From NCBI GenBank assembly GCA_965221165.1, contig CBDCRP010000002.1, positions 256,001 through 320,000 of the forward strand: a stretch of 64,000 nucleotides of DNA, given 5' to 3'. Below the pieces are notes generated by a model that ran no database searches, was not told where the DNA came from, and saw only the letters and a program-made list of their open reading frames with translations. Numbering within the stretch: the first letter of the stretch is position 1; the number at the start of each line of letters is the position of its first letter. A program made the translations under genes and the position numbers. Positions 1 through 64,000 of the stretch are shown piece by piece. The DNA comes from a bacterium (GTDB lineage: Bacteria; UBA8248).

Positions 1-54
1 TTCATTGTCCAGTTCAATTTTCAGTCCGTTGCGAAAATCACTTGTCGAGGGCAT
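1..54 (-). CDS. efp: Elongation factor P, N-terminal fragment (runs off window)
   Basis: Manual translation [18 protein letters not shown] matches the EF-P N-terminus; GGAGG RBS upstream; classic aroQ-pepP-efp synteny. Confidence 0.9.
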
Positions 55-86
55 CGAATCGAAAAACCTCCTGATGATGAAAATAG

Positions 87-1160
87 CTACAAAACAACGA
101 GTTCTTTCGTTATCGAACGAGTCAGCACTTGTTTTCCCCGCTCCGTGACGAGAACCATATCCTCGATTCTCACTCCGCCCCAGCGGGGGAGGTATATGCC
201 GGGCTCCACCGTCACGACCATGCCCGGCTCGAGTTCCTGCTTCACGCCCGGCCCGAGCCGGGGGGCTTCGTGGATATAAAGCCCCAGGCCGTGGCCCGTT
301 CCGTGCCCGAAGGCGTCGCCATAGCCATGTCCTGCAATAATATCGCGCGCGGCCTTGTCCACGTCCCCGCAGAGAACGCCCGGCTTCACGGCCTCGAGCG
401 CCGCGATTTGAGCCTCCAGAACGATATCGTAAATTTTTTCGCCCTTGGGCGATGGCCTGCCCAGGGAGAACACGCGCGTGGTATCCGCATGGTAGCCCGA
501 CACCACGGCACCGAAATCGATGGTGATGAGGTCGCCCTTTTTGAGTTTTCTCGACGAGGCGACGCCGTGCGGGAGGGCCGAGCGAGGACCCGAGGCGACG
601 ATGGTGTCGAAAGCAGGACCGGAAGCCCCTCTTCTCCTCATCGCGTTCTCGAGGTCGAGCGCGACGTCCGATTCGGCGCGCCCCGGACGAATCAATTCCG
701 CAGTCTCGCCGAGCGCCTCGGCGCTCACCCTGGCGCCCCGCCTTAATTTTTGGATCTCGCCTGAACCCTTGCAAAGCCTCAAACCTTCCACGAGGCCCGA
801 GACGGGCTTCAAGCGCACCCCCTTGGCGAGTTTTCGCATTTGCCTGAAAACCCCGTGGGTGAGGTGCGCCTCCTCGAAGGCGAGCGCTTTCGCCCTGGTT
901 TTTCCGAGTTCCTTTACGATTCCCTCAATCGGGGAGGAATGCTCGGCGCGGCGATAGTCGGGGTCCACTTCTTTCGCCGCCTGTGAGCGGTACCTGAAAT
1001 CCGTGATGAAAACGGCGCGTCTCGGAGAAATCAGGCACGCGCCGGCCGAGCCGGTGAATCCGGTGAGATAGTTGATGTTCCTCATGTTCGTCACGGCGAA
1101 AGCGGAGAAACCCTCCCGCCGCATCGCTTTTCTCAAGGCGCGCAGACGCTGCTTCATCAT
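87..1160 (-). CDS. Xaa-Pro aminopeptidase (M24B family)
   Basis: [40 protein letters not shown] motifs; ATG at 1160 overlaps aroQ stop (ATGA). Confidence 0.92.
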
Positions 1161-1651
1161 GCCTCCGGCGGAAATTTCAGCGCCTTGACGTGGCGATCGA
1201 TCGCCGCCTGTAAAGCCAGGGCGTAACCTTCCAGGCCATACCCGATGATGCTTCCCGCCGCCACGGGCCCGATCATCGAACGATGCCTGAAATCCTCGCG
1301 CTTCAAGACGTTGGAGATATGCACCTCGTAGACGGGCATTTCCAGGCCGCCTACCGCGTCTCTGAGCGCGACGCTGGTATGGGTGTATCCTCCCGGATTG
1401 AAGATGCAGGCGGCGCATTCACCCGACGGCGCCATACCCGCGTGAGGTGGTTTGGCGCCCCCCGCGCGCTGGAGCGCGTCGATGAGTTCTCCCTCTACGT
1501 TGGATTGAAGGCACTCCAGGTCCACCCCTTCATCCCCCGCCATCCGGGTGAGGGCCGACTCGAGTTCGGCCAGCGTGGTCTTGCCGTACACCTCGGGCTC
1601 GCGCTTGCCCAGCAGATTGAGATTCGGACCATTCAGAAGCAGTATTCTCAT
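1157..1651 (-). CDS. aroQ: Type II 3-dehydroquinate dehydratase
   Basis: LNGPNLNLLGKREPEVYG, NPGGYTHTSVALRDA, EVHISN motifs. Confidence 0.97.
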   Translation of the reverse strand: MRILLLNGPNLNLLGKREPEVYGKTTLAELESALTRMAGDEGVDLECLQSNVEGELIDALQRAGGAKPPHAGMAPSGECAACIFNPGGYTHTSVALRDAVGGLEMPVYEVHISNVLKREDFRHRSMIGPVAAGSIIGYGLEGYALALQAAIDRHVKALKFPPEA

Positions 1652-1756
1652 AGGTTTACCCAAAGAGGATGTTTCGCATCATACGGGCGCGGAATCTGGT
1701 GGGGAATGGTAGAAAAGACGGGCGATGGCGTCAATGAACAATAGCCGCCGAACCCG

Positions 1757-2842
1757 TTACGAACCAGCGAGCGCGCCTCGCCACAAGCGGGGCGAGACCT
1801 CGACGCCCGGGTCCACCTTCCCGATTTTTCGCATCAAGACGAACTGCGGGCTCCCCCGGCGCGTTTTTTTGTCACTGGCGAGCAGTTTTTTCAAAACCGG
1901 GAGTTTCGGCGGCTCCTTCATGTTCGTGGGCAGTCCGAAACGCTCCAGCAGAACGGTCAACCTCTCCACGTCTTTTTGCGCGCAGCGCCCCATTTCGCAA
2001 GATATCCTACTCGCCGCAGACATGCCGATGGCGACGGCTTCCCCGTGGAGCAGCTTGGAGGAATAGCCCGCCAACGCCTCTACCGCGTGTCCGAGCGTGT
2101 GTCCATAGTTCAGTATTTGCCTCAAGCCCGCTTCGTGCTCATCCTGCTCGACGACTTTCGCCTTGATCCGGCAATTCGAGGCGACGACCCTCTCCATCAC
2201 GCTGTTGTCGCGATGGAGAATTTTCTCCTCGTTTTTCTCCAAAAAGGCGAAAAGGCGGCTATCCGCAATGGCCGCGTGTTTCACCACCTCGGCCAGCCCC
2301 GCCTTGAATTCACGCTCGGGCAAAGTTCCGAGGGACGACGTATCGCTCACCACCGCCGTCGGCTGGTGAAACGCGCCCACGAGGTTCTTCCCGAGTTTGT
2401 GGTCAATCGCCGTCTTGCCGCCCACGGCGCTGTCCACCTGGGCCAAAAGCGTCGTCGGCGCCTGAATGTAGGGGATCCCCCTCAAAAAGACGGCGGCCGC
2501 GAATCCGGTGATATCACCTACGACGCCGCCGCCCAAAGCGATGGCGCCACAGCCTCTGTCCAGCTTCAAGGACGCCATCTTGTCCAGTATTCTCGATAGC
2601 CGGCGTAGGGATTTGCTCGCCTCCCCCGCCGGAATCCTGAGCAAAGACGCTTGAACGCCCGCGCCCGCAAGCAAGCCCAGAGTATTCTCGCCATACAGCG
2701 GCGCCACGTTGTCGTCCGTGACGAGGAGCGCTCTTTTGCCGCTGAAATGGCGGAGGGAGATTTTCCCGATATCTTCGAGCGCGTTCGCGGCGATTCGAAT
2801 CGTGTAGGAGCGCTCTCCCAAATGAACCCGTATGTTCTTCAC
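1757..2842 (-). CDS. aroB: 3-dehydroquinate synthase
   Basis: GGGVVGD, PTTLLAQVDSAVGGKT, KNLVGAFHQP, LNYGHTLGHA, HGEAV motifs. Confidence 0.97.
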   Translation of the reverse strand: MKNIRVHLGERSYTIRIAANALEDIGKISLRHFSGKRALLVTDDNVAPLYGENTLGLLAGAGVQASLLRIPAGEASKSLRRLSRILDKMASLKLDRGCGAIALGGGVVGDITGFAAAVFLRGIPYIQAPTTLLAQVDSAVGGKTAIDHKLGKNLVGAFHQPTAVVSDTSSLGTLPEREFKAGLAEVVKHAAIADSRLFAFLEKNEEKILHRDNSVMERVVASNCRIKAKVVEQDEHEAGLRQILNYGHTLGHAVEALAGYSSKLLHGEAVAIGMSAASRISCEMGRCAQKDVERLTVLLERFGLPTNMKEPPKLPVLKKLLASDKKTRRGSPQFVLMRKIGKVDPGVEVSPRLWRGALAGS

Positions 2843-3894
2843 CGAGCCTCCACCGCGCGATAGGCCAGGCCCGCGCCGATGGCGGCGATGGGAGCCAGGA
2901 ACTCTATGAAATTCGAATCGAAACGCTCGTCGGGCACCTCGACATGACGAAAGGGCTTGAGGATTTTCACGGGCACATCGAGCGCCGTGGCCAAACGCGC
3001 CGGCAGACCCGCCAAGAAAGCGCCGCCGCCGGACAGGACCACCCGGTCAACGTGCGGAGCAGGCGATATCCGCCATATCAACCGAAGCGTTCGCCCCAGC
3101 TCAAAAGCCAGCTTGTCCACTTCCGCGTGGATGGTTTCGGCCACGGCGCCCGGATCGGGAGAAGGCGCCTTCCCCAGCTTGACGGCCTCCGCTTCTTTCA
3201 GCGGAATCGCCAAACGGTTCGCCAATGCTCTCGTCACCCTCGCCCCGCCGAATGGAATGGCGCGCGTAATCAAAATGTGCTCATCGCGCAGAACGGTCAC
3301 CAAAGTCTCGGATGCGCCGACATCCACCAAAGCGACCGTTTCTCCTTCTTCGCGCATTCCCGAGAGTTCGAAAGCGCTTTCCAGCGCCAAGTGGTTCACA
3401 TCCACTATCACCGGCTCATACTCGATGCTCTTCAAGAAATCGAGCAGTTCCTCGAATGGTTTCCGCCTCACGGCTATCATCAAATACTCATCCACGCGCA
3501 TCCCATATTTTTCGTATCGGCCGATTCGCAGATGGGATAAACGCACCTCGTCCAGGGGGACGGGCAGCACCTGCATCGCCTCCGCCTCCAGGGCGTCGAT
3601 GACGGGAAAATCCTCTTCCGCGTGCAGGAGCACCGTCCTCAGCATGGCCGCCTTGCCCGGCAGCGCCACGACAACCTTTTTATCTTCTCCCTCCCCTGCG
3701 GGGAGCAATTTCTCCAGCGCTCGCTTGACCTCCCCGGGGTCGCGCACGAAGCCGCCTTGTACGGCGCCCGGAGCCAGGGAAACCGCACCCAGACGAGAGA
3801 GGAGAAGACGCTCGTCTCTCTTTTCGAGTTTCACCAGCTTAACGGCGGAACTCCCGATATCAATGGCCACAGGATAGGTCGAATCACCAGACAC
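2839..3894 (-). CDS. pilM: Type IV pilus assembly protein PilM (actin-like)
   Basis: IDIGSSAVKLV, ALVDVGASET, IPFGG, LSGGGA, AIGAGLA motifs. Confidence 0.88.
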   Translation of the reverse strand: MSGDSTYPVAIDIGSSAVKLVKLEKRDERLLLSRLGAVSLAPGAVQGGFVRDPGEVKRALEKLLPAGEGEDKKVVVALPGKAAMLRTVLLHAEEDFPVIDALEAEAMQVLPVPLDEVRLSHLRIGRYEKYGMRVDEYLMIAVRRKPFEELLDFLKSIEYEPVIVDVNHLALESAFELSGMREEGETVALVDVGASETLVTVLRDEHILITRAIPFGGARVTRALANRLAIPLKEAEAVKLGKAPSPDPGAVAETIHAEVDKLAFELGRTLRLIWRISPAPHVDRVVLSGGGAFLAGLPARLATALDVPVKILKPFRHVEVPDERFDSNFIEFLAPIAAIGAGLAYRAVEAR

Positions 3895-3920
3895 GATAGT
3901 TCTCTATCCGGAGAAAAATG

Positions 3921-4946
3921 TTAGAACAGCCGAATCGGCGCCAAGGTAAACGTACATACCAGGATCATCATACACCCAAATCCCCAAAAACGCCTCTTTC
4001 GCGTCAGGGGCTCCCACTCATCCATCAACGGTGGATGACGCCTGCCCAACAGAAGCACTATCGCGCTCCACAAAATCCAGCCGGGCCACCAGTATCCCAT
4101 CACCAGCAAAACGAGGCCAATCGCGACCGACACCTTCGCGTGCCACCTGCCGAGAAGCGTGTAGGTAATGTGTCCCCCGTCGAGTTGTCCGGCAGGTATC
4201 AGATTCAAGGACGTCACCAACAACCCGCACCAGCCCGCAAAGGCCACCGGGTGGAGAAGAATATCCCGACCCTCGGGAACGGGGCCATACACGAGCCATG
4301 CGATGCCGTCGAACAAAAGAGGGGAACCCAGCCCGATTCCGCCCGAAACCCCCTCGGGCGTGAGCCTGGACATCATCAACCCGATGAACACGGCCGGAAC
4401 CGCGGCGGCCAGACCGGCCAGCGGCCCCGCTACGGCCACGTCCATCAGCGCGTTCCGGTTCCGAATTCTTCCGCGTATCCGGATGACCGCGCCGAACGTG
4501 CCCAAAAAAGAGGGGGCAGGCAAAAAATAGGGCAAAGATGCGTCCACCCCCCATTTTCGGCTCGCGACGTAATGGCCCATCTCATGCGCGCCGAGAATCA
4601 TCAGCAGCGTCAACGAATAGGGGAGTCCAACCAGCAGGAGAGATGGGCGGCCCCAGACGGCGTCCGGCGTAACGCCGCGCTGGAGCGCGCCCGCAAGCAA
4701 GGTGGAAAGCAACGTCAGCGCAAACATCAACCCGGGAACGCCCAGAGTTCTCCAGGAGGCGGCGCGCGCGCCTGCCCCGCGCTCGAAACGACCGACGCCG
4801 GCGGGGCCCGCTTCTCGCGCCGGGGGCGGGAACGGGTCTCCCCGGGACCCGGGATCGCCCACTCGCTCATCCAATTCTTTTGCTTCACCCGGGGTGGCAT
4901 GAAGGGGACGACCGGCCGGCCCGAGGTTTCCTGCTTGCTCGTTCAA
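3921..4946 (-). CDS. Site-2 protease family (M50) membrane metalloprotease; start uncertain
   Basis: HEMGH, AGPLAG, NLIPAGQLDGGH motifs; multiple hydrophobic segments. Confidence 0.92.
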   Translation of the reverse strand: MNEQAGNLGPAGRPLHATPGEAKELDERVGDPGSRGDPFPPPAREAGPAGVGRFERGAGARAASWRTLGVPGLMFALTLLSTLLAGALQRGVTPDAVWGRPSLLLVGLPYSLTLLMILGAHEMGHYVASRKWGVDASLPYFLPAPSFLGTFGAVIRIRGRIRNRNALMDVAVAGPLAGLAAAVPAVFIGLMMSRLTPEGVSGGIGLGSPLLFDGIAWLVYGPVPEGRDILLHPVAFAGWCGLLVTSLNLIPAGQLDGGHITYTLLGRWHAKVSVAIGLVLLVMGYWWPGWILWSAIVLLLGRRHPPLMDEWEPLTRKRRFWGFGCMMILVCTFTLAPIRLF

Positions 4947-5025
4947 TCGCCGCGTCTCCGGGGGGTGAGGAGAAAAAATCGCGCATCCAGAAAAATTCTA
5001 ACCCAACCCGCATGATTCATGCACC

Positions 5026-5054
5026 TTGACACCTCACCTCTCAATTCCTACCCT
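5026..5054 (+). promoter_or_regulatory. Putative sigma70 promoter of the LppC-like gene
   Basis: TTGACA-17 nt-TACCCT upstream of ATG 5089. Confidence 0.5.
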
Positions 5055-5088
5055 CGCGTTTGACGCAGTCCGCCCACGAGAAAAAAAG

Positions 5089-7182
5089 ATGCCAAAAACC
5101 ATCATGAAATCCATCATCGTCGCCTCTCTCGCCGCGCTGCTCGTTTCAGGATGCAGAGCAGGCCCGGGTTCCGACACCTCCCCCACCGTCAAGCAAGCCG
5201 CTCCCCTTCCCGTCCAGGAGACGACGCCCGCTCCCGAACCCGCGCCGACGCCAGGGCGGAACGCTCAAAAAGCGCTCGCCGCAACCGCAGGAAGATGGTC
5301 GGCGCCCGCCCCGTCGCCCCCGGAGAGATCGGCGGCATCATTGAAGGCGAAGTCGAAAAAAAATCCGAACCCTCCCGACGCCGACAAGACGCTGCTCGAC
5401 ATCGCAAAGCACCAACTCGGGCGCGGAAACCTAACGGCGGCGGCGGGGAGCCTGAAACGATTTCAGGAGAAATTCCCTCTCTCGCCCCTGTATCCCGAGA
5501 GCGTGTTTTATCTCGGCCTGGCGCTTCAGGCCTCGGGCCGGCACGGGGAGGCGTGGATTTCCCTCAGAAGCAGCCTGAGCGGGGAGACCAGCCCCGAAAG
5601 ACGCGCCCTGCTCGAAGCCTCCCTGGGTGAGGTGTATGAAGCGCGAGGTGACGCTCTTTCCGCCCTGCTCTCCTATGCGCGCGCCATGAGGAGCGACCCG
5701 GAAATTTTCCGCAAGGACACCCTCATCGGGCGCATCGAGGCGCTCGCGAAAAAAATCGCGCCGCACCAGCTTCGCTCGGCGGTCGAGCGTTTTGCACAAT
5801 CCCCCGCAGGCCCCTATATGCAAGCTGCCCTGGCGGATCGGGAACGGCGGGAGAAGCGCTCCGATCCCCCGCGCGTCCCTGATTCCGGGCAAGCGGAAAC
5901 GGACACGCCCGAAGGCGTGGCGCGCACACCAGATGCGGAGCCGGCCTTGAATTCCGGGCGCGTGGGCATCATGCTGCCGCTCTCGGGTCCCGCCGCCGCA
6001 GCGGGGGAGCGCGTCTATCAGGGGGTCCAACTGGCGCTTCGGCACAGTCTGGCGAAATATCCGGGTCTCAGGATTCAACTCTCCGTCCGCGACACGAAGA
6101 GCATGGCCCAATCCGCGGGCCAGGCGGCGGAGGTCGCGGCCGAATTGATCGAGAAAGAAAAGGCGGTCGCCCTCATCGGCCCGCTTCTCACCAGAGCGGC
6201 GGAATCTTCCGCCGAAGTCGCGAACCGCCTGGCAACCCCCATGCTCACGCCGTTTGCGGCGGGAATGGAAATGAACCGGGATTTCGCCTGGGTTTTTCGG
6301 AACTCGCTCACGAACCGCCTCCAGGCGCAAGGCGCGGCCGCCTACGCCATCGAGCATCTCGGGGTGCGGCGCTTCGCCGTCCTACACCCCGAGAACCGGG
6401 ATGGAAACGAACTGACCGACGCCTTCACCCAGGCGGTGGCGAACCTGGGAGGCGAGGTCGTCAAGATCGTTTCTTTCCCGGAAAACGCCACCGACTTCGG
6501 AGCGCAAATGCGCGCCCTCGGCGGCATGGACGACAGGCAACTCAAGAGAACGAAACTCTCACGGGGGCTCGGCAAATCGGACCCGTACCAGATTCGGCTG
6601 AATTTCGACGCGCTCTTCGTTCCCGTCCATCACGACAAGGCGGTTCTCATCGCGCCGCAGATCCTCTTCTACAACATGCACGAGGTCAGGCTCCTGGGCG
6701 GCAGCGGATGGAACAACCCTCGCCTGCTCGAACACGGGGAGCGCTACGTGGAGGGTGCGGTCTTCGTCGATGGGTTTTTCGCCGATTCGGCGGAGCCCAA
6801 GGTCGCGCGCTTCGTCCATGCGTTCAGCAACATTTTCGGCCGAACGCCCGATATTTTTTCCGCCCTGGGCTACGATGCGGCGCAAATCATCTTCACGGCA
6901 ATCGCACAGGGCGCCAGGACACGCGAGGACGTGAGACGATACCTCGCTACCCTCAAGGGTTTCGACGGCGTCATGGGCCTGACGGACATGGGGGCGGACA
7001 ACGACGCGCAGCGCCAGTTGTTCGTGCTCTCTGTCAGCAGGAAAAAGATTCATCACCTGCAGATGGTCACGCCGCACAGGAGGTTTGCGCACGGGGCGGC
7101 CAGACCGACCTGGAGAGATAACGCATTACTCTCCCCGGCCCTGAACCCGGCGCTCCAAGCAAGCGCAGCGCCGAATCCCTAA
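5089..7182 (+). CDS. Lipoprotein with TPR region and LppC/LpoA-like periplasmic binding domain (penicillin-binding protein activator family)
   Basis: Lipobox LVSGC; Pro-rich linker; TPR-like FQEKFPLSPLYPESVFYLG; VGIMLPLSG, IGPL, ALGYDAA. Confidence 0.8.
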   Translation: MPKTIMKSIIVASLAALLVSGCRAGPGSDTSPTVKQAAPLPVQETTPAPEPAPTPGRNAQKALAATAGRWSAPAPSPPERSAASLKAKSKKNPNPPDADKTLLDIAKHQLGRGNLTAAAGSLKRFQEKFPLSPLYPESVFYLGLALQASGRHGEAWISLRSSLSGETSPERRALLEASLGEVYEARGDALSALLSYARAMRSDPEIFRKDTLIGRIEALAKKIAPHQLRSAVERFAQSPAGPYMQAALADRERREKRSDPPRVPDSGQAETDTPEGVARTPDAEPALNSGRVGIMLPLSGPAAAAGERVYQGVQLALRHSLAKYPGLRIQLSVRDTKSMAQSAGQAAEVAAELIEKEKAVALIGPLLTRAAESSAEVANRLATPMLTPFAAGMEMNRDFAWVFRNSLTNRLQAQGAAAYAIEHLGVRRFAVLHPENRDGNELTDAFTQAVANLGGEVVKIVSFPENATDFGAQMRALGGMDDRQLKRTKLSRGLGKSDPYQIRLNFDALFVPVHHDKAVLIAPQILFYNMHEVRLLGGSGWNNPRLLEHGERYVEGAVFVDGFFADSAEPKVARFVHAFSNIFGRTPDIFSALGYDAAQIIFTAIAQGARTREDVRRYLATLKGFDGVMGLTDMGADNDAQRQLFVLSVSRKKIHHLQMVTPHRRFAHGAARPTWRDNALLSPALNPALQASAAPNP

Positions 7183-7231
7183 AACCTTAAGGCCTGTTCC
7201 CTGAAACGAGCGCCCCACGCAGTTCAACCCC

Positions 7232-8014
7232 TCAAATCTGAATCGCGCCGCACGAGATGGTGTAGGCCTGCCCGGTGATGCCGCCCGCATCTTCGCTCGC
7301 GAGATAAAGGGCCATCGCGGCGACCTCCTCGGGCGCCAGAAAACGCCCCATCGGAATGTCGTCGTGCAAACGATTCATCACCGCCTCCCCGCTCTCTCCC
7401 CCATCCGCATGTTTGGCGAGACCTTCCCGGAAGGTGTCAACTAGACCCGTGTCCACGAAGCCCGGGCAAATCGCGTTCACGGTGACGCCCGCACCGGCGG
7501 CCTCGAGCGCCACCGAGCGAACCAGACCCAGAACCCCGTGTTTCGCCGCATGGTAGGCGCTTCGGTTCGCCCCGCCGATTTTGCCCGATACCGAACTTAT
7601 CGCGATGAGGCGGCCCCATCCGCTCTCGGTCATCCCCCCGATCGCCGCGCGAAAGGCGTAGAACACGCCGTTTAAGTTCACGCGCATGACTTCATCCCAA
7701 AGGGCGTCCGTGGTCTCACCCAGCGGCGCATGGATGAGCGCACCCGCGTTGGCGACCAGAATATCGACCCCGCCCAAATCACGGGCCGCGCCCTGAACCG
7801 CATCTTCCACGTTTTGAGAGTCGCCCACGTCGCAGGTGATCGCCAAAGAACGCCTCTCCTTGCGTTTTATCTCCTCGGCCACCGATTCAATTTCCGCGCG
7901 GGTTCTCGCCGCGACGGCCACGTCCGCGCCCGCATCGGCGAACCCAAGCGCGATGGCGCGGCCGATGCCCCGCCCCCCGCCGGTGATGAACGCTCGTTTG
8001 CCCTCAAGCCGCAT
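7232..8014 (-). CDS. SDR family oxidoreductase
   Basis: TGGGRGIG, NAG, YHAAK, NAICPGFVDT. Confidence 0.92.
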   Translation of the reverse strand: MRLEGKRAFITGGGRGIGRAIALGFADAGADVAVAARTRAEIESVAEEIKRKERRSLAITCDVGDSQNVEDAVQGAARDLGGVDILVANAGALIHAPLGETTDALWDEVMRVNLNGVFYAFRAAIGGMTESGWGRLIAISSVSGKIGGANRSAYHAAKHGVLGLVRSVALEAAGAGVTVNAICPGFVDTGLVDTFREGLAKHADGGESGEAVMNRLHDDIPMGRFLAPEEVAAMALYLASEDAGGITGQAYTISCGAIQI

Positions 8015-9101
8015 GGATGTGTTCTCCATCTTCCATCAGCCGGTAATGTGCGGCGAGGCGGTCGAAAAAGCTCTCCAATTGGTGGATAACGGCGTCCATA
8101 TCGTCCATCCGGTTCACCTGCTCGCGCATCGCCGAACCCCCCCGCAGCCCCTTCGTGTAGGCCGGCAGATGTTTTCGGCAGTGGAACACGGCGAGCCGCT
8201 CGCCCAGTACCTCCCGGAGGAGCCGGAAATGGCGCACCGTCATTTTCTTCTTCTCCATCAAACCCGGCGGGGCGGGCAATTCTCCGGTTTTAAGCCAACT
8301 CAAGAGCCGCGAGAAAATCCACGGATTCCCGATGGCTCCGCGCCCGATCATCAGAGCGTCCACGCCCGTGCGGCGAATCATGGCGATGGCGTCCTGGGGG
8401 CTCAAGATGCTGCCGTTCCCGAAAACGGGAACCCGCACGGCGCGCTTCACCCGCGCGATGGCTTCCAAGTCCACCGCGCCGCTGAACATGGCCTGCCGGG
8501 TTCTGCCGTGCACGGTGATGGCCTTGGCGCCCGCGTCTTCCACCGCCTTGGCGAATACTTCCGCCGAATTTTTCTCGATGGTGTCCCAGCCGGTGCGCAT
8601 CTTCACCGTCACGGGTATGCGCACCGCGCGAACCATGGCGGAGACGATTTTGTGCGCCTGTCCGGGGTATTTGAGAAGAGAGGAACCCGCCTGGCTTTTC
8701 GTTATCTTCTTGACGGGGCACCCGCAGTTGAGATCGACGATATCGGCGCCCGCCTCTTCCACCAGGGCCGCCGCTTGGCCCATCTTGGCCGGGTCCGCGC
8801 CGAACAACTGGATGGAAACCGGTTTTTCGCCCGCTTCGTTGCGCATCAGGTCGTACGTTTTCTTGTGACGCCGCACGAGGGCCTGGCTGCTCACCATCTC
8901 GGTGGCCACCATGCCTGCGCCATGCGCCTTCACCAGCGAGCGGAAGGGCAGATTCGTATAGCCCGCCATGGGCGCCATGACGAGCCGGCTCCCGACCCTC
9001 ACCCCGCCGATATCGAGGGGGCCATCGAAACCCTCCGGAGGCGGCGGCACCACTTCCAGTGACTCCTCGCATACGCTCGGACCCGCTTCTTCGGGGCGCA
9101 T
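8004..9101 (-). CDS. dusB: tRNA-dihydrouridine synthase B
   Basis: APMAGYT, QLFG, DLNCGCPVKK, VHGRTR, MIGRGAIGNPWIF. Confidence 0.92.
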   Translation of the reverse strand: MRPEEAGPSVCEESLEVVPPPPEGFDGPLDIGGVRVGSRLVMAPMAGYTNLPFRSLVKAHGAGMVATEMVSSQALVRRHKKTYDLMRNEAGEKPVSIQLFGADPAKMGQAAALVEEAGADIVDLNCGCPVKKITKSQAGSSLLKYPGQAHKIVSAMVRAVRIPVTVKMRTGWDTIEKNSAEVFAKAVEDAGAKAITVHGRTRQAMFSGAVDLEAIARVKRAVRVPVFGNGSILSPQDAIAMIRRTGVDALMIGRGAIGNPWIFSRLLSWLKTGELPAPPGLMEKKKMTVRHFRLLREVLGERLAVFHCRKHLPAYTKGLRGGSAMREQVNRMDDMDAVIHQLESFFDRLAAHYRLMEDGEHIHAA

Positions 9102-9113
9102 CAGTTGTTCCCC

Positions 9114-10241
9114 TTAAAACCGCTGTTCATTCCAGGCCTCATCCAGTTCCCAGGAGGGGTCCGCATCCATATCCGCAAAGTCCATGAATTGCCCGCGCCC
9201 GCGCTCTATCAGCTTGAAGCCGCCGGCGCAGGCGATCATCGCGGCGTTGTCGGTGCAGTATTTGCGCGCCGGGAAATGGAGCGACCACCCTTCTTTTTTC
9301 GCCCTTTCTCCCAATTGCGCGCGCAGATACGAATTCGCGGCCACGCCCCCGCTCACGGAGACGGCGGATAGTTTTTCCCGGCGAACCACCCCGCTCACCT
9401 TCTCCACCAGAACCGCCACCGCCGCTTCCTGAAAACCCGCAGCCACCGCGCACGCCACCTCTTCTGGAACTTCCTGGGGACGCGCCCAGGGGGGAAGGTC
9501 GCGATCGCTCAGATACAGGCCTCTTTTTTTCTGGTAGTTTAACACAGCCGTTTTCAAACCACTAAAGCTAAAAGCATAAGGTCTGTCTTCAAGAAATGGC
9601 CGGGGGAATTCGACGGGGTCCGAATTGCTCCCGTTCCCCTCCAAAAATCGCGCATGCAGCCGATCGACGATGGGACCGCCCGGGTAGCCCAACCCCATGA
9701 TGGCCGCCACCTTGTCATACGCCTCGCCCAGGGCGTCGTCCAGCGTGCCTCCCAAATGCGTCACCTCGCCGTGCCCGTCCACGCGATAAAAATCCGTATG
9801 CCCTCCCGAGACCACGAACCCCAGGTGAGGAAACGGAGGCGGAGCGTCGCCCTCGTTTCCGGTAGGCAGAAAAAGAGAGTGGATGTGCCCGTCGAGATGG
9901 TGCACGCCGATGAGCGGAACACCCAGGCTCCATGCCAACCCCTTCGCGGCGGACAAACCCACGAGCAGGGCCACCACCAGGCCCGGGCCGCGCGTGACCG
10001 CCACGGCTTCTATCTGCTTCGTGGAAACGGATGCTTCCTCCAGAGCCGCCTTCAGGACGGGGGAGATCATCTCCACGTGCCGGCGCGCCGCGAGTTCCGG
10101 GACCACGCCGCCGAACCGCGCATGGATATCATGCTGTGAGGCCACGACGTTGGATAAGACTTCAGGCGCAGAATCTTCCGAGAACTCCAGCACGGACGCC
10201 GCCGTCTCGTCGCAACTCGTCTCCACGCCCAGAATATACAC
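9114..10241 (-). CDS. tsaD: tRNA N6-adenosine threonylcarbamoyltransferase
   Basis: LGVETSCDET, GGVVPELAARRH, HLDGH, VSGGHT, FSFSGLKT, CTDNAAMIA; GTG start with GAGGAG RBS. Confidence 0.96.
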   Translation of the reverse strand: MYILGVETSCDETAASVLEFSEDSAPEVLSNVVASQHDIHARFGGVVPELAARRHVEMISPVLKAALEEASVSTKQIEAVAVTRGPGLVVALLVGLSAAKGLAWSLGVPLIGVHHLDGHIHSLFLPTGNEGDAPPPFPHLGFVVSGGHTDFYRVDGHGEVTHLGGTLDDALGEAYDKVAAIMGLGYPGGPIVDRLHARFLEGNGSNSDPVEFPRPFLEDRPYAFSFSGLKTAVLNYQKKRGLYLSDRDLPPWARPQEVPEEVACAVAAGFQEAAVAVLVEKVSGVVRREKLSAVSVSGGVAANSYLRAQLGERAKKEGWSLHFPARKYCTDNAAMIACAGGFKLIERGRGQFMDFADMDADPSWELDEAWNEQRF

Positions 10242-10621
10242 TCCGATACTCCTCGGTTTGCGCAAACCTCATCAAGCCCTGGTTCAAGGGGATACGGGAA
10301 TTTTCGCGGCGAATCAACGCCCATCCGCGCGCGGGCCCGATTTTCCGGCCCATCATCGGCCAAAACGACGGTTTGGGAAAGATGGGGGAGCGAAAATTGC
10401 GGGGTCTGCGGGCGGTGATTCGCTCGAAGGCGGAGGGACAGGCCCGTGTGCCCGCCCGTAAAAACGGCGGGTCGCATGTATGTGGCGCTCCCAAGAAGGG
10501 AGAGCCACCTACAACAAAACCTTGGACGGCGGCGGTTCCGTAGGGGACGAGCCCCTTCTCGGGGAAGTCCCATGCATACATGCGGCCCGTGTGATCGTGA
10601 AAGCGAATGATGGTTTTAATC

Positions 10622-10761
10622 GTCATTCCGGCGCATGCCGGAATCCATGTGTTTTGCCTTTTTTTTTATTTTCTGATTGATTCCCGCCAATGACGAGGAG
10701 ATGAAAAGCCGGAGTATTGCCATTCCACTCGGAAATGGATTCCGGCTTTCGCCGGAATGAC
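10622..10761. repeat. Inverted pair of palindromic GTCATTCCGGCG-nnn-GCCGGAATCC elements
   Basis: 10622-10646 and the reverse complement of 10737-10761 match at 23/25 nt; each is itself a hairpin. Confidence 0.8.
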
Positions 10762-10898
10762 AGCAGTGGTCAATTCTTAGCGGGGAGGGCTTTTTCAACA
10801 ACCCCGATGAGGGAGGGTTTGCTTAGGGCGAAAAATACAGCCGCCATTTTTCGCTCCTCGCCCAGAATAATTCCTCCCTCTTCAGTCGGAATTCACCT

Positions 10899-10959
10899 CC
10901 CCACCGGTTCGCTTGCGGGCTTGCGCCCTTACCTCACCGACTCCCCCTCAAGGGGGGAG
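10899..10959. repeat. Dispersed repeat ending in CTCCCCCTCAAGGGGGGAG hairpin; homologous to arms of the 54.2-54.4 kb element
   Basis: accggttcgcttgcgggctt..gcccttac/gctcaccg is shared with the reverse complement of about 54242-54278. Confidence 0.8.
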
Positions 10960-11405
10960 CGCTCCGAAAGGTGCGTTTTTTCTAGGTTCCTGCTGTTATT
11001 CCGCTTCCCAAACAAAGCAAGGCAACGTGTGGAAAGCGACCTGACCACTCTCATAGCAATGATGCGGAAGAAGAAATCTCGAATAATCCCGCCAAAGGTG
11101 ATAATCCTTCCGATGATCTCGGTCACCTTATAGATGGCGGAGTGAGTATGGGGGCTTTGGAAGCTGCGGATTTCCTCAGCAACCTCGGCAAAAGACATCT
11201 CCGTGAAGAGCAAGTCCTCGTTCGAGAGTAGAATTTTAGCACGCCCTTCCAATCCATTTTCTCCGATTACTCTCACAATCTGGGAAACCTGCACCATCAT
11301 GCATCCACCTTCCGATATACTGCCAACCAGCCACCCTGGGAGCGCGATTTTGTTCAGTTCTTTAGAATCCGTTTCAGCTATTTCGTCCCAATAGGTTTGT
11401 TTCAT
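10929..11405 (-). CDS. Hypothetical protein (158 aa)
   Basis: ATG with AGGAGAG RBS; no recognisable motif; 3' end lies inside a repeat. Confidence 0.45.
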   Translation of the reverse strand: MKQTYWDEIAETDSKELNKIALPGWLVGSISEGGCMMVQVSQIVRVIGENGLEGRAKILLSNEDLLFTEMSFAEVAEEIRSFQSPHTHSAIYKVTEIIGRIITFGGIIRDFFFRIIAMRVVRSLSTRCLALFGKRNNSRNLEKTHLSERSPLEGESVR

Positions 11406-11632
11406 GATGTTTCTCTCCTTGATACGATGAATGCAGGGAATCGAAACATGCTCGCATGAAGGCCACGAAACCTTCCGGCAGTATGTCTTGCCAATTCACC
11501 ATATCTGGATGATACGAAGGGCGGATGCATGAAAAACGGGCGGACACAGGGGTGGCGGACATATATGTCTGACCCTACGGTACAAAATGCGGGTGATTAT
11601 ATATCCCCTCCCGCGCCTCGTTCCTCCCGGGC

Positions 11633-12949
11633 CTAGGCGCCCATCTTCTTCTTGAAAAACGAATCCTTGAGATACTGCACGGCGCGCTCGAGCTGGGTGT
11701 CCTTCCTCTCCCCGGCGGGGCTCTGCGCCGCGCCGGCTTGAGCGCCGCCCGGGGCGTCTTCGGTTTTCTCCCCTTTTTTCTCCGACTCGCCGGGCAGGTG
11801 ACCGGGAAGGTCCTTCTCGCGCACCACGCGCCGCTCGTCGGGATTTCTCTTGATTTCGCTGACGATGTCGGGCTCGATCCCCTCGCCCTGAATGAGCTTT
11901 CCCTTCGGGGTGAAATAGAGCGCCGTGGTCAACCTCAGCCCGGAGCCGTCCGAGAGCGGAATCACGGTCTGCACCGAACCCTTGCCGAACGTCTTGACGC
12001 CGATGAGCTTGGCTCTCTTCAAATCCTGGAGCGCGCCCGCCACGATTTCAGACGCGCTGGCGCTCCCTGCGTTCACGAGGATCGCCATGGGAATCTCGCC
12101 GCCTTGCGCCCGGGAGGTGGAGGTAAAGCGATGCTCCTGGCCCGATATGCGGCCCTTGGTGTAGACGATCAGGCTGCCCGCTTTCAGGAATACGTCGGAT
12201 ACCGAAACCGCCTGGGAGAGAAGCCCGCCCGGGTTGTTCCTCAAATCCAGCACGAGGGCCTTGGCCCCCTCCCCTTGAAGCGAGGACAAGGCGTCCTTCA
12301 CCTCTTTGCCCGTCTCGCTCTGGAAAGTGTTAATCCTTATGTACCCGATTTCATCCGGCAGCATCCGGCTTTTCACGCTCTTGATGCGAATGACCCGGCG
12401 CGTAATCGTGAAGTCGATCGGCTTCTTCTCCCCTTTTCGCACCACCGTGATATTCACTTTGCTGCCGGGCTTGCCCCGTAGTTTCTTGACGATCTCCTGG
12501 AGCGGGACGCCCTTCGTCAGTTCCTTCTCGATGCGAACGATTTGATCGCCCGCCTGTACGCCCGCCTCGTAGGCCGGGGTATCCTCGATGGGCGCCACCA
12601 CGGTGAGCACGCCGTTTCGAATCGAAATCTCCACGCCCAGACCGCCGAAGCGACCCGTGGTTTCCACCTGCATTTCCTTGAAATATTCCGGATTCAGATA
12701 GCTCGTATGGGGGTCCAGCGTGCGGAGCATTCCCTGGATGGCGCCGCGAATCAATTTCCTGGCGTCCACCTTGTTGACGTAATTCTCCTCCACCAGGCTC
12801 AAGACCTCGCTGAAAGCCCTGAGCTCCGAGTACGCGCTCGTTTCGCTCGCAGCCAGATTCGAGACGGGACTCATGGCGAGCCCCGCAACGAGCAAGCCCA
12901 AAACGCCCACCCAAATCAGCCACCCGGACAAACGATATTTTCTCAACAT
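11633..12949 (-). CDS. ctpA: Carboxyl-terminal processing protease (S41A) with PDZ domain
   Basis: LDPHTSY, GRFGGLG, DLRNNPGGLL, SASASEIVAGALQD, TFGKGSVQ. Confidence 0.95.
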   Translation of the reverse strand: MLRKYRLSGWLIWVGVLGLLVAGLAMSPVSNLAASETSAYSELRAFSEVLSLVEENYVNKVDARKLIRGAIQGMLRTLDPHTSYLNPEYFKEMQVETTGRFGGLGVEISIRNGVLTVVAPIEDTPAYEAGVQAGDQIVRIEKELTKGVPLQEIVKKLRGKPGSKVNITVVRKGEKKPIDFTITRRVIRIKSVKSRMLPDEIGYIRINTFQSETGKEVKDALSSLQGEGAKALVLDLRNNPGGLLSQAVSVSDVFLKAGSLIVYTKGRISGQEHRFTSTSRAQGGEIPMAILVNAGSASASEIVAGALQDLKRAKLIGVKTFGKGSVQTVIPLSDGSGLRLTTALYFTPKGKLIQGEGIEPDIVSEIKRNPDERRVVREKDLPGHLPGESEKKGEKTEDAPGGAQAGAAQSPAGERKDTQLERAVQYLKDSFFKKKMGA

Positions 12950-13080
12950 ATCTCCATCCTCGTAAGTGCAGCCCAAAAGGGTAATTTTACTGCACTGCCG
13001 CATAGAAAGCCACACCGCGCGAGACCCGGATTACCGCAATCGGCCAACCCGGGACACGCGCGCACCGGGGGTATTCCCAA

Positions 13081-13154
13081 TCTGAAAAAAAAGAGAAAAA
13101 AGAGGAAAATAGGTGAAAATATCTGAAAATAAGTGAAAATTTAACCTGTTGATA
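13081..13154 (+). repeat. AT-rich array of 10-bp phased (nnnTGAAAAT) units followed by an IHF-consensus site
   Basis: agaggaaaat aggtgaaaat atctgaaaat aagtgaaaat at 13101-13140; 13142-13154 reads TATCAACAGGTTA on the minus strand, matching WATCAANNNNTTR. Confidence 0.7.
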
Positions 13155-13234
13155 TCATTATGGTTATACGGGATTTTCCTCTACCGGAGGGGGGTAGGGG
13201 GGGTGGCGTCCCGCGCGGCATCCGGGAGATGCAA

Positions 13235-15238
13235 CTACGAGCCGAGGATGCCTTTCGTCTGCGCCACGATATTCTCGGAAGTGAGGCCGAAGTGCGTATA
13301 TATTTCTTTATAAGGGGCACTGGCGCCGAAATGATCCAGCCCGATGATGACGCCATGATCTCCCACCCATTCACGCCAACCCATGGTGGCGCCCGCCTCG
13401 ATCGCCACCCTCGCCTTCACCTGCGCCGGAAGGACGGAATCCCGATAGGAACGAGGCTGTTCCCTGAAAAGCTCCCAACTCGGCATGCTCACGACGCGGG
13501 CGTCGACTCCGTCCATCGCCAATGCGTTTTTTGCTTCCATGGCAAGCTCCACCTCGGAGCCCGTGGCGATCAATATGGCTTGGGGGGAATTCCCTCTCTC
13601 CGGCGAGATGACATAGGCCCCTCGCGCCAGCGCATCCGCTTCGTTCTCCTTGGAACGCTCCACGACGGGCAAACCCTGACGGGTCAACACGAGTATGGTC
13701 GGGCCTTCTAAGCGCTCAATCGCCACTCGCCAAGCCGCGGCGGTTTCGTTTGCATCGCACGGACGAATGATGGTGAGACCCGGCATGGCGCGCAACGATG
13801 CGAGGTGCTCAATGGGTTGGTGCGTAGGACCATCCTCGCCCAAGCCAATAGAGTCGTGCGTCATCAGGTAGATGACGGGCAGTTCCATCAGCGCCGCGAG
13901 GCGTATCGCCGGCCGGGCATAATCGGTAAACGTGAAAAAAGTGGCCGCATATGGACGAACGCCCCCATGCAAGGCCATCCCCGAGCAAGCGGCCCCCATT
14001 GCGTGTTCTCTGATTCCCCAATGAATGTTGCGGTTGGCGTAATCTCCCCTGGCGAAATTCCCCGATTCTTTGAGCAAAGAGTTGTTGGAAGCCGCCAAGT
14101 CCGCGCTCCCGCCCATGAGCCAGGGTATGGCGGATGCGATTTCATTCAATACCTTGCCAGACGCCGCGCGCGTGGCGAGCGCCCCGCCATCGTCGTCAAA
14201 CCGGGGGATCCCGCTTTCCCAGCCGGTAGGCGGCTTACCCTCAAGCGCTTTTTGAAATTTCGCGGCCAACTCCGGATTCTCTGATCGATATTCCGCAAAC
14301 CGACGATTCCAATCCTCCTCAAGCGCAACACCGCGAGAAACCAGCGCTCCCATGTGGGCAGACACATCATGGGGCACCAGAAATGTTTCGCCCTCGGGCC
14401 AACCATAGTTTCTTTTCGTGGCTTCGATTTCTTCATCCCCCAAGGGGGCGCCATGCGCGCGCGCAGTATCCTGATATCGAGGCGAACCATATCCAATGTG
14501 CGAGCGAACGACGATTAAAGATGGTCGTTCGGTCTCCGCCTTCGCCAGATTAAGCGCACCTGAAATACTGGATAAATCCTCCGCGCTATCACCGAGATCC
14601 TGCACATGCCAGTTGTAACCCTCAAAACGCTTCACCACATCATCGGAATAACTCAACGACGTTTCGCCATCGATGGTAATGCGGTTGTCATCATAGACAC
14701 ATATCAATTTGCCCAGACCCAGATGCCCTGCCAGGGATGCAGCTTCATGAGAGGCTCCCTCCATGATATCGCCATCGCTCATGAACACGTAGGTATGGTG
14801 GTCTACGATCGTGTGGTCTTGCCGATTGAAAACGCTCGCCAGATGCGCCTCCGCCATCGCCATCCCCACCGCATTCATGAACCCTTGTCCAAGCGGACCC
14901 GTGGTGGTCTCGACTCCTGGCGTAAGGCCATGTTCGGGATGCCCCGGGGTTTTACTCCCCCATTGACGAAAGCGGACGATCTCATCGAGCGACAGTTCAT
15001 AGCCGGTCAGATGAAGCACCGCGTACAGAAGCATAGAAGCATGGCCACACGAGAGCACGAAACGGTCTCGGTCAAACCAGTTCGGATTTTGGGGATTACA
15101 GCGCAGATGGTTCATCCACAACTCATACGCCAGTGGAGCCAAAGCCATGGGAGTGCCAGGATGGCCACTGTTCGCCTTTTGCACTGCATCCATCGAAAGT
15201 GTGCGTATGGTGTGAATGGATTGTTCGATAATGCTCAT
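13235..15238 (-). CDS. tkt: Transketolase
   Basis: [47 protein letters not shown]. Confidence 0.97.
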
Positions 15239-15389
15239 GTTGGAAAACTGCTTTTTCTCTCTCGATAATTGCGTCATGCCAAATACACTCACTTACTGGG
15301 TGGATAAACTGAAAAGCCGGACGCCAGACATCATCCAGCCATCACATACCGATGTTTCAAACAATCCATTCAATATGCATGAATGTGGG

Positions 15390-16667
15390 CTATACGTTCG
15401 TTTTGCGCCGCCGCAACGTTTCGAGCCAACCTTCCAGAGTATCCACGACTCTCTGGTCGGCAAGAGCCAGAACTGGAGTCGATTCGTCTTTACCTTCCTC
15501 CACGTCGTCACGCAACAGCAAAGCGGCTGATTCTTGCGCTTTTTGCTCAAGCAATGAAATCTCTTCCAAGAGCGAAAAAGATTCTTGCCCCAAGGTTCGC
15601 GCCTTTTGGCACATATCCAGCGCCTCGGCATTGTTTCCTTCTTGGATGTAGAGTTCGATCATCCTTATGAGAATGGAATCGACGACCTTTTTGTCAAGAA
15701 GATCTTCCTCTCCCAAACTGACACTGATCTCCCGCCCTTTCTGCTCAACCTCAGACACTTTATCAGTATGACTTGAGCCATCATCTCGGAGACCTTCGGC
15801 CTCGGGAGTCTCTGGCTCCTCATCCCTCAACGCTGTATCTGTTTCCTTTCGAGGTGGGTGAAGCAAGTCGGCGTCTGGTGTTTCCGCGCCGCCTTCGGGC
15901 TTTGACTCAACAGTGTCCTTTTCATCTGGTTCCACATTTTCGGGCACGATATCATTCACTTTTATCTCAGCGGGCGTTTCTCCCACCCCTTTGACTTCTC
16001 CTGCTATCAAATCGAGATTCTCTTCCATCTCGGGGTACCCCGTGCGCGCATCAACATCCGCTCCCTGCACCATTTGTTCCTGGATAGCGGCTAATCTAGC
16101 TTTCCATTCCGTGTTCGCGGGCTCAGACTCCACAAGCCGGAGGTAGATGTCTCGTGCCTTATCAAGGTGACCCTGGGTCATATAAAGCTCAGCAAGAGAG
16201 GGAGTGACCACAACATCCACTTCATCTTCAGAAACAACAACTGAAGCGCTATCAGCATCTGGATCGGACATTATGTTTTGGGCCGCCACTTCATCAGCCT
16301 CGAACATATTGGCTATCCCTAGCGCGTCCCGCATGGCTTCCTCATCTCCCTTTTTCCGATAACAATCGGCCAAAAGACGCTGCCCCACAATGTTCCAGGG
16401 AGTGATTTCCAGCGCTTTTTCGAGAAAGCGGGCTGCTTGTTCATGTTCATCTTTCGAGAGGAGTATTTCTCCAAGAAGAACACTTGCGGCTGCGTAGTTA
16501 GGATAGGTGGCGAGTCCACTTTTTAGGAGGTTTTCCGCACGGCCTACTTCGCCTCTCTCCCATAAAAGGGATGCCAAAGGGAAAAAAGCAGCCGAAGAAG
16601 GGTATTGTTCCAAACGCCCTTCCAAGGCTTTAATTCGGACTTCTGGGTTGTTTAGACGGCGTATCAT
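15390..16667 (-). CDS. Tetratricopeptide repeat protein with acidic linker
   Basis: FFPLASLLWERG...YPNYAAASVLLG TPRs; TPSLAELYMTQGH; C-terminal LEGWL motif recalled from deltaproteobacterial TPR proteins. Confidence 0.8.
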   Translation of the reverse strand: MIRRLNNPEVRIKALEGRLEQYPSSAAFFPLASLLWERGEVGRAENLLKSGLATYPNYAAASVLLGEILLSKDEHEQAARFLEKALEITPWNIVGQRLLADCYRKKGDEEAMRDALGIANMFEADEVAAQNIMSDPDADSASVVVSEDEVDVVVTPSLAELYMTQGHLDKARDIYLRLVESEPANTEWKARLAAIQEQMVQGADVDARTGYPEMEENLDLIAGEVKGVGETPAEIKVNDIVPENVEPDEKDTVESKPEGGAETPDADLLHPPRKETDTALRDEEPETPEAEGLRDDGSSHTDKVSEVEQKGREISVSLGEEDLLDKKVVDSILIRMIELYIQEGNNAEALDMCQKARTLGQESFSLLEEISLLEQKAQESAALLLRDDVEEGKDESTPVLALADQRVVDTLEGWLETLRRRKTNV

Positions 16668-16797
16668 TGACCTATAATTCTCGGTGGGCAAATAAGGGCG
16701 CCTATACCTGCAAAAATAAATGCTAACAAAGGGTCCCCGACCTGACAAGGGCTCTATCATCCAAGCTCTTGTCTAGGAGTGAGTTATGGGTTCTCGT

Positions 16798-17232
16798 TTA
16801 TGATTCTGAATCAATGACGGCCATGGCGTTCACTTCGATGAGACATCGCGGATCTGTTGCCAGTTGAACCACTTGCACGGTAGTGGTGGTCGGTTTGTTC
16901 TCTCCAAAATACTCCGCCCACACACGATTCAGAGAATCCTGATCCGCTAGGTCTGTTACAAATCTATTGGCCGTAACGATATCTCCGAAGTCGCCACCAA
17001 CTGCCTCGAGACCTCTCTTCAAGTTCTCCAACGCCGCTCGTGACTGCCCCTCCATATCTCGGGGCATGGCATCGAATTCCTCCGGCCGATGCGGGTGATG
17101 ATGATATACGGGCGCTGCGGTTACTCCAGCCAGAAATACGAGACTGCCCCCCGTAACCTTGATCGCCGGAGCATAAGGCATCCAGACATCAGGGGCGTCG
17201 GGCCAATGCAAATGTTCAATTTTTTTGCCCAT
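16798..17232 (-). CDS. RidA/YjgF/UK114 family protein
   Basis: YAPAIKV, LAGVT, QSRAALENL, LIEVNAMAV. Confidence 0.85.
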   Translation of the reverse strand: MGKKIEHLHWPDAPDVWMPYAPAIKVTGGSLVFLAGVTAAPVYHHHPHRPEEFDAMPRDMEGQSRAALENLKRGLEAVGGDFGDIVTANRFVTDLADQDSLNRVWAEYFGENKPTTTTVQVVQLATDPRCLIEVNAMAVIDSES

Positions 17233-17555
17233 TTTGATTTCCTTCCGATATTTTCAACAACCCAAATTTTGGATATTTCCATCAAGCCATGAAGGCGCTA
17301 TATCACTTTTCAAGCAACTCAGATGAAATATGAAAATAAGAAAATTTCTGATCCTCATTTTTGCGCTTCTGGGCTTATACCACATCATCACCGTACAGGG
17401 TGGTATCCACCTATCCTTCTCAAATATAACTTTCCAAAACACTCCTATTTCAATTTCGAGACGAGAAACGGTACGCTTTCTAAATATGTTTACCACCGCT
17501 AAAATCTACTCGATAATCATCGAAATTTTTCTCTCCTGCATACAAAGGATACCTT

Positions 17556-18320
17556 ATGTCTCTAAAACTGTTGGTGGATAAGCGCGTCATCATCACAGGG
17601 GCATCGACTGGCATCGGAGCCGCTATCGCCCACGAATACGCTAAGGCAGGCGCTCAGATATGGGGCACGGGCGGCAGCGACCCACAAGGGCTGCAAAACA
17701 TGCTCGATACATGTAAGAACCTTGGCGTACGCGCAGATGGAAAATGTTATGACCTATCTGAAGCCCGGCGCACTGTTCATCTGATTCGGGATGGAGTCGG
17801 ATTTCTGAACGGGCTTGATATTTTGGTCATTTGCGCAGGCACACGCGCTTTCAAGCCCATAGTTGAAATCACGGATGATGAGATTGACTTATTATTCGAA
17901 GTAAATGCGAAAGCCGCCTACATTGCATCTCGTGAAGCGGCAAAGGTGATGATTCCTCAAAAAAGTGGTTCCATCCTTATGATTGGCTCATCCGCCGGCC
18001 ATCGGGGCAGAGCCGATACCAGCCTTTATTCGGTGACTAAATCCGTACTCCACCATCTCACAAAATGCTTGGCACTAGAGTTGGGCCCTCGGGGGATCCG
18101 CGTAAATTGCCTGGCACCCGGTCTGGTCGCAAGCCCGCGCGTAAAAACCAGACTCGATGCGAAACCTGAATATCTTCAATCAAGACTAGAGGGCATACCT
18201 CTCAACCAACTCGGCACGGTCGGAAATATGGCGGCCACTGCTCTATTTATAGTTTCTCCTGAAAACGAATTCATGAATGGCTCGATTGTGCTTTCAGATG
18301 GTGGTGTCACAGCAGGGTAA
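17556..18320 (+). CDS. SDR family oxidoreductase
   Basis: TGASTGIG, YSVTK, IRVNCLAPG, DGG. Confidence 0.9.
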   Translation: MSLKLLVDKRVIITGASTGIGAAIAHEYAKAGAQIWGTGGSDPQGLQNMLDTCKNLGVRADGKCYDLSEARRTVHLIRDGVGFLNGLDILVICAGTRAFKPIVEITDDEIDLLFEVNAKAAYIASREAAKVMIPQKSGSILMIGSSAGHRGRADTSLYSVTKSVLHHLTKCLALELGPRGIRVNCLAPGLVASPRVKTRLDAKPEYLQSRLEGIPLNQLGTVGNMAATALFIVSPENEFMNGSIVLSDGGVTAG

Positions 18321-18325
18321 AAACC

Positions 18326-19684
18326 ATGTGCAATATGACCATGATACAAATTTCAAGGAAAAAATATCTTTTTCTTTTAGCTTTAGTCTGCATCTTCACC
18401 TTCTCTCCATATGAAAATATAGCTGAAGGCGAAAAAACTCTCGCCACCCACCAAACACTCACCGCCTTCGTATCAAGCAGAACGAAATGGCTGTTGACAG
18501 CACCCACCGAAAAAGGATCGAACAAGAGAAAAACCATTCTCCTCGCCTTTACGATGGACGGTGACTTCCATCCCATAACCTTCAAGGAAACAAGCGGGAT
18601 TTTTCATGTACATGTACAAGATCACCCCACCCCTTCCGATCTATCCGCCAATGTTCCACCTACTCAACTGCCGGATGGAAGCTTCGTCGGTGCAGGGGAA
18701 AGCGGAATGTTCATCAATGTCGACACCATTGAGCGTCGTTGGCTGTTCGTCTGGCCTAGCATTCGTCCTTCCACCTTGTCGAAGCCCGCTGTATTAGGCC
18801 AAGGAGATGTAGCGATGGTGGGCGTGGATGGCTCCATACTTTTATTTCAAAAAATAGCGGGAAAATGGCTCCAAACCCAACTCATTGAAGCGAAGACGGC
18901 AAGAGTACTGCCAGACGCTATCTTAACGACAGCCGATCTGGACGGAGATGGAAGAAAAGAACTCATCGTACCCGCTGTCCCATCCAAACATTATGGACAT
19001 GCCGTGCTCGGCGACGACATGGAACCCACTGAAATTCACGCATATCGATTCAATGAAAAATCCCTCGAACTGATAGCCAAATATACAGCAGGTGGAAACG
19101 GTGTTTTTGAAACCATTGGTGCACTCACTTCAGATTTGGACAGAGATGGGAAACAAGAAATTCTCGTTACCAGAAGCGATAACGACGGTGGGGCAGCTCA
19201 TCTCGTTTTGGGAATGAGGGACAACAAATTTGCCCTCAAGGCCCGAGGCGGCGCAATTGGCACCGGGAACCGCTGGTCGCATCTGCTGGGCGCATTCAAC
19301 ATTGATGGCGATGCTCCGAAAGTTCTAGCTATTGAAACACCACACCTGGCGGGTTTTTTGTTAGCGCTGCGTCTTAGTGGCAAACGACTCCGTGAGCGAG
19401 CACGCAAGGCCGGTTTCACCACGCATGCGATTGGTTCTCGAAATATTTGGGAGTTCGCCTTGTTAAGGCGCCGCGGCATTGTGGAAGTAGTAGTACAACA
19501 AATCGGTCGGCGGCATTTGAGCGCGCTCGCGCTCTTTGGTAATCGCTGGCATTCCCGATGGTCGCACCCGATACCCTCACCTATTCGCTCTAACATGCTC
19601 GTGGCGGATTTCAACCATGACGGGAAAGACGACATCGCGTTCGTCGATCAATCCGGCCTCGTGCACATCTACTTATCGAAATAA
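18326..19684 (+). CDS. Secreted FG-GAP/VCBS repeat protein
   Basis: N-terminal signal-like segment; DLDGDGRKE, DLDRDGKQE, DFNHDGKDD Ca-binding repeats; YGHAVLGD motif. Confidence 0.75.
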   Translation: MCNMTMIQISRKKYLFLLALVCIFTFSPYENIAEGEKTLATHQTLTAFVSSRTKWLLTAPTEKGSNKRKTILLAFTMDGDFHPITFKETSGIFHVHVQDHPTPSDLSANVPPTQLPDGSFVGAGESGMFINVDTIERRWLFVWPSIRPSTLSKPAVLGQGDVAMVGVDGSILLFQKIAGKWLQTQLIEAKTARVLPDAILTTADLDGDGRKELIVPAVPSKHYGHAVLGDDMEPTEIHAYRFNEKSLELIAKYTAGGNGVFETIGALTSDLDRDGKQEILVTRSDNDGGAAHLVLGMRDNKFALKARGGAIGTGNRWSHLLGAFNIDGDAPKVLAIETPHLAGFLLALRLSGKRLRERARKAGFTTHAIGSRNIWEFALLRRRGIVEVVVQQIGRRHLSALALFGNRWHSRWSHPIPSPIRSNMLVADFNHDGKDDIAFVDQSGLVHIYLSK

Positions 19685-19775
19685 ACCATTATCGGCTAAA
19701 TGAGTACAAGCCTCGATTCGGGTAGTCGAATCTTCTACTTCCGGAGACTAACATTTGTAGAGCAGCGCACGGCCT

Positions 19776-21092
<1,317 letters not shown>

Positions 21093-21259
21093 CTATCTTC
21101 ATGACCCTGCCTCTCAAGGTCGCATAGGGTAGCCCATCTTGCACGCAGGATGAAAGGTGGGAATGAGTTTTTTCGCTCTCATTCAATTTGATCTTTGAAA
21201 CACCGGATGATATCGCAATAGAAACTCTGTCCATTTCGAAAAATCAAAAGGAACGTTGA

Positions 21260-22474
21260 GTGATGCCACTGACGAACGTACGTGTATTAGACCTAAGCCG
21301 CTTGCTTCCCGGCGGGCAATGCACCTTGATGCTTGCCGATATGGGAGCGGATGTAATCAAAGTAGAAGAGCCGAGTCGCGGCGACTACATCCGCCTCGCA
21401 TCCCCTTTTGATGAACATGGCGTATCCCCTCTTCACCTTTGCTACAACCGCAACAAGCGCTCTTTGGCTCTGGACCTTAAAAATGAAGGCGGCGTATCTG
21501 CACTCCTCAAATTGGTGAAAAAAACAGACGTGCTTGTCGATAGCTTCCGGCCCAGGGTAATGGAACGCCTCGGCATTGGGTATCAAAAACTCAAACAAGA
21601 AAATCCAGCTCTTGTCCATTGCTCCATCACTGGATATGGACAAGAAGGACCACTGGCGCAAACTCCGGGACATGACTTGAACTTCCAGGCTCTAGGCGGC
21701 GTCGTAGAACTCACCGGCGCTGCTGGGGGTTCTCCGTATGTGCCCGGGGTGCTCATTGGGGATGTGGGAGCCGGTATGTGGGCGGCTTTCGCTATACTCG
21801 CGGCCTTGCGCCTCGCCGAACGAACAGGCATTGGGCAATTCATCGATATGTCGATGCTCAATGCGGTGATTGGCTTTTTATCCATCCATGGGCAAACGTA
21901 TCTTTCGACGGGTCTATGTCCAGGGCGTGAGGAGATGCGACACAACGGTAGAAGGCCATGCTATCGGCTTTATCCCACAAAAGATGGTCGGATGCTTTCC
22001 GTCGCGTGCTCGGAGCCGAAATTTTGGGTAAATTTATGCAAGCTCATAGAGCACGATGATTTTTATGATGATTATGGCGCCAGAGGCGAGCGCCGTACAG
22101 AGGTGATTCAATCGCTCAACAAAACTTTTCGAAAAAAAACGCTCGAGGAATGGACTGCGTTTTTTGATGGAGAGGATGTATGCGTGAGTCCGGCGCTTAA
22201 CATGCACGAAAGTTTCGGACACACACAGGTGAATGCGAGTGGGTTTGTGAGGGAATATCAACATCCCGTCAAGGGAACATATCCAGGCACGCGCCTAGCG
22301 CCCAAATTCTCGGACCTACCGATAAGAGACTCACTTCCTCCGCCCCGATTGGGAGAACATTCGGTTGAGATATTAAAAGAATATGGGTTTCAAGATAAAG
22401 AAATCGAAAGTCTGCTGGAATCCGGTGCCTCCCACGAAGGAGCCGACCCCGTGGGTGAAACCATCAGCGAATGA
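21260..22474 (+). CDS. CaiB/BaiF family III CoA-transferase
   Basis: LDLSRLLPG, LADMGADVIKVE, NRNKRS, GHDLN, PPRLGEHS. Confidence 0.93.
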   Translation: MMPLTNVRVLDLSRLLPGGQCTLMLADMGADVIKVEEPSRGDYIRLASPFDEHGVSPLHLCYNRNKRSLALDLKNEGGVSALLKLVKKTDVLVDSFRPRVMERLGIGYQKLKQENPALVHCSITGYGQEGPLAQTPGHDLNFQALGGVVELTGAAGGSPYVPGVLIGDVGAGMWAAFAILAALRLAERTGIGQFIDMSMLNAVIGFLSIHGQTYLSTGLCPGREEMRHNGRRPCYRLYPTKDGRMLSVACSEPKFWVNLCKLIEHDDFYDDYGARGERRTEVIQSLNKTFRKKTLEEWTAFFDGEDVCVSPALNMHESFGHTQVNASGFVREYQHPVKGTYPGTRLAPKFSDLPIRDSLPPPRLGEHSVEILKEYGFQDKEIESLLESGASHEGADPVGETISE

Positions 22475-22571
22475 AGCCATCTCAATAGCATAAAAAACGC
22501 AAAATGACTTGATGTTCATTCAGGGGAGTATAGCAAGGGAACCCGGGTTAGTGGAACGAGATGAATTTTTT

Positions 22572-23036
22572 TTATTCAGTATTGCCGCGCCCTTCCAGTT
22601 TTTCTAATTCCGCCTCAAAATCTTTGAGGGTCCTAAATGAGCGATAGACCGATGCGAAGCGCACATAGGCCACCTCATCCACTTCCCTCAACTCTCCCAT
22701 AAGTTTTTCTCCTATAGCTTTTGTCGATATCTCTTTCTCACCACTATCAAGAATATAACGCTCCACTCGGTCGACAATCGCTTCTTGATCTTCAGCAGAA
22801 ACAGGCCTTTTCTCTAGCGCCTTCTTGATACCTAAGCTGATCTTGTCGCGAAGATAATTCACGCGTGTACCATCTTTTTTAACAATGAGCGGCCAAAAAA
22901 CTTCTGCCCTCTCGTAAGTCGTGAAGCGGTGAGCGCATTTCTCGCATTCACGTCTTCTGCGAATCGAGTTGCCTTCCTTGGTCGTTCGGCTGTCGACTAC
23001 CTTGCTCTCAGAATGGCTACAAATCGGACATTTCAT
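22572..23036 (-). CDS. nrdR: Transcriptional repressor NrdR
   Basis: [31 protein letters not shown]. Confidence 0.98.
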
Positions 23037-23063
23037 AAGAAATCAGCCTGGACGGTAGAATCA

Positions 23064-23522
23064 TCAGGGCATCGGCTGGAGTTCATCTTCAATATCGGTA
23101 ATCTTACCTAAACGGCGAGAGTGACGGCCGCCTTCAAACTCTGTTTCCAGCCAAATGGCTAAAATTTTCTTTGCCTCTTCGAAGCTCACTATTCGGCCTC
23201 CCAAGGCCAAAATATTAGCATCATTATGCAGGCGGCTCATCCTCGCCGTCCATTCATTGTAGCACGCAACAGCGCGAACACCCGGAAATTTATTAGCTAC
23301 GATGACCATACCCGCGGCCGAACCACAACAGAAAATTCCCCGCTCACACGCACCCTCGCTAACCGAGCGAGCAGCGGGTTCGGCATAATCCGGGTAATCA
23401 CAGGATTCAAGCGAGTTCGTTCCAAAATCATGGTATGGAATTGCTCTATCGTTGAGCAGTTGTTTTACTGTTTCTTTTAGTGCATATCCTCCGTGATCAG
23501 CTGCAAGAGCTATTTGATTCAT
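23064..23522 (-). CDS. rpiB: Ribose 5-phosphate isomerase B
   Basis: AADHGG, DYPDYA, CGS..G...ANKFPGVRA, HNDAN, FEGGRH. Confidence 0.96.
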   Translation of the reverse strand: MNQIALAADHGGYALKETVKQLLNDRAIPYHDFGTNSLESCDYPDYAEPAARSVSEGACERGIFCCGSAAGMVIVANKFPGVRAVACYNEWTARMSRLHNDANILALGGRIVSFEEAKKILAIWLETEFEGGRHSRRLGKITDIEDELQPMP

Positions 23523-23718
23523 CGGGGATTCTCCGGGCAATGTATGTTGGCAGGTTACAACTTCTCAAAAACTAGGCTGTAGAAAATCATAAGTCAAGCA
23601 ATCGCTCATTTATTTCGCCATTTCAGGTTCTTGAAGTTGTTGGATGAGACATCTCTTGAATGCCGACATATAAGTCCATTTTTCGTCGTAAGAACTCTTC
23701 TTTCCTCACCAGAAAACA

Positions 23719-24996
23719 TCAATATGGCTTCAACTCTGTCCCAGAAATTGATTTCCCCAAAAGAATCCTTGATGCCTCTTGCGCAATTTTCTTAAATTCA
23801 TTTTCCGCGGCCAACCTCTCTCCTTTTTCCTGCAAACATCGCGCCTCAATCAAATGGAGGGCTAGACGCACCCAAGAATCATCACCTTCTACAGAAACGG
23901 CCAAGGCAGATGCCTGCTCCACGCTTTTATCCACCTTTTCGATTTGGCCTGCTTCGAGCATCAACGCTGCGTGTAGCACATGATGATAAATATCTTTCTC
24001 CCTGAGCTTTCCTGCAGATTGAACATTGGCAGCGGCTTTTTTTATCGCGCTTTGTGATTCCAGAGGCCCCAATGCCGATACCACCCTTTGCAAAAACTCC
24101 AAACCCCCCAAAGTCTGGTAGCCATTTTCCCAAGTGCGTAAAGCACGCCTTTCGCGGCCTGCCGCCAGTTGTGCATCACCTAACAAAAGAAATGCCTTTT
24201 TCTCCGTAGCCAGACGACGCAAGGCTTGTTCCAGAAAAGAAATAGCTACCTCAGGACGAGAATTATTTAATTTCGCTTGCCCTACCGCTAGATATGCGCG
24301 GCCCGCGACATGGTTATCCGCTTGCCGATCAAAATCAGACGCTCCTGATTGTGAGAGTTTCTCACAAACCTCGACAGCAGCTTCGATACGGCCATTTTCC
24401 AAGTACATATCTCTGAGTTTTCGTAACATCAATGGACTCGCGGCTCTGCCCGCGCTGTTTTGAGCAAGAAGCTCGATCGCTTCTTGGACCTTACCAGAAT
24501 GAGCGAGGGTCTCCGACAAGCGGATAATAGAATCAGGTGAGTTGTTCGTAACAGTGCGAAGGCGCTCATTCCATTGAATGGCGTCATCCGGATTGCCAGA
24601 ATCGATTGCCAGATCTGCGGCCAGCCTCAAAGCAGGAATAAAGCGGGGATCATCCTTGAGGGCACGCCTAAGTTCTCTTCGTGCACGCCTTCTTTTGCCT
24701 TGAATTCCAAGACTCTGCGCCCGTGCAAATCGTTCCTGGGCGCGATTCAAACGTTTTTGTTTTTTAGCGATCTTCTTGCGCGAAAACCAACCGAGAGCAG
24801 CCTCACCCCACCCTAGAATAGAGGCAAAAAACGAACCAATAAGAGCCGCTCCCAATGCAACTAAGGCTAAAGGGACTCGCACAGACCAAGCATCCGTGAG
24901 ACGGAGGTCTACTATTTCTCGGTTGTAATGAAGAAAATAAACAGCGGCTACAAGTGGAGCCGCAAGGATGAAAAGAGTCCGAATCCTCATTCGCAA
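23719..24996 (-). CDS. LapA-like membrane domain fused to TPR repeats (LapB/HemY-like)
   Basis: Two N-terminal TM helices (YNREIVDLRL...VPLALV) followed by TPR-like helices; no C-terminal rubredoxin cysteines seen. Confidence 0.65.
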   Translation of the reverse strand: MRMRIRTLFILAAPLVAAVYFLHYNREIVDLRLTDAWSVRVPLALVALGAALIGSFFASILGWGEAALGWFSRKKIAKKQKRLNRAQERFARAQSLGIQGKRRRARRELRRALKDDPRFIPALRLAADLAIDSGNPDDAIQWNERLRTVTNNSPDSIIRLSETLAHSGKVQEAIELLAQNSAGRAASPLMLRKLRDMYLENGRIEAAVEVCEKLSQSGASDFDRQADNHVAGRAYLAVGQAKLNNSRPEVAISFLEQALRRLATEKKAFLLLGDAQLAAGRERRALRTWENGYQTLGGLEFLQRVVSALGPLESQSAIKKAAANVQSAGKLREKDIYHHVLHAALMLEAGQIEKVDKSVEQASALAVSVEGDDSWVRLALHLIEARCLQEKGERLAAENEFKKIAQEASRILLGKSISGTELKPY

Positions 24997-25011
24997 CTCA
25001 CTGCCTGGTAT

Positions 25012-25389
25012 CTAACTACCGCCGCGTCTTTCAATCTCATTTTGAGCCGCCACTGTATAACGCGCATAGGGAATCGCTTCCAAGCGGGAATAGGGAATCG
25101 GCTCATCCGATTCCTCACAAATACCATAAAGTCCCTCTTCTATCCTCTGAAATGCCGCCTCCACTTCACGTAAACGCTCCCGTTCTCTTTCTCCCAAGTC
25201 CATCAACACTTGGCGCGAATAGGTATCGGCAGCCATGTCCGCAATGTCTTGAGTCCCATCATCACCTATTTCCTTGGTGTGCACCTTGCTTTTCTCTACA
25301 TCCCCAAGTATTTCCCGGCGCACTTCATTCAATCTTTCTTCTAAGCCCCTTAATTGTTTTTTAGTCAGATGCTTCACGTTGAACCTCAA
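25012..25389 (-). CDS. dksA: DksA/TraR family transcription factor, single-cysteine variant
   Basis: DIADMA coiled-coil tip (DxxDxA); YGICEESDEPIPYSRLEAIPYARY. Confidence 0.88.
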   Translation of the reverse strand: MRFNVKHLTKKQLRGLEERLNEVRREILGDVEKSKVHTKEIGDDGTQDIADMAADTYSRQVLMDLGERERERLREVEAAFQRIEEGLYGICEESDEPIPYSRLEAIPYARYTVAAQNEIERRGGS

Positions 25390-25405
25390 CTTTCATTCTT
25401 ATGGC

Positions 25406-25762
25406 CTAGGCACTAGGTACCATTGGCTTGATGAGGGATGCGTGTGACCATAAATCTTCTAGTCGGTAAAAATCTCGGCTCTTTTCGTTGAATATGTGGA
25501 CAAGAAAATCGCCACAATCCATCAACACCCAATTTCCTTCTTCTAATCCTTCTGTAGACAATACTGTATCGCCAATTTTCCTAAGTTTTTCCTTTGCCAC
25601 CTCGCAAAGCGCCTTTACATGCCGGAGACTAGTCCCGTGACAAATCAAAAAAGCATCCACCTCCACCGAGAGCGGCCGAAGGTCCAAAAACACTATATCC
25701 ATCGCTTTTTTCGCTTCCAGTGATTCCTGGAGAGCATGAAGCCGATTCTCTAGTTTCTCGAT
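25406..25762 (-). CDS. rsfS: Ribosome silencing factor; start codon uncertain
   Basis: EAKKAMDIVFLDL, WVLMDCGDFLVHIF, RDFYRLEDLW; follows nadD. Confidence 0.9.
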   Translation of the reverse strand: MEKLENRLHALQESLEAKKAMDIVFLDLRPLSVEVDAFLICHGTSLRHVKALCEVAKEKLRKIGDTVLSTEGLEEGNWVLMDCGDFLVHIFNEKSRDFYRLEDLWSHASLIKPMVPSA

Positions 25763-25783
25763 GAGTCTCCATCCCCCAAATCG

Positions 25784-26461
25784 CTAGGAAACGATGCCCG
25801 GATGCCCATATAATCGGCGGCGAATTATAAAGAGTTCGACCTCACGTGGCAATAAATATCGTATGGAGGAGGACCCTTTTATGTGCTCTCTGATCCGGGT
25901 TGCCGAAATATCAACTTCATTGATCGGAATAAATTTTATGACTCGCTTTTTCGCAGTAAATTTCATTTCATTTCCTGATTCACCGCTTATGCAGTAGTCT
26001 GGTTCAATTTCTTGAATCACGTGAAGAAGCGATTTGAAATGCTCTTGAGAATTTTGATTCCCTCTCAAAGTAACAGCAAAATTGATGGTACTTAACACTT
26101 CTCTGGGCCTGTGCCATGTGTTCAAATCAAGAAACGCATCCGCGCCGATAATGAAAAACATCTCACCATCATTAGACGTCCTTCTCGTTAGCTCTTCTAA
26201 TGTATCAAGCGTATAGGATGCCCCTCCCCGCTTCACTTCAATGGGATCACACACATAAGCGGGATAATCCTTTAAAGCAATACGAACCATTTCCAGCCTA
26301 TCCGCCGCTGAGGCGACTTCATCTTTCGGCTTATGAGGCGGCAAAGCAGATGGAACGAACCTAATTTCATCAAGCATCAACGTTTTGTGCACCTCTTCGG
26401 CAGATCGAAGGTGCCCAAAATGAATCGGGTTAAATGTTCCACCTAGAATCCCGATACGCAA
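25784..26461 (-). CDS. nadD: Nicotinate-nucleotide adenylyltransferase
   Basis: GGTFNPIHFGH, PPHK, SYTLDTL, IGADAF, ISATRIR. Confidence 0.97.
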   Translation of the reverse strand: MRIGILGGTFNPIHFGHLRSAEEVHKTLMLDEIRFVPSALPPHKPKDEVASAADRLEMVRIALKDYPAYVCDPIEVKRGGASYTLDTLEELTRRTSNDGEMFFIIGADAFLDLNTWHRPREVLSTINFAVTLRGNQNSQEHFKSLLHVIQEIEPDYCISGESGNEMKFTAKKRVIKFIPINEVDISATRIREHIKGSSSIRYLLPREVELFIIRRRLYGHPGIVS

Positions 26462-26488
26462 TCGCTCTCCTTGGTTTCTTCTTGATAA

Positions 26489-27634
26489 TTATTCAATTAA
26501 AACAAAATTGTTTCGGTGAACAATCTCATCGTAGCCCTTTTCTCCGAGAATAGAGGCGATTTCCTTAGTTTGCTTTCCCGCGATTCGGGCCGCATCGTCA
26601 CTTGAATAATTCGCTAGGCCACGGCCAAGAGCCATCCCCTGAGTATCTCGTATCTCCACCACATCACCAAAACGAAAATTCCCTCCAACCGATACGACAC
26701 CACTAGGTAAGAGGCTTTTCCCTCTGTTCACCATAGCGTTTACGGCACCAACATCGAGCTTCAGCCACCCACGGGGCTTAGCCGTGATGCCTATCCAGCC
26801 TTTTTTCCCTTTTAAGCGCGCACCATCAGGTATAAAAAGCGTCCCTAACGGTTCACCCGTCAATACACGTTCTATGATGTTGGGGTCCCGTCCTTTCACG
26901 ATGAGGGTGCTAACCCCTACTTTATTGAGAATCTCGACTGCTTGAATCTTCGTGCGCATTCCCCCATGTGCAAGGGGGTTCGGGCTGGTACCCGCGATCG
27001 ATGAAATTTTTCTGGACAGGCCCTCGACACGGGGAATCAAACGCGCCGTCATTGATTTCCTGGGATCCTCATCATACAAGCCCGCTACATCCGATAAGAT
27101 AATGACGAGCCCTGCTTGAACCATTTGGGCTGTCTGGGCAGCTAGCATATCGTTGTCTCCAAAACGGATTTCTTCAACCGAAACAGTATCGTTTTCGTTC
27201 ACAATCGGGAGTACATCCTTGCCGAGCAATGTCTCAAAAGTGTTACAAGCGTTTAGGAATCGGCTTCTCTCGTCCAAATCTGAATGAATGAGCAACACTT
27301 GCGCCGTCTCAATACCTCTGTGCCTGAATGCGCGGCCATATGCTTCCATCAAGATGGGTTGGCCAACGGCAGCGACCGCTTGGCGCTCAGGAACCGCTTT
27401 GGGAATTCCTTTCAGACCCAGCCTTTTCACACCGGCCGCTATGGCTCCAGATGAAACCATGACGACTTGCCGACCCTCTTCTCTGAGTTTTGCGACTTGG
27501 GAAGCGATACGCCCCAGAACTCTATGATTCACGCCCAATTCATTAGATGCCGTCAAAACCGAACTCCCCACTTTGACCACAAGGCGTCGGCTCTTGAGCG
27601 CAGAGTCATTTCTTCTTGTCATCACCCCACTCAT
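26489..27634 (-). CDS. proB: Glutamate 5-kinase with PUA domain
   Basis: VVKVGSS, VSSGAIAAG, NENDTV, FGDND, GGMRTK, SLLPSG. Confidence 0.97.
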   Translation of the reverse strand: MSGVMTRRNDSALKSRRLVVKVGSSVLTASNELGVNHRVLGRIASQVAKLREEGRQVVMVSSGAIAAGVKRLGLKGIPKAVPERQAVAAVGQPILMEAYGRAFRHRGIETAQVLLIHSDLDERSRFLNACNTFETLLGKDVLPIVNENDTVSVEEIRFGDNDMLAAQTAQMVQAGLVIILSDVAGLYDEDPRKSMTARLIPRVEGLSRKISSIAGTSPNPLAHGGMRTKIQAVEILNKVGVSTLIVKGRDPNIIERVLTGEPLGTLFIPDGARLKGKKGWIGITAKPRGWLKLDVGAVNAMVNRGKSLLPSGVVSVGGNFRFGDVVEIRDTQGMALGRGLANYSSDDAARIAGKQTKEIASILGEKGYDEIVHRNNFVLIE

Positions 27635-28674
27635 GATTTATCTGTTCGCATAGTTGGAATGACATCGTTTTCGAGTTGTCTCGTCTGCCTGAGCATTTGA
27701 GATATTTTTTCTAATAATTCGCCTATGCCAAGGCCCGAAACTGCTGAGATGCCATGGACTTCTACACCTCGTTCCATGATCCCCTCACGCAGTTTCAAAG
27801 AATGCTCCCTTGATTCGGTAACATCCATTTTTGTCAAAATGGCCATTCGATGTTTCCTCGCAAGAACAGACGAAAACTTGGATAATTCATAAGCCAAAGC
27901 ATCAAAATCCGAGAGTCCTCGTTCAGGGGGTAAGGACGCATCGATTAAGTGAAGCAACAACTTACAGCGCTCCACGTGCCGCAAAAATTGCAGTCCCAAG
28001 CCCTTACCCTTACTAGCCCCTGGTATTAGGCCTGGGATATCAGCCACTACACATGAACAGTAATCGCTTAAACCCACCACACCCAGATTGGGTTGGAGCG
28101 TGGTGAACGGATAATCGGCAATCTTAGGTTTGCTCTCTGAAATTCTCGATATGAGGGTGGATTTCCCAGCATTGGGCATCCCGATTAGCCCAACATCCGC
28201 GAGTAATTTCAACTCCAACTCTAAGAGACTCTCTGCTCCAGCTTTTCCTTTTGTAGTCCTCCTTGGCGCTCGGTTTGTTGAACTTTTGAAATGCTCATTG
28301 CCGAATCCGCCTCGGCCCCCTTGCGCGATAATTACCTCCAGCCCCTCTTCTGATAGATCGGCAATGAATTCCCCTGTTTCAGAGTCACGAACGATGGTTC
28401 CGAGGGGTACTTCAAGCAACAAATCCTGCCCATCGGCCCCACATTTATTACTTCCCATACCTGCTTGGCCTTTTTCTGCTCTCGAAAGCGGTTGGTATCT
28501 AAAGTTTAGCAGCGTGTTCAAAGACGATGTTGCCTTGAAAACGATATGGCCGCCACGTCCTCCATTTCCCCCGTCAGGACCGCCTTTCGGCACAAACTTC
28601 TCCCTTCGGAAGCTGAGACAACCGTCTCCTCCACGGCCGGCCTGCACACGTATTTTAGCGGTATCAACAAACAT
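27631..28674 (-). CDS. obgE: GTPase ObgE/CgtA
   Basis: FRREKFVPKGGPDGG, GMPNAGKST, YPFTT, DIPGLI. Confidence 0.98.
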   Translation of the reverse strand: MFVDTAKIRVQAGRGGDGCLSFRREKFVPKGGPDGGNGGRGGHIVFKATSSLNTLLNFRYQPLSRAEKGQAGMGSNKCGADGQDLLLEVPLGTIVRDSETGEFIADLSEEGLEVIIAQGGRGGFGNEHFKSSTNRAPRRTTKGKAGAESLLELELKLLADVGLIGMPNAGKSTLISRISESKPKIADYPFTTLQPNLGVVGLSDYCSCVVADIPGLIPGASKGKGLGLQFLRHVERCKLLLHLIDASLPPERGLSDFDALAYELSKFSSVLARKHRMAILTKMDVTESREHSLKLREGIMERGVEVHGISAVSGLGIGELLEKISQMLRQTRQLENDVIPTMRTDKS

Positions 28675-28703
28675 GGTAGGGGCGGAGCTTGCCCATTTGG
28701 AGA

Positions 28704-28961
28704 CTACTCCGCTGGAATGACACTAACAGTTCGGCGGCCCTTGGCTTTGCGCTCAAATTTCAATTTTCCACTTGCTTTGGCAAATAGGGTGTGGTCATTA
28801 CCTAGGCCGACATTTTCCCCCGGATGAAAGACGGTGCCGCGTTGCCTGACGAGGATGGTTCCTACATTCACACTTTCTCCCGCAAAACGCTTCACGCCTA
28901 AACGACGTCCAGCACTATCTCGTCCGTTGGATGAACTCCCGCCAGCTTTTTTATGCGCCAT
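28704..28961 (-). CDS. rpmA: 50S ribosomal protein L27
   Basis: [24 protein letters not shown]. Confidence 0.99.
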
Positions 28962-28973
28962 TTTCTAATCCTT

Positions 28974-29291
28974 TCACCCTGAGGCAAGGATGTCCGTGAC
29001 TTCTATTTGAGTATAAGGCTGCCTATGACCCCGTTTGGTGCGAACTTTTTTACGGCGCTTAAAGCGAAAAGCGATGACTTTTTTCCCACGTCCATGTTCA
29101 CGTATCACCGCTCTCACTTTAGCTTTCTCGAGCGCCCCTTTGTCCGCAACAACTTCTTCCCCATCTACAATGAGGCGAACATCCTCAAATTCGATACTTT
29201 CTCCGACGTTACCGGGTAAGCGCTCGACCAAGATATGATCTCCCGCCTCAATACGCATTTGCTTACCACCAGTTTCCACTACAGCATACAT
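28974..29291 (-). CDS. rplU: 50S ribosomal protein L21
   Basis: MYAVVETGGKQ, GHRQPYT. Confidence 0.99.
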   Translation of the reverse strand: MYAVVETGGKQMRIEAGDHILVERLPGNVGESIEFEDVRLIVDGEEVVADKGALEKAKVRAVIREHGRGKKVIAFRFKRRKKVRTKRGHRQPYTQIEVTDILASG

Positions 29292-29443
29292 TCAAAAAAT
29301 CTCCTTGATACCCCATATGATGCTTTGGGCTTAGAAATCAATTATTTTCCCCGCTTTCGCCCGCAACGAGGAGGATATCTATCAATCCTGCATCAAAAAG
29401 TCAATTCAACGTCCGAAAAAATAGATGCCCCTCTTAATTGCTC

Positions 29444-29815
29444 TCAGTTCCTTTTCCTTTTTATCAAGCTAAACGTCACCCGCTCGGTACGAAACGATAC
29501 GGAGCGTCTCACAGGCAGATATCCCTTTTTTTGCACCGACACGGTAAAACCCTTAAAAATATCTTTCATGCCCACTTTGAATTTTAGGCGTAAAGGTGTT
29601 TTCCCTTGATAAACATCATCAATGAAAACATCGGCCTGTGGCGGATTCGACGTGACGACTAGTTGGCGATCCTTGAATCCTTTGATTGGAGCTTCAACAT
29701 TTCTCTCCCACCATTTCCCCATTTGTTTCTTGGTTTTGGCGCATCCCGACATCCCTGGGAGAAACAAGAAAAGAACGCCTAAAACTAGAATAAGGTGCGG
29801 AACAGGCTTTTTCAT
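29444..29815 (-). CDS. PEGA-domain lipoprotein
   Basis: Lipobox MSGC; VTSNPPQADVFID..YQGKTPL; VQKKGY. Confidence 0.75.
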   Translation of the reverse strand: MKKPVPHLILVLGVLFLFLPGMSGCAKTKKQMGKWWERNVEAPIKGFKDRQLVVTSNPPQADVFIDDVYQGKTPLRLKFKVGMKDIFKGFTVSVQKKGYLPVRRSVSFRTERVTFSLIKRKRN

Positions 29816-29973
29816 AAATTTTTCATTCGTTTTTCGAAACATAAGCCAAAACCTATGAAAATGGGCCCTCGTGGACACAGCAAACAACTCGCATGACAAT
29901 TAGTCTACACTGAAAACATCACGAGGAAAAACACTTCACCATGAGGACGCGCCTGTTCTTCAACTGCTACCAA

Positions 29974-30897
29974 CTACGCTGGTGAATCACCCATCTGCTG
30001 CCCCGACCACTCCTCAAACATTTGCAGTAATTCCGTCTGATCTGAATCTGGACCGTATTTTTGCACACCCAGACCATATATCTGCCGGGCTTGATTCAAG
30101 AAAAACGCCGCCACCCCGTTTTCGCGGGCTAAATCACTCCCCATCGAGAGATCTTTGTGCATCAAGCCCGTGGAAAACCCACAGGTAAAGTCCCGCGGCA
30201 GGAGAAAGCGGGGCCATTTATCCTTCGTAGCACTGTTCATACCTGAACCTCCGTTCAAAACTTGGAGTGCTTTTTCAGGATTGATACCCAGCTTCGATGC
30301 CAAAACCATAGCCTCCATCGACGAGAGCAGGCTCGTGGCCGAGAGAAAATTATTCACGCATTTCATTGCGTGTCCAGATTCCGGCGCTTCATCTATATGG
30401 ACAATGGTTTTGCCCAATGTTTCGAAAATGGGCATCGCTGCGTCCACAATCTCTTTGGGGCCACCCGGCATGATGGCCAGGGTGGCGGCTTCTGCTCCTA
30501 CGACACCCCCTGAGACCGGCGCCCCGATAAGGTGCAAGCCCCTTTCTTCTACCCGTGAGGCGAGAACACTTGTCCTTGTGGGATAAGAGGAACTCATATC
30601 AATGATCAATTTCCCCTGTTCCAGATGTGTTGATATCCCATCCGGTCCATCAACTACTGCGTCAACGATATCACTATTGGGCAACATTGTGATGACAACA
30701 TCGGCGTGCCTTGCCAGATCGGCCAAACTCGCAGCCTCTTGCACACCATCGCTCGCCACGGCCTTCACATTTTCTGACCGCGTGTCATAGGCCACCACCG
30801 CGTAGTCGCCATGCCTCAGATTTTTTGACATGGGTGTTCCCATCTTTCCAATTCCGACGAAACCGATAGTCACACTTCCTGGCTCTAGAGTTTTCAT
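29974..30897 (-). CDS. NAD(P)-dependent beta-hydroxyacid dehydrogenase (MmsB/GarR family)
   Basis: GFVGIGKMG, APVSGG..GA, MKCVNN, HKDL. Confidence 0.9.
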   Translation of the reverse strand: MKTLEPGSVTIGFVGIGKMGTPMSKNLRHGDYAVVAYDTRSENVKAVASDGVQEAASLADLARHADVVITMLPNSDIVDAVVDGPDGISTHLEQGKLIIDMSSSYPTRTSVLASRVEERGLHLIGAPVSGGVVGAEAATLAIMPGGPKEIVDAAMPIFETLGKTIVHIDEAPESGHAMKCVNNFLSATSLLSSMEAMVLASKLGINPEKALQVLNGGSGMNSATKDKWPRFLLPRDFTCGFSTGLMHKDLSMGSDLARENGVAAFFLNQARQIYGLGVQKYGPDSDQTELLQMFEEWSGQQMGDSPA

Positions 30898-31070
30898 AAT
30901 TTCCTCGCTATCTGGATAAACTTGCATGAAAGACACTATCAATCGCTAGATGTTTTTATTCGCCTGAAGGTTTTTGTCAATCCCCAACTCGAATGATAAG
31001 CTTATCAGTACCTTTGTTCTTTTAATCAACCGCCCTACGTGTATTCATATGCCATCCGAGGAGATTCGAA

Positions 31071-31796
31071 ATGGCGTCGATTTCGGCGGATGATGTTGTA
31101 TGCTACTTAGAAGAGAATCCTGGTTTTTTCATAGAACACCCCGATTCACTCCGACAAAGCGGCCTGCTGACACAAGACAGCACTTCAGCAAAAGTACTTA
31201 ACCTGCGAGATAAACTTTTTGACCGCTTAAAAGGCGAAAGAGAGGATTTAATACGACTTCTCGATGAGACGATAGAACTCGTCCGCCAAAATGAGCAGAT
31301 CGAAAAAGACTTTATCGCCATTGAACAACTCTTATTTGAACAAGCGCCTTCATTGGCAAGCCTTACAGAAATCGCAAAAAATATCGAAGCGCGTTTTGGA
31401 ATTGAATGCGCAAGCTTTTTGCTTCTGGAACCCATCGATGGCATTCCAGTGATTGCGGCAAAACCTGATGAATCATCCCGCATTCGCCCACTTGGTAAAA
31501 TAGAAGAAGAGCTCGTTCCCATGGAAGGAGGTGTTGTCCTCAACAGCAAACTAGAAGGAGGTGGAGGTCCACTCTTCCCAGATACCTTGAGAGAAGATAT
31601 CCAATCGACTGCTATTGTTACTTTAGAAATTCATGAGAAGAAAATTGGTTTTCTCATCTTGGGTTCAAAAAACCCCGAGCGATATCAAGAAGGGATGGCG
31701 ACCCACCTCCTTAAGCGTCTTGCAATGCGCCTAGCACTAGGAATTTCCATCTTCCAGCGCTTCAACAATGGAGAAACAGCAAAAACAAGTTCTTGA
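31071..31796 (+). CDS. DUF484 (YigA-like) GAF-fold protein
   Basis: DVVCYLEENPGFFIEHP; LILGSKNPERYQEGMATHLL. Confidence 0.8.
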   Translation: MASISADDVVCYLEENPGFFIEHPDSLRQSGLLTQDSTSAKVLNLRDKLFDRLKGEREDLIRLLDETIELVRQNEQIEKDFIAIEQLLFEQAPSLASLTEIAKNIEARFGIECASFLLLEPIDGIPVIAAKPDESSRIRPLGKIEEELVPMEGGVVLNSKLEGGGGPLFPDTLREDIQSTAIVTLEIHEKKIGFLILGSKNPERYQEGMATHLLKRLAMRLALGISIFQRFNNGETAKTSS

Positions 31797-31843
31797 AGTA
31801 AAGCACTCATTTTGCCATGAGCGTTCTTGCCCTTAATGAATCA

Positions 31844-33235
31844 TCAGGCTGGAACTTCCTCCGCCTTTGAAACAAGCTCCATTACCTCAGAGATGCTGTT
31901 CAGATTTTCCAAATCCCGTACCTTCTGGATGATCGAATCCTCCGTTTCTTTATCGAGGACCGGTGCCGTCATTACATAGAATCGCTCGATCAATTCATCC
32001 CAAGTCAACGGATTTCTCGAATCTCCCTTGGGATAATCTTGGTGCGCTTCAAAAACACCGCGATTAGTCTCGATTTTAACGTGCGCTTGCCATTTATCCG
32101 GAAATTCTTTTTCCATTTCGGCATCACCAAAGCATTCGATCTTCTTGATAATAGAAGAGTGAACTTGAGACCGGAGAAAATCATCTGCATATTCATCAAG
32201 CCCCGCGGCGCGTCTGAGAATGGCTACCGCTACGGCATACTGAAGGCTGAACTGCGCATCGACGATGTTTTGCGGGTTCATTTTCATGTCATAGGGTTCG
32301 ATAACCACCATCACGCTGGTCTCGGGAACCCGGACTTCCACTCGTATAACTTCCTCAGGCTTAATGTCGTGTGCTTTGCAAATTTCAATCGTCGCGTCAA
32401 TCGAGGCATGGTTATAACGGCAACAAGCGTAGGGTTTTATTGCGCTCTCACAAATTTCCCAATAATCGCCAAAATACTCCACCACATACTCGGACGTATA
32501 GTCATCACTATGGCCATGCAAAAACCCCGTTTTCCCACCCAAAATATCTTCTGGCCCCGTATAACCCTCCTGGGCCAAATAAGCGGCGATTATACCGCTA
32601 TGCGCCGCCCATCCTGGGTGAAACCTTTTCGTCCAAGCGCCGTTATCAAGATACTGCATCGAACCCGCCGCCTGGCTGCCCGCGATGCCCATCGCATTGG
32701 CAGTGGCCTCGACTGAAAGCCCCAAAAGTTTCGATGCCGTAATTGCGGACGCAAAAGTGCCGCATGTGCCTGTGGGATGGAATCCGCGCTCATAGTGGCT
32801 TGTTGGGTTTACTGCATTTCCTATCCGATTGGTCACTTCATAGCCCGCGACGATGGCGGCGATCACGCGTTTCGGATCAGGCTGATGCGCCTCGGCAACG
32901 GCCAACGTACTGGGCATGACGCTGACTGCGGGATGCAGGCTTGAGCGTGTAGTCACATCATCCATTTCCGTAGCGTGGCTCACGCCGCCATTCACCAACG
33001 CGGCATGGGGGGCATCAGTTTTAAAATCCGAGCCTATGATGGTGCATTCGCCACCTCGGGGAGCACGCTTTTGAGCGAAATTGTGAAACACCCGAGAACT
33101 GGCCGACTCTACCGCTCTCAGGGTAACGCCCAAGTGATCGAGCAAAAAATATTTTGCGCGCTCTCTTGCCTCATCGGGCAGAGAGTCATATGTAATAGCG
33201 TGAACATGCTCCACAAGCATTTGGCTAATATTCAT
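31844..33235 (-). CDS. MmgE/PrpD family protein
   Basis: NG..SHATEMDD, HP, GFHPTG, KRFHPG, KPYACCRY, AQFS. Confidence 0.92.
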   Translation of the reverse strand: MNISQMLVEHVHAITYDSLPDEARERAKYFLLDHLGVTLRAVESASSRVFHNFAQKRAPRGGECTIIGSDFKTDAPHAALVNGGVSHATEMDDVTTRSSLHPAVSVMPSTLAVAEAHQPDPKRVIAAIVAGYEVTNRIGNAVNPTSHYERGFHPTGTCGTFASAITASKLLGLSVEATANAMGIAGSQAAGSMQYLDNGAWTKRFHPGWAAHSGIIAAYLAQEGYTGPEDILGGKTGFLHGHSDDYTSEYVVEYFGDYWEICESAIKPYACCRYNHASIDATIEICKAHDIKPEEVIRVEVRVPETSVMVVIEPYDMKMNPQNIVDAQFSLQYAVAVAILRRAAGLDEYADDFLRSQVHSSIIKKIECFGDAEMEKEFPDKWQAHVKIETNRGVFEAHQDYPKGDSRNPLTWDELIERFYVMTAPVLDKETEDSIIQKVRDLENLNSISEVMELVSKAEEVPA

Positions 33236-33464
33236 TCGAACTTCTCCTTCAACTAGAAGTCAGTTTGTGATTCCTAGATCCAAACCTCCAATTTCACAGG
33301 GCATTTTACAGCGCAAACATATACCAGAACTCGCACATATTGCGCTTCAGCGCAAGGATGAAGAGGTCACTCCTGCGTCTTGGAGAGGATGTGTTTGTCA
33401 TAAGATGCCGCTTGCAGATAGAATCTTCTATTACTTTCCTTATCCCCACAACGCTGGAGACAAA

Positions 33465-33809
33465 ATGACATCTTGCGTTTTTTGCAAAATCGTGGCGGGC
33501 GACATCCCCTGCAAGAAAGTATATGAAGATAACGATCTATTTGCTTTTGAAGATGTCAACCCGGCGGCACCTACACATGTTCTCATCATCCCGAAAAAAC
33601 ATATGGAGACGCTCCACGAAATACAGGATGCACATAAAGAATTGATTGGTTCCATATTCGTTGTGGCGAATGAAATCGCCCGGAAAAAGGGAATAGCGCA
33701 AGAGGGTTTCCGAATCGTCGCCAATTGCGGCGAAAACGGAGGTCAAACCGTCTTCCACATTCACTATCACCTCTTGGGCGGACGCCAGATGCAATGGCCG
33801 CCAGGCTAG
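33465..33809 (+). CDS. hinT: HIT family nucleotide-binding protein
   Basis: CVFCKIV, PTHVLIIPKKH, GQTVFHIHYHLLGGR; GGAG RBS. Confidence 0.92.
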   Translation: MTSCVFCKIVAGDIPCKKVYEDNDLFAFEDVNPAAPTHVLIIPKKHMETLHEIQDAHKELIGSIFVVANEIARKKGIAQEGFRIVANCGENGGQTVFHIHYHLLGGRQMQWPPG

Positions 33810-33819
33810 AGACGGCATC

Positions 33820-34689
33820 GTGAGCGAAATTGTTTACCTGAACTACACGGCCGAGCAACTCGGTGCGCTTTACGATAACCAAAAACTCGTTCCAGAATAT
33901 CCGGATATAACGGCTGATTGGAAAACCAAGAGCGAAGCATATCGCAAAAACGCCCACGAAGCCGTACTCGACATCCCTTTTGGTCCTTCCGAGGTCGAAA
34001 AACTCGATTTATTCTTGCCGGATGTGAAAAATCCGCCCCTTCACGTCTTCATCCATGGGGGATATTGGCAATGGAACTACAAGGAGCCCTACAGCTTTCT
34101 GTCCAAATCCTTCAACGAAGCGGGAATCGCTTGCGCTATTATGAACTATGCTCTTTGCCCGGATGTGAGCATGGCCGAACTCATTCGGCAAGTCCGCGCA
34201 TCCATCGCTTTTCTGTGGCGTGAAGCCGTTTCATACGGCTACGATGCCGAGCGTATTCAAGTCTCGGGAAACTCGGCAGGCGGGCACCTCACCGCCATGA
34301 TGGCCGCCACCGATTGGCCGGCATTTGAAAAAGGACTTCCCGCCCAACTCATCAAAAGCGTCATCGCCATCAGCGGCTTGTATAATCTAGAGCCTTTCAG
34401 ACATTTTTACATTGGAGACCCCCTAAAGCTCACGCCTTCTGATGTCGCTTGGATGAGTCCGATTCATCTGACCTGCCAACCATCGGTCAAAACGATTCTC
34501 ACCTACGGGGGCAATGAGTCTTCAGAATTCAAAAGACAGGCGGAAACCCTGGGGGCAATATGGCGAGGTCAAGGCGTTGACCTGGAAGTTCTGGAAATTC
34601 CAGACAAAAATCATTTCACGATTCTCGCCGAACTTGCCGAGCCGGAGGGCGCCTTGTTCACTCTCGCTACAAAATTCCTGCTCTCATAG
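33820..34689 (+). CDS. Alpha/beta hydrolase, arylformamidase-like
   Basis: FIHGGYWQ, GNSAGGHL, ISGLYNL, NHF. Confidence 0.85.
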   Translation: MSEIVYLNYTAEQLGALYDNQKLVPEYPDITADWKTKSEAYRKNAHEAVLDIPFGPSEVEKLDLFLPDVKNPPLHVFIHGGYWQWNYKEPYSFLSKSFNEAGIACAIMNYALCPDVSMAELIRQVRASIAFLWREAVSYGYDAERIQVSGNSAGGHLTAMMAATDWPAFEKGLPAQLIKSVIAISGLYNLEPFRHFYIGDPLKLTPSDVAWMSPIHLTCQPSVKTILTYGGNESSEFKRQAETLGAIWRGQGVDLEVLEIPDKNHFTILAELAEPEGALFTLATKFLLS

Positions 34690-34692
34690 AAT

Positions 34693-35316
34693 CTACATCA
34701 CCCGGAAACGCCGCTCCATGGCGCGGCTCCATTTACTCGCGTGGTCATCATCAAACAAAATATCTTGATCCGCAGGAGCCGTGTACCAATCCCCGCGCCT
34801 CATCTCGCGTTCTAGTTGTCCAGCACCCCAGCCGGCATAGCCCACCATGATTATCATTTTCTTGGGCCGCCTGCCTTGAGCGATGGCACTGAGCGCCACA
34901 TCCACCGGGCTGAGCGCCACATTTTCTCCCAATTCATAGAGCACATCGAGCTCATACTCTCGCGTATGGAGCACGAAGCCGGAATCGGGCGAGACGGGCC
35001 CACCGTAGTGAATATCCACCACGCTCGTGTCTCGAGGAGCTTTTATGCCAAAATTCCTATAAAGTACTGCGAGCGGCATTTTCTCCACGACGCGGTTCAG
35101 TATCAGCCCGAATGCCCCCCTTTCGCTGTGTTTCACCAGAAAAATGACGCTCTGGCGAAACCGTCCGTCCGGCATCCCCGGGCGCGCGACCAATAGCTTG
35201 CCCTGGTGATAGCCAAACAGCGGGAGGTACGCCCCTTCCGGGTTCTTGTCCCGCTCCTGGGCGAACGCGGGCACGGCGAAAAACAACAACAGCGCAACGA
35301 GAAAGGTTCGCTTCAT
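34693..35316 (-). CDS. YqgE/AlgH family protein with N-terminal signal peptide
   Basis: GAFGLILNR, GGPV, GFVLH, GYAGWGAGQLEREM..W. Confidence 0.9.
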   Translation of the reverse strand: MKRTFLVALLLFFAVPAFAQERDKNPEGAYLPLFGYHQGKLLVARPGMPDGRFRQSVIFLVKHSERGAFGLILNRVVEKMPLAVLYRNFGIKAPRDTSVVDIHYGGPVSPDSGFVLHTREYELDVLYELGENVALSPVDVALSAIAQGRRPKKMIIMVGYAGWGAGQLEREMRRGDWYTAPADQDILFDDDHASKWSRAMERRFRVM

Positions 35317-35317
35317 G

Positions 35318-36379
35318 CTAGGCCACCCAACCGCCGCCACAGAGCACGTCACCAGAGTAGAAAACAGCCGCCTGCCCCGGCGCCACGGCGCCTAGATATC
35401 CAGGGTCATCGGGCCTGACTTCGACGCTTCCATCATCTTTTATCGTCACGGCGCAGGCGGACGCGCGGCCGCGATGCCTCACCTGCACCTGCAAAGAAGT
35501 GGATTCGGGGGGAATCGACCAGCGTACGTCCCGGGCGAAGAAAACCTCGCGCGAGAGAGATTCGCGCTTGCCCACCACGACGGTGGCCGAATCCGATTCG
35601 AGTTCCACCACGTAGCGCGGCGGACCGCCTCCCAAGTCGAGACCCCGCCTTTGCCCCACGGTAAAATTGGTCACCCCCCCATGCCTGCCCAGTACGTTGC
35701 CCTCTAAATCCACGATATCTCCCGGCCTGTCGATGCCGGGCTTCTCCCGCCTCAGGAAAGCGCGGTAATCATCCTTAGGCACGAAGCAAATCTCCTGGCT
35801 TTCGGGTTTTTCCGAGGTGGCGAGGCCCAAGCCTCTCGCGTATTCCCTGGTTTGCTCTTTCGTGAATTCCCCCAGCGGGAAGGCCGTGCGCGCGAGTTGT
35901 GCCTGCGTCATGCCGAAGAGGAAATAGGTCTGGTCCTTTTCCCTGTCAAAGCTTCTCGCGACGCTCAGGCGGCCATCGAGCTCCACCCGCCTGGCGTAAT
36001 GGCCGGTGACGAGCAACTCCGCGCCGAACGCCATGGCGCGCTCGGCCAGATAGTCGAACTTCACCACCTGGTTGCACTTGACGCACGGCACGGGCGTTCT
36101 GCCGTTTTCATACTCGGTGATGAAATCGTCGATCACGCTCTCTTTGAAGGATTCGCGCACGTCCATCACGTAGAAGGGAATGTCGAGCTGGGCCGCCACC
36201 GCGCGCGCATCGGCCAGGTCGCGCGGCGCGCAACAGCCCCGGTGGAACGACTCCTGCTCGGGCCTGTCGGCGAGGCGCAGCCCCACGCCGATGGTCTCAT
36301 AACCCCCCTCGACCATCAGGGCCGCGGCCACCGAACTATCGACCCCGCCGCTCATCGCCACCACCACGCGCTGCGCCAT
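35318..36379 (-). CDS. mnmA: tRNA-specific 2-thiouridylase
   Basis: AMSGGVDSS, TPVPCVKCN, TGHYA, KDQTYFL, ESQEICF, TVGQRRGL, PGQAAVFY. Confidence 0.97.
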   Translation of the reverse strand: MAQRVVVAMSGGVDSSVAAALMVEGGYETIGVGLRLADRPEQESFHRGCCAPRDLADARAVAAQLDIPFYVMDVRESFKESVIDDFITEYENGRTPVPCVKCNQVVKFDYLAERAMAFGAELLVTGHYARRVELDGRLSVARSFDREKDQTYFLFGMTQAQLARTAFPLGEFTKEQTREYARGLGLATSEKPESQEICFVPKDDYRAFLRREKPGIDRPGDIVDLEGNVLGRHGGVTNFTVGQRRGLDLGGGPPRYVVELESDSATVVVGKRESLSREVFFARDVRWSIPPESTSLQVQVRHRGRASACAVTIKDDGSVEVRPDDPGYLGAVAPGQAAVFYSGDVLCGGGWVA

Positions 36380-36630
36380 CACCGCCTCCAAAGGAGTCCA
36401 CCCAAAGTCGGGGCACTTTATACACCACCGGCTTCTTCCAAGGCCACAAGGCGAGCGGACACATGCGGAGAGGACGTCCGGGAGGGTCGGGACTCGAATC
36501 GTGTAAATGCGGGGAAATGCGCGGCGTAAAAAATTCTTTTTATATCTGAAATATTCTACTTTATTACTTTATATATATTCTATAAACATATGAAATATAT
36601 AGTAATAACACTTTCTTATCACCCTATTTA

Positions 36631-36680
36631 TTTTTCAGATATTTTCAGATATTTTTCCCTTTTTTCAGATATTTTCACAT
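36631..36680 (-). repeat. AT-rich array of 10-bp phased units (ATCTGAAAAW), inverted relative to the 13.1 kb array
   Basis: tttttcagat attttcagat atttttccct tttttcagat attttcacat. Confidence 0.7.
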
Positions 36681-36923
36681 ATTCGAAATCGGGGGCTTTT
36701 ATCGCAATTCCAGGGGTTTTCATCGCTCCAACGCCTCTGTCTCCATCAAAGCGGCTCCAAAAGATTCTATTGCGCCACCGGGCGCGCCCGCATGAAAAAG
36801 GCTGCCGTTTTCTCCGGAGAAATTCTCGCGCATCCCCAGGCAGGCGGGATAGCGGCAGATGCGGGCAAATGCGTCACTCCTGCCGATTGATTTCGCCGGA
36901 ATGACGGGGGAGACCTCGAAAAA

Positions 36924-36976
36924 GTAGGGGCGGTTCGCGAATTGTGGGGCGACCCCGAGGAGGGGCCTGCCCCTAC
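36924..36976. repeat. GTAG-type REP-like palindrome
   Basis: gtaggggcgg...ctgcccctac terminal stem. Confidence 0.65.
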
Positions 36977-37041
36977 GGACTTTCGCTTTCATGAGCGCCT
37001 TGTGCAGGGCTTTCAGACTGGCTTTATGTATTTCTAGTAAC

Positions 37042-39507
37042 CTAGCCAGAGGCTGCGCGCGCTACTTTCCGTGCCTCATCACGGGGCATCGACGCGCCCA
37101 AGTCCAACCAGTGGATGACGTTGTAGTAGCGAAATTTATCTCCCCCGGCGTATTTATGAAGAGTCGACTTGATCTGCTTTTTCGAGAATGTCCGAACAAC
37201 CTTGATTGAGGCCGCCTTGCGAACATCTTCCGAATCACGATCCAAGAGCCGAAGCAAAGCATCCTGCGAGATTTTTGAGAACCTTGACTCTGCGCATTGC
37301 TCAATCGTTTTCTTCAAAATGCTTGCGGGCATTTCAAGAGCAAATAGCTTTGAAACCGAGTATCCGCGACCCATACGAAGCACAGCTTTCGCCACTTCGT
37401 CCTGGAAATCCCCATAATTCGCTAGTATTGACCCACCAAGGTTCGGAGCATCAGCATTCACAAGCAGTGGAATGTCTGCCCACTCTCCATGTTTTCCCAG
37501 GTACTCGGCATCCGCCTTGGATGTTCCTGAGTAACCACTCTGGAGATTCTCTCTGACTCTCGCCAAGTCTTCGCGTTTACCCGCTCTACAAAGAATGTCC
37601 AGTCCTTGTCTAGTGAGCTTCTTTCGGTGATAGTCCTCCAAGTCTTTGGTGGCGGAACTATCGCCAATGGCTATTTCCCAGCGCCGGATTCGCTCTTCGA
37701 AATATGCACTGAAGGTATCGCCAACGTCGCGGCGAAGCTCTTCGGCGTGTTTGGCGAAGTATCTTTCCACCCGTGCAAAGTAGGGAGCATCATCGAACAT
37801 GTGAGCGGCTTCAACTCTCCTAGTGAGTTCCGCCTCCGGGTACTTTTTTAGTTCCTCCAACTGGTAACGCGCAAAAAGTTCCTCACCCCTCTTATCCGAC
37901 ATTCCTCCCAAAAGACCATAGCTAGGATATTTCTGGGGTGGAACCAAGATTTTCTTAACTTCTTCTTGGGTCAATAGTCTGCCGAGTTTCAAAAGTGTCG
38001 CGATAGCCTCATTGCGTACCAAAGCGTCACTGTCCTCAAACAATCGCTCGGCCATCTCGTGATTGAACGAACCTCGCTTACTCAACACTTTTACTGCCCG
38101 CAGCCGGACCTGAGCATTACGGTGCTTCAGCCCAAGCAGCAGTGCTTCGGTCTCCAAATCCTCGAATCCATCCAGAACTGCTCGCAGCGTATCATCGCCC
38201 AGCGATTCGAACTGTGACTCAAGAACCAACTGTTGCGCCGAGTTCTCTTGGCCAGTCATAAGCAAAATTTCGATCATACACTTAAGTGTTTGACGGGATG
38301 TCTCATGATCGCTTCTTTCATATTCCTTCTTTACAACAGCAAAGTCATCCGCCGTTCCCTTTTTCGCGAGATACTCTAGAGCAGCAGATTTTACACGCGC
38401 CGATGAATCTTCCGAAAACCAATCATCTAAGACCCCCAGTCTCGTTATGAATTCACTATCCGTTGGAAGTTCACGCCCTAGTGCGGTAAACACATTAATC
38501 GCTCCAACCTTCTCATTTTCGTTGGCGCCTCTTAACGATGAGATAAGGGCTACGTCTAGCCGAGAATTTGACAGGCCGGAGTACCAACACCAAAGTGGCA
38601 CGTTCTCGTTCCTGAAATGCTGGAAACCCAACTTAGCTAAGCAATAGATTTCTCTCCTTCCTAGCGTCACACCTTCGGCGCACGCCGAGAAAAGGAGATT
38701 GATGTCGTGGACACCCAAATCCATCTCTTCATTACCTGATTTTGATACTGAATTCGCCAGCAAGCGAAACCGAGCGATTTCAGACGCATCGAGATCGTCC
38801 AACGCATTTTCTTGGCCGATTCTCTCAACGAAATTTTTGAGAAACGCAAATCCTTCATCCGAGAGAGGAGAGGATTTGGAAGGCGTCTCCTCGCTATCTG
38901 TTTCCTGAGGCCCGGGCTCCGTACGTTTTGCTCGATCTTCATCGCTTTCGGAAGATGCGTCTGCTGCCTTGATTCGTTGCACGTATTTTGTAATACATTT
39001 CCGTGCCAAATTTTCCATGTCCCGTACTGTAGAAAAGTTCTTAAAAAGAACCTTTTTCTCTTCCTCTATCTTTTCTCGAAACTCTAGAACTCTCTTGAGG
39101 TCTTCTCCGGGATCTGCCCTTAAGTCCTCAGAAATCTCCTTAAAATAGAGAGAAATTTCGGGAACCTCACTCCGACTCCGTTCGCGTCTGGCTAGTGACC
39201 GCTCGAACTCTTCTTCGAACCCCGAGGTGTATTCACCATCTTGACTCGGTGGTGTTCCCCATCTCTTCCAGATCATTCCTATGAAAAGAGCACACCGATC
39301 GACATCTTGGTTGATCAGATGCTGCGGCCTTCCAAATCCAGCGACAGTGTCTTCCCATCCATCCAATTCGAGTTGATAGCATAAATCATCTGCCCAAGAC
39401 TCGTTAAATTCAGCAACCACGTCGCGGACAGCTTTTCGCTCTTCTTGCAGATCGCCCGGAGAAGCAAGAAAAACACGGAGAATTTTTCGAGTATTAGCAC
39501 TAGACAT
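37042..39507 (-). CDS. DUF4062 domain + HEAT-repeat protein (candidate defence protein)
   Basis: RVFLASPGDLQEER, FIGMIWKRWGTP, SGFEEEF (DUF4062-like); LKHRNAQVRLRAV, FEDSDALVRNEAI, LDRDSEDVRKAA HEAT-like repeats; lower GC than flanks. Confidence 0.8.
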   Translation of the reverse strand: MSSANTRKILRVFLASPGDLQEERKAVRDVVAEFNESWADDLCYQLELDGWEDTVAGFGRPQHLINQDVDRCALFIGMIWKRWGTPPSQDGEYTSGFEEEFERSLARRERSRSEVPEISLYFKEISEDLRADPGEDLKRVLEFREKIEEEKKVLFKNFSTVRDMENLARKCITKYVQRIKAADASSESDEDRAKRTEPGPQETDSEETPSKSSPLSDEGFAFLKNFVERIGQENALDDLDASEIARFRLLANSVSKSGNEEMDLGVHDINLLFSACAEGVTLGRREIYCLAKLGFQHFRNENVPLWCWYSGLSNSRLDVALISSLRGANENEKVGAINVFTALGRELPTDSEFITRLGVLDDWFSEDSSARVKSAALEYLAKKGTADDFAVVKKEYERSDHETSRQTLKCMIEILLMTGQENSAQQLVLESQFESLGDDTLRAVLDGFEDLETEALLLGLKHRNAQVRLRAVKVLSKRGSFNHEMAERLFEDSDALVRNEAIATLLKLGRLLTQEEVKKILVPPQKYPSYGLLGGMSDKRGEELFARYQLEELKKYPEAELTRRVEAAHMFDDAPYFARVERYFAKHAEELRRDVGDTFSAYFEERIRRWEIAIGDSSATKDLEDYHRKKLTRQGLDILCRAGKREDLARVRENLQSGYSGTSKADAEYLGKHGEWADIPLLVNADAPNLGGSILANYGDFQDEVAKAVLRMGRGYSVSKLFALEMPASILKKTIEQCAESRFSKISQDALLRLLDRDSEDVRKAASIKVVRTFSKKQIKSTLHKYAGGDKFRYYNVIHWLDLGASMPRDEARKVARAASG

Positions 39508-39964
39508 ACTTGGATACCGAAACTAGGTAGTTACAGGAACACGTCGTGAATACAGATAGTGAAAGTAACTCGCATCTCTTAGTGTAGGCGCGAGTAGTTG
39601 GTGGAGCGAGACAGAAGACGTTACCATTAGGTGAGAACGACTTGGGGACGATGTTCGACATGGTAATGAGTTGGTTTCCGTAGCAAGTCGGGCGATTCAA
39701 GAATTTCCAAACTGGGTAGCAAAGGTAACATAGTTCCTTTGCTATGAGGAAGCAGCGACAAACCAAAAGCCTACCCCCCATCCCCTACCCGCTCAGCTTT
39801 CGGTAGGTTCCCGTCCCCCGGAAAGGGGAATCGAGCTTCACGCCCTCTACAAGGGTTTTGCCTTTGGAATCTTTTGCGGCTGGGTCGGCGCCGGTGTCGA
39901 GGAGGGCTTCGTCTTTCGCCGCCGCATAGTGAAGCGAAGTGCGCTCCCCCCACCATTCCCGCCC

Positions 39965-41335
39965 CTATGACAGCATGGCGGTGAGGGGTATGAGGTCGTC
40001 CGCCTCATCGAGGCGCCACCAGGCGTCCCAGGCGGCGCGGGCCTTTTCATCGGAGAGGCCGGCGCATTCCAGAAACTTTTCCTTGAGTTCAATCTCGGTG
40101 AGTGGATTTTCGATGTGTCCGCGCGCGCGGGGGAAAAAGCGGGTGAGTTCGCGGCCGTCTTTCAGTTTCACCCATACCCCGGCCGCCTCGGTTTCGGGAT
40201 CCTCGCGCGCCATTTCCTCATCCAACTCGAACGCAACGCGCTTCTGTAAAGCGGCTATCTCGGGCCGCGCGACGCTCGCTTCCTCGAACTGGCGGATGCC
40301 GACCTTGCGGTCCACCAGGGCCGAGGCCAGACAAAACGGCATGGAGAATTTTCCTTCCAGGCTCGTGGTCGCCTCCTTGTAGCGCAGCACTTTCAGCGTC
40401 ATGGTCGATGCGCGCGCGCCCAGGGCCGCCACGTCGGTGACCGCGATGTCCTCGCTCGTCACCAGATCGAGCATGGCGTCGATTCCGGGATGCGTCATGG
40501 CGCAGCAAGGGTGGATTTTCACGCAAACGCCCTCTTCGATGTCCCAGGGCTGCCCCCAGGCGCCGACCGCGCTCTCCCAGTCCGCGAATTCATGCGCGGC
40601 GGGTCCGATGCCCTCCGCCGCCAGCGCCGCCGTGAAGCCTGTTTCCAGCGTATCCTCAGCCGCCGTGAAGCCGCCCTCGGCCAGCTTGGCGGCGACGAGA
40701 CCCGCCCGCGCGGACTGGCCCGCGTGAAAAGGCTTGGTCATCGTGCCGAAGTTCGAGACCAGCCCCGCCGAGCCGCTCGCGCCCAGGCTCAAGGCGTTTA
40801 CTGTCTGATCCTCATCCAGACCCAGGAGATACGCGCAGGCGCCCGCCACGCCGACCGAGCCGAGCGTGGCCGTGGCGTGAAAGCCCCGGCGGTAGTGTCT
40901 GGGGTTCACCGCGCGGCCCATGACGTGTAAAAGCTCGAAACCGATGGTGTAGGCTTCGAGAACCTTGGAACCCCCGATTCCCCTCTCTTCCGCCAGCGCG
41001 ATGAGCGCAGGCACGAGAGTGACGCTCGGGTGGCCCAGCATCACGAAATCCACGTCGTCGTAATCGAGCGCATGGCCCGCCGTGCCGTTCACGAAGGCGG
41101 CCCAGGAGGCGCTCGTCCGCTCGGTAGAGCCGATGATGCGGGCGACGGGAGCGCCGCCTTCCGAGACCGCCAGCCGATGCGCCAGCCGCGCGCAATCATC
41201 TCCCCGGCCCGCCAGAATCACGCCCAAAGTGTCGAGCACGGCGTTTCTCGCCTGCGCGCGCGCGGCAGCGCCGATGTCGGAGGAACGGGCCGCCGCGATT
41301 CTCTTCGCCAGTTCTCTGGTGGCCGGGTAGGTCAT
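39965..41335 (-). CDS. MmgE/PrpD family protein
   Basis: NGTAGHALDYDD, GHPS, GFHAT, TMTKPFHAG, KIHPCC, EGKFS. Confidence 0.92.
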   Translation of the reverse strand: MTYPATRELAKRIAAARSSDIGAAARAQARNAVLDTLGVILAGRGDDCARLAHRLAVSEGGAPVARIIGSTERTSASWAAFVNGTAGHALDYDDVDFVMLGHPSVTLVPALIALAEERGIGGSKVLEAYTIGFELLHVMGRAVNPRHYRRGFHATATLGSVGVAGACAYLLGLDEDQTVNALSLGASGSAGLVSNFGTMTKPFHAGQSARAGLVAAKLAEGGFTAAEDTLETGFTAALAAEGIGPAAHEFADWESAVGAWGQPWDIEEGVCVKIHPCCAMTHPGIDAMLDLVTSEDIAVTDVAALGARASTMTLKVLRYKEATTSLEGKFSMPFCLASALVDRKVGIRQFEEASVARPEIAALQKRVAFELDEEMAREDPETEAAGVWVKLKDGRELTRFFPRARGHIENPLTEIELKEKFLECAGLSDEKARAAWDAWWRLDEADDLIPLTAMLS

Positions 41336-41424
41336 GGAGGAAATCTCCTTGCGTGCGGGTGAACCCCGAGATGCAAACAAATACATAGGGGCGACCCCCG
41401 AAGAGGGCCGCCCCCGATTTTACG

Positions 41425-43059
41425 TCAGATGCCGCGCGGACGTTCGGGAACCGCTTTCGCCTTTCGCCCCCTGCCTGCGGGTTGTCGCATATTCACGGCG
41501 AGCCTGAACTTGTTCACCGCGTTCACGAAGGCCTTTGCGCCCGCCTCCACGGTATCGGGACTCGTGGCGTGGCCGGCTATCTGCAGGTCGCCGTCGAACT
41601 CGACCATCATGTTCACCTCGGCGAGCGCGTCGCGCCCCCGGGTGACGGCGTTGACCGAAAAATCCGCCAGACGGCATTCGATGCCCACGACCCGGCAGAT
41701 GGCGTTGATGGCCGCATCCACGGGGCCGTTGCCCTGGCTCACGTCGGAGTATTCATCCTCGCCCTGCCTGAGCCGCACCGTGGCCGTGGAGGCCGGCTGC
41801 GTGCCCGTGGAGGACGTGACCTGCAGGAATTCGAGGTTGTAGTAGTTCTCCCCGCCCTCGGCGCGGTTTTGCTGCAACAGCGCAATCAAATCCTCGTCGT
41901 AGACCTCTTTTTTCTTGTCCGCCAGGTCGATGAAGCGCGGGTAGATGGCCGTGATGTCCTCGCGCGTCATCTTGAAGCCCAACTGCTCGTAGCGCTTCCT
42001 CAGGCCCGCGCGGCCCGAGTGCTTGCCGAGTACGAGCGTGTTCGAGGGCCGGCCCACGGACTTGGGCGTCATGATCTCATAGGTGATCGCCTTCGATATC
42101 ACCCCGTGCTGGTGGATGCCCGCCTCGTGCGCGAAGGCGTTCTTGCCCACCACCGCCTTGTTGGGCTGCACGGGCACGCCCGTCATGGAGGTCAGGAGCC
42201 TGCTCGTGGGGTAGATCTCGCGCGTCTTGACCCCCGATTTGTAGTTGAGCTCATCCGTTCGGGTGGAGATGGCCATCACGAACTCCTCGAGCGAGGCGTT
42301 GCCCGCCCGCTCGCCGATGCCGTTGATGGTGCACTCCACCTGCCGCACGCCGGATTCGATGGCCACGATGCTGTTCGCCACCGCGAGGCCCAAATCGTCG
42401 TGGCAGTGCGCGCTGAATACCACGTCGTCATAGCTCGGCACTTTTTCGAAAATATGCTCCCAGAAGCGCTTGAACTCGCTCGGGATGATGTAGCCCACCG
42501 TGTCGGGGAGGTTGATGGTGGTCGCCCCCTCCTCGATGGCGATCTTCACCGTCTCGGCCAGGAAATCCCAGTCCGAGCGCGTGGCGTCCTCCGCACTCCA
42601 CTCCACGTCCTTGCAGAGTTTTCTCGCATGGCGCACCGAGGCGGCGATCTCTTTTAAGAGCGCCGCGCGCGTCATCCTGAGCTTGTGCTTCAGGTGAATG
42701 TCCGACGTCGCGATGAAGGTGTGGATTCTGGGCTTTTTCGCGTGACGCACCGCCTCCCAGCAGCGGTCGATGTCCTCGCGCGCCGAGCGCGAAAGACCGG
42801 CGACGATAGTCTTGCTCACCGCCTTGGCCACGTCGCGCACCGATTCGAACTCATCGTTCGACGCGATGGGAAAACCTGCTTCTATGACGTCCACGCCCAG
42901 CTTTTCGAGCTGAACCGCCATCTGCGCCTTCTGGAAACGGTCCATGCTGCAACCGGGCGATTGCTCCCCGTCTCTGAGCGTGGTGTCGAAAATACGGATC
43001 CGGTTCGAGGCCCTGCCTCTGGATGGTTTCTGTCGTACCGTCGTGGCTTCTCTCGCCAT
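41425..43059 (-). CDS. leuA: 2-isopropylmalate synthase
   Basis: FDTTLRDGEQSPG, HCHDDLG, GIGERAGN, HEAGIHQHG, LGKHSGR, GNGPVDA regulatory domain. Confidence 0.96.
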   Translation of the reverse strand: MAREATTVRQKPSRGRASNRIRIFDTTLRDGEQSPGCSMDRFQKAQMAVQLEKLGVDVIEAGFPIASNDEFESVRDVAKAVSKTIVAGLSRSAREDIDRCWEAVRHAKKPRIHTFIATSDIHLKHKLRMTRAALLKEIAASVRHARKLCKDVEWSAEDATRSDWDFLAETVKIAIEEGATTINLPDTVGYIIPSEFKRFWEHIFEKVPSYDDVVFSAHCHDDLGLAVANSIVAIESGVRQVECTINGIGERAGNASLEEFVMAISTRTDELNYKSGVKTREIYPTSRLLTSMTGVPVQPNKAVVGKNAFAHEAGIHQHGVISKAITYEIMTPKSVGRPSNTLVLGKHSGRAGLRKRYEQLGFKMTREDITAIYPRFIDLADKKKEVYDEDLIALLQQNRAEGGENYYNLEFLQVTSSTGTQPASTATVRLRQGEDEYSDVSQGNGPVDAAINAICRVVGIECRLADFSVNAVTRGRDALAEVNMMVEFDGDLQIAGHATSPDTVEAGAKAFVNAVNKFRLAVNMRQPAGRGRKAKAVPERPRGI

Positions 43060-43443
43060 GGGTTTAAGGCTCCTTAGGAATTTTCCGGTGTATGTGCGCC
43101 TTGGGCGGAGCGCCTGATTTTAGTTGGCGGATGGGCGCTTGCGCGCAAGACGGGTGAACGCGCTGGTTTCCTAAGAAGCCAGTGGATGGCGGGGCGTCTT
43201 GAACACGCCCCAGGACCTCCTGCGATCCCGATGTGTCATCGAATCAAAACTCCATATCGTTCAATCGAGCGCGAGGACTTATGCTCAACAGGCGACGCCG
43301 GGCAACAAATCCTCTTAAAAACAACGACTATCTCCCTTATCCGCCAAGCGGGCGTTCAGGTCAAGTCTCCTTTTTCGTTTTTCCCCGGTTTTGCGAATCA
43401 ACCTCCCTCAAGTTCCGGCTCAAGCGCGTATGAAACGCCGGCC

Positions 43444-44205
43444 CTATTGCGCGTACTGCCCGCCGTCCACCACCAGGGCCGCGCCCGTCATGAAGCTCGA
43501 TGCGTCGCTGGCCAGAAAGAGAACGGCCCCTTTGAGTTCCTCTGGCCGGCCGGTGCGCCCCATCGGTATGTGGGCCCTGATCATCCTCTCCCCCGCTTCC
43601 GAGGCGAAGAATTTGCTGTTGATGTCGGTCAGGAAATACCCCGGCGCCAGGGCGTTCACCCGCACGCCCGTCCTCGCCCACTCGAGCGCGAGCGTCTTGG
43701 TGAGCTGAATGATTCCCCCTTTGCTCGCCGAATAGGCGGAGAGCATCTTCACCCCGATGAAACCGGCGACCGAAGCCACGTTCACGATCGCGCCGCCGCC
43801 GCGCTCGATCATCCCCGGCGCCACGGCCTGACACATCAGAAACGTGCCCCGCAGGTTCGTCTCCAGCACCTGGTTCCACCGCTCGAGCGGCAGATCGGTG
43901 GCCCAGCCCTCGCCGCTGACGCCGCTGTTGTTCACCAGAACGTCGATGGGCCCCAGCGAAGCTTCCGCCTCGCGCGCCGCCTCGCGGATGGAATCGGGAT
44001 TCGTCAAATCGCAACCGACGGCGTGGGCCGTGCGGCCCAGGGCGCGAATCTCCTCCGCCGCCTCGTCGAGCTTCTCTTTTCGTCTCGCCGCCAGGGCGAC
44101 GTCGGCTCCCGCCTCGGCCAGGGCATGGGCCATCGCGCGGCCGAGACCCGTGCCGCCTCCTGTTACCAAAGCTCTCTTTCCCCTTAAATCAAATAGTTGT
44201 GGCAA
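43444..44205 (-). CDS. SDR family oxidoreductase (gluconate 5-dehydrogenase/KduD-like)
   Basis: LFDLRGKRALVTGGGTGLG, YSASKGG, VNALAPGYF; likely TTG start. Confidence 0.9.
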   Translation of the reverse strand: MPQLFDLRGKRALVTGGGTGLGRAMAHALAEAGADVALAARRKEKLDEAAEEIRALGRTAHAVGCDLTNPDSIREAAREAEASLGPIDVLVNNSGVSGEGWATDLPLERWNQVLETNLRGTFLMCQAVAPGMIERGGGAIVNVASVAGFIGVKMLSAYSASKGGIIQLTKTLALEWARTGVRVNALAPGYFLTDINSKFFASEAGERMIRAHIPMGRTGRPEELKGAVLFLASDASSFMTGAALVVDGGQYAQ

Positions 44206-44240
44206 TTCACTTTCCCCTGAATGTAAAGTTTCCGTAAAGT

Positions 44241-44446
44241 TTGCCCACAGAATTCGTGAATAAGTTGTGGATAAGTCTGTGACGAGGGCCTCTAAACCCC
44301 CTATTTTCATTCACTTAAAGCATTTTGACACTTTCTTGAGCAAACATTACAACTCTTTTAATATCAATAATATACACTAAATTTTCGCCCCACGAGGCCT
44401 TGTATTTTCGCCTTAATCATTGTTTTTGCGCAAGTTCTGTGGACAA
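44241..44446. promoter_or_regulatory. DnaA-box cluster in AT-rich intergenic DNA (candidate oriC or DnaA-binding locus)
   Basis: Perfect TGTGGATAA 44266-44274; near-matches TTGCCCACA 44241-44249, CGTGAATAA 44255-44263, TGTGGACAA 44438-44446. Confidence 0.55.
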
Positions 44447-44482
44447 ATCCCCGCTTCCCACCCCGTCGAGCCTTTAGAATTT

Positions 44483-45079
44483 TTATTTTGAGTCATCATC
44501 CTCACCAAAAATCCCCGCCGATCGCGCCTCGTAAAACAACAAGCAAGTCGCGCCGTAGCGCCTCTCCCGCACGAGTCTCGCCTCGCCCGCCTCGCTGCTT
44601 TTTTCCGCAGCGCCTCGGGGGGCCTCCATCACCAACTCTGCGCATATCGGCTCAGGCGTGAAGACGGCCTCGAGCAACTCCAGGCGCAGCGCCTCATCCC
44701 GCCAGGGCGGATCGGCGAAGGCAAAGTCTATCGCGTGTGCGGAGTCCGCCCGCATTCGCCTGACCTCTGAAATCACGTCCGCGCAGCGCACCTCGAAGCC
44801 CCCGGCCAGGCCGAGGGTTTCGGCGTTTCGCCGCATGGCATCGCATAGGCGCGGGTTTCTCTCCACGGCGACGACGCGCGCAGCGCCGCGGCTGAGCGCC
44901 TCAAGCGATATCGCGCCCGAACCTGCGCACAAATCGAGCACGCACTCGCCATCCAGCACCGGCCCCCAGATGTTGAACAGCGCCTCGCGCACCCGCTCGC
45001 CCGTGGGCCGCACATCGGCCTCTTTGGGCGATGGAATCCGCCGGCTCCGCGCCGCGCCGCCGATGATCCTGAGCGACAT
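44483..45079 (-). CDS. rsmD: 16S rRNA m2G966 methyltransferase
   Basis: LRIIGG, RPTGERVREALFN, LDLCAGSGAISLEALSRGA, DPPW. Confidence 0.93.
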   Translation of the reverse strand: MSLRIIGGAARSRRIPSPKEADVRPTGERVREALFNIWGPVLDGECVLDLCAGSGAISLEALSRGAARVVAVERNPRLCDAMRRNAETLGLAGGFEVRCADVISEVRRMRADSAHAIDFAFADPPWRDEALRLELLEAVFTPEPICAELVMEAPRGAAEKSSEAGEARLVRERRYGATCLLFYEARSAGIFGEDDDSK

Positions 45080-45086
45080 CAGTGTC

Positions 45087-45995
45087 TCAGAGACGCTCGA
45101 AGTGGGCCAGTTCGCCAAAGGCCCGGTAGCGCGCGTCGATCTCCTCGCTCGAGAGCGCGCGCATGCGATCATAGCTGAACGATTCCACGTTGAACGAGGC
45201 CATGACGCTGCCGAATACGACCGCCTTGCGCATCCCCGTCTCGCTCAGGTCGCCCGTGGCGGCGAGATGGCCCATGAAGCCGCCGGCGAAGCTGTCGCCC
45301 GCACCCGTGGGGTCGCAGACGTCCTCAATCGGAAGCCCCGGGGCGGAGAACACCCCGTCCTCATGAAAGAGCAGCGCGCCGTACTCGCCTTGTTTCACCA
45401 CCAGGGTTTTGGGACCTATCTCCCGAACCCGGCGCGCGGCGCGCGCGATGTTCGCCTCCCCCGAGAGTGCGCGCGCCTCCGCGTCGTTGATGACGACCAG
45501 ATCGACCATCGAGAGGGTATTTAGCAAAGCCTCGCGCCTGCCCTCTATCCAGAAGTTCATGGTGTCGCACGCCACGAGCCTGGGCGAGTTCGCCTGTGAG
45601 ACGACGGCGGCCTGAAGCCCAGGGTCGATGTTCGCCAGAAACACGAATTCCGTATCGCGAAAAGCATCCGGCAGCCTGGGCGAGAAACTCTCGAAGACGT
45701 TGAGCTGCGTGTCGAGCGTGTGTGCGGTGTTCAAGTCGAAGCCGTATTCCCCCTTCCAGCGGAACGTCTTTCCTTCGCTTCGCTCGATTCCCGAGACGTC
45801 GATTTTCCGCTCTTTCAGAAACGCGAGCGTATCTTCGGGAAAATCCGCCCCCACGACGGCCACGAGCCGCACGTCCGTGAAATAGCTCGCCGCCACCGAA
45901 AAATAGGTGGCCGAACCCCCCACCGCCTCCTCCCGCTCGCCGAAGGGCGTCTTCACCGAATCAATCGCCATGGAACCGACCACCAGAAGACTCAT
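45087..45995 (-). CDS. PfkB family carbohydrate/nucleoside kinase
   Basis: GGSATY, DTMNFWI, DPTGAGDSFAGG. Confidence 0.92.
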   Translation of the reverse strand: MSLLVVGSMAIDSVKTPFGEREEAVGGSATYFSVAASYFTDVRLVAVVGADFPEDTLAFLKERKIDVSGIERSEGKTFRWKGEYGFDLNTAHTLDTQLNVFESFSPRLPDAFRDTEFVFLANIDPGLQAAVVSQANSPRLVACDTMNFWIEGRREALLNTLSMVDLVVINDAEARALSGEANIARAARRVREIGPKTLVVKQGEYGALLFHEDGVFSAPGLPIEDVCDPTGAGDSFAGGFMGHLAATGDLSETGMRKAVVFGSVMASFNVESFSYDRMRALSSEEIDARYRAFGELAHFERL

Positions 45996-46328
45996 CTTTC
46001 CCCCATCATAAAATTTTCATAAGACGCATACGTTGTTTGCCACTATCTGGCCGGAGAGCGTGTGACTCATCGACGCCGCGTAGCGCGCTGCCTTTTCGGC
46101 TCGGCAACGCCTCCCTTACCCGAGTAGACCACGCCGGAGGGGCGCGTCCGTTTCCATCTCGTTCTCCAGGAGGCCAACTCTAACTTCAAAGCGCGCGCGT
46201 TTCAAAGGGGATACCCATTTCGGGGCGAAATATGTTTTAATGGCTCCAAAGCCGCGAGAAGAGACGGAAAACGCTTCCGGGAGAAGCGTGCGTTGGTTTC
46301 TTCCGTTCACGAGCAAAGGCAAAGCCTC

Positions 46329-47426
46329 ATGGACGCGAAACACCCCCTCGCCACGCGCGGGGAATTGGCGAATCTCGATTTCTTCACCAATCTGGCCGAC
46401 CGCTACCTCGCCGTAGACGGCCTGGAGGCGCGCTGGGTGTCTTTCTCGAAAAAAGAGATTCTCCCCGACAGAAAAACGGCCCAAAAGATGCACTATCTCG
46501 TCTGCCTGGCGCGCGCGGTCGAGGAGACGCTCGATTCCGCCTTCCGCTCAGGCCACATCCCCGGCACCGCCTTTTTCGGCAGGGGAAACGAGGGCGCGAG
46601 CGTCGCGAGCGCGATGTGTCTCGAAGATCACGAATGGCTCGTGCCCATGCACAGAAACTGCGGCGCGCACCTCGCCAAGGGCCATCCGCCCAGGAGCATC
46701 ATGTCGCATTTCTTCGGACGCGCCGACGGCCCCTCGGGCGGGCGCGACGGGAATTTTCACATGGGCTACCGGCCCAAGCGGATCACCCAGCTCATCAGCC
46801 ACATCGGCACCATGGTGCCCATCGCCACCGGCGTGGCATGGGCGGCCAAGGCGCGCGGCAAGGGCGAGGCCACCATCAACTATATCGGGGACGGCGGTAC
46901 GAGTTCGGGCGATTTCCACGAGGCGGTGAACTTCGCCGCCGTGAGAAAGCTCCCCCTCGTCATCGTCATCGACAACAACCAGTACGCATTCAAGACGCTT
47001 TTGAGCGATCAGTACGCATGCGACGCCCTGGTGCTCAAGGCGCCCGGCTACGGCATCCCGGGCTTTCTCATCGACGGCACGAACGCGCCCCTGGTGCATC
47101 ACGTGTGCTCAGAGGCGCTCGCGCGCGCAAGGGCGGGCGGCGGCCCCACCCTCATCGAGAGCATCACGCTGCGCGCCGCCGGCCATTCGGTGTACGATAA
47201 ATTTTCCGACTACGTGGACATGGAACACTTCGAGAAATGGACCAGCGAGCGCGACCCCATCAAGCGGCTCGATGAGGCGCTCATCGAGTTCGGCGTCATG
47301 ACGGCGGAAGAAGTCGACGCCTCGCACGAGAAAGCGAAACGAGACGCGGAAGACGCGCGCGATGAGGCGCTTAAAAGCCCGATGCCGGACCCCGCGGGCT
47401 TGACCCAAGGAGTGTTCGCCGAATGA
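46329..47426 (+). CDS. 2-oxoacid dehydrogenase E1 alpha (TPP-dependent)
   Basis: GDGGTSSGDFHEAVNFA...DNNQY TPP motif; GPTLIE..R..GHS. Confidence 0.92.
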   Translation: MDAKHPLATRGELANLDFFTNLADRYLAVDGLEARWVSFSKKEILPDRKTAQKMHYLVCLARAVEETLDSAFRSGHIPGTAFFGRGNEGASVASAMCLEDHEWLVPMHRNCGAHLAKGHPPRSIMSHFFGRADGPSGGRDGNFHMGYRPKRITQLISHIGTMVPIATGVAWAAKARGKGEATINYIGDGGTSSGDFHEAVNFAAVRKLPLVIVIDNNQYAFKTLLSDQYACDALVLKAPGYGIPGFLIDGTNAPLVHHVCSEALARARAGGGPTLIESITLRAAGHSVYDKFSDYVDMEHFEKWTSERDPIKRLDEALIEFGVMTAEEVDASHEKAKRDAEDARDEALKSPMPDPAGLTQGVFAE

Positions 47427-48415
47427 TCACCTACCGCGAAGCGCTGAGCGCCGCCCTCTGGGAGGAGATGGAGCGCGATGAGGACGTGTTTCTCTTAGGA
47501 GAGGACATCGGCCTGGGCGGCGGGGCTTTTTACATCACCAAGGGGTTCATGGAGAAATTCGGGCGCGACCGCGTGGTGGACGTCCCCTTGAGCGAGGCGG
47601 GCTTCACGGGGGCCGCAATCGGCGCCGCGCTTTGCGGAATGCGGCCCGTGGTGGAGTTTCAGTTCGCCGATTTCGTCACCGAATCCTACAAGATGATCGT
47701 GGATTACGCAGCCGGAAACCATTACCGGCAGATGGGGCCCGTGCCCATCGTCCTGCGCCTGCCGGCCGCCGCCCTCGTGAGCGCGGGGCCGTTTCACAGC
47801 CAGAACCCCGAAATCTGGTTTTTCGGAACGCCGGGCCTCAAGATAGTCGCGCCCACGACCGCCCACGACGCCAAGGGGATGCTCAAGGAAGCGATTCGAG
47901 ACCCCAACCCCGTCATCTTCATGGAATACAAAAAGTTCTATAACTACCCGGTGGATGAATTGCCCGAAGTCTTGAGGCCCGAGATTCCAGAGGGTGATTA
48001 CACCGTGCCCTTCGGCGAGGCGAAAGCCCTGCGCGAGGGGGATGACGTATCGCTCATCACCTTCGGCACCACCGTGCTCGAAGCGCTGGAAGCGGCGGAA
48101 GTGCTCGAGGCCGATGGGGTATCGGTCGAGGTCATCGACTTGAGGACCCTGGTTCCACTCGATAAAGAAGCGATAATCGAAAGCGCCAAGAAAACGGGGA
48201 AAATCCTCTTCCTGCACGAGGCGAGAAAACGAGGGGGCGTGGGAGGCGAGTTGGCCGCCATCGTGGCGGAGGAGGTCTTTGAATATCTCGACGCCCCCAT
48301 CCGCCGCATGGGCGCGCCGGAGGCCCACGTGCCGCTCAGTCCTCCGCTCGAGCGCGCCTACCTGCCCAGCACGGAGAAGGTGGTGAACGAGTTACGCGAT
48401 CTCGCCGCGTTCTAG
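47423..48415 (+). CDS. 2-oxoacid dehydrogenase E1 beta
   Basis: GEDIG, DVPLSE, EFQFADF, HSQ, IDLRTLVPLD, YLDAPI. Confidence 0.94.
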   Translation: MITYREALSAALWEEMERDEDVFLLGEDIGLGGGAFYITKGFMEKFGRDRVVDVPLSEAGFTGAAIGAALCGMRPVVEFQFADFVTESYKMIVDYAAGNHYRQMGPVPIVLRLPAAALVSAGPFHSQNPEIWFFGTPGLKIVAPTTAHDAKGMLKEAIRDPNPVIFMEYKKFYNYPVDELPEVLRPEIPEGDYTVPFGEAKALREGDDVSLITFGTTVLEALEAAEVLEADGVSVEVIDLRTLVPLDKEAIIESAKKTGKILFLHEARKRGGVGGELAAIVAEEVFEYLDAPIRRMGAPEAHVPLSPPLERAYLPSTEKVVNELRDLAAF

Positions 48416-48498
48416 CCCCCCGCCTCATCTGGCGCATTTCCGAATTTTCGAGTAAAACAAATTTTCGATTGCATCCACCAAAGCCGAGGGAATCTGAC

Positions 48499-49773
48499 AT
48501 GTACACCGCGCGCATCAGAATGCCCCGCATGGGAACCAGCGTGCACGAGAGCACGGTGGTGGACTGGAAGAAGGCGGTGGGCGACACGGTGTCGAAGGGC
48601 GAGGTGCTGCTTTCGGCGGAGAGCGACAAGGTGGAGTTCGAGGTCGAAGCCCCCGCCGACGGCGTGATAACGGAAATCCTGGCGCGAGCCGAAGAAACGG
48701 TGCCCGTGGGCGAGGTGCTCGCGACCATGGAGACCGAAACCGAGGTTTCAGACGAAACGCCCGAACCAGATGCGAGTTCCAGCGATTGGGCCGCCCCGGT
48801 CGCTCCCTTACAGCCGAGGGAGAAGCCCGTCATTCCGGCGGTTCAGGCGCGAAAAGCGCCGCCCCCTTCGGGTGACAAGAAAACGTGGCTCTCCCCGCGC
48901 GTTCAAAGCCTCGCCGCCGCGCACGGCATTGATCTCGGCGTAATCTCAGGGATAGAGGGCACGGGAGCGGGCGGACGCGTCCGCGCGCGCGACGTGGAGG
49001 CCTTCATCGCGGGCGGCGGCATACCGCCCAGAATCGATATGTCGGCGGAGCCGCTGAGTGCGAATCGCGATGAGCGCACAGAACCCCTCAGCAGAATCAG
49101 GAAGCGGATCGCCGAAAACCTCACCCGCTCCGTGCGCGAGATTCCCCAGGTCACCAGTTGGCTCGATGTGGACATGGGCGGGGTGTCGGCCTTTCGGGAC
49201 GCGAACAAGCAGGCGTTTTACGAGAAACACGGCTGCCGCCTCACCTACACGCCCTTTTTCATCATGGCCATCGTCCACGCGCTCAGAAACGCGGATAACG
49301 AGCGCTTCAACGCCACTTATCATAACGACGCCCTCACCATCAAACGCTTCGTGAACCTGGGGGTCGCCGTGGACTCCCCGGGCGGTCTCGTGGTTCCCGC
49401 CCTCAAATCGGCGGATTCGATGAATATGGTGGAACTCTCCGCCCGGCTCGAGGATCTGGCGGCCCGTGCGCGGGAGGGGGCGCTTGCGCCCGACGACGCG
49501 CGGGGCGGGACGCTCACGCTCACCAATTTCGGCGCCTCGGGCGCCCTGGGCGGCAACCCCATCATCAACCCCCCCGAGGTGGCCATCATCGGCACGGGCG
49601 CTATCGTACCTCGCCCCGTGGCGCTCGCAAGCGGCGGAGTCTCGGTGCGGCCCATCATGACACTGGCAATCACCTTCGATCACCGCGTGAACGACGGCAT
49701 GGCGGCGGGCAGGTTTGTTTCCGACGTCCGCGAGGCGCTCGAGAACATGAATTTTTCCCTATTGGAGTATTAG
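48499..49773 (+). CDS. Dihydrolipoamide acyltransferase E2
   Basis: Lipoyl ESDKV; E3-binding GTGAGGRV; PIINPPE; DHRVNDG. Confidence 0.93.
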   Translation: MYTARIRMPRMGTSVHESTVVDWKKAVGDTVSKGEVLLSAESDKVEFEVEAPADGVITEILARAEETVPVGEVLATMETETEVSDETPEPDASSSDWAAPVAPLQPREKPVIPAVQARKAPPPSGDKKTWLSPRVQSLAAAHGIDLGVISGIEGTGAGGRVRARDVEAFIAGGGIPPRIDMSAEPLSANRDERTEPLSRIRKRIAENLTRSVREIPQVTSWLDVDMGGVSAFRDANKQAFYEKHGCRLTYTPFFIMAIVHALRNADNERFNATYHNDALTIKRFVNLGVAVDSPGGLVVPALKSADSMNMVELSARLEDLAARAREGALAPDDARGGTLTLTNFGASGALGGNPIINPPEVAIIGTGAIVPRPVALASGGVSVRPIMTLAITFDHRVNDGMAAGRFVSDVREALENMNFSLLEY

Positions 49774-49845
49774 GAACCCCGTAGCCGGACTCACGTTCCT
49801 TTGCGTCCGGCGAGCGGCCAAGACGACAAGGAGTATGAAAATCCC

Positions 49846-50760
49846 ATGGCCAGACCAGACATCGACACCCTCTTGCGCTCCATGCTCTTCATCCCCGGAT
49901 CGAGCGAGAAGATGGTGGGCAAAGGGCCCACCATCGAGGCGGACGCCGCCCTGTTCGATCTGGAAGATTCCGTCGCCCCCCAGATGAAGGAAGAGGCGCG
50001 AAAACTCGTGCGCGCAGGCATCGCGGAGACGAAGGACGCCCCGAACGGCCCCTCCACCATTCTGGTGCGCGTGAACGACGTGGAATCAGGACATCTCGAA
50101 GAAGATGTCGACGCCATCGTGGCGGAAGGGCTCGACGGCATCTTTCTTCCAAAACCCGAGGGCGCTGCGGACGTGCGGACAGCGGACGCGCTTTTGGCGA
50201 AATACGAGCGTGAGCGCGGATTGACCGAAGGCGGGGTCGGCATCATCGCTCAGATCGAGAGCGCCTCGGGCGTGGTGCATTGCTACGACATTTGCAAGGC
50301 GGCCGACCGCGTCGTGGGCGTGAACCTGGGCAGCGCGGAGGATGCGGATTTATGCCGCAGCCTGGGCGCGACGTGGACCGAAGACGGCACGACGATCCTC
50401 TACACGCGCAGCAAGGTGCTCGTCGAGGCGCGCGCCGCGCGTCTGCCCCACCCCACCGACGGCGTCTACATGCGGCTGCAAGATGACGCGGGCTGCAGGG
50501 CGGATGCGGAGTTCGCCAAAAAGCTCGGCTACACCGGCAAGGCGGCCATCCACCCGAGACAGGTGCCGATCTTCAACGACGTCTACTCGCCGAGCGAAGA
50601 AGAGGTCGCCTATTACACCGAGATGGCCGAAGCCTACCGCGAAGGCGAGGCAAAAGGCCTTGGAGCGGTCTCCTTCAAGGGGAAGATGATCGACATCGCC
50701 ATGGTCAAGCACGCGGACAACGTACTCGCGCGCGCCCGCGCCATCGCCGAAAGAGCATAG
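49846..50760 (+). CDS. CitE/HpcH family CoA-ester lyase
   Basis: RSMLFIPG, DLEDSV, VRVN, GKAAIHPRQV, GKMID. Confidence 0.9.
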   Translation: MARPDIDTLLRSMLFIPGSSEKMVGKGPTIEADAALFDLEDSVAPQMKEEARKLVRAGIAETKDAPNGPSTILVRVNDVESGHLEEDVDAIVAEGLDGIFLPKPEGAADVRTADALLAKYERERGLTEGGVGIIAQIESASGVVHCYDICKAADRVVGVNLGSAEDADLCRSLGATWTEDGTTILYTRSKVLVEARAARLPHPTDGVYMRLQDDAGCRADAEFAKKLGYTGKAAIHPRQVPIFNDVYSPSEEEVAYYTEMAEAYREGEAKGLGAVSFKGKMIDIAMVKHADNVLARARAIAERA

Positions 50761-50769
50761 GCTCAGCGC

Positions 50770-51795
50770 ATGGCGGACGCGACAGACCCCATCGAGCATT
50801 TTTTCGCACAACCCTGGTCCGACGGCCTGCCCGTCGTGGTGCCGACCGAAGAGCGCCTGGCCGACATGCTCGGGAATCACGCGCCCGATGCGCTCATCGG
50901 CCACGTGCCGCCCGCAAACCACCCGGCCACCGTGGAGACGGTCGCTCTCCACGCCGTCATGGCGGGTTGTAAGCCGGAATACCTGCCCGCGCTCCTGTGC
51001 GCGCTCTCCTGCATTCTGGACGCGCGCTTCAACATGAACGGCATTCAGGCCACGATGAACCCCGCCGGCCCCCTCATCGTCATGAACGGCCCCAATGCGC
51101 GCGAAATCGGCGTGCACGGCGGCACGGGCTGCCTGGGACCCGGCTTTCGGGCCAACGCGACCATCGGGCGCGCGCTCAGGCTCATGCTCCTGAACCTGGG
51201 CGGGGGGATTCCCGGCGTGGTGGACATGAGCACGTTCGGCAGCCCCAGCAAGTTCACCTACTGCCTGCGCGAGAACGAGGAAATAAGCCCCTGGCCCTCA
51301 CTGGCGGAGGAGCGCGGGTTCGCGAAAGGGGAAAACGTCGTCACCGCCTGCGCGGGGGAAGGCCCGCGCGTGGCTCTCGATGATTCGAGCGATCACGCCG
51401 ACGGCGTACTCACCACGATCGCGAGCACCATCTCCACCATGGGCACACGCCACGCCTACTCGCCCGTGGGCGTCACGGTGATCATGGGCCCCGAGCACGC
51501 GCAGCTTCTGGCGGACAAGGGCTTCAGCCGAGAGGACGCCAAGCGCGGATTACAGGAACGCGCCCATCTGCCCGTGGGACTCTTGAAACGCGGCGGACGC
51601 TACAGGGGAAAAGAGAAAAGCGAATGGCCCGACTGGGTGGATCACGACGATGATGAGTGCATGACGCCCATGATCAGGGAGCCGGCGGCCGTCACCCTCC
51701 TCGTGGCGGGCGGCCTGCCCGGGCCCTCTTCTTTCATCATTCCGGGATGGAACAACACCAGCCGGCCCGTGTCAAAATCCTTCGTGGTGGAGTAG
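50770..51795 (+). CDS. Conserved hypothetical protein (WSDGLP..PT family, recalled as often linked to UGSC-type redox proteins)
   Basis: WSDGLPVVVPT, AVMAGCKPEY, RANATIGRALRL, ENEE.SPW. Confidence 0.7.
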   Translation: MADATDPIEHFFAQPWSDGLPVVVPTEERLADMLGNHAPDALIGHVPPANHPATVETVALHAVMAGCKPEYLPALLCALSCILDARFNMNGIQATMNPAGPLIVMNGPNAREIGVHGGTGCLGPGFRANATIGRALRLMLLNLGGGIPGVVDMSTFGSPSKFTYCLRENEEISPWPSLAEERGFAKGENVVTACAGEGPRVALDDSSDHADGVLTTIASTISTMGTRHAYSPVGVTVIMGPEHAQLLADKGFSREDAKRGLQERAHLPVGLLKRGGRYRGKEKSEWPDWVDHDDDECMTPMIREPAAVTLLVAGGLPGPSSFIIPGWNNTSRPVSKSFVVE

Positions 51796-51912
51796 CTCTA
51801 TCGCATAGAACCGGGCGTCGACAGGGGAGCCTATATACACCCCGCGCGCGAGCCGTGGGCGAATTTTTCGCCGCGCATCGGCGGGACGGCCCACGAACCA
51901 GCGCATAAACCC

Positions 51913-53445
51913 CTAGCACCCGTAGGCTTTGTCTTCCTGTGCGGAGAGGCGCTTCCAGGCTATCGCCAGTTCCACGAGAATCCGCACGCCCACGCCGGTG
52001 CCGCCCTCGGGCCGGTAGGCTTCGTCTTTTGATGCGTGCGAGGGGCCGGCGATGTCGAGGTGCACCCAGGGCGTCTCGTCGGCGAAGTGCTGCAAGAACG
52101 CGGCGGCGGTGTTCGCTCCCCCCCAGCGCGTGCCCGAGATGTTGCACATATCGGCGATTTTGCCCTTCATCGCCTCGCCGTATTCCGGGAACAGCGGCAT
52201 GTGCCAGACGCGATCGCCCGTGCGCTCGCCGAGGTCCCGCACGCGGCCCAGGAGTTCGTCGTGCGTCCCGTACATGCCGGTGACCTTCTGGCCAAGCGCC
52301 ACCATGCAGGCGCCCGTGAGCGTGGCCAGGTCGATCATGCACTGGGGGTCGTATTTCTCGCGCGTGTAATGAAGAGCGTCGGCGAGGACGAGCCTGCCCT
52401 CGGCGTCGGTGTTGTGGATTTCCACCGTCGTTCCCTTCATGGAGCGAACGATATCGCCGGGCCGCGTGGCGTCGCCGTCCACCATGTTCTCAGCCAGTCC
52501 CGCCACGCCGATCACGGGCACCCGGGGCTTTGAGCGGGCGACGGCCAGCATCGCGCCCAGCACGGCGGCCGCCCCGCTCATGTCGGTCGTCATGAGTTCG
52601 AGACCACCGCTCGGCTTGATGGATATGCCCCCGGTATCGAACGTCACCCCCTTGCCGACGAAGGCGATGGGTTTCTGGCTCCTGGCGCCTTGGGGCCTAT
52701 ACTCCAGAATGACCAGGCGGGGAGGCTCGCTGCTGCCCTGGCCCACCGAGAGAAGCGCGCCCATCTTTTGTCTCGCCATCTGCTTCTCATCCAGCACCCG
52801 GCACCTCAAGCCCTCGCGCCGCGCCATCGCGCGCGCTATGTCGGCCAGCGCGGGCGGGCGCTTCTCGTTGCTGGGCGTGTTGATGAGGTCGCGGGCGTAG
52901 TTCGTCCCCTCGGAGAGAATCCGTCCACGCCGCACCCCGCGCCGCATGGCGCTCAGGTTCTTGCGCGCGCCCCCGCAGAGAACGGCGCTCGAAACGCCGT
53001 CCTTCTCATCCTCATCTGCAGTCTTGTATTTATCCATCCGGTAGAGAGCAAGCGCCACGCCCTCCACGATCGCCTGGGCCGCATCGCGCGCGCCCAAGCC
53101 CTCTCCCACAAGGGAGGAGGCCGAAACCGCCATCGACCCCATCCCCTCGGCGCGGGCGCGCTTGGCCGCCAGAGCGCAGGCGCAGCGAACCGATTCGGGC
53201 GATACCTCCTCCCCCAGCCCTGCGAGAATCACGAACTTAGGTACTGCGCTTCCTTCGGGCACGGGCAGAAAGGAGATTTGCCCCTCCTTCCCCTCGAAAA
53301 CCTTGCGCGCGCGCAAAGAGGCCAGGGCGTCGCCCAGGATTTTTTCGAGCTGCTCGTTTTTCTCATCTTTCGCCATGAGACAAACCAGGGCGTCCGTCCC
53401 CTGGTCGAAGCCCTCACCGCCGACAACGGAGAACCGCATAGCCAT
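51913..53445 (-). CDS. pepA: Leucyl aminopeptidase (M17)
   Basis: VGKGVTFDTGG, DMSGAA, NTDAEGRLVLAD, ATLTGA, HLDIAG. Confidence 0.95.
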   Translation of the reverse strand: MAMRFSVVGGEGFDQGTDALVCLMAKDEKNEQLEKILGDALASLRARKVFEGKEGQISFLPVPEGSAVPKFVILAGLGEEVSPESVRCACALAAKRARAEGMGSMAVSASSLVGEGLGARDAAQAIVEGVALALYRMDKYKTADEDEKDGVSSAVLCGGARKNLSAMRRGVRRGRILSEGTNYARDLINTPSNEKRPPALADIARAMARREGLRCRVLDEKQMARQKMGALLSVGQGSSEPPRLVILEYRPQGARSQKPIAFVGKGVTFDTGGISIKPSGGLELMTTDMSGAAAVLGAMLAVARSKPRVPVIGVAGLAENMVDGDATRPGDIVRSMKGTTVEIHNTDAEGRLVLADALHYTREKYDPQCMIDLATLTGACMVALGQKVTGMYGTHDELLGRVRDLGERTGDRVWHMPLFPEYGEAMKGKIADMCNISGTRWGGANTAAAFLQHFADETPWVHLDIAGPSHASKDEAYRPEGGTGVGVRILVELAIAWKRLSAQEDKAYGC

Positions 53446-53689
53446 CTCCTCTTGAAAAACACCACATCAAACGAAGAAAAATAAATTTTTCCGAAGTGTA
53501 TCCCAGCGCGGCGCGCACGGCCAGACGTACAGAGGCCCCACCGCCCTTTTCTCACACGAGATGGGCGCACGGATTGTCTTGTCCCGTCCCCTGCCCCTAC
53601 AATGCCCGGGCATCGTTCGCAGGAAACGCGCGGGCGAGCGCATCAGGGCTTTTCACGACAAATTTTCCCTCTCATACGAAGGAGGCGCA

Positions 53690-54127
53690 ATGAGCTTTTA
53701 TAACTGGGATATGCTGCCCTTGAGTCATGATCGCCCGGGCGTCGCGCACAGAAGGATTTTTGGCGACAACATCCAGATGCAGCACTTGATCACCGAGCCC
53801 GGCGGCACGCCCTCCAAACTGCACAACCATCCCGATCATGAGGAGTTCTTCTACATCCAGGCGGGCGAATGGGAGTTCACGCTCGAAGACGAGGTGCGGC
53901 GCATAGGCCCTGGCGACGTGGTGCACGTCAAGGCGGGCGCGATGCACACCCTGAGGCTCCTGAGCGATGAGCCGGGGATGGCGCTCGAGGTCTTCTACCC
54001 GATGTGGAATCCCGAACTCGCCGGGAACAAGGAAGATTTTACGATAGACGCCATCAAGAACCGCATGGAATTCGCCGAAGAACCCGACGATATGAACCGG
54101 GGCCGCCCGCCCGGGCACGGGGAATGA
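53690..54127 (+). CDS. Cupin domain protein
   Basis: HNHPDHEEFFYI..G, GD..HV..G.MH; GAAGGAGG RBS. Confidence 0.85.
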   Translation: MSFYNWDMLPLSHDRPGVAHRRIFGDNIQMQHLITEPGGTPSKLHNHPDHEEFFYIQAGEWEFTLEDEVRRIGPGDVVHVKAGAMHTLRLLSDEPGMALEVFYPMWNPELAGNKEDFTIDAIKNRMEFAEEPDDMNRGRPPGHGE

Positions 54128-54198
54128 CGGGGGAGGCTGTTGAAAAAGTCCCCCAAACACAGGGAACGAATTTCTCAATCGACATACGCTTATGAAAC

Positions 54199-54422
54199 CA
54201 CTCCCCCCTTGAGGGTCGGGCTTCCCGAGGGGAAAGCCCGACGGTGAGCTAAGGGCATAAGCCCGCAAGCGAACCGGTTGGGGGTCAAACGCGACCGGTG
54301 AGGGAGCGTTTGTGTTTTTTAAGTCGGGCAGCCCCTCCTTCCTCAGTCCGGGCTGACCCCCCACCGATTCAGCCTTCGCGCAAATCGCTCGGCTTCATCG
54401 ACTCCCCCTCAAGGGGGGAGTG
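54199..54422. mobile_element. MITE/REPIN-like element with 17-bp perfect terminal inverted repeats
   Basis: CACTCCCCCCTTGAGGG (54199-54215) and CCCTCAAGGGGGGAGTG (54406-54422); arm homologous to 10899-10959. Confidence 0.65.
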
Positions 54423-54478
54423 TTGTCTCTCTTCTTCCCGGGCAGCGGATTTTTCGGAATTTCCCCCCTGACGAGCAC

Positions 54479-54520
54479 AAAAAAACAGGCGGCGCCCGTC
54501 GACGCCGCCTGCCGTTTTTT
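54479..54520 (-). terminator. Intrinsic terminator (possibly bidirectional)
   Basis: CAGGCGGCG/CGCCGCCTG stem with A7 on the left and T6 on the right. Confidence 0.8.
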
Positions 54521-54564
54521 GAATTTCCCTCAATGTTCCGTTACAGGTAACACCAAGGGTCGGT

Positions 54565-54660
54565 TTAGGGTTTTTTCAAGACCCTCTTTCTCGAGTGAGC
54601 CGTTTTCAGGACCCTCCGGAGAGAAGTTTCGTAGGCGGAAACTATCAATATCCTTACCAT
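54565..54660 (-). CDS. Putative 31-aa basic small protein MVRILIVSAYETSLRRVLKTAHSRKRVLKKP (or sRNA)
   Basis: AGGAGG RBS shortly before ATG; own promoter and terminator. Confidence 0.5.
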   Translation of the reverse strand: MVRILIVSAYETSLRRVLKTAHSRKRVLKKP

Positions 54661-54688
54661 GACAGCCCTCCTATATGGTTGGGTGCAC

Positions 54689-54717
54689 ATTTTAGTGAAG
54701 CTCCGGGGCGATGTCAA
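54689..54717 (-). promoter_or_regulatory. Near-consensus sigma70 promoter
   Basis: TTGACA (54717-54712), 17-nt spacer, TAAAAT (54694-54689). Confidence 0.75.
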
Positions 54718-54810
54718 GAATTTTCATCCCCAAAATGCCCATAAAATTTTAACTCCATATATTTCAATTTCTTACATATCATATTTCAAGGAGGGCGCCG
54801 CCCCCCGTTC

Positions 54811-55917
54811 CTACGCCTCGATGATGGCGGCGACCACCCCGCCGCCCACCGGACCCTGGTGGAAAACGAGGCCGGCCGAGACGTAGACCGCCGGGTCCTG
54901 CACGACGGAGGCGATGACCGCATTCGCCACCGCGCGCACGGGCCGCGTGCCCAGAACCGAATCCGTGAGCAGCGTGACGCGCTTGTCCAGAAGCCTCCCG
55001 TCCCACGGCGCGCCCGCCTTCGCGAACGCGTGAACCACCCGTTTCAGGTCCTCCTCCCCCGGCAGGCCGTCGAAGGTGAGGCCTGCGTTCTTGAGCGACT
55101 GCCGAACGGCGTCGGCGTCGATCAGATGCTGCATCACCGCGCGGCCGATCTTGTAGCGGCTCACCGATTGTGCGGAGTTCGCCAGCACGACGACTTCCGA
55201 GCGCATGAGTTCCACGCCCGCCGAGCAGGAGATCATCTCAGAATACAGGTCGCCCCGGCTGCACACGTCCGCTATCTCGAACGATGCCCTGTCGATTTCC
55301 CCGAGTCCCACCGCCGCGCCCAGGGCCGAGCAGCCGTTCGAGAGGCTCATCGAGCGCGTGGTGTCCGTGCTCACCACCTTCTTGCCGCGCGAGGCCGCGT
55401 CGTTGATGCGATCCGACGTGAGCAGCGGGCACTTCACCTGCACGTAGCCCACGTCGTCGAGCGAATCCACGCCCGACTTTGCGAGCGCTTCGGTCGCCGC
55501 CTCGGCCACGAGATCGACTTGCGCCATCGTGCCCAGTTCCTCGGGCAGCAGTTCCCGTGTGAAGGCGACTCCCATGGAGAGGCGCTTTTCCCCGGGGCTT
55601 TCGGCCTCGCCCACGTCCGTCTTGGAAATGGCCACCGCGTGGGGACTCATGACCCCCTCGCATCCGCCCGACATCACCATGGCGCACATCCCCTGCACCT
55701 CGGCGCGGGTGAGGCCGAGCGCCTCCATCATGTAGTCCTCGAAGGAATGGAGCGCGTAGGGCCTCGAATAGTCGTTCACCCGGCCGTTGCCCTCCGTCTT
55801 GGCGATGATGGCCTGAATGTCCGCCGCCTGAATCCGGCCCGCCGCCACCGCCTCCGCCAGACCCGAGACGTCCTCGGGTCCCGACATCTGAAACTTCACC
55901 ACCTGGGTATCAAACAT
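54811..55917 (-). CDS. Ring-opening amidohydrolase, cyanuric acid hydrolase (AtzD)/barbiturase family
   Basis: KTEGNGRVNDYSR, SGGCEG.MSPH, QVKCPLLT, SCSAGVE, HQGP.GGG. Confidence 0.93.
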   Translation of the reverse strand: MFDTQVVKFQMSGPEDVSGLAEAVAAGRIQAADIQAIIAKTEGNGRVNDYSRPYALHSFEDYMMEALGLTRAEVQGMCAMVMSGGCEGVMSPHAVAISKTDVGEAESPGEKRLSMGVAFTRELLPEELGTMAQVDLVAEAATEALAKSGVDSLDDVGYVQVKCPLLTSDRINDAASRGKKVVSTDTTRSMSLSNGCSALGAAVGLGEIDRASFEIADVCSRGDLYSEMISCSAGVELMRSEVVVLANSAQSVSRYKIGRAVMQHLIDADAVRQSLKNAGLTFDGLPGEEDLKRVVHAFAKAGAPWDGRLLDKRVTLLTDSVLGTRPVRAVANAVIASVVQDPAVYVSAGLVFHQGPVGGGVVAAIIEA

Positions 55918-56007
55918 AAGTCCACCTCCTCAGTATTCGCCTAAAACCTCTGTGCGCCGCGCCGGTCTCAAAGGCGAGCGGATGTCAAAAGCCATCAAAC
56001 CTCCTCG

Positions 56008-57447
56008 TTATTCGTCAAGGGCGCCCGATGCGCGAGCGCCGTTTGATGCTCCCGGAACCATCAGGCCCGCGCGCTCGACGATGGCCGCGGACGCCGCCTG
56101 CGCCTCTTCGCGAATCGAGCGCTCCTCATCCTCGCTCATTTTGCTCAGACGCCCCGCTTCCATGAGCGGCTCGCCATCCACCCAGACCCACCGCACCTCC
56201 GTTCCGTGGGCCTGATACGCGAGGACCGAGGGCAGATGATGGTTCGGATACATGTGGGGGCCGCTCATATCGAGCAGAATCATGTCCGCCCGCTTGCCGA
56301 CCTCGATGGAGCCAATCTCCTCCTCCAGGCCGAGCGCGCACGCGCCGTTTCGCGTGGCCATGTCGAGCACCTGCTGGGCCGTGATGGCGGCAGGGTCCTG
56401 ATGCACCCCCTTGTGGAGCAGGCACGCCAGCCGTATCTCCCAAAACATGTTGGCCAGGTCGTTGCAATTCGCGTTGTCCGTCCCCAAAGCCACGGGAACC
56501 CCGTAGCCCAGCATCCGGGGCACCGGAGAGACGCCCGAACCCAGATACATGTTGCTCGAGGGGAGATGCACGGCCTGCGTGCCTGATTCCTTGAGGATGC
56601 GTATGTCCTCCTCGCTCAGGTGGATGCAGTGGCCCGCCACCAGGCGCTCCGAGAGCAGCCCCCAGGCCGCCAGGTGCTGCACGACGGGAAGGCCGCCCAC
56701 TTCTGATTCCATCGGGTCCTCCGAGACGTGCGTGGAGACGCGAAGCCCCCGTTTTCCGGCCCATTCGTCCACCTCGCGGAACGTCTCGGGCTTCACGTAG
56801 ACGGGGATGTTCGGCCCCGGCCAGACGAGAACCCGGCCCCCGGCGCGGCCGTGGTATTTATCCACCAGATGAGAAGTCTCCTCGAACACCTCATCTCTGG
56901 TCTTCAAGCTCGGCGGAAAGGTTTTTCCCCAGGCGGCGATGTGGGAGTGCGCCCGCTCCGCCAGCTTCCCTTGGGGCGATATTTCGTTAAAGCTCAAGGC
57001 GAAGACGCTCCGCATCCCGGAATCGTCCATGGCCTCTATCATCGCCTCGGCCAGGGGGATCGGAATGCGCTCGTTCGTCACCACCGCCGTGGTGCCCGAG
57101 CGAATCGCCTCGCACGCGAAGAGCTTGACGGAGAGCGCCGCATCCTCGGGTGAATAGGCCGCCTGGCCGGGCGCCATGACGTTCAGGCGCCAGTCCATCA
57201 ACCGCCTGTCCGCACCCAAGCCGCCCCTGAGCAGAATGCACATGATGTGGCTGTGGGCGTTCACCAGCCCCGGCATGAGGGCCATGCCTTCGCCGTCGAC
57301 CACCCGCGCTGCGCCTGCGCTTATCCTGGACGTCGAAATCTCGGCGACCCGGCCATCCTCGACCAGCACGGACGCGCGCCCGATGACGTCTCGCGTCTCG
57401 TTCTGGGTGAGGACGCAGGCGTTTTCGACCACGAAACGACCCGACAT
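56008..57447 (-). CDS. Metal-dependent amidohydrolase closely resembling AtzA/TriA (s-triazine hydrolase-like)
   Basis: NAHSH, ILLRGG, YHGRAGGRVLVWPGP, HVSE, SNMYLGSGVSPVP, GTDNANCND, IGSIEVGKRAD. Confidence 0.88.
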   Translation of the reverse strand: MSGRFVVENACVLTQNETRDVIGRASVLVEDGRVAEISTSRISAGAARVVDGEGMALMPGLVNAHSHIMCILLRGGLGADRRLMDWRLNVMAPGQAAYSPEDAALSVKLFACEAIRSGTTAVVTNERIPIPLAEAMIEAMDDSGMRSVFALSFNEISPQGKLAERAHSHIAAWGKTFPPSLKTRDEVFEETSHLVDKYHGRAGGRVLVWPGPNIPVYVKPETFREVDEWAGKRGLRVSTHVSEDPMESEVGGLPVVQHLAAWGLLSERLVAGHCIHLSEEDIRILKESGTQAVHLPSSNMYLGSGVSPVPRMLGYGVPVALGTDNANCNDLANMFWEIRLACLLHKGVHQDPAAITAQQVLDMATRNGACALGLEEEIGSIEVGKRADMILLDMSGPHMYPNHHLPSVLAYQAHGTEVRWVWVDGEPLMEAGRLSKMSEDEERSIREEAQAASAAIVERAGLMVPGASNGARASGALDE

Positions 57448-57591
57448 GGAGAAATCCTCCGGTTGGTGTATCTCCCAGAATACGACAAACAGGGGGATTT
57501 GAATATCTCCACTGGAAGCCGCGCCTTGCCAGAGAGGGAAAAGAGCATTATTAGTGTGAGAGAAAACCCGACATCCCGAGGAGAGACGCCG

Positions 57592-57987
57592 ATGTCCAAA
57601 ATCAAATTCCTGCAACACTTCAGCCTCTATTGCCGGGATTTACCGGCCATGCACAAGTTCTACAACGAAGTCCTGGAGCTGCCCGAAATGCCCCGCCCGC
57701 ACTTTCCGTTCCCGGGCTATTGGTTCGAGGCGGGAGAAGACCACCAGATCCACCTCGCCAAGGTGAGCGACACGCACGTGTCCCACTCCATCAGCGACAA
57801 CGAAGACAGCTACATGGACCACCACTTCGGGATGGTGACGGAGGATTTGGACGGCATAAAAGAGAGGCTTAAGAAACACGGCGTCGAATTTCACGACGAG
57901 CCTTACGGATATCCGCAAATCTTTTTCAGGGACCCGGAGAACAACCTCATCGAGGTCGCATCCACGGCGATGTTCGAGATGGAATAA
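57592..57987 (+). CDS. VOC/glyoxalase family protein
   Basis: LQHFSL, RPHFPFPGYWF, QIHL, HHFG, QIFFRDPENNLIE; GAGGAG RBS. Confidence 0.88.
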   Translation: MSKIKFLQHFSLYCRDLPAMHKFYNEVLELPEMPRPHFPFPGYWFEAGEDHQIHLAKVSDTHVSHSISDNEDSYMDHHFGMVTEDLDGIKERLKKHGVEFHDEPYGYPQIFFRDPENNLIEVASTAMFEME

Positions 57988-58123
57988 GGCGCGCGGGCAT
58001 GAGCAAACGCTCGCTCCGCCGTGATCCCCCCATCCGCTCCGGGCCGGGAAGTCCACCCACACACACGGGAGCGTCATCGTTTCCCCATCCCGGGTTGTTT
58101 CGACGTTTCTTGGAGACCAAGCC

Positions 58124-58531
58124 ATGCCATTTCAAAAATTCCGCACCACACGGGTCACCGCCGGGGCGGGCAGCTACTCCCAGGCCCTTCTCGCCGGCAA
58201 GACGCTCTATCTCGCGGGCCAGAAGGGAGAGGGGCTCGACGGAACTCCGCACGCACGCGGCGACGCCGCGGCCCAGGCACGCCAGGCGTGCGAGAACATC
58301 CGCCGGCTTCTCGAGGAGGCCGGCGGCGACCTCTCCCACGTCGTGAAGCTCACGAACTACATTACCGACAGGGCGTACCGCAAACCCGTCTACGAGGTCA
58401 TCGCGGAATACTTCGGCCCCTATGCGCCTGCGAGCACGGGCGTAATCGTGGACGGCCTGGCTTCAGAGGATTTTCTCGTGGAAATCGACGCCACCGCTTA
58501 CATCCCCCAGGCGGGGGAGAACCACGTTTGA
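58124..58531 (+). CDS. RidA/YjgF family protein
   Basis: YSQA, LYLAGQ, QARQACENI, PASTGVIV.GLA, LVEIDATA. Confidence 0.88.
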   Translation: MPFQKFRTTRVTAGAGSYSQALLAGKTLYLAGQKGEGLDGTPHARGDAAAQARQACENIRRLLEEAGGDLSHVVKLTNYITDRAYRKPVYEVIAEYFGPYAPASTGVIVDGLASEDFLVEIDATAYIPQAGENHV

Positions 58532-58622
58532 GTAATGGGCCCTAAAAGGGCAGAATAAGGACACAGACAGACCAATCAGTGAAGCAGCCCATAAGGCTGA
58601 ATCCTTTTAGAGGAGACGGATC

Positions 58623-60209
58623 ATGACCGAATCTTTCGATGGATTGTTCATCGGCGGCGGGCACAACAGCCTGGTATGCGCCGCCTATATGGCCAAAGCC
58701 GGGAAAAAAGTAGCCGTTCTGGAACGCTCCGACGTCGCCGGCGGGGGCTGCTGCACGCACGAAGTCACCCTCCCGGGATTCAAGCACAACCTGCATTCGA
58801 ACTATTACGTGGGTCTGGACAGAAGCCCCATCCTGCGCGATCTGGAACTCCACGAATACGGCTTCAGCCTCATCTTCCCGGAGTTTCAGCAAGGCTGCAT
58901 CTTCAGCGACGAATCGGCGTTCGTCATCCACCGCGACGTCGAGAAGACCGTCAAGTCGATCGAGCGCATCAACAGAAACGACGCGAGAACCTACCGCGAC
59001 CTCCACGTCAAATTCACCGAGGGGATGCTCGACATCATCACCTCCTTCATGTACTGCGCCCCCCTGCCGCCCGAGGAGCTGAAAGAGCGCTTCGCGGGGC
59101 CGCTGGGCCGTGAATTCCTGAGCTATGCGGACCTGAGCATGTACGAGGCAGTCGACCAGCATTTCGAGGACGACAGGCTGCGCGTGCTGTTCAAGCTCTT
59201 TCTCGGCTCCTTCACCCTGGTGAACACGCCTTCGACCGGCTTATTCTTCCCGAGAATCTTCTCGCGCATCGCGAATTTCGCCCTGCCCGTGGGTGGGTCG
59301 GTGAACTTCTCGCGCGCTCTGGAGCGCGTCGTCGAGCGCGGGGGCGGCAAGGTGCTGACCAACTCCGAGGTCCGCGAAATCACGGTCGAAAGCGGGGACG
59401 CCACCGGCGTCATCCTGGAGGACGGCACCCGCATCGATGCCACCGAGTTCGTGGCGAGCGGGGTGAACTGGCCGCTCACGGTGCGCCTGGCCGGGGAGGA
59501 TTATTTCGGGGGCAGGCTCTCCAAGGCGGCGCTCGAGTTCCAGTGGGCGAGCCACGGGCTTTGCACCATCCACCTGGCGCTCAAGGAAGCGCCCGACTTC
59601 AAGGCCGCGAAATACGAGCCCGACATCAACAAGACGTTCAACATCTTCTGGGGCGCGGACTCGACCGAGGAGATCACCGAGTGCTTCGACACGATACACG
59701 AGGGCGAACTGCCCCGGCTCATGGGCAACGGCGGGAGCAACAGCCATTTCGACCCGACCTACTCGCCCGAGGGCACGCACGTGGGCTACTGGTGGCCGTT
59801 TGCGCCCTATGAGCTCAAAGACGGCGGGGCCGAGGCGTGGGACACGAAGCGCGAGGAATACACCGAGCACTTCATCGACTCCTGGACGCCCTATGCGCCC
59901 AACATCAACCACGACAACATCATGGGCAGCTATCTCTATACGCCGCTCGACATCGTGCGCATGAACCCGAACTTCGTACGCGCCAGCCACCACGTGGGCG
60001 CCTACATTCCAGAACAACTGGGCTACAACCGCCCGCACCCGGAGGTGAGCGACTTCCGCACGCCTATCGGAAAACTCTACCTGTGCGGTTCGAGTTCCCA
60101 CGTGGGCGGCGCGGTCACGGGGGCTCCCGGCTACAACTGCGCGAACGCGATAGCCGAGGATCTGGGAGTCGAGCGCTTCTGGGCGCCCGTCGAAGCCATG
60201 ATGGCCTGA
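58623..60209 (+). CDS. FAD-dependent oxidoreductase, phytoene-dehydrogenase-like
   Basis: IGGGHNSLVCAAY, GGGC.T.E, RTPIGKLYLCGSSSH.GG.VTGAPGYN. Confidence 0.88.
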   Translation: MTESFDGLFIGGGHNSLVCAAYMAKAGKKVAVLERSDVAGGGCCTHEVTLPGFKHNLHSNYYVGLDRSPILRDLELHEYGFSLIFPEFQQGCIFSDESAFVIHRDVEKTVKSIERINRNDARTYRDLHVKFTEGMLDIITSFMYCAPLPPEELKERFAGPLGREFLSYADLSMYEAVDQHFEDDRLRVLFKLFLGSFTLVNTPSTGLFFPRIFSRIANFALPVGGSVNFSRALERVVERGGGKVLTNSEVREITVESGDATGVILEDGTRIDATEFVASGVNWPLTVRLAGEDYFGGRLSKAALEFQWASHGLCTIHLALKEAPDFKAAKYEPDINKTFNIFWGADSTEEITECFDTIHEGELPRLMGNGGSNSHFDPTYSPEGTHVGYWWPFAPYELKDGGAEAWDTKREEYTEHFIDSWTPYAPNINHDNIMGSYLYTPLDIVRMNPNFVRASHHVGAYIPEQLGYNRPHPEVSDFRTPIGKLYLCGSSSHVGGAVTGAPGYNCANAIAEDLGVERFWAPVEAMMA

Positions 60210-60254
60210 AGATGAAGATTTGATTTTCGGTTCACGAGGAAAGGACAAAATTTC

Positions 60255-60965
60255 ATGGAACTGATCGACCTCTCACAAACAGTGGCGGCGGGTGGATTCG
60301 AGCGTCCGTTCCACCCCAAGGTGGCGATTGAGCCGATGATGACGCACGAGGAATCCTCCAAGAAATTTCTGGGGAAATTCTCCTTCGCGGCCATGAAGCT
60401 CACGCTTTCGGATCACACCGGAAGCCACGTGGACGCACTGAACCATTACGTGCCCGGAGACGCCCCCTCCATCGACCGGTTGCCGCTCGAGCGCTTCTAT
60501 TCGAGCGCGATTTGCGTGGATTTCTCGGACATAGCGCCCAAGACCTACATCGAAACGGCGGACATCGAGCGCGAACTCGATAATCACGGACTCTCCATCG
60601 AGGAGGGCGACGCCTTCTTGTACCACACGGGCCATTTTGAGAAGTGCTTCAAGAACCCCGACCCCGATGTATGGTGGAAAGAATTTGCAGGACTGAGCCG
60701 GCCCGCCACCGAGTATCTCGCCGATCACGGGGTGCGCAACATCGGCTGTGAGGCGTTTACGATAGAAAACCCCACGCAGATGTTCCCCGAATCGGAAGAG
60801 CCCTACCCCTCCCATCAGGTGTGCAAGGAACGGGGGATGCTCAACACGGAGAATCTGGTGATTCCCAGGCGTCTGGTGGGCAGACGCTTCACCTTTTTGT
60901 GCCTGCCCATCAAGCTCAAGGACGCCACGGGCTCGCCGGTGCGCGCCGTGGCGGTGCTGGACTGA
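60255..60965 (+). CDS. Cyclase family (kynurenine formamidase/isatin hydrolase-like) metallohydrolase
   Basis: IDLS, HTGSHVDA, ENL, LPIKLKDATGSPVRAVA. Confidence 0.9.
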   Translation: MELIDLSQTVAAGGFERPFHPKVAIEPMMTHEESSKKFLGKFSFAAMKLTLSDHTGSHVDALNHYVPGDAPSIDRLPLERFYSSAICVDFSDIAPKTYIETADIERELDNHGLSIEEGDAFLYHTGHFEKCFKNPDPDVWWKEFAGLSRPATEYLADHGVRNIGCEAFTIENPTQMFPESEEPYPSHQVCKERGMLNTENLVIPRRLVGRRFTFLCLPIKLKDATGSPVRAVAVLD

Positions 60966-60966
60966 T

Positions 60967-61857
60967 CTAGAGGCCGAAGCCGAAGAGCGCGTTCGCGTTG
61001 CCGAAGGCGGCCTTTTCGATCTCCGCCTCGGTGACGCCTCCCCGGCGCATGGCGCGAATCGCCCGGGGGATGCAGTAGAGGTCGTTCGACGTATAGGGGA
61101 TGAGGTCCGAGTTGAGCATCATGCGCCCTGCCCCATGGCGCTTCACCCAATCCACGACGGCGGATGGGGGAATCGGGCGAAGCCGGCTGCCGAGGCTCGT
61201 CGCGCACCACGCGCCCGTCTGTTCGTGAACGAAATCCACTATCGTCTCATCCACGTGGTCGACCACGAGCAGCGCGTGGTCTAACCCTGCCGCGTCGATG
61301 ACTTCCAGATCCATCTTCAGGTAATGGAGCCTGAATTCCTCGGGCGAAACGTCTCCCTGCGTGTCCACGCCGCCCAGGAATTCCTTTGGGTTCTTGTACG
61401 TGGGCGTGTGAAGAATCAGGGGCATTTTAAGCTCCGCCGCAATGCGCGCCTGCGCCTCCAGGCACCTGGCCTGATCTTCCAGACCCCAGGAAAATCCGAA
61501 ATACTGGCCCGGATCGAGACCCACCTCGCCCAGGGCGGCCACCCGCGCGTTCTCCAGATAGCCGGGGAGCGCGTCGATGAGCCTCTCCCAGCCCTCCACC
61601 CGCGTCATCGAACTCACGCCCACGGCGCACATGGCGCGAATATGGTGTTTGGCTTCGGCGGCTTCGGCCATCTTGAGCGGGCTGTCCCAAAGCCTTCGCA
61701 CGTCGTCTGCTCCGGGCGCGCGCCTCCATATCTCGCGGTGCACGTGGGGGTTCCCGCACGAGAGAACCGCGCCCGCCATCCCGCACATTCCCTGGAGTTC
61801 CCAGTCGTCGAAACTGAACCCATGCAGGTGATTGTGGCTGTCGATGAACCTGTCCAT
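60967..61857 (-). CDS. TatD-like metal-dependent hydrolase
   Basis: IDSHNH, ALGEVGLD, LHTP, VDH, MLNSD. Confidence 0.8.
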   Translation of the reverse strand: MDRFIDSHNHLHGFSFDDWELQGMCGMAGAVLSCGNPHVHREIWRRAPGADDVRRLWDSPLKMAEAAEAKHHIRAMCAVGVSSMTRVEGWERLIDALPGYLENARVAALGEVGLDPGQYFGFSWGLEDQARCLEAQARIAAELKMPLILHTPTYKNPKEFLGGVDTQGDVSPEEFRLHYLKMDLEVIDAAGLDHALLVVDHVDETIVDFVHEQTGAWCATSLGSRLRPIPPSAVVDWVKRHGAGRMMLNSDLIPYTSNDLYCIPRAIRAMRRGGVTEAEIEKAAFGNANALFGFGL

Positions 61858-61858
61858 A

Positions 61859-62650
61859 TCAAGCCTCTGGCTTTCTCGCCAAAAACACATAGCGGTTGAG
61901 ACTGAAGAAATACTCCCCGCGTTCGCCCAGCGCCATCAAATCCTCCGCCCAGGCTTTCGCCTCTTCCTTCGCCACCCCGCCCTTGCGAATGATGAACGGC
62001 ACGATGACGCTCACCATGGCGTGGCTGTAGTTCTCCGCAGGATACCCCGTATTGAGGAGGGGCAAAACCCTTAAGTCTACAATCTCGAATCCAGCGCGGT
62101 GCAGCAGGGGCGATAATTTTCGGGGCAAATGGGGGTCCGCCAGATGTACGTCCCATGCGGTGAATATCTTCTTCGCGCGCGCGGCGTCCTGCACGTTCCA
62201 CACGAGCGAACCCCAATCGGTATCCATGATGAGGGCGCGGCCGCCGGGCCTCAGAACGCGAAAAAGCTCCGCCAGGGCGGTTTCCATATCGAGGACGTAT
62301 TCATAGACTTGAGAGATGATGGCCGCATCGAAGTCATCATCCTCAAAAGGAAGGCTCACCGCATCGCCTTCCCGGAACGACGCGTGCGGCTGCGATTCGC
62401 ACCGCGCTTCGGCCAGGGCGAGCATGGGCGCGCTTTTATCCACGCCGAAAACAGCGCCCGCCTCCCCCACCATCCGCGCGGCTTCCAGCGTCATGAAACC
62501 GGGGCCTGCGCCCAAATCGAGCACGCGCTCGCCCGGCAGGGGAGCGATCATCTCCAGAAGGGCGTCGCGCTGCGCGACGACGTCCGCCGTCGTGTAGACG
62601 GCCTCCACGCGCCTGGCCGCTTTCTCATCAAATCCGGGGGGCTGACTCAT
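61859..62650 (-). CDS. Class I SAM-dependent methyltransferase
   Basis: VLDLGAGPG, GDAVSLPFEDDDFD, RVLRPGGR, DTDW. Confidence 0.9.
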   Translation of the reverse strand: MSQPPGFDEKAARRVEAVYTTADVVAQRDALLEMIAPLPGERVLDLGAGPGFMTLEAARMVGEAGAVFGVDKSAPMLALAEARCESQPHASFREGDAVSLPFEDDDFDAAIISQVYEYVLDMETALAELFRVLRPGGRALIMDTDWGSLVWNVQDAARAKKIFTAWDVHLADPHLPRKLSPLLHRAGFEIVDLRVLPLLNTGYPAENYSHAMVSVIVPFIIRKGGVAKEEAKAWAEDLMALGERGEYFFSLNRYVFLARKPEA

Positions 62651-62931
62651 ACGCCGATTTCTCTCATCCCACAGATGTCATGAATGAAAGGCCCAAGTGT
62701 CCTCGCCCGCGCCGGGGGAAGTCAAGCGCTTCGGGCGTCTTCAACAACAAGGGATTTCCTCATCACGGGGCGTCTCGTGTGAGAAATCCTCCAAAATGAG
62801 GACAGGAAACCGAGCGGAGCGCCCTCCCCTTTTCGCTCGGATGGGCCGCTCGGCATTGACGCGCATTTTCCCCTGAACCTATAAGCCTAGTGAAAGTATT
62901 TTTCGCATTCTCCGTCATCAATGGAAGTCTC

Positions 62932-64000
62932 ATGGCCCCAGCCAAGATATTCAACGTTTTTGCGATTGCGGGCAGCCACGCCATCAACGCCTTCTACACG
63001 CAGCTTCTGATACCCGTGCTCCCGCTCATCGTCGCGGAATTCGAGCTCAACTACGTGCAGGCGGGCCTCATCGTGACGACCTACTCGGTGGCGAACAGCG
63101 TCTTTCAGTTCCCCCTTTCCTTCATATCGGACTACACCCGGCGCTGGCGTACCGTCCTGGCCCTCTCACTCCTCACCCAGGCGCTGCCCGTTCTGCTCTA
63201 CGGCTACGCGGAGAACTACTCCTTGCTGCTGTTGTTCGTCTTCATCGGCGGAATCGGGAGCGCGGCCTATCATCCGCCGGCCGTCGCGCTCATCACGCGC
63301 GAACTGCCCGATAGGCGCGGGTTCTGCACGGGCCTGTTCAACGGCGGGGGCGAAATGGGGAACATCATCTCGCCCGCCATCGTCGGCTGGCTCGCCGTCT
63401 ATCTGGCGAGTTGGCGCCTCGCGGCGCAGTTCTACGTCATACCCGGCGTCTTATGGGCGGCGCTCATCTGGTTTCGTTTTCAGGATCAGATGGGAGAGCG
63501 CGTGCCCTTCCGCCAGGCGGCGAGGTCCACTTTCGGCGCCTTGTTCGGCAACAAGTCTTTGATGCTGCTCATCGCCCTCTCCTCGTTCCGGATCATGGGG
63601 TATCGCGGCTTCATGGCCTTTTTGCCTCTCCTTCTGGCGGAGCAATTCGGCTTCGACACCAAAGGGGTGGGCTGGCTGCTCAGCGTCTATTTCCTCATAG
63701 GTTCGACAACGTCCATCCTCATCGGCAGGTGGTCGGACAACACGGGCAGGACCAGGCTCATCGTCGTGCTCACATTCATGTGCGCCATCGCCATGGCCTC
63801 CCTCACGTGGGTCTCGAGCCTCACGACGCTGCTGCTCGCGCTTTTTGCCGTCGCCTGCATCCTCACGCCGGTGCCGAGCCTCGTGCTGGCGATCGGCACG
63901 GAACTCGTGGACGAGCGGGTGCGCTCGAGTTCGGTGGGAATGATCTATGGCTTCAACGAGGGCGCAAGCGCACTCTCACCGCTCGTCGGTGGCCTGGTGG
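62932..64000 (+). CDS. MFS transporter (Fsr-like), runs off window
   Basis: Manual translation MAPAKIFNVFAIAGSHAINAFYTQLLIPVLPLI..., GSAAYHPP; absent from the ORF track because no stop falls in the window. Confidence 0.85.
   Translation, partial: MAPAKIFNVFAIAGSHAINAFYTQLLIPVLPLIVAEFELNYVQAGLIVTTYSVANSVFQFPLSFISDYTRRWRTVLALSLLTQALPVLLYGYAENYSLLLLFVFIGGIGSAAYHPPAVALITRELPDRRGFCTGLFNGGGEMGNIISPAIVGWLAVYLASWRLAAQFYVIPGVLWAALIWFRFQDQMGERVPFRQAARSTFGALFGNKSLMLLIALSSFRIMGYRGFMAFLPLLLAEQFGFDTKGVGWLLSVYFLIGSTTSILIGRWSDNTGRTRLIVVLTFMCAIAMASLTWVSSLTTLLLALFAVACILTPVPSLVLAIGTELVDERVRSSSVGMIYGFNEGASALSPLVGGLV

Follow-up and report, generated by a model that had tools for sequence, protein, structure and literature searches.

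AtzA, the atrazine chlorohydrolase, and TriA, the melamine deaminase, are textbook examples of enzymes of recent evolutionary origin; AtzD opens the ring of cyanuric acid downstream of them. Busch (2023) describes the old progenitor of AtzA and TriA as still unknown. The mononuclear metal site of AtzA consists of His66, His68, His243, His276 and Asp327, plus Glu246 (Peat 2015).

In the AtzD/barbiturase family, cyanuric acid hydrolases carry the signature R195, T321, R325, G345 and G346 (R,T,R,G,G), and barbiturase carries N195, H321, K325, V345 and S/A346; the loss of one of three arginines marks barbiturase, an enzyme with an asymmetric substrate, and in the same model Asn at the position of AtzD Arg195 goes with such a substrate (Peat 2013, section 12). 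According to PMC9118981, the arginines at AtzD R194 and R324 (195 and 325 in the Peat numbering) define cyanuric acid hydrolases versus barbiturases, and the motif of the former is S-G-G-x-E-x-Q-G-P-x-G-G-G-P.

Results

Organization of the locus

In the window (the whole 64,000-nucleotide stretch of bacterial DNA analysed here), an amidohydrolase gene (56008-57447, 479 aa, ATG at 57447) and an AtzD/barbiturase-family gene (54811-55917, 368 aa) lie on the minus strand, separated by a 90-bp spacer (55918-56007), as the initial annotation had described. A Shine-Dalgarno GGAGG site was read ahead of both ATGs, that of the AtzD-like gene within the spacer, 7 bases before the ATG, and that of the amidohydrolase gene in a 144-bp region (57448-57591) common to a divergent glyoxalase-family gene. 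A consensus scan of this 144-bp region returned no sigma-70-like site, and no Rfam family was matched at E≤1 save two weak, chance-level matches away from it. A longer GTG start of the amidohydrolase at 57618 was rejected because homologues of about 467 aa do not back it. About 300 bp beyond the stop codon of the AtzD-like gene, a candidate terminator hairpin on the minus strand (54484-54513, 13 pairs followed by a T-run) likely marks the end of the operon; it is purely a pattern match of the consensus scan, in which 15 terminator-like sites were found in the region versus 4.0 expected, and it reads as a terminator on the plus strand too.

Three plus-strand genes flank the pair: a small cupin gene convergent with it (53561-54127, 188 aa; Pfam Cupin_2, E 1e-15), the divergent glyoxalase/VOC-family gene (57592-57987, 131 aa; Pfam Glyoxalase, E 3e-12) and a RidA/YjgF (L-PSP) family gene (58124-58531, 135 aa; Pfam Ribonuc_L-PSP, E 4.5e-24). 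The frame of the glyoxalase gene was shown by third-codon-position substitutions in 9 aligned relatives; a minus-strand ORF (57640-58125) that had masked this gene was discarded as spurious. Codon periodicity matched the frame of the RidA/YjgF gene. In two more distant genera (L024 and L026), a cupin of 133-165 aa is located directly upstream of the amidohydrolase gene on the same strand; these two cupins share 74% identity, but only 26% over 81 aa with the cupin of the window, which is still present in a species without the gene pair. The cupin, glyoxalase and RidA/YjgF genes are considered neighbours with only a putative role in the module.

The GC content of the locus (0.61-0.62) is at the genome mode (5-kb windows mostly 0.58-0.62), and no transposase family was found among the neighbour genes scanned, in agreement with the annotated chromosomal, host-GC and non-IS-borne nature of the pair. 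AtzA and TriA, in contrast, are encoded on IS-flanked plasmid DNA, whereas the amidohydrolase gene of the window is chromosomal, vertically kept and part of an operon. No enzyme of a downstream pathway was found in the window.

The amidohydrolase groups with AtzA and TriA

The protein encoded by 56008-57447 matched Pfam Amidohydro_1 (E 1.6e-56), and its best sequence match in the PDB was AtzA (4v1x, 334.5 bits versus 189 bits for the next). Residues 7-464 aligned with residues 26-487 of the 4v1x chain (E 1e-98, 37% identity), bearing out the annotated end-to-end relationship, and all the AtzA blocks listed in the initial annotation are present (ILLRGG, DW..NV..PGQ, EA.RSG.T, YHG.AGGR..VWP.P, SN.YLGSGV.PVP, P.HHL....QA.G.EV and EEAQ....AI..RA). 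The AlphaFold model (pLDDT 90) superimposed on 4v1x with TM-scores of 0.94/0.95 and an rmsd of 2.1 Å; by fold, too, AtzA was by far the best solved relative (0.94 versus 0.85). The metal ligands and catalytic Glu of AtzA are kept as H65, H67, H240, H273, D324 and E243, which are invariant in 15 of 15 rows of the clade.

The best NCBIfam model was 5'-deoxyadenosine deaminase, which raises the alternative that the two genes are adjacent but share no pathway, the amidohydrolase being a salvage deaminase (for 5'-deoxyadenosine, MTA/SAH, guanine or 8-oxoguanine) and the AtzD-like gene unrelated to it. However, the score of 309.2 bits is far below the cut-off of that model (522), and the protein stayed under the curated cut-off in all 25 MtaD/DadD/TRZ-ATZ equivalog models listed. 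In an IQ-TREE phylogeny of 67 rows, it fell inside a 49-row clade with AtzA and TriA (SH-aLRT 99) that leaves out the rows with GTDG/GADG motifs, typical of MtaD/DadD-like proteins; a FastTree phylogeny of 181 rows concurred (86-row clade, support 100). The trees thus support the affinity to AtzA/TriA proposed in the initial annotation and set the protein apart from ordinary deaminases of MTA/SAH, 5'-deoxyadenosine or guanine. In addition, 9 further matches to the amidohydrolase protein in the genome could serve salvage.

Within the superclade, AtzA and TriA form their own 11-row clade (99) together with GTDDANCND-type proteins, and the amidohydrolase of the window belongs to a separate subclade (IQ-TREE). 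It ranked 43 of 181 in identity to AtzA, other natural proteins reaching 49.7%, and metagenome proteins at 46-50% identity are the sister group of AtzA. Judged from these comparisons, the protein is a distant natural relative of AtzA, not the nearest kin of AtzA/TriA. Of the proposed natural pathway related to the herbicide-degrading enzymes, membership in the AtzA/TriA superclade stands, but the closest relationship to AtzA lies elsewhere. We infer that this superclade is the natural group from which AtzA and TriA arose. The amidohydrolase is presumed to be an aminohydrolase that performs the first step of the module.

The Asn/Cys pair and the substrate pocket

The motif is GTDNANCND in the window, GTDNGNSND in AtzA of pADP-1 and in 4v1x, and GTDDGNCND in a TriA-type protein encoded by a Klebsiella plasmid, all as given in the initial annotation; the Klebsiella protein departs from AtzA at 8 sites, all of them among the 9 published TriA differences. 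At the positions of AtzA 328 and 331, the window protein has Asn325 and Cys328, sharing the Asn with AtzA (Asn/Ser) and the Cys with TriA (Asp/Cys), so that the pair fits neither enzyme. Its interpretation as a meaningful blend of AtzA and TriA did not hold, because several natural subclades ordinarily have Asn plus Cys; among the tree rows, it is standard in the Nitrospinota clade and in a second natural subclade. In the tree, the 9 nearest relatives of AtzA/TriA all carry Asp plus Cys, which indicates that the Asn/Ser pair of AtzA is derived and that the TriA-type Asp/Cys pair would be ancestral to it.

Based on the Asn at the AtzA 328 position, the amidohydrolase could be an AtzA-like hydrolytic dehalogenase for some natural halogenated heterocycle, whose hydroxylated ring is then opened by the AtzD-like enzyme. 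AtzA S331C, with the same Asn/Cys pair, retains atrazine dechlorination at 3,200 M-1s-1, whereas TriA D328N, also Asn/Cys, is inactive (Noor 2012). Toward melamine, AtzA S331C shows 50 M-1s-1 and TriA D328N no detectable activity (Noor 2012, Table 1, also the source of the atrazine value). Dehalogenation is rendered very improbable by the widespread natural occurrence of Asn/Cys in the superclade, by the absence of halogen-related genes among the neighbour genes scanned and by the composition of the pocket.

For the pocket, we used the position list of Peat (2015). Of 37 pocket or TriA-difference positions of AtzA, 10 are identical in the amidohydrolase, mostly metal and catalytic residues, and 27 differ. 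Clade-invariant Arg87 and Arg127 stand where AtzA has Leu88 and Asp128, and the clade also has Asn154, Asn213 and Tyr217. With these residues in place of the hydrophobic ones of AtzA, the pocket is therefore predicted to be polar and cationic, not hydrophobic. Our interpretation is that the module does not act as an atrazine dechlorinase, and its target is probably a polar ring compound rather than a herbicide.

The AtzD-like protein departs from canonical cyanuric acid hydrolases

The protein encoded by 54811-55917 belongs to the AtzD/barbiturase family, as annotated: it matched PF09663 with E 5e-121 (404.5 bits, cut-off 25), TIGR02714 with 380 bits (cut-off 153.1) and the NCBIfam model CyanAcHdlAtzD (NF052395) with 399.5 bits (equivalog cut-off 360). 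Its best PDB matches were the Moorella cyanuric acid hydrolase (330 bits) and barbiturase (247 bits). With AtzD/TrzD and the Moorella thermoacetica enzyme (4bvq, 5t13, 6bum) it shares the Toblerone fold (42-48% identity, TM 0.93-0.94; 0.94 for the model versus 6bum), three Ser-Lys dyads (K40/S83, K162/S232 and K300/S347), Arg52, Thr324 and Arg328; Glu236 is also kept.

Its specificity signature is N194, T324, R328, A348 and G349 (N,T,R,A,G), with Asn replacing Arg195 and Ala replacing Gly345 of the cyanuric acid hydrolases. Of the two defining arginines, the first is therefore changed to N194 and the second kept as R328. The C-terminal SGGxExQGP motif is not matched: the corresponding loop reads SAGLVFHQGPVGGGV (S-A-G-L-V-F-H-Q-G-P-V-G-G-G-V), in which a residue is inserted and the Glu is lacking, and Gly replaces the Glu of AKAEA. 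The Rhodococcus erythropolis barbiturase (5hwe) has the same Asn, within LSNG in both proteins, but this is the single match among the five barbiturase positions; the others are T,R,A,G in the window versus H,K,V,S/A. By its sequence, then, the protein is an AtzD/barbiturase-family member that falls outside the published definitions of cyanuric acid hydrolases. It is presumed to carry out the second, ring-opening step, and probably not as a standard cyanuric acid hydrolase.

The genome has a canonical AtzD-family copy elsewhere, which carries R,T,R,G,G, scores 521.5 bits with the cyanuric acid hydrolase model and adjoins a carbamate kinase gene and an ABC transporter. Together with the deviating signature, this copy argues against reading the AtzD-like protein as an AtzD-type opener of cyanuric acid.

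Most of the close AtzD-like homologues sampled are of the N,T,R,A,G type, and 98 of 124 sampled rows, automatically named 'cyanuric acid amidohydrolase', have a signature of neither cyanuric acid hydrolases nor barbiturase. At 23 metagenome loci of relatives, N-type enzymes were found in at least 18 (17 with full N,T,R,A,G and 1 truncated with Asn194), 4 were untyped and 1 was canonical. Within 6 kb at these loci were genes for AtzE-family amidases (9 loci), HpxZ/AtzH-like proteins (7), other amidohydrolase-superfamily members (5 and 4) and xanthine-dehydrogenase-family subunits (4). The first two recall the atzDGEHF-type clusters; in the window, by contrast, the partner is an upstream amidohydrolase of the AtzA superclade, and no AtzE-family gene (best 393 versus 425.75 bits) or HpxZ gene is over cut-off in the genome. 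An allophanate hydrolase is (G000:C2:449406-450650).

These resemblances would fit a true natural s-triazine module, the narrow reading of the initial annotation, in which melamine, ammeline or ammelide would be converted into cyanuric acid and then carboxybiuret, the AtzD-like enzyme being a working cyanuric acid hydrolase. Such a module would account for AtzA as the best solved relative of the amidohydrolase, the equivalog score and higher similarity of the AtzD-like protein to solved cyanuric acid hydrolases, its Thr324 and Arg328, the allophanate hydrolase, and the AtzE- and AtzH-like neighbours of its relatives. We regard it as rather unlikely, given Asn for the defining arginine, the unmatched motif, the canonical copy already in the genome, and the low or undetectable melamine deamination of Asn/Cys variants in an AtzA/TriA background.

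As a separate observation on the second step, cyanuric acid may still be among its substrates: the equivalog cut-off is passed, and Thr and Arg are kept at 2 of 5 specificity positions.

Conservation of the gene pair

Each of the 21 related genomes with an amidohydrolase orthologue has the AtzD-like gene next to it. Since synteny extends over the entire neighbourhood within the genus, conservation of the pair there is not independent support; the two genes also lie side by side in other genera, where the flanks are unrelated (L024, L025 and L099). One species of the genus has lost the amidohydrolase gene by deletion and retains nothing but frame-broken remnants of the AtzD-like gene, with intact flanks. 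Several Nitrospinota genera thus retain the pair, and one species lost both genes jointly. Exceptions were found both ways: one locus (L026) has a 66%-identical amidohydrolase orthologue with no AtzD gene within 8 kb, and one genome (G024) has an AtzD orthologue (76-78%) on a 5.3-kb contig, where the 650 bp upstream of it contain no amidohydrolase gene. Among amidohydrolase relatives of 27-40% identity, an AtzD neighbour occurred at 0 of 66 loci. The pairing surveyed on the suggestion of the initial annotation is hence a feature of the Nitrospinota clade that does not extend to these relatives. Most natural relatives sampled had no informative neighbours, and within the AtzA/TriA superclade as sampled, a conserved ring-opening partner was seen for the window-type amidohydrolase alone.

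The exceptions and the 0 of 66 loci are in line with two separate genes, one of them a salvage deaminase; the joint loss and the persistence of the pair in genera with other flanks speak against this alternative, as do the trees and the model cut-off, and we consider it unlikely.

Discussion

We favour, with slightly better than even confidence, a two-gene Nitrospinota operon for the hydrolytic degradation of a polar, nitrogen-rich six-membered ring, which is deaminated and then opened. In the first step, the mononuclear-metal amidohydrolase would release the exocyclic amino group of an amino-dioxo ring as ammonia; an aminodihydroxy-pyrimidine or -triazine is a candidate substrate, and the product would be a tri-oxo cyclic ureide. 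In the second, the AtzD/barbiturase-family enzyme would cleave a ring amide bond via its conserved Ser-Lys dyads, yielding a linear carboxy-ureide that amidases encoded elsewhere in the genome may convert into urea or ammonia. The order of the steps, and an asymmetric polar or anionic substrate, are what we infer. More tentatively, the operon might serve a natural pathway that breaks down, in two steps, an asymmetric amino-oxo heterocycle so far unrecognised, with N,T,R,A,G as a third specificity class of the Toblerone fold; this is possible, if doubtful.

Because 98 of the 124 sampled rows fit neither published signature, the number of cyanuric acid degraders may be overestimated when they are counted by family membership or by the NCBIfam cut-off. 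The conserved ring-opening-amidase partner suggests the type of compound handled by natural enzymes of the AtzA superclade. If true, the two-step pathway would reveal a native function of the superclade that supplied AtzA and TriA, and would provide a handle on their progenitor.

The amidohydrolase belongs to the AtzA/TriA superclade

The amidohydrolase (56008-57447, minus strand) matches Pfam Amidohydro_1 and falls below every curated NCBIfam cut-off, the top model being 5'-deoxyadenosine deaminase (309 versus a cut-off of 522). Against all PDB sequences, it matched AtzA (4v1x) over the full length with 334.5 bits, followed by an MTA/SAH deaminase with 189. Its AlphaFold model (pLDDT 90.1) superimposed on 4v1x with a TM of 0.94/0.95; the second-best fold reached 0.85. 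Every AtzA sequence block listed in the initial annotation was found in the alignment. The protein shows 37% identity with both pADP-1 AtzA and a TriA-type protein encoded on a Klebsiella plasmid, the latter having eight of the nine differences published for TriA. Its homologues form a tight clade at 66-94% identity, beyond which identity falls to about 40%.

Trees were built with FastTree (181 rows) and IQ-TREE (LG+C20+F+G4 by PMSF, SH-aLRT; 67 rows hand-picked from the 181). They were concordant and showed a superclade (support 100 and 99) that divides into four: the Nitrospinota clade, another group with GTDNANCN[DN], a mostly haloarchaeal group, and a 'GTDD' group containing AtzA and TriA. 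Because rows with GTDG or GADG motifs (MtaD/DadD-like) fell outside this superclade, the protein does not branch with ordinary deaminases, and its original grouping with AtzA/TriA was upheld. AtzA and TriA themselves group with proteins of 41-50% identity to AtzA, in a clade of 11 rows (99). The proposed kinship therefore extends to a shared superclade but not to nearest kin, as the window protein comes 43rd among the 181 matches to AtzA; since this set was gathered around the window protein, relatives closer to AtzA than those ranked may exist. Four genomes of the same class (G029, G030, G032 and G033) each gave about 39-43 amidohydrolase matches, which makes the TRZ/ATZ-type family unusually large there.

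The window motif GTDNANCND places Asn and Cys at positions 328 and 331 (AtzA/TriA numbering). In the accessible part of Noor 2012, the switch between dechlorination and deamination is governed mainly by these two positions and 84; Table 1 of that paper lists AtzA S331C at 3,200 M-1s-1 for atrazine and at 50 for melamine, and the activity of TriA D328N as not detectable. The motif had been regarded as a blend of AtzA and TriA. Its presence was confirmed, yet it does not represent an intermediate in either evolution or function: Asn/Cys is the usual state of two natural subclades in the tree, and the same part of Noor 2012 shows it to be a poor state in the AtzA/TriA background. The remaining nine rows in the clade of AtzA and TriA (IQ-TREE, 67 rows) all have Asp328/Cys331, which makes the TriA-type pair look ancestral and the Asn/Ser of AtzA derived; Noor 2012, in the same part, called the direction of this change unclear.

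We mapped the AtzA pocket positions, as listed in the accessible part of Peat 2015, onto the alignment. The amidohydrolase keeps the metal ligands and the catalytic Glu and is identical to AtzA at just 10 of the 37 positions so listed. Changes invariant in the clade are Arg87 for Leu88, Arg127 for Asp128, Cys70 for Gln71 and Tyr217 for Ala220 of AtzA; Asn154 replaces Phe157 in 13 of 15 clade rows, and Asn213 replaces Ala216 in 12 of 15. These differences speak for a substrate that would be small, polar and possibly anionic rather than an N-alkylated herbicide. That the enzyme is a dehalogenase, as Asn at the AtzA 328 position might suggest, appears most improbable beside such a pocket.

The two genes form a candidate operon at host GC

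The amidohydrolase gene, encoding 479 aa from an ATG at 57447, is followed after 90 bp by the AtzD-like gene (54811-55917, minus strand; 368 aa). Reading of the sequence showed GGAGG ahead of both ATGs, and a consensus scan placed a 13-pair hairpin with a T-run about 300 bp beyond the stop of the AtzD-like gene. A GTG at 57618, giving a longer amidohydrolase, was rejected because homologues have about 467 aa and GGAGG precedes the ATG at 57447. No sigma-70-like promoter was found in 57448-57591, and a search of 54000-58700 for riboswitches and known RNAs gave nothing credible, the two matches (E 0.08 and 0.58) being far below gathering scores.

The 1.17-kb gap upstream of the operon (57448-58622) looks empty yet contains two small plus-strand genes, at 57592-57987 (glyoxalase/VOC family) and 58124-58531 (RidA/YjgF family), each with a family match and codon periodicity of substitutions among nine aligned relatives. 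A minus-strand ORF at 57640-58125 (161 aa) belongs to no family, and relatives' substitutions fall at third positions of the opposite-strand glyoxalase-family frame; judged by this pattern, it is antisense noise. Another minus-strand ORF, 53672-54364 (230 aa), is likewise familyless and overlaps the cupin gene (53561-54127), and was therefore taken as spurious. The cupin was considered as a PuuR-like regulator and dropped, as it does not resemble the PuuR-like proteins encoded beside other loci. Besides the cupin, the pair is accompanied by genes for a leucyl aminopeptidase, a 2-oxoacid dehydrogenase complex, an FAD oxidoreductase, a cyclase-family hydrolase, a TatD-like hydrolase, a methyltransferase and an MFS transporter.

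On the Klebsiella plasmid (NZ_CP084773.1, 30498-41880), the TriA-type gene is followed by genes for an amidase, a hypothetical protein and a nucleoside deaminase and, further on, by a 381-bp fragment of a ring-opening amidohydrolase gene and an IS91-like transposase. In contrast to this mobile, patchwork context, the pair has a GC content of 0.61-0.62, the mode of its genome, and no transposase family was found among its scanned neighbours, in agreement with the host-GC setting initially described. Elsewhere in the window, about 14000-40000, GC is 0.47-0.53 amid surroundings of 0.60-0.65; genes there encode enolase, Obg, glutamate 5-kinase and MnmA as well as TPR, FG-GAP and HEAT-repeat proteins. 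Foreign or chimeric origin of this region was set aside in view of the housekeeping genes within it and the broad GC spread of the genome (0.44 to 0.66 in 5-kb windows).

The pair is mostly retained together and was lost jointly in one species

An orthologue of the amidohydrolase (80-93% identity) is present in 20 of the 22 other genomes of the genus and in one genome of a second genus (67%). At all 21 loci the AtzD-like orthologue adjoins it, once with a 1.1-kb gap. Synteny within the genus extends over the entire neighbourhood, so the more distant cases are the informative ones. At three loci (L024, L025 and L099; 66-68% and 76-79% identity), the pair is kept and the surroundings differ, those in L024 comprising hydantoinase A/B, an EamA transporter, an M20 peptidase, a cupin and a creatinase-type peptidase. 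One genome of the genus, 99% complete, has wholly lost the amidohydrolase gene at the syntenic locus, and its AtzD-like gene is reduced to frame-broken pieces between intact flanks. This locus, from one species (L152; G008:C10:965000-984000, at about 8829-9279), still has the cupin, pepA, a glyoxalase-family gene and the FAD oxidoreductase.

Two exceptions were found. In one locus (L026) the order is M20-cupin-amidohydrolase, with no AtzD gene found within 8 kb; in one genome (G024) the AtzD orthologue lies on a short contig whose 650 bp upstream contain no amidohydrolase gene. Beside the 27-40% identical relatives outside the clade, an AtzD-family gene was found at none of 66 loci (available flanks, some short). 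These cases could suit neighbours that share no pathway; set against retention in changed surroundings and joint loss, we think that explanation quite unlikely.

In two more distant genera, a small cupin gene (L024:7471-7968 and L026:7569-7970; 74% identical to each other) lies immediately upstream of the amidohydrolase gene on the same strand, behind the M20 peptidase gene. The window cupin shows just 26% identity to these over 81 aa.

The AtzD-like protein is of a non-canonical type

The AtzD-like protein matches PF09663 (E 5e-121) and NF052395 (399.5 bits, cut-off 360). Its best solved relatives are the Moorella cyanuric acid hydrolase (330 bits), AtzD (262) and barbiturase (247), and its model fits 6bum with a TM of 0.94. 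The protein retains all three Ser-Lys dyads as well as Arg52 and Glu236. According to the accessible part of Peat 2013, AtzD positions 195, 321, 325, 345 and 346 are specificity determinants, reading R,T,R,G,G in cyanuric acid hydrolases and N,H,K,V,S/A in barbiturase. The AtzD-like protein has N,T,R,A,G, which matches neither type and is absent from the six signature groups in that part of the paper. A 2021 paper (PMC9118981), in the part accessible, marks cyanuric acid hydrolases by arginines at AtzD R194 and R324 and the motif SGGxExQGPxGGGP; the AtzD-like protein has Asn at the first of these arginines and SAGLVFHQGPVGGGV in the motif region. Its sequence thus does not satisfy the discriminators in the literature.

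N,T,R,A,G occurs in 98 of 124 close-homologue rows and R,T,R,G,G in 23. Most close homologues automatically named cyanuric acid amidohydrolase combine N,T,R,A,G with SAGWGYHQGP in place of SGGxEHQGP (98 of 124 rows), and their genes frequently have AtzE-family and HpxZ/AtzH-like genes as neighbours. On another contig, the same genome has a second, canonical cyanuric acid hydrolase gene (G000:C3:563195-564277; L095:10175-11284) with 521.5 bits, R,T,R,G,G and SGGAEHQGP. Its product is 43% identical to the AtzD-like protein, and the gene adjoins those for a carbamate kinase, a FabK-like oxidoreductase and a BMP-type ABC transporter. Many relatives have a comparable second copy as well. A narrow s-triazine module, with which the AtzA/TriA superclade and the Moorella match would agree, is possible but rather doubtful in view of the signature. 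PDB 5hy0, a member of the Toblerone-fold family, is titled 'orotic acid hydrolase', so the family may hold specificities beyond cyanuric and barbituric acid.

Company of the N,T,R,A,G-type enzymes

A metagenome scan yielded 56 loci, from which we used the 23 that were at least 5 kb long and outside the Nitrospinota clade (17 N,T,R,A,G, one R,T,R,G,G, one truncated and four not typable). Within 6 kb, an AtzE-family amidase (692 bits, cut-off 461) was present at 9 of these loci, an HpxZ/AtzH-like protein at 7, an ABC ATPase at 6, a PuuR-like regulator and an 8-oxoguanine-deaminase-like amidohydrolase at 5 each, and a second amidohydrolase type, a xanthine-dehydrogenase-family Mo subunit, an allantoate-amidohydrolase-type M20 and an MFS transporter at 4 each. 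Such neighbours are those of ureide and N-heterocycle catabolism, and they fit a carboxybiuret-like as well as a ureidomalonate-like product. In the window's genome, the best AtzE-family match stayed below the cut-off (393 versus 425.75) and no HpxZ was found; the genome has many amidase paralogues and, about 130 kb away, one allophanate hydrolase above its cut-off.

The best-supported account, which we hold with modest confidence, is that the pair would encode a module that first deaminates and then opens a polar, asymmetric amino-oxo ring. Both families are already known, as are chromosomal cyanuric acid hydrolase homologues. Among the matches listed in a literature search, none tied Nitrospinota sponge symbionts to cyanuric acid. 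Busch 2023, in the accessible part, states that the progenitor of AtzA/TriA is unknown. As far as we searched, the association of an AtzA-superclade gene with a ring-opening amidase of non-canonical specificity type in a conserved operon is new.
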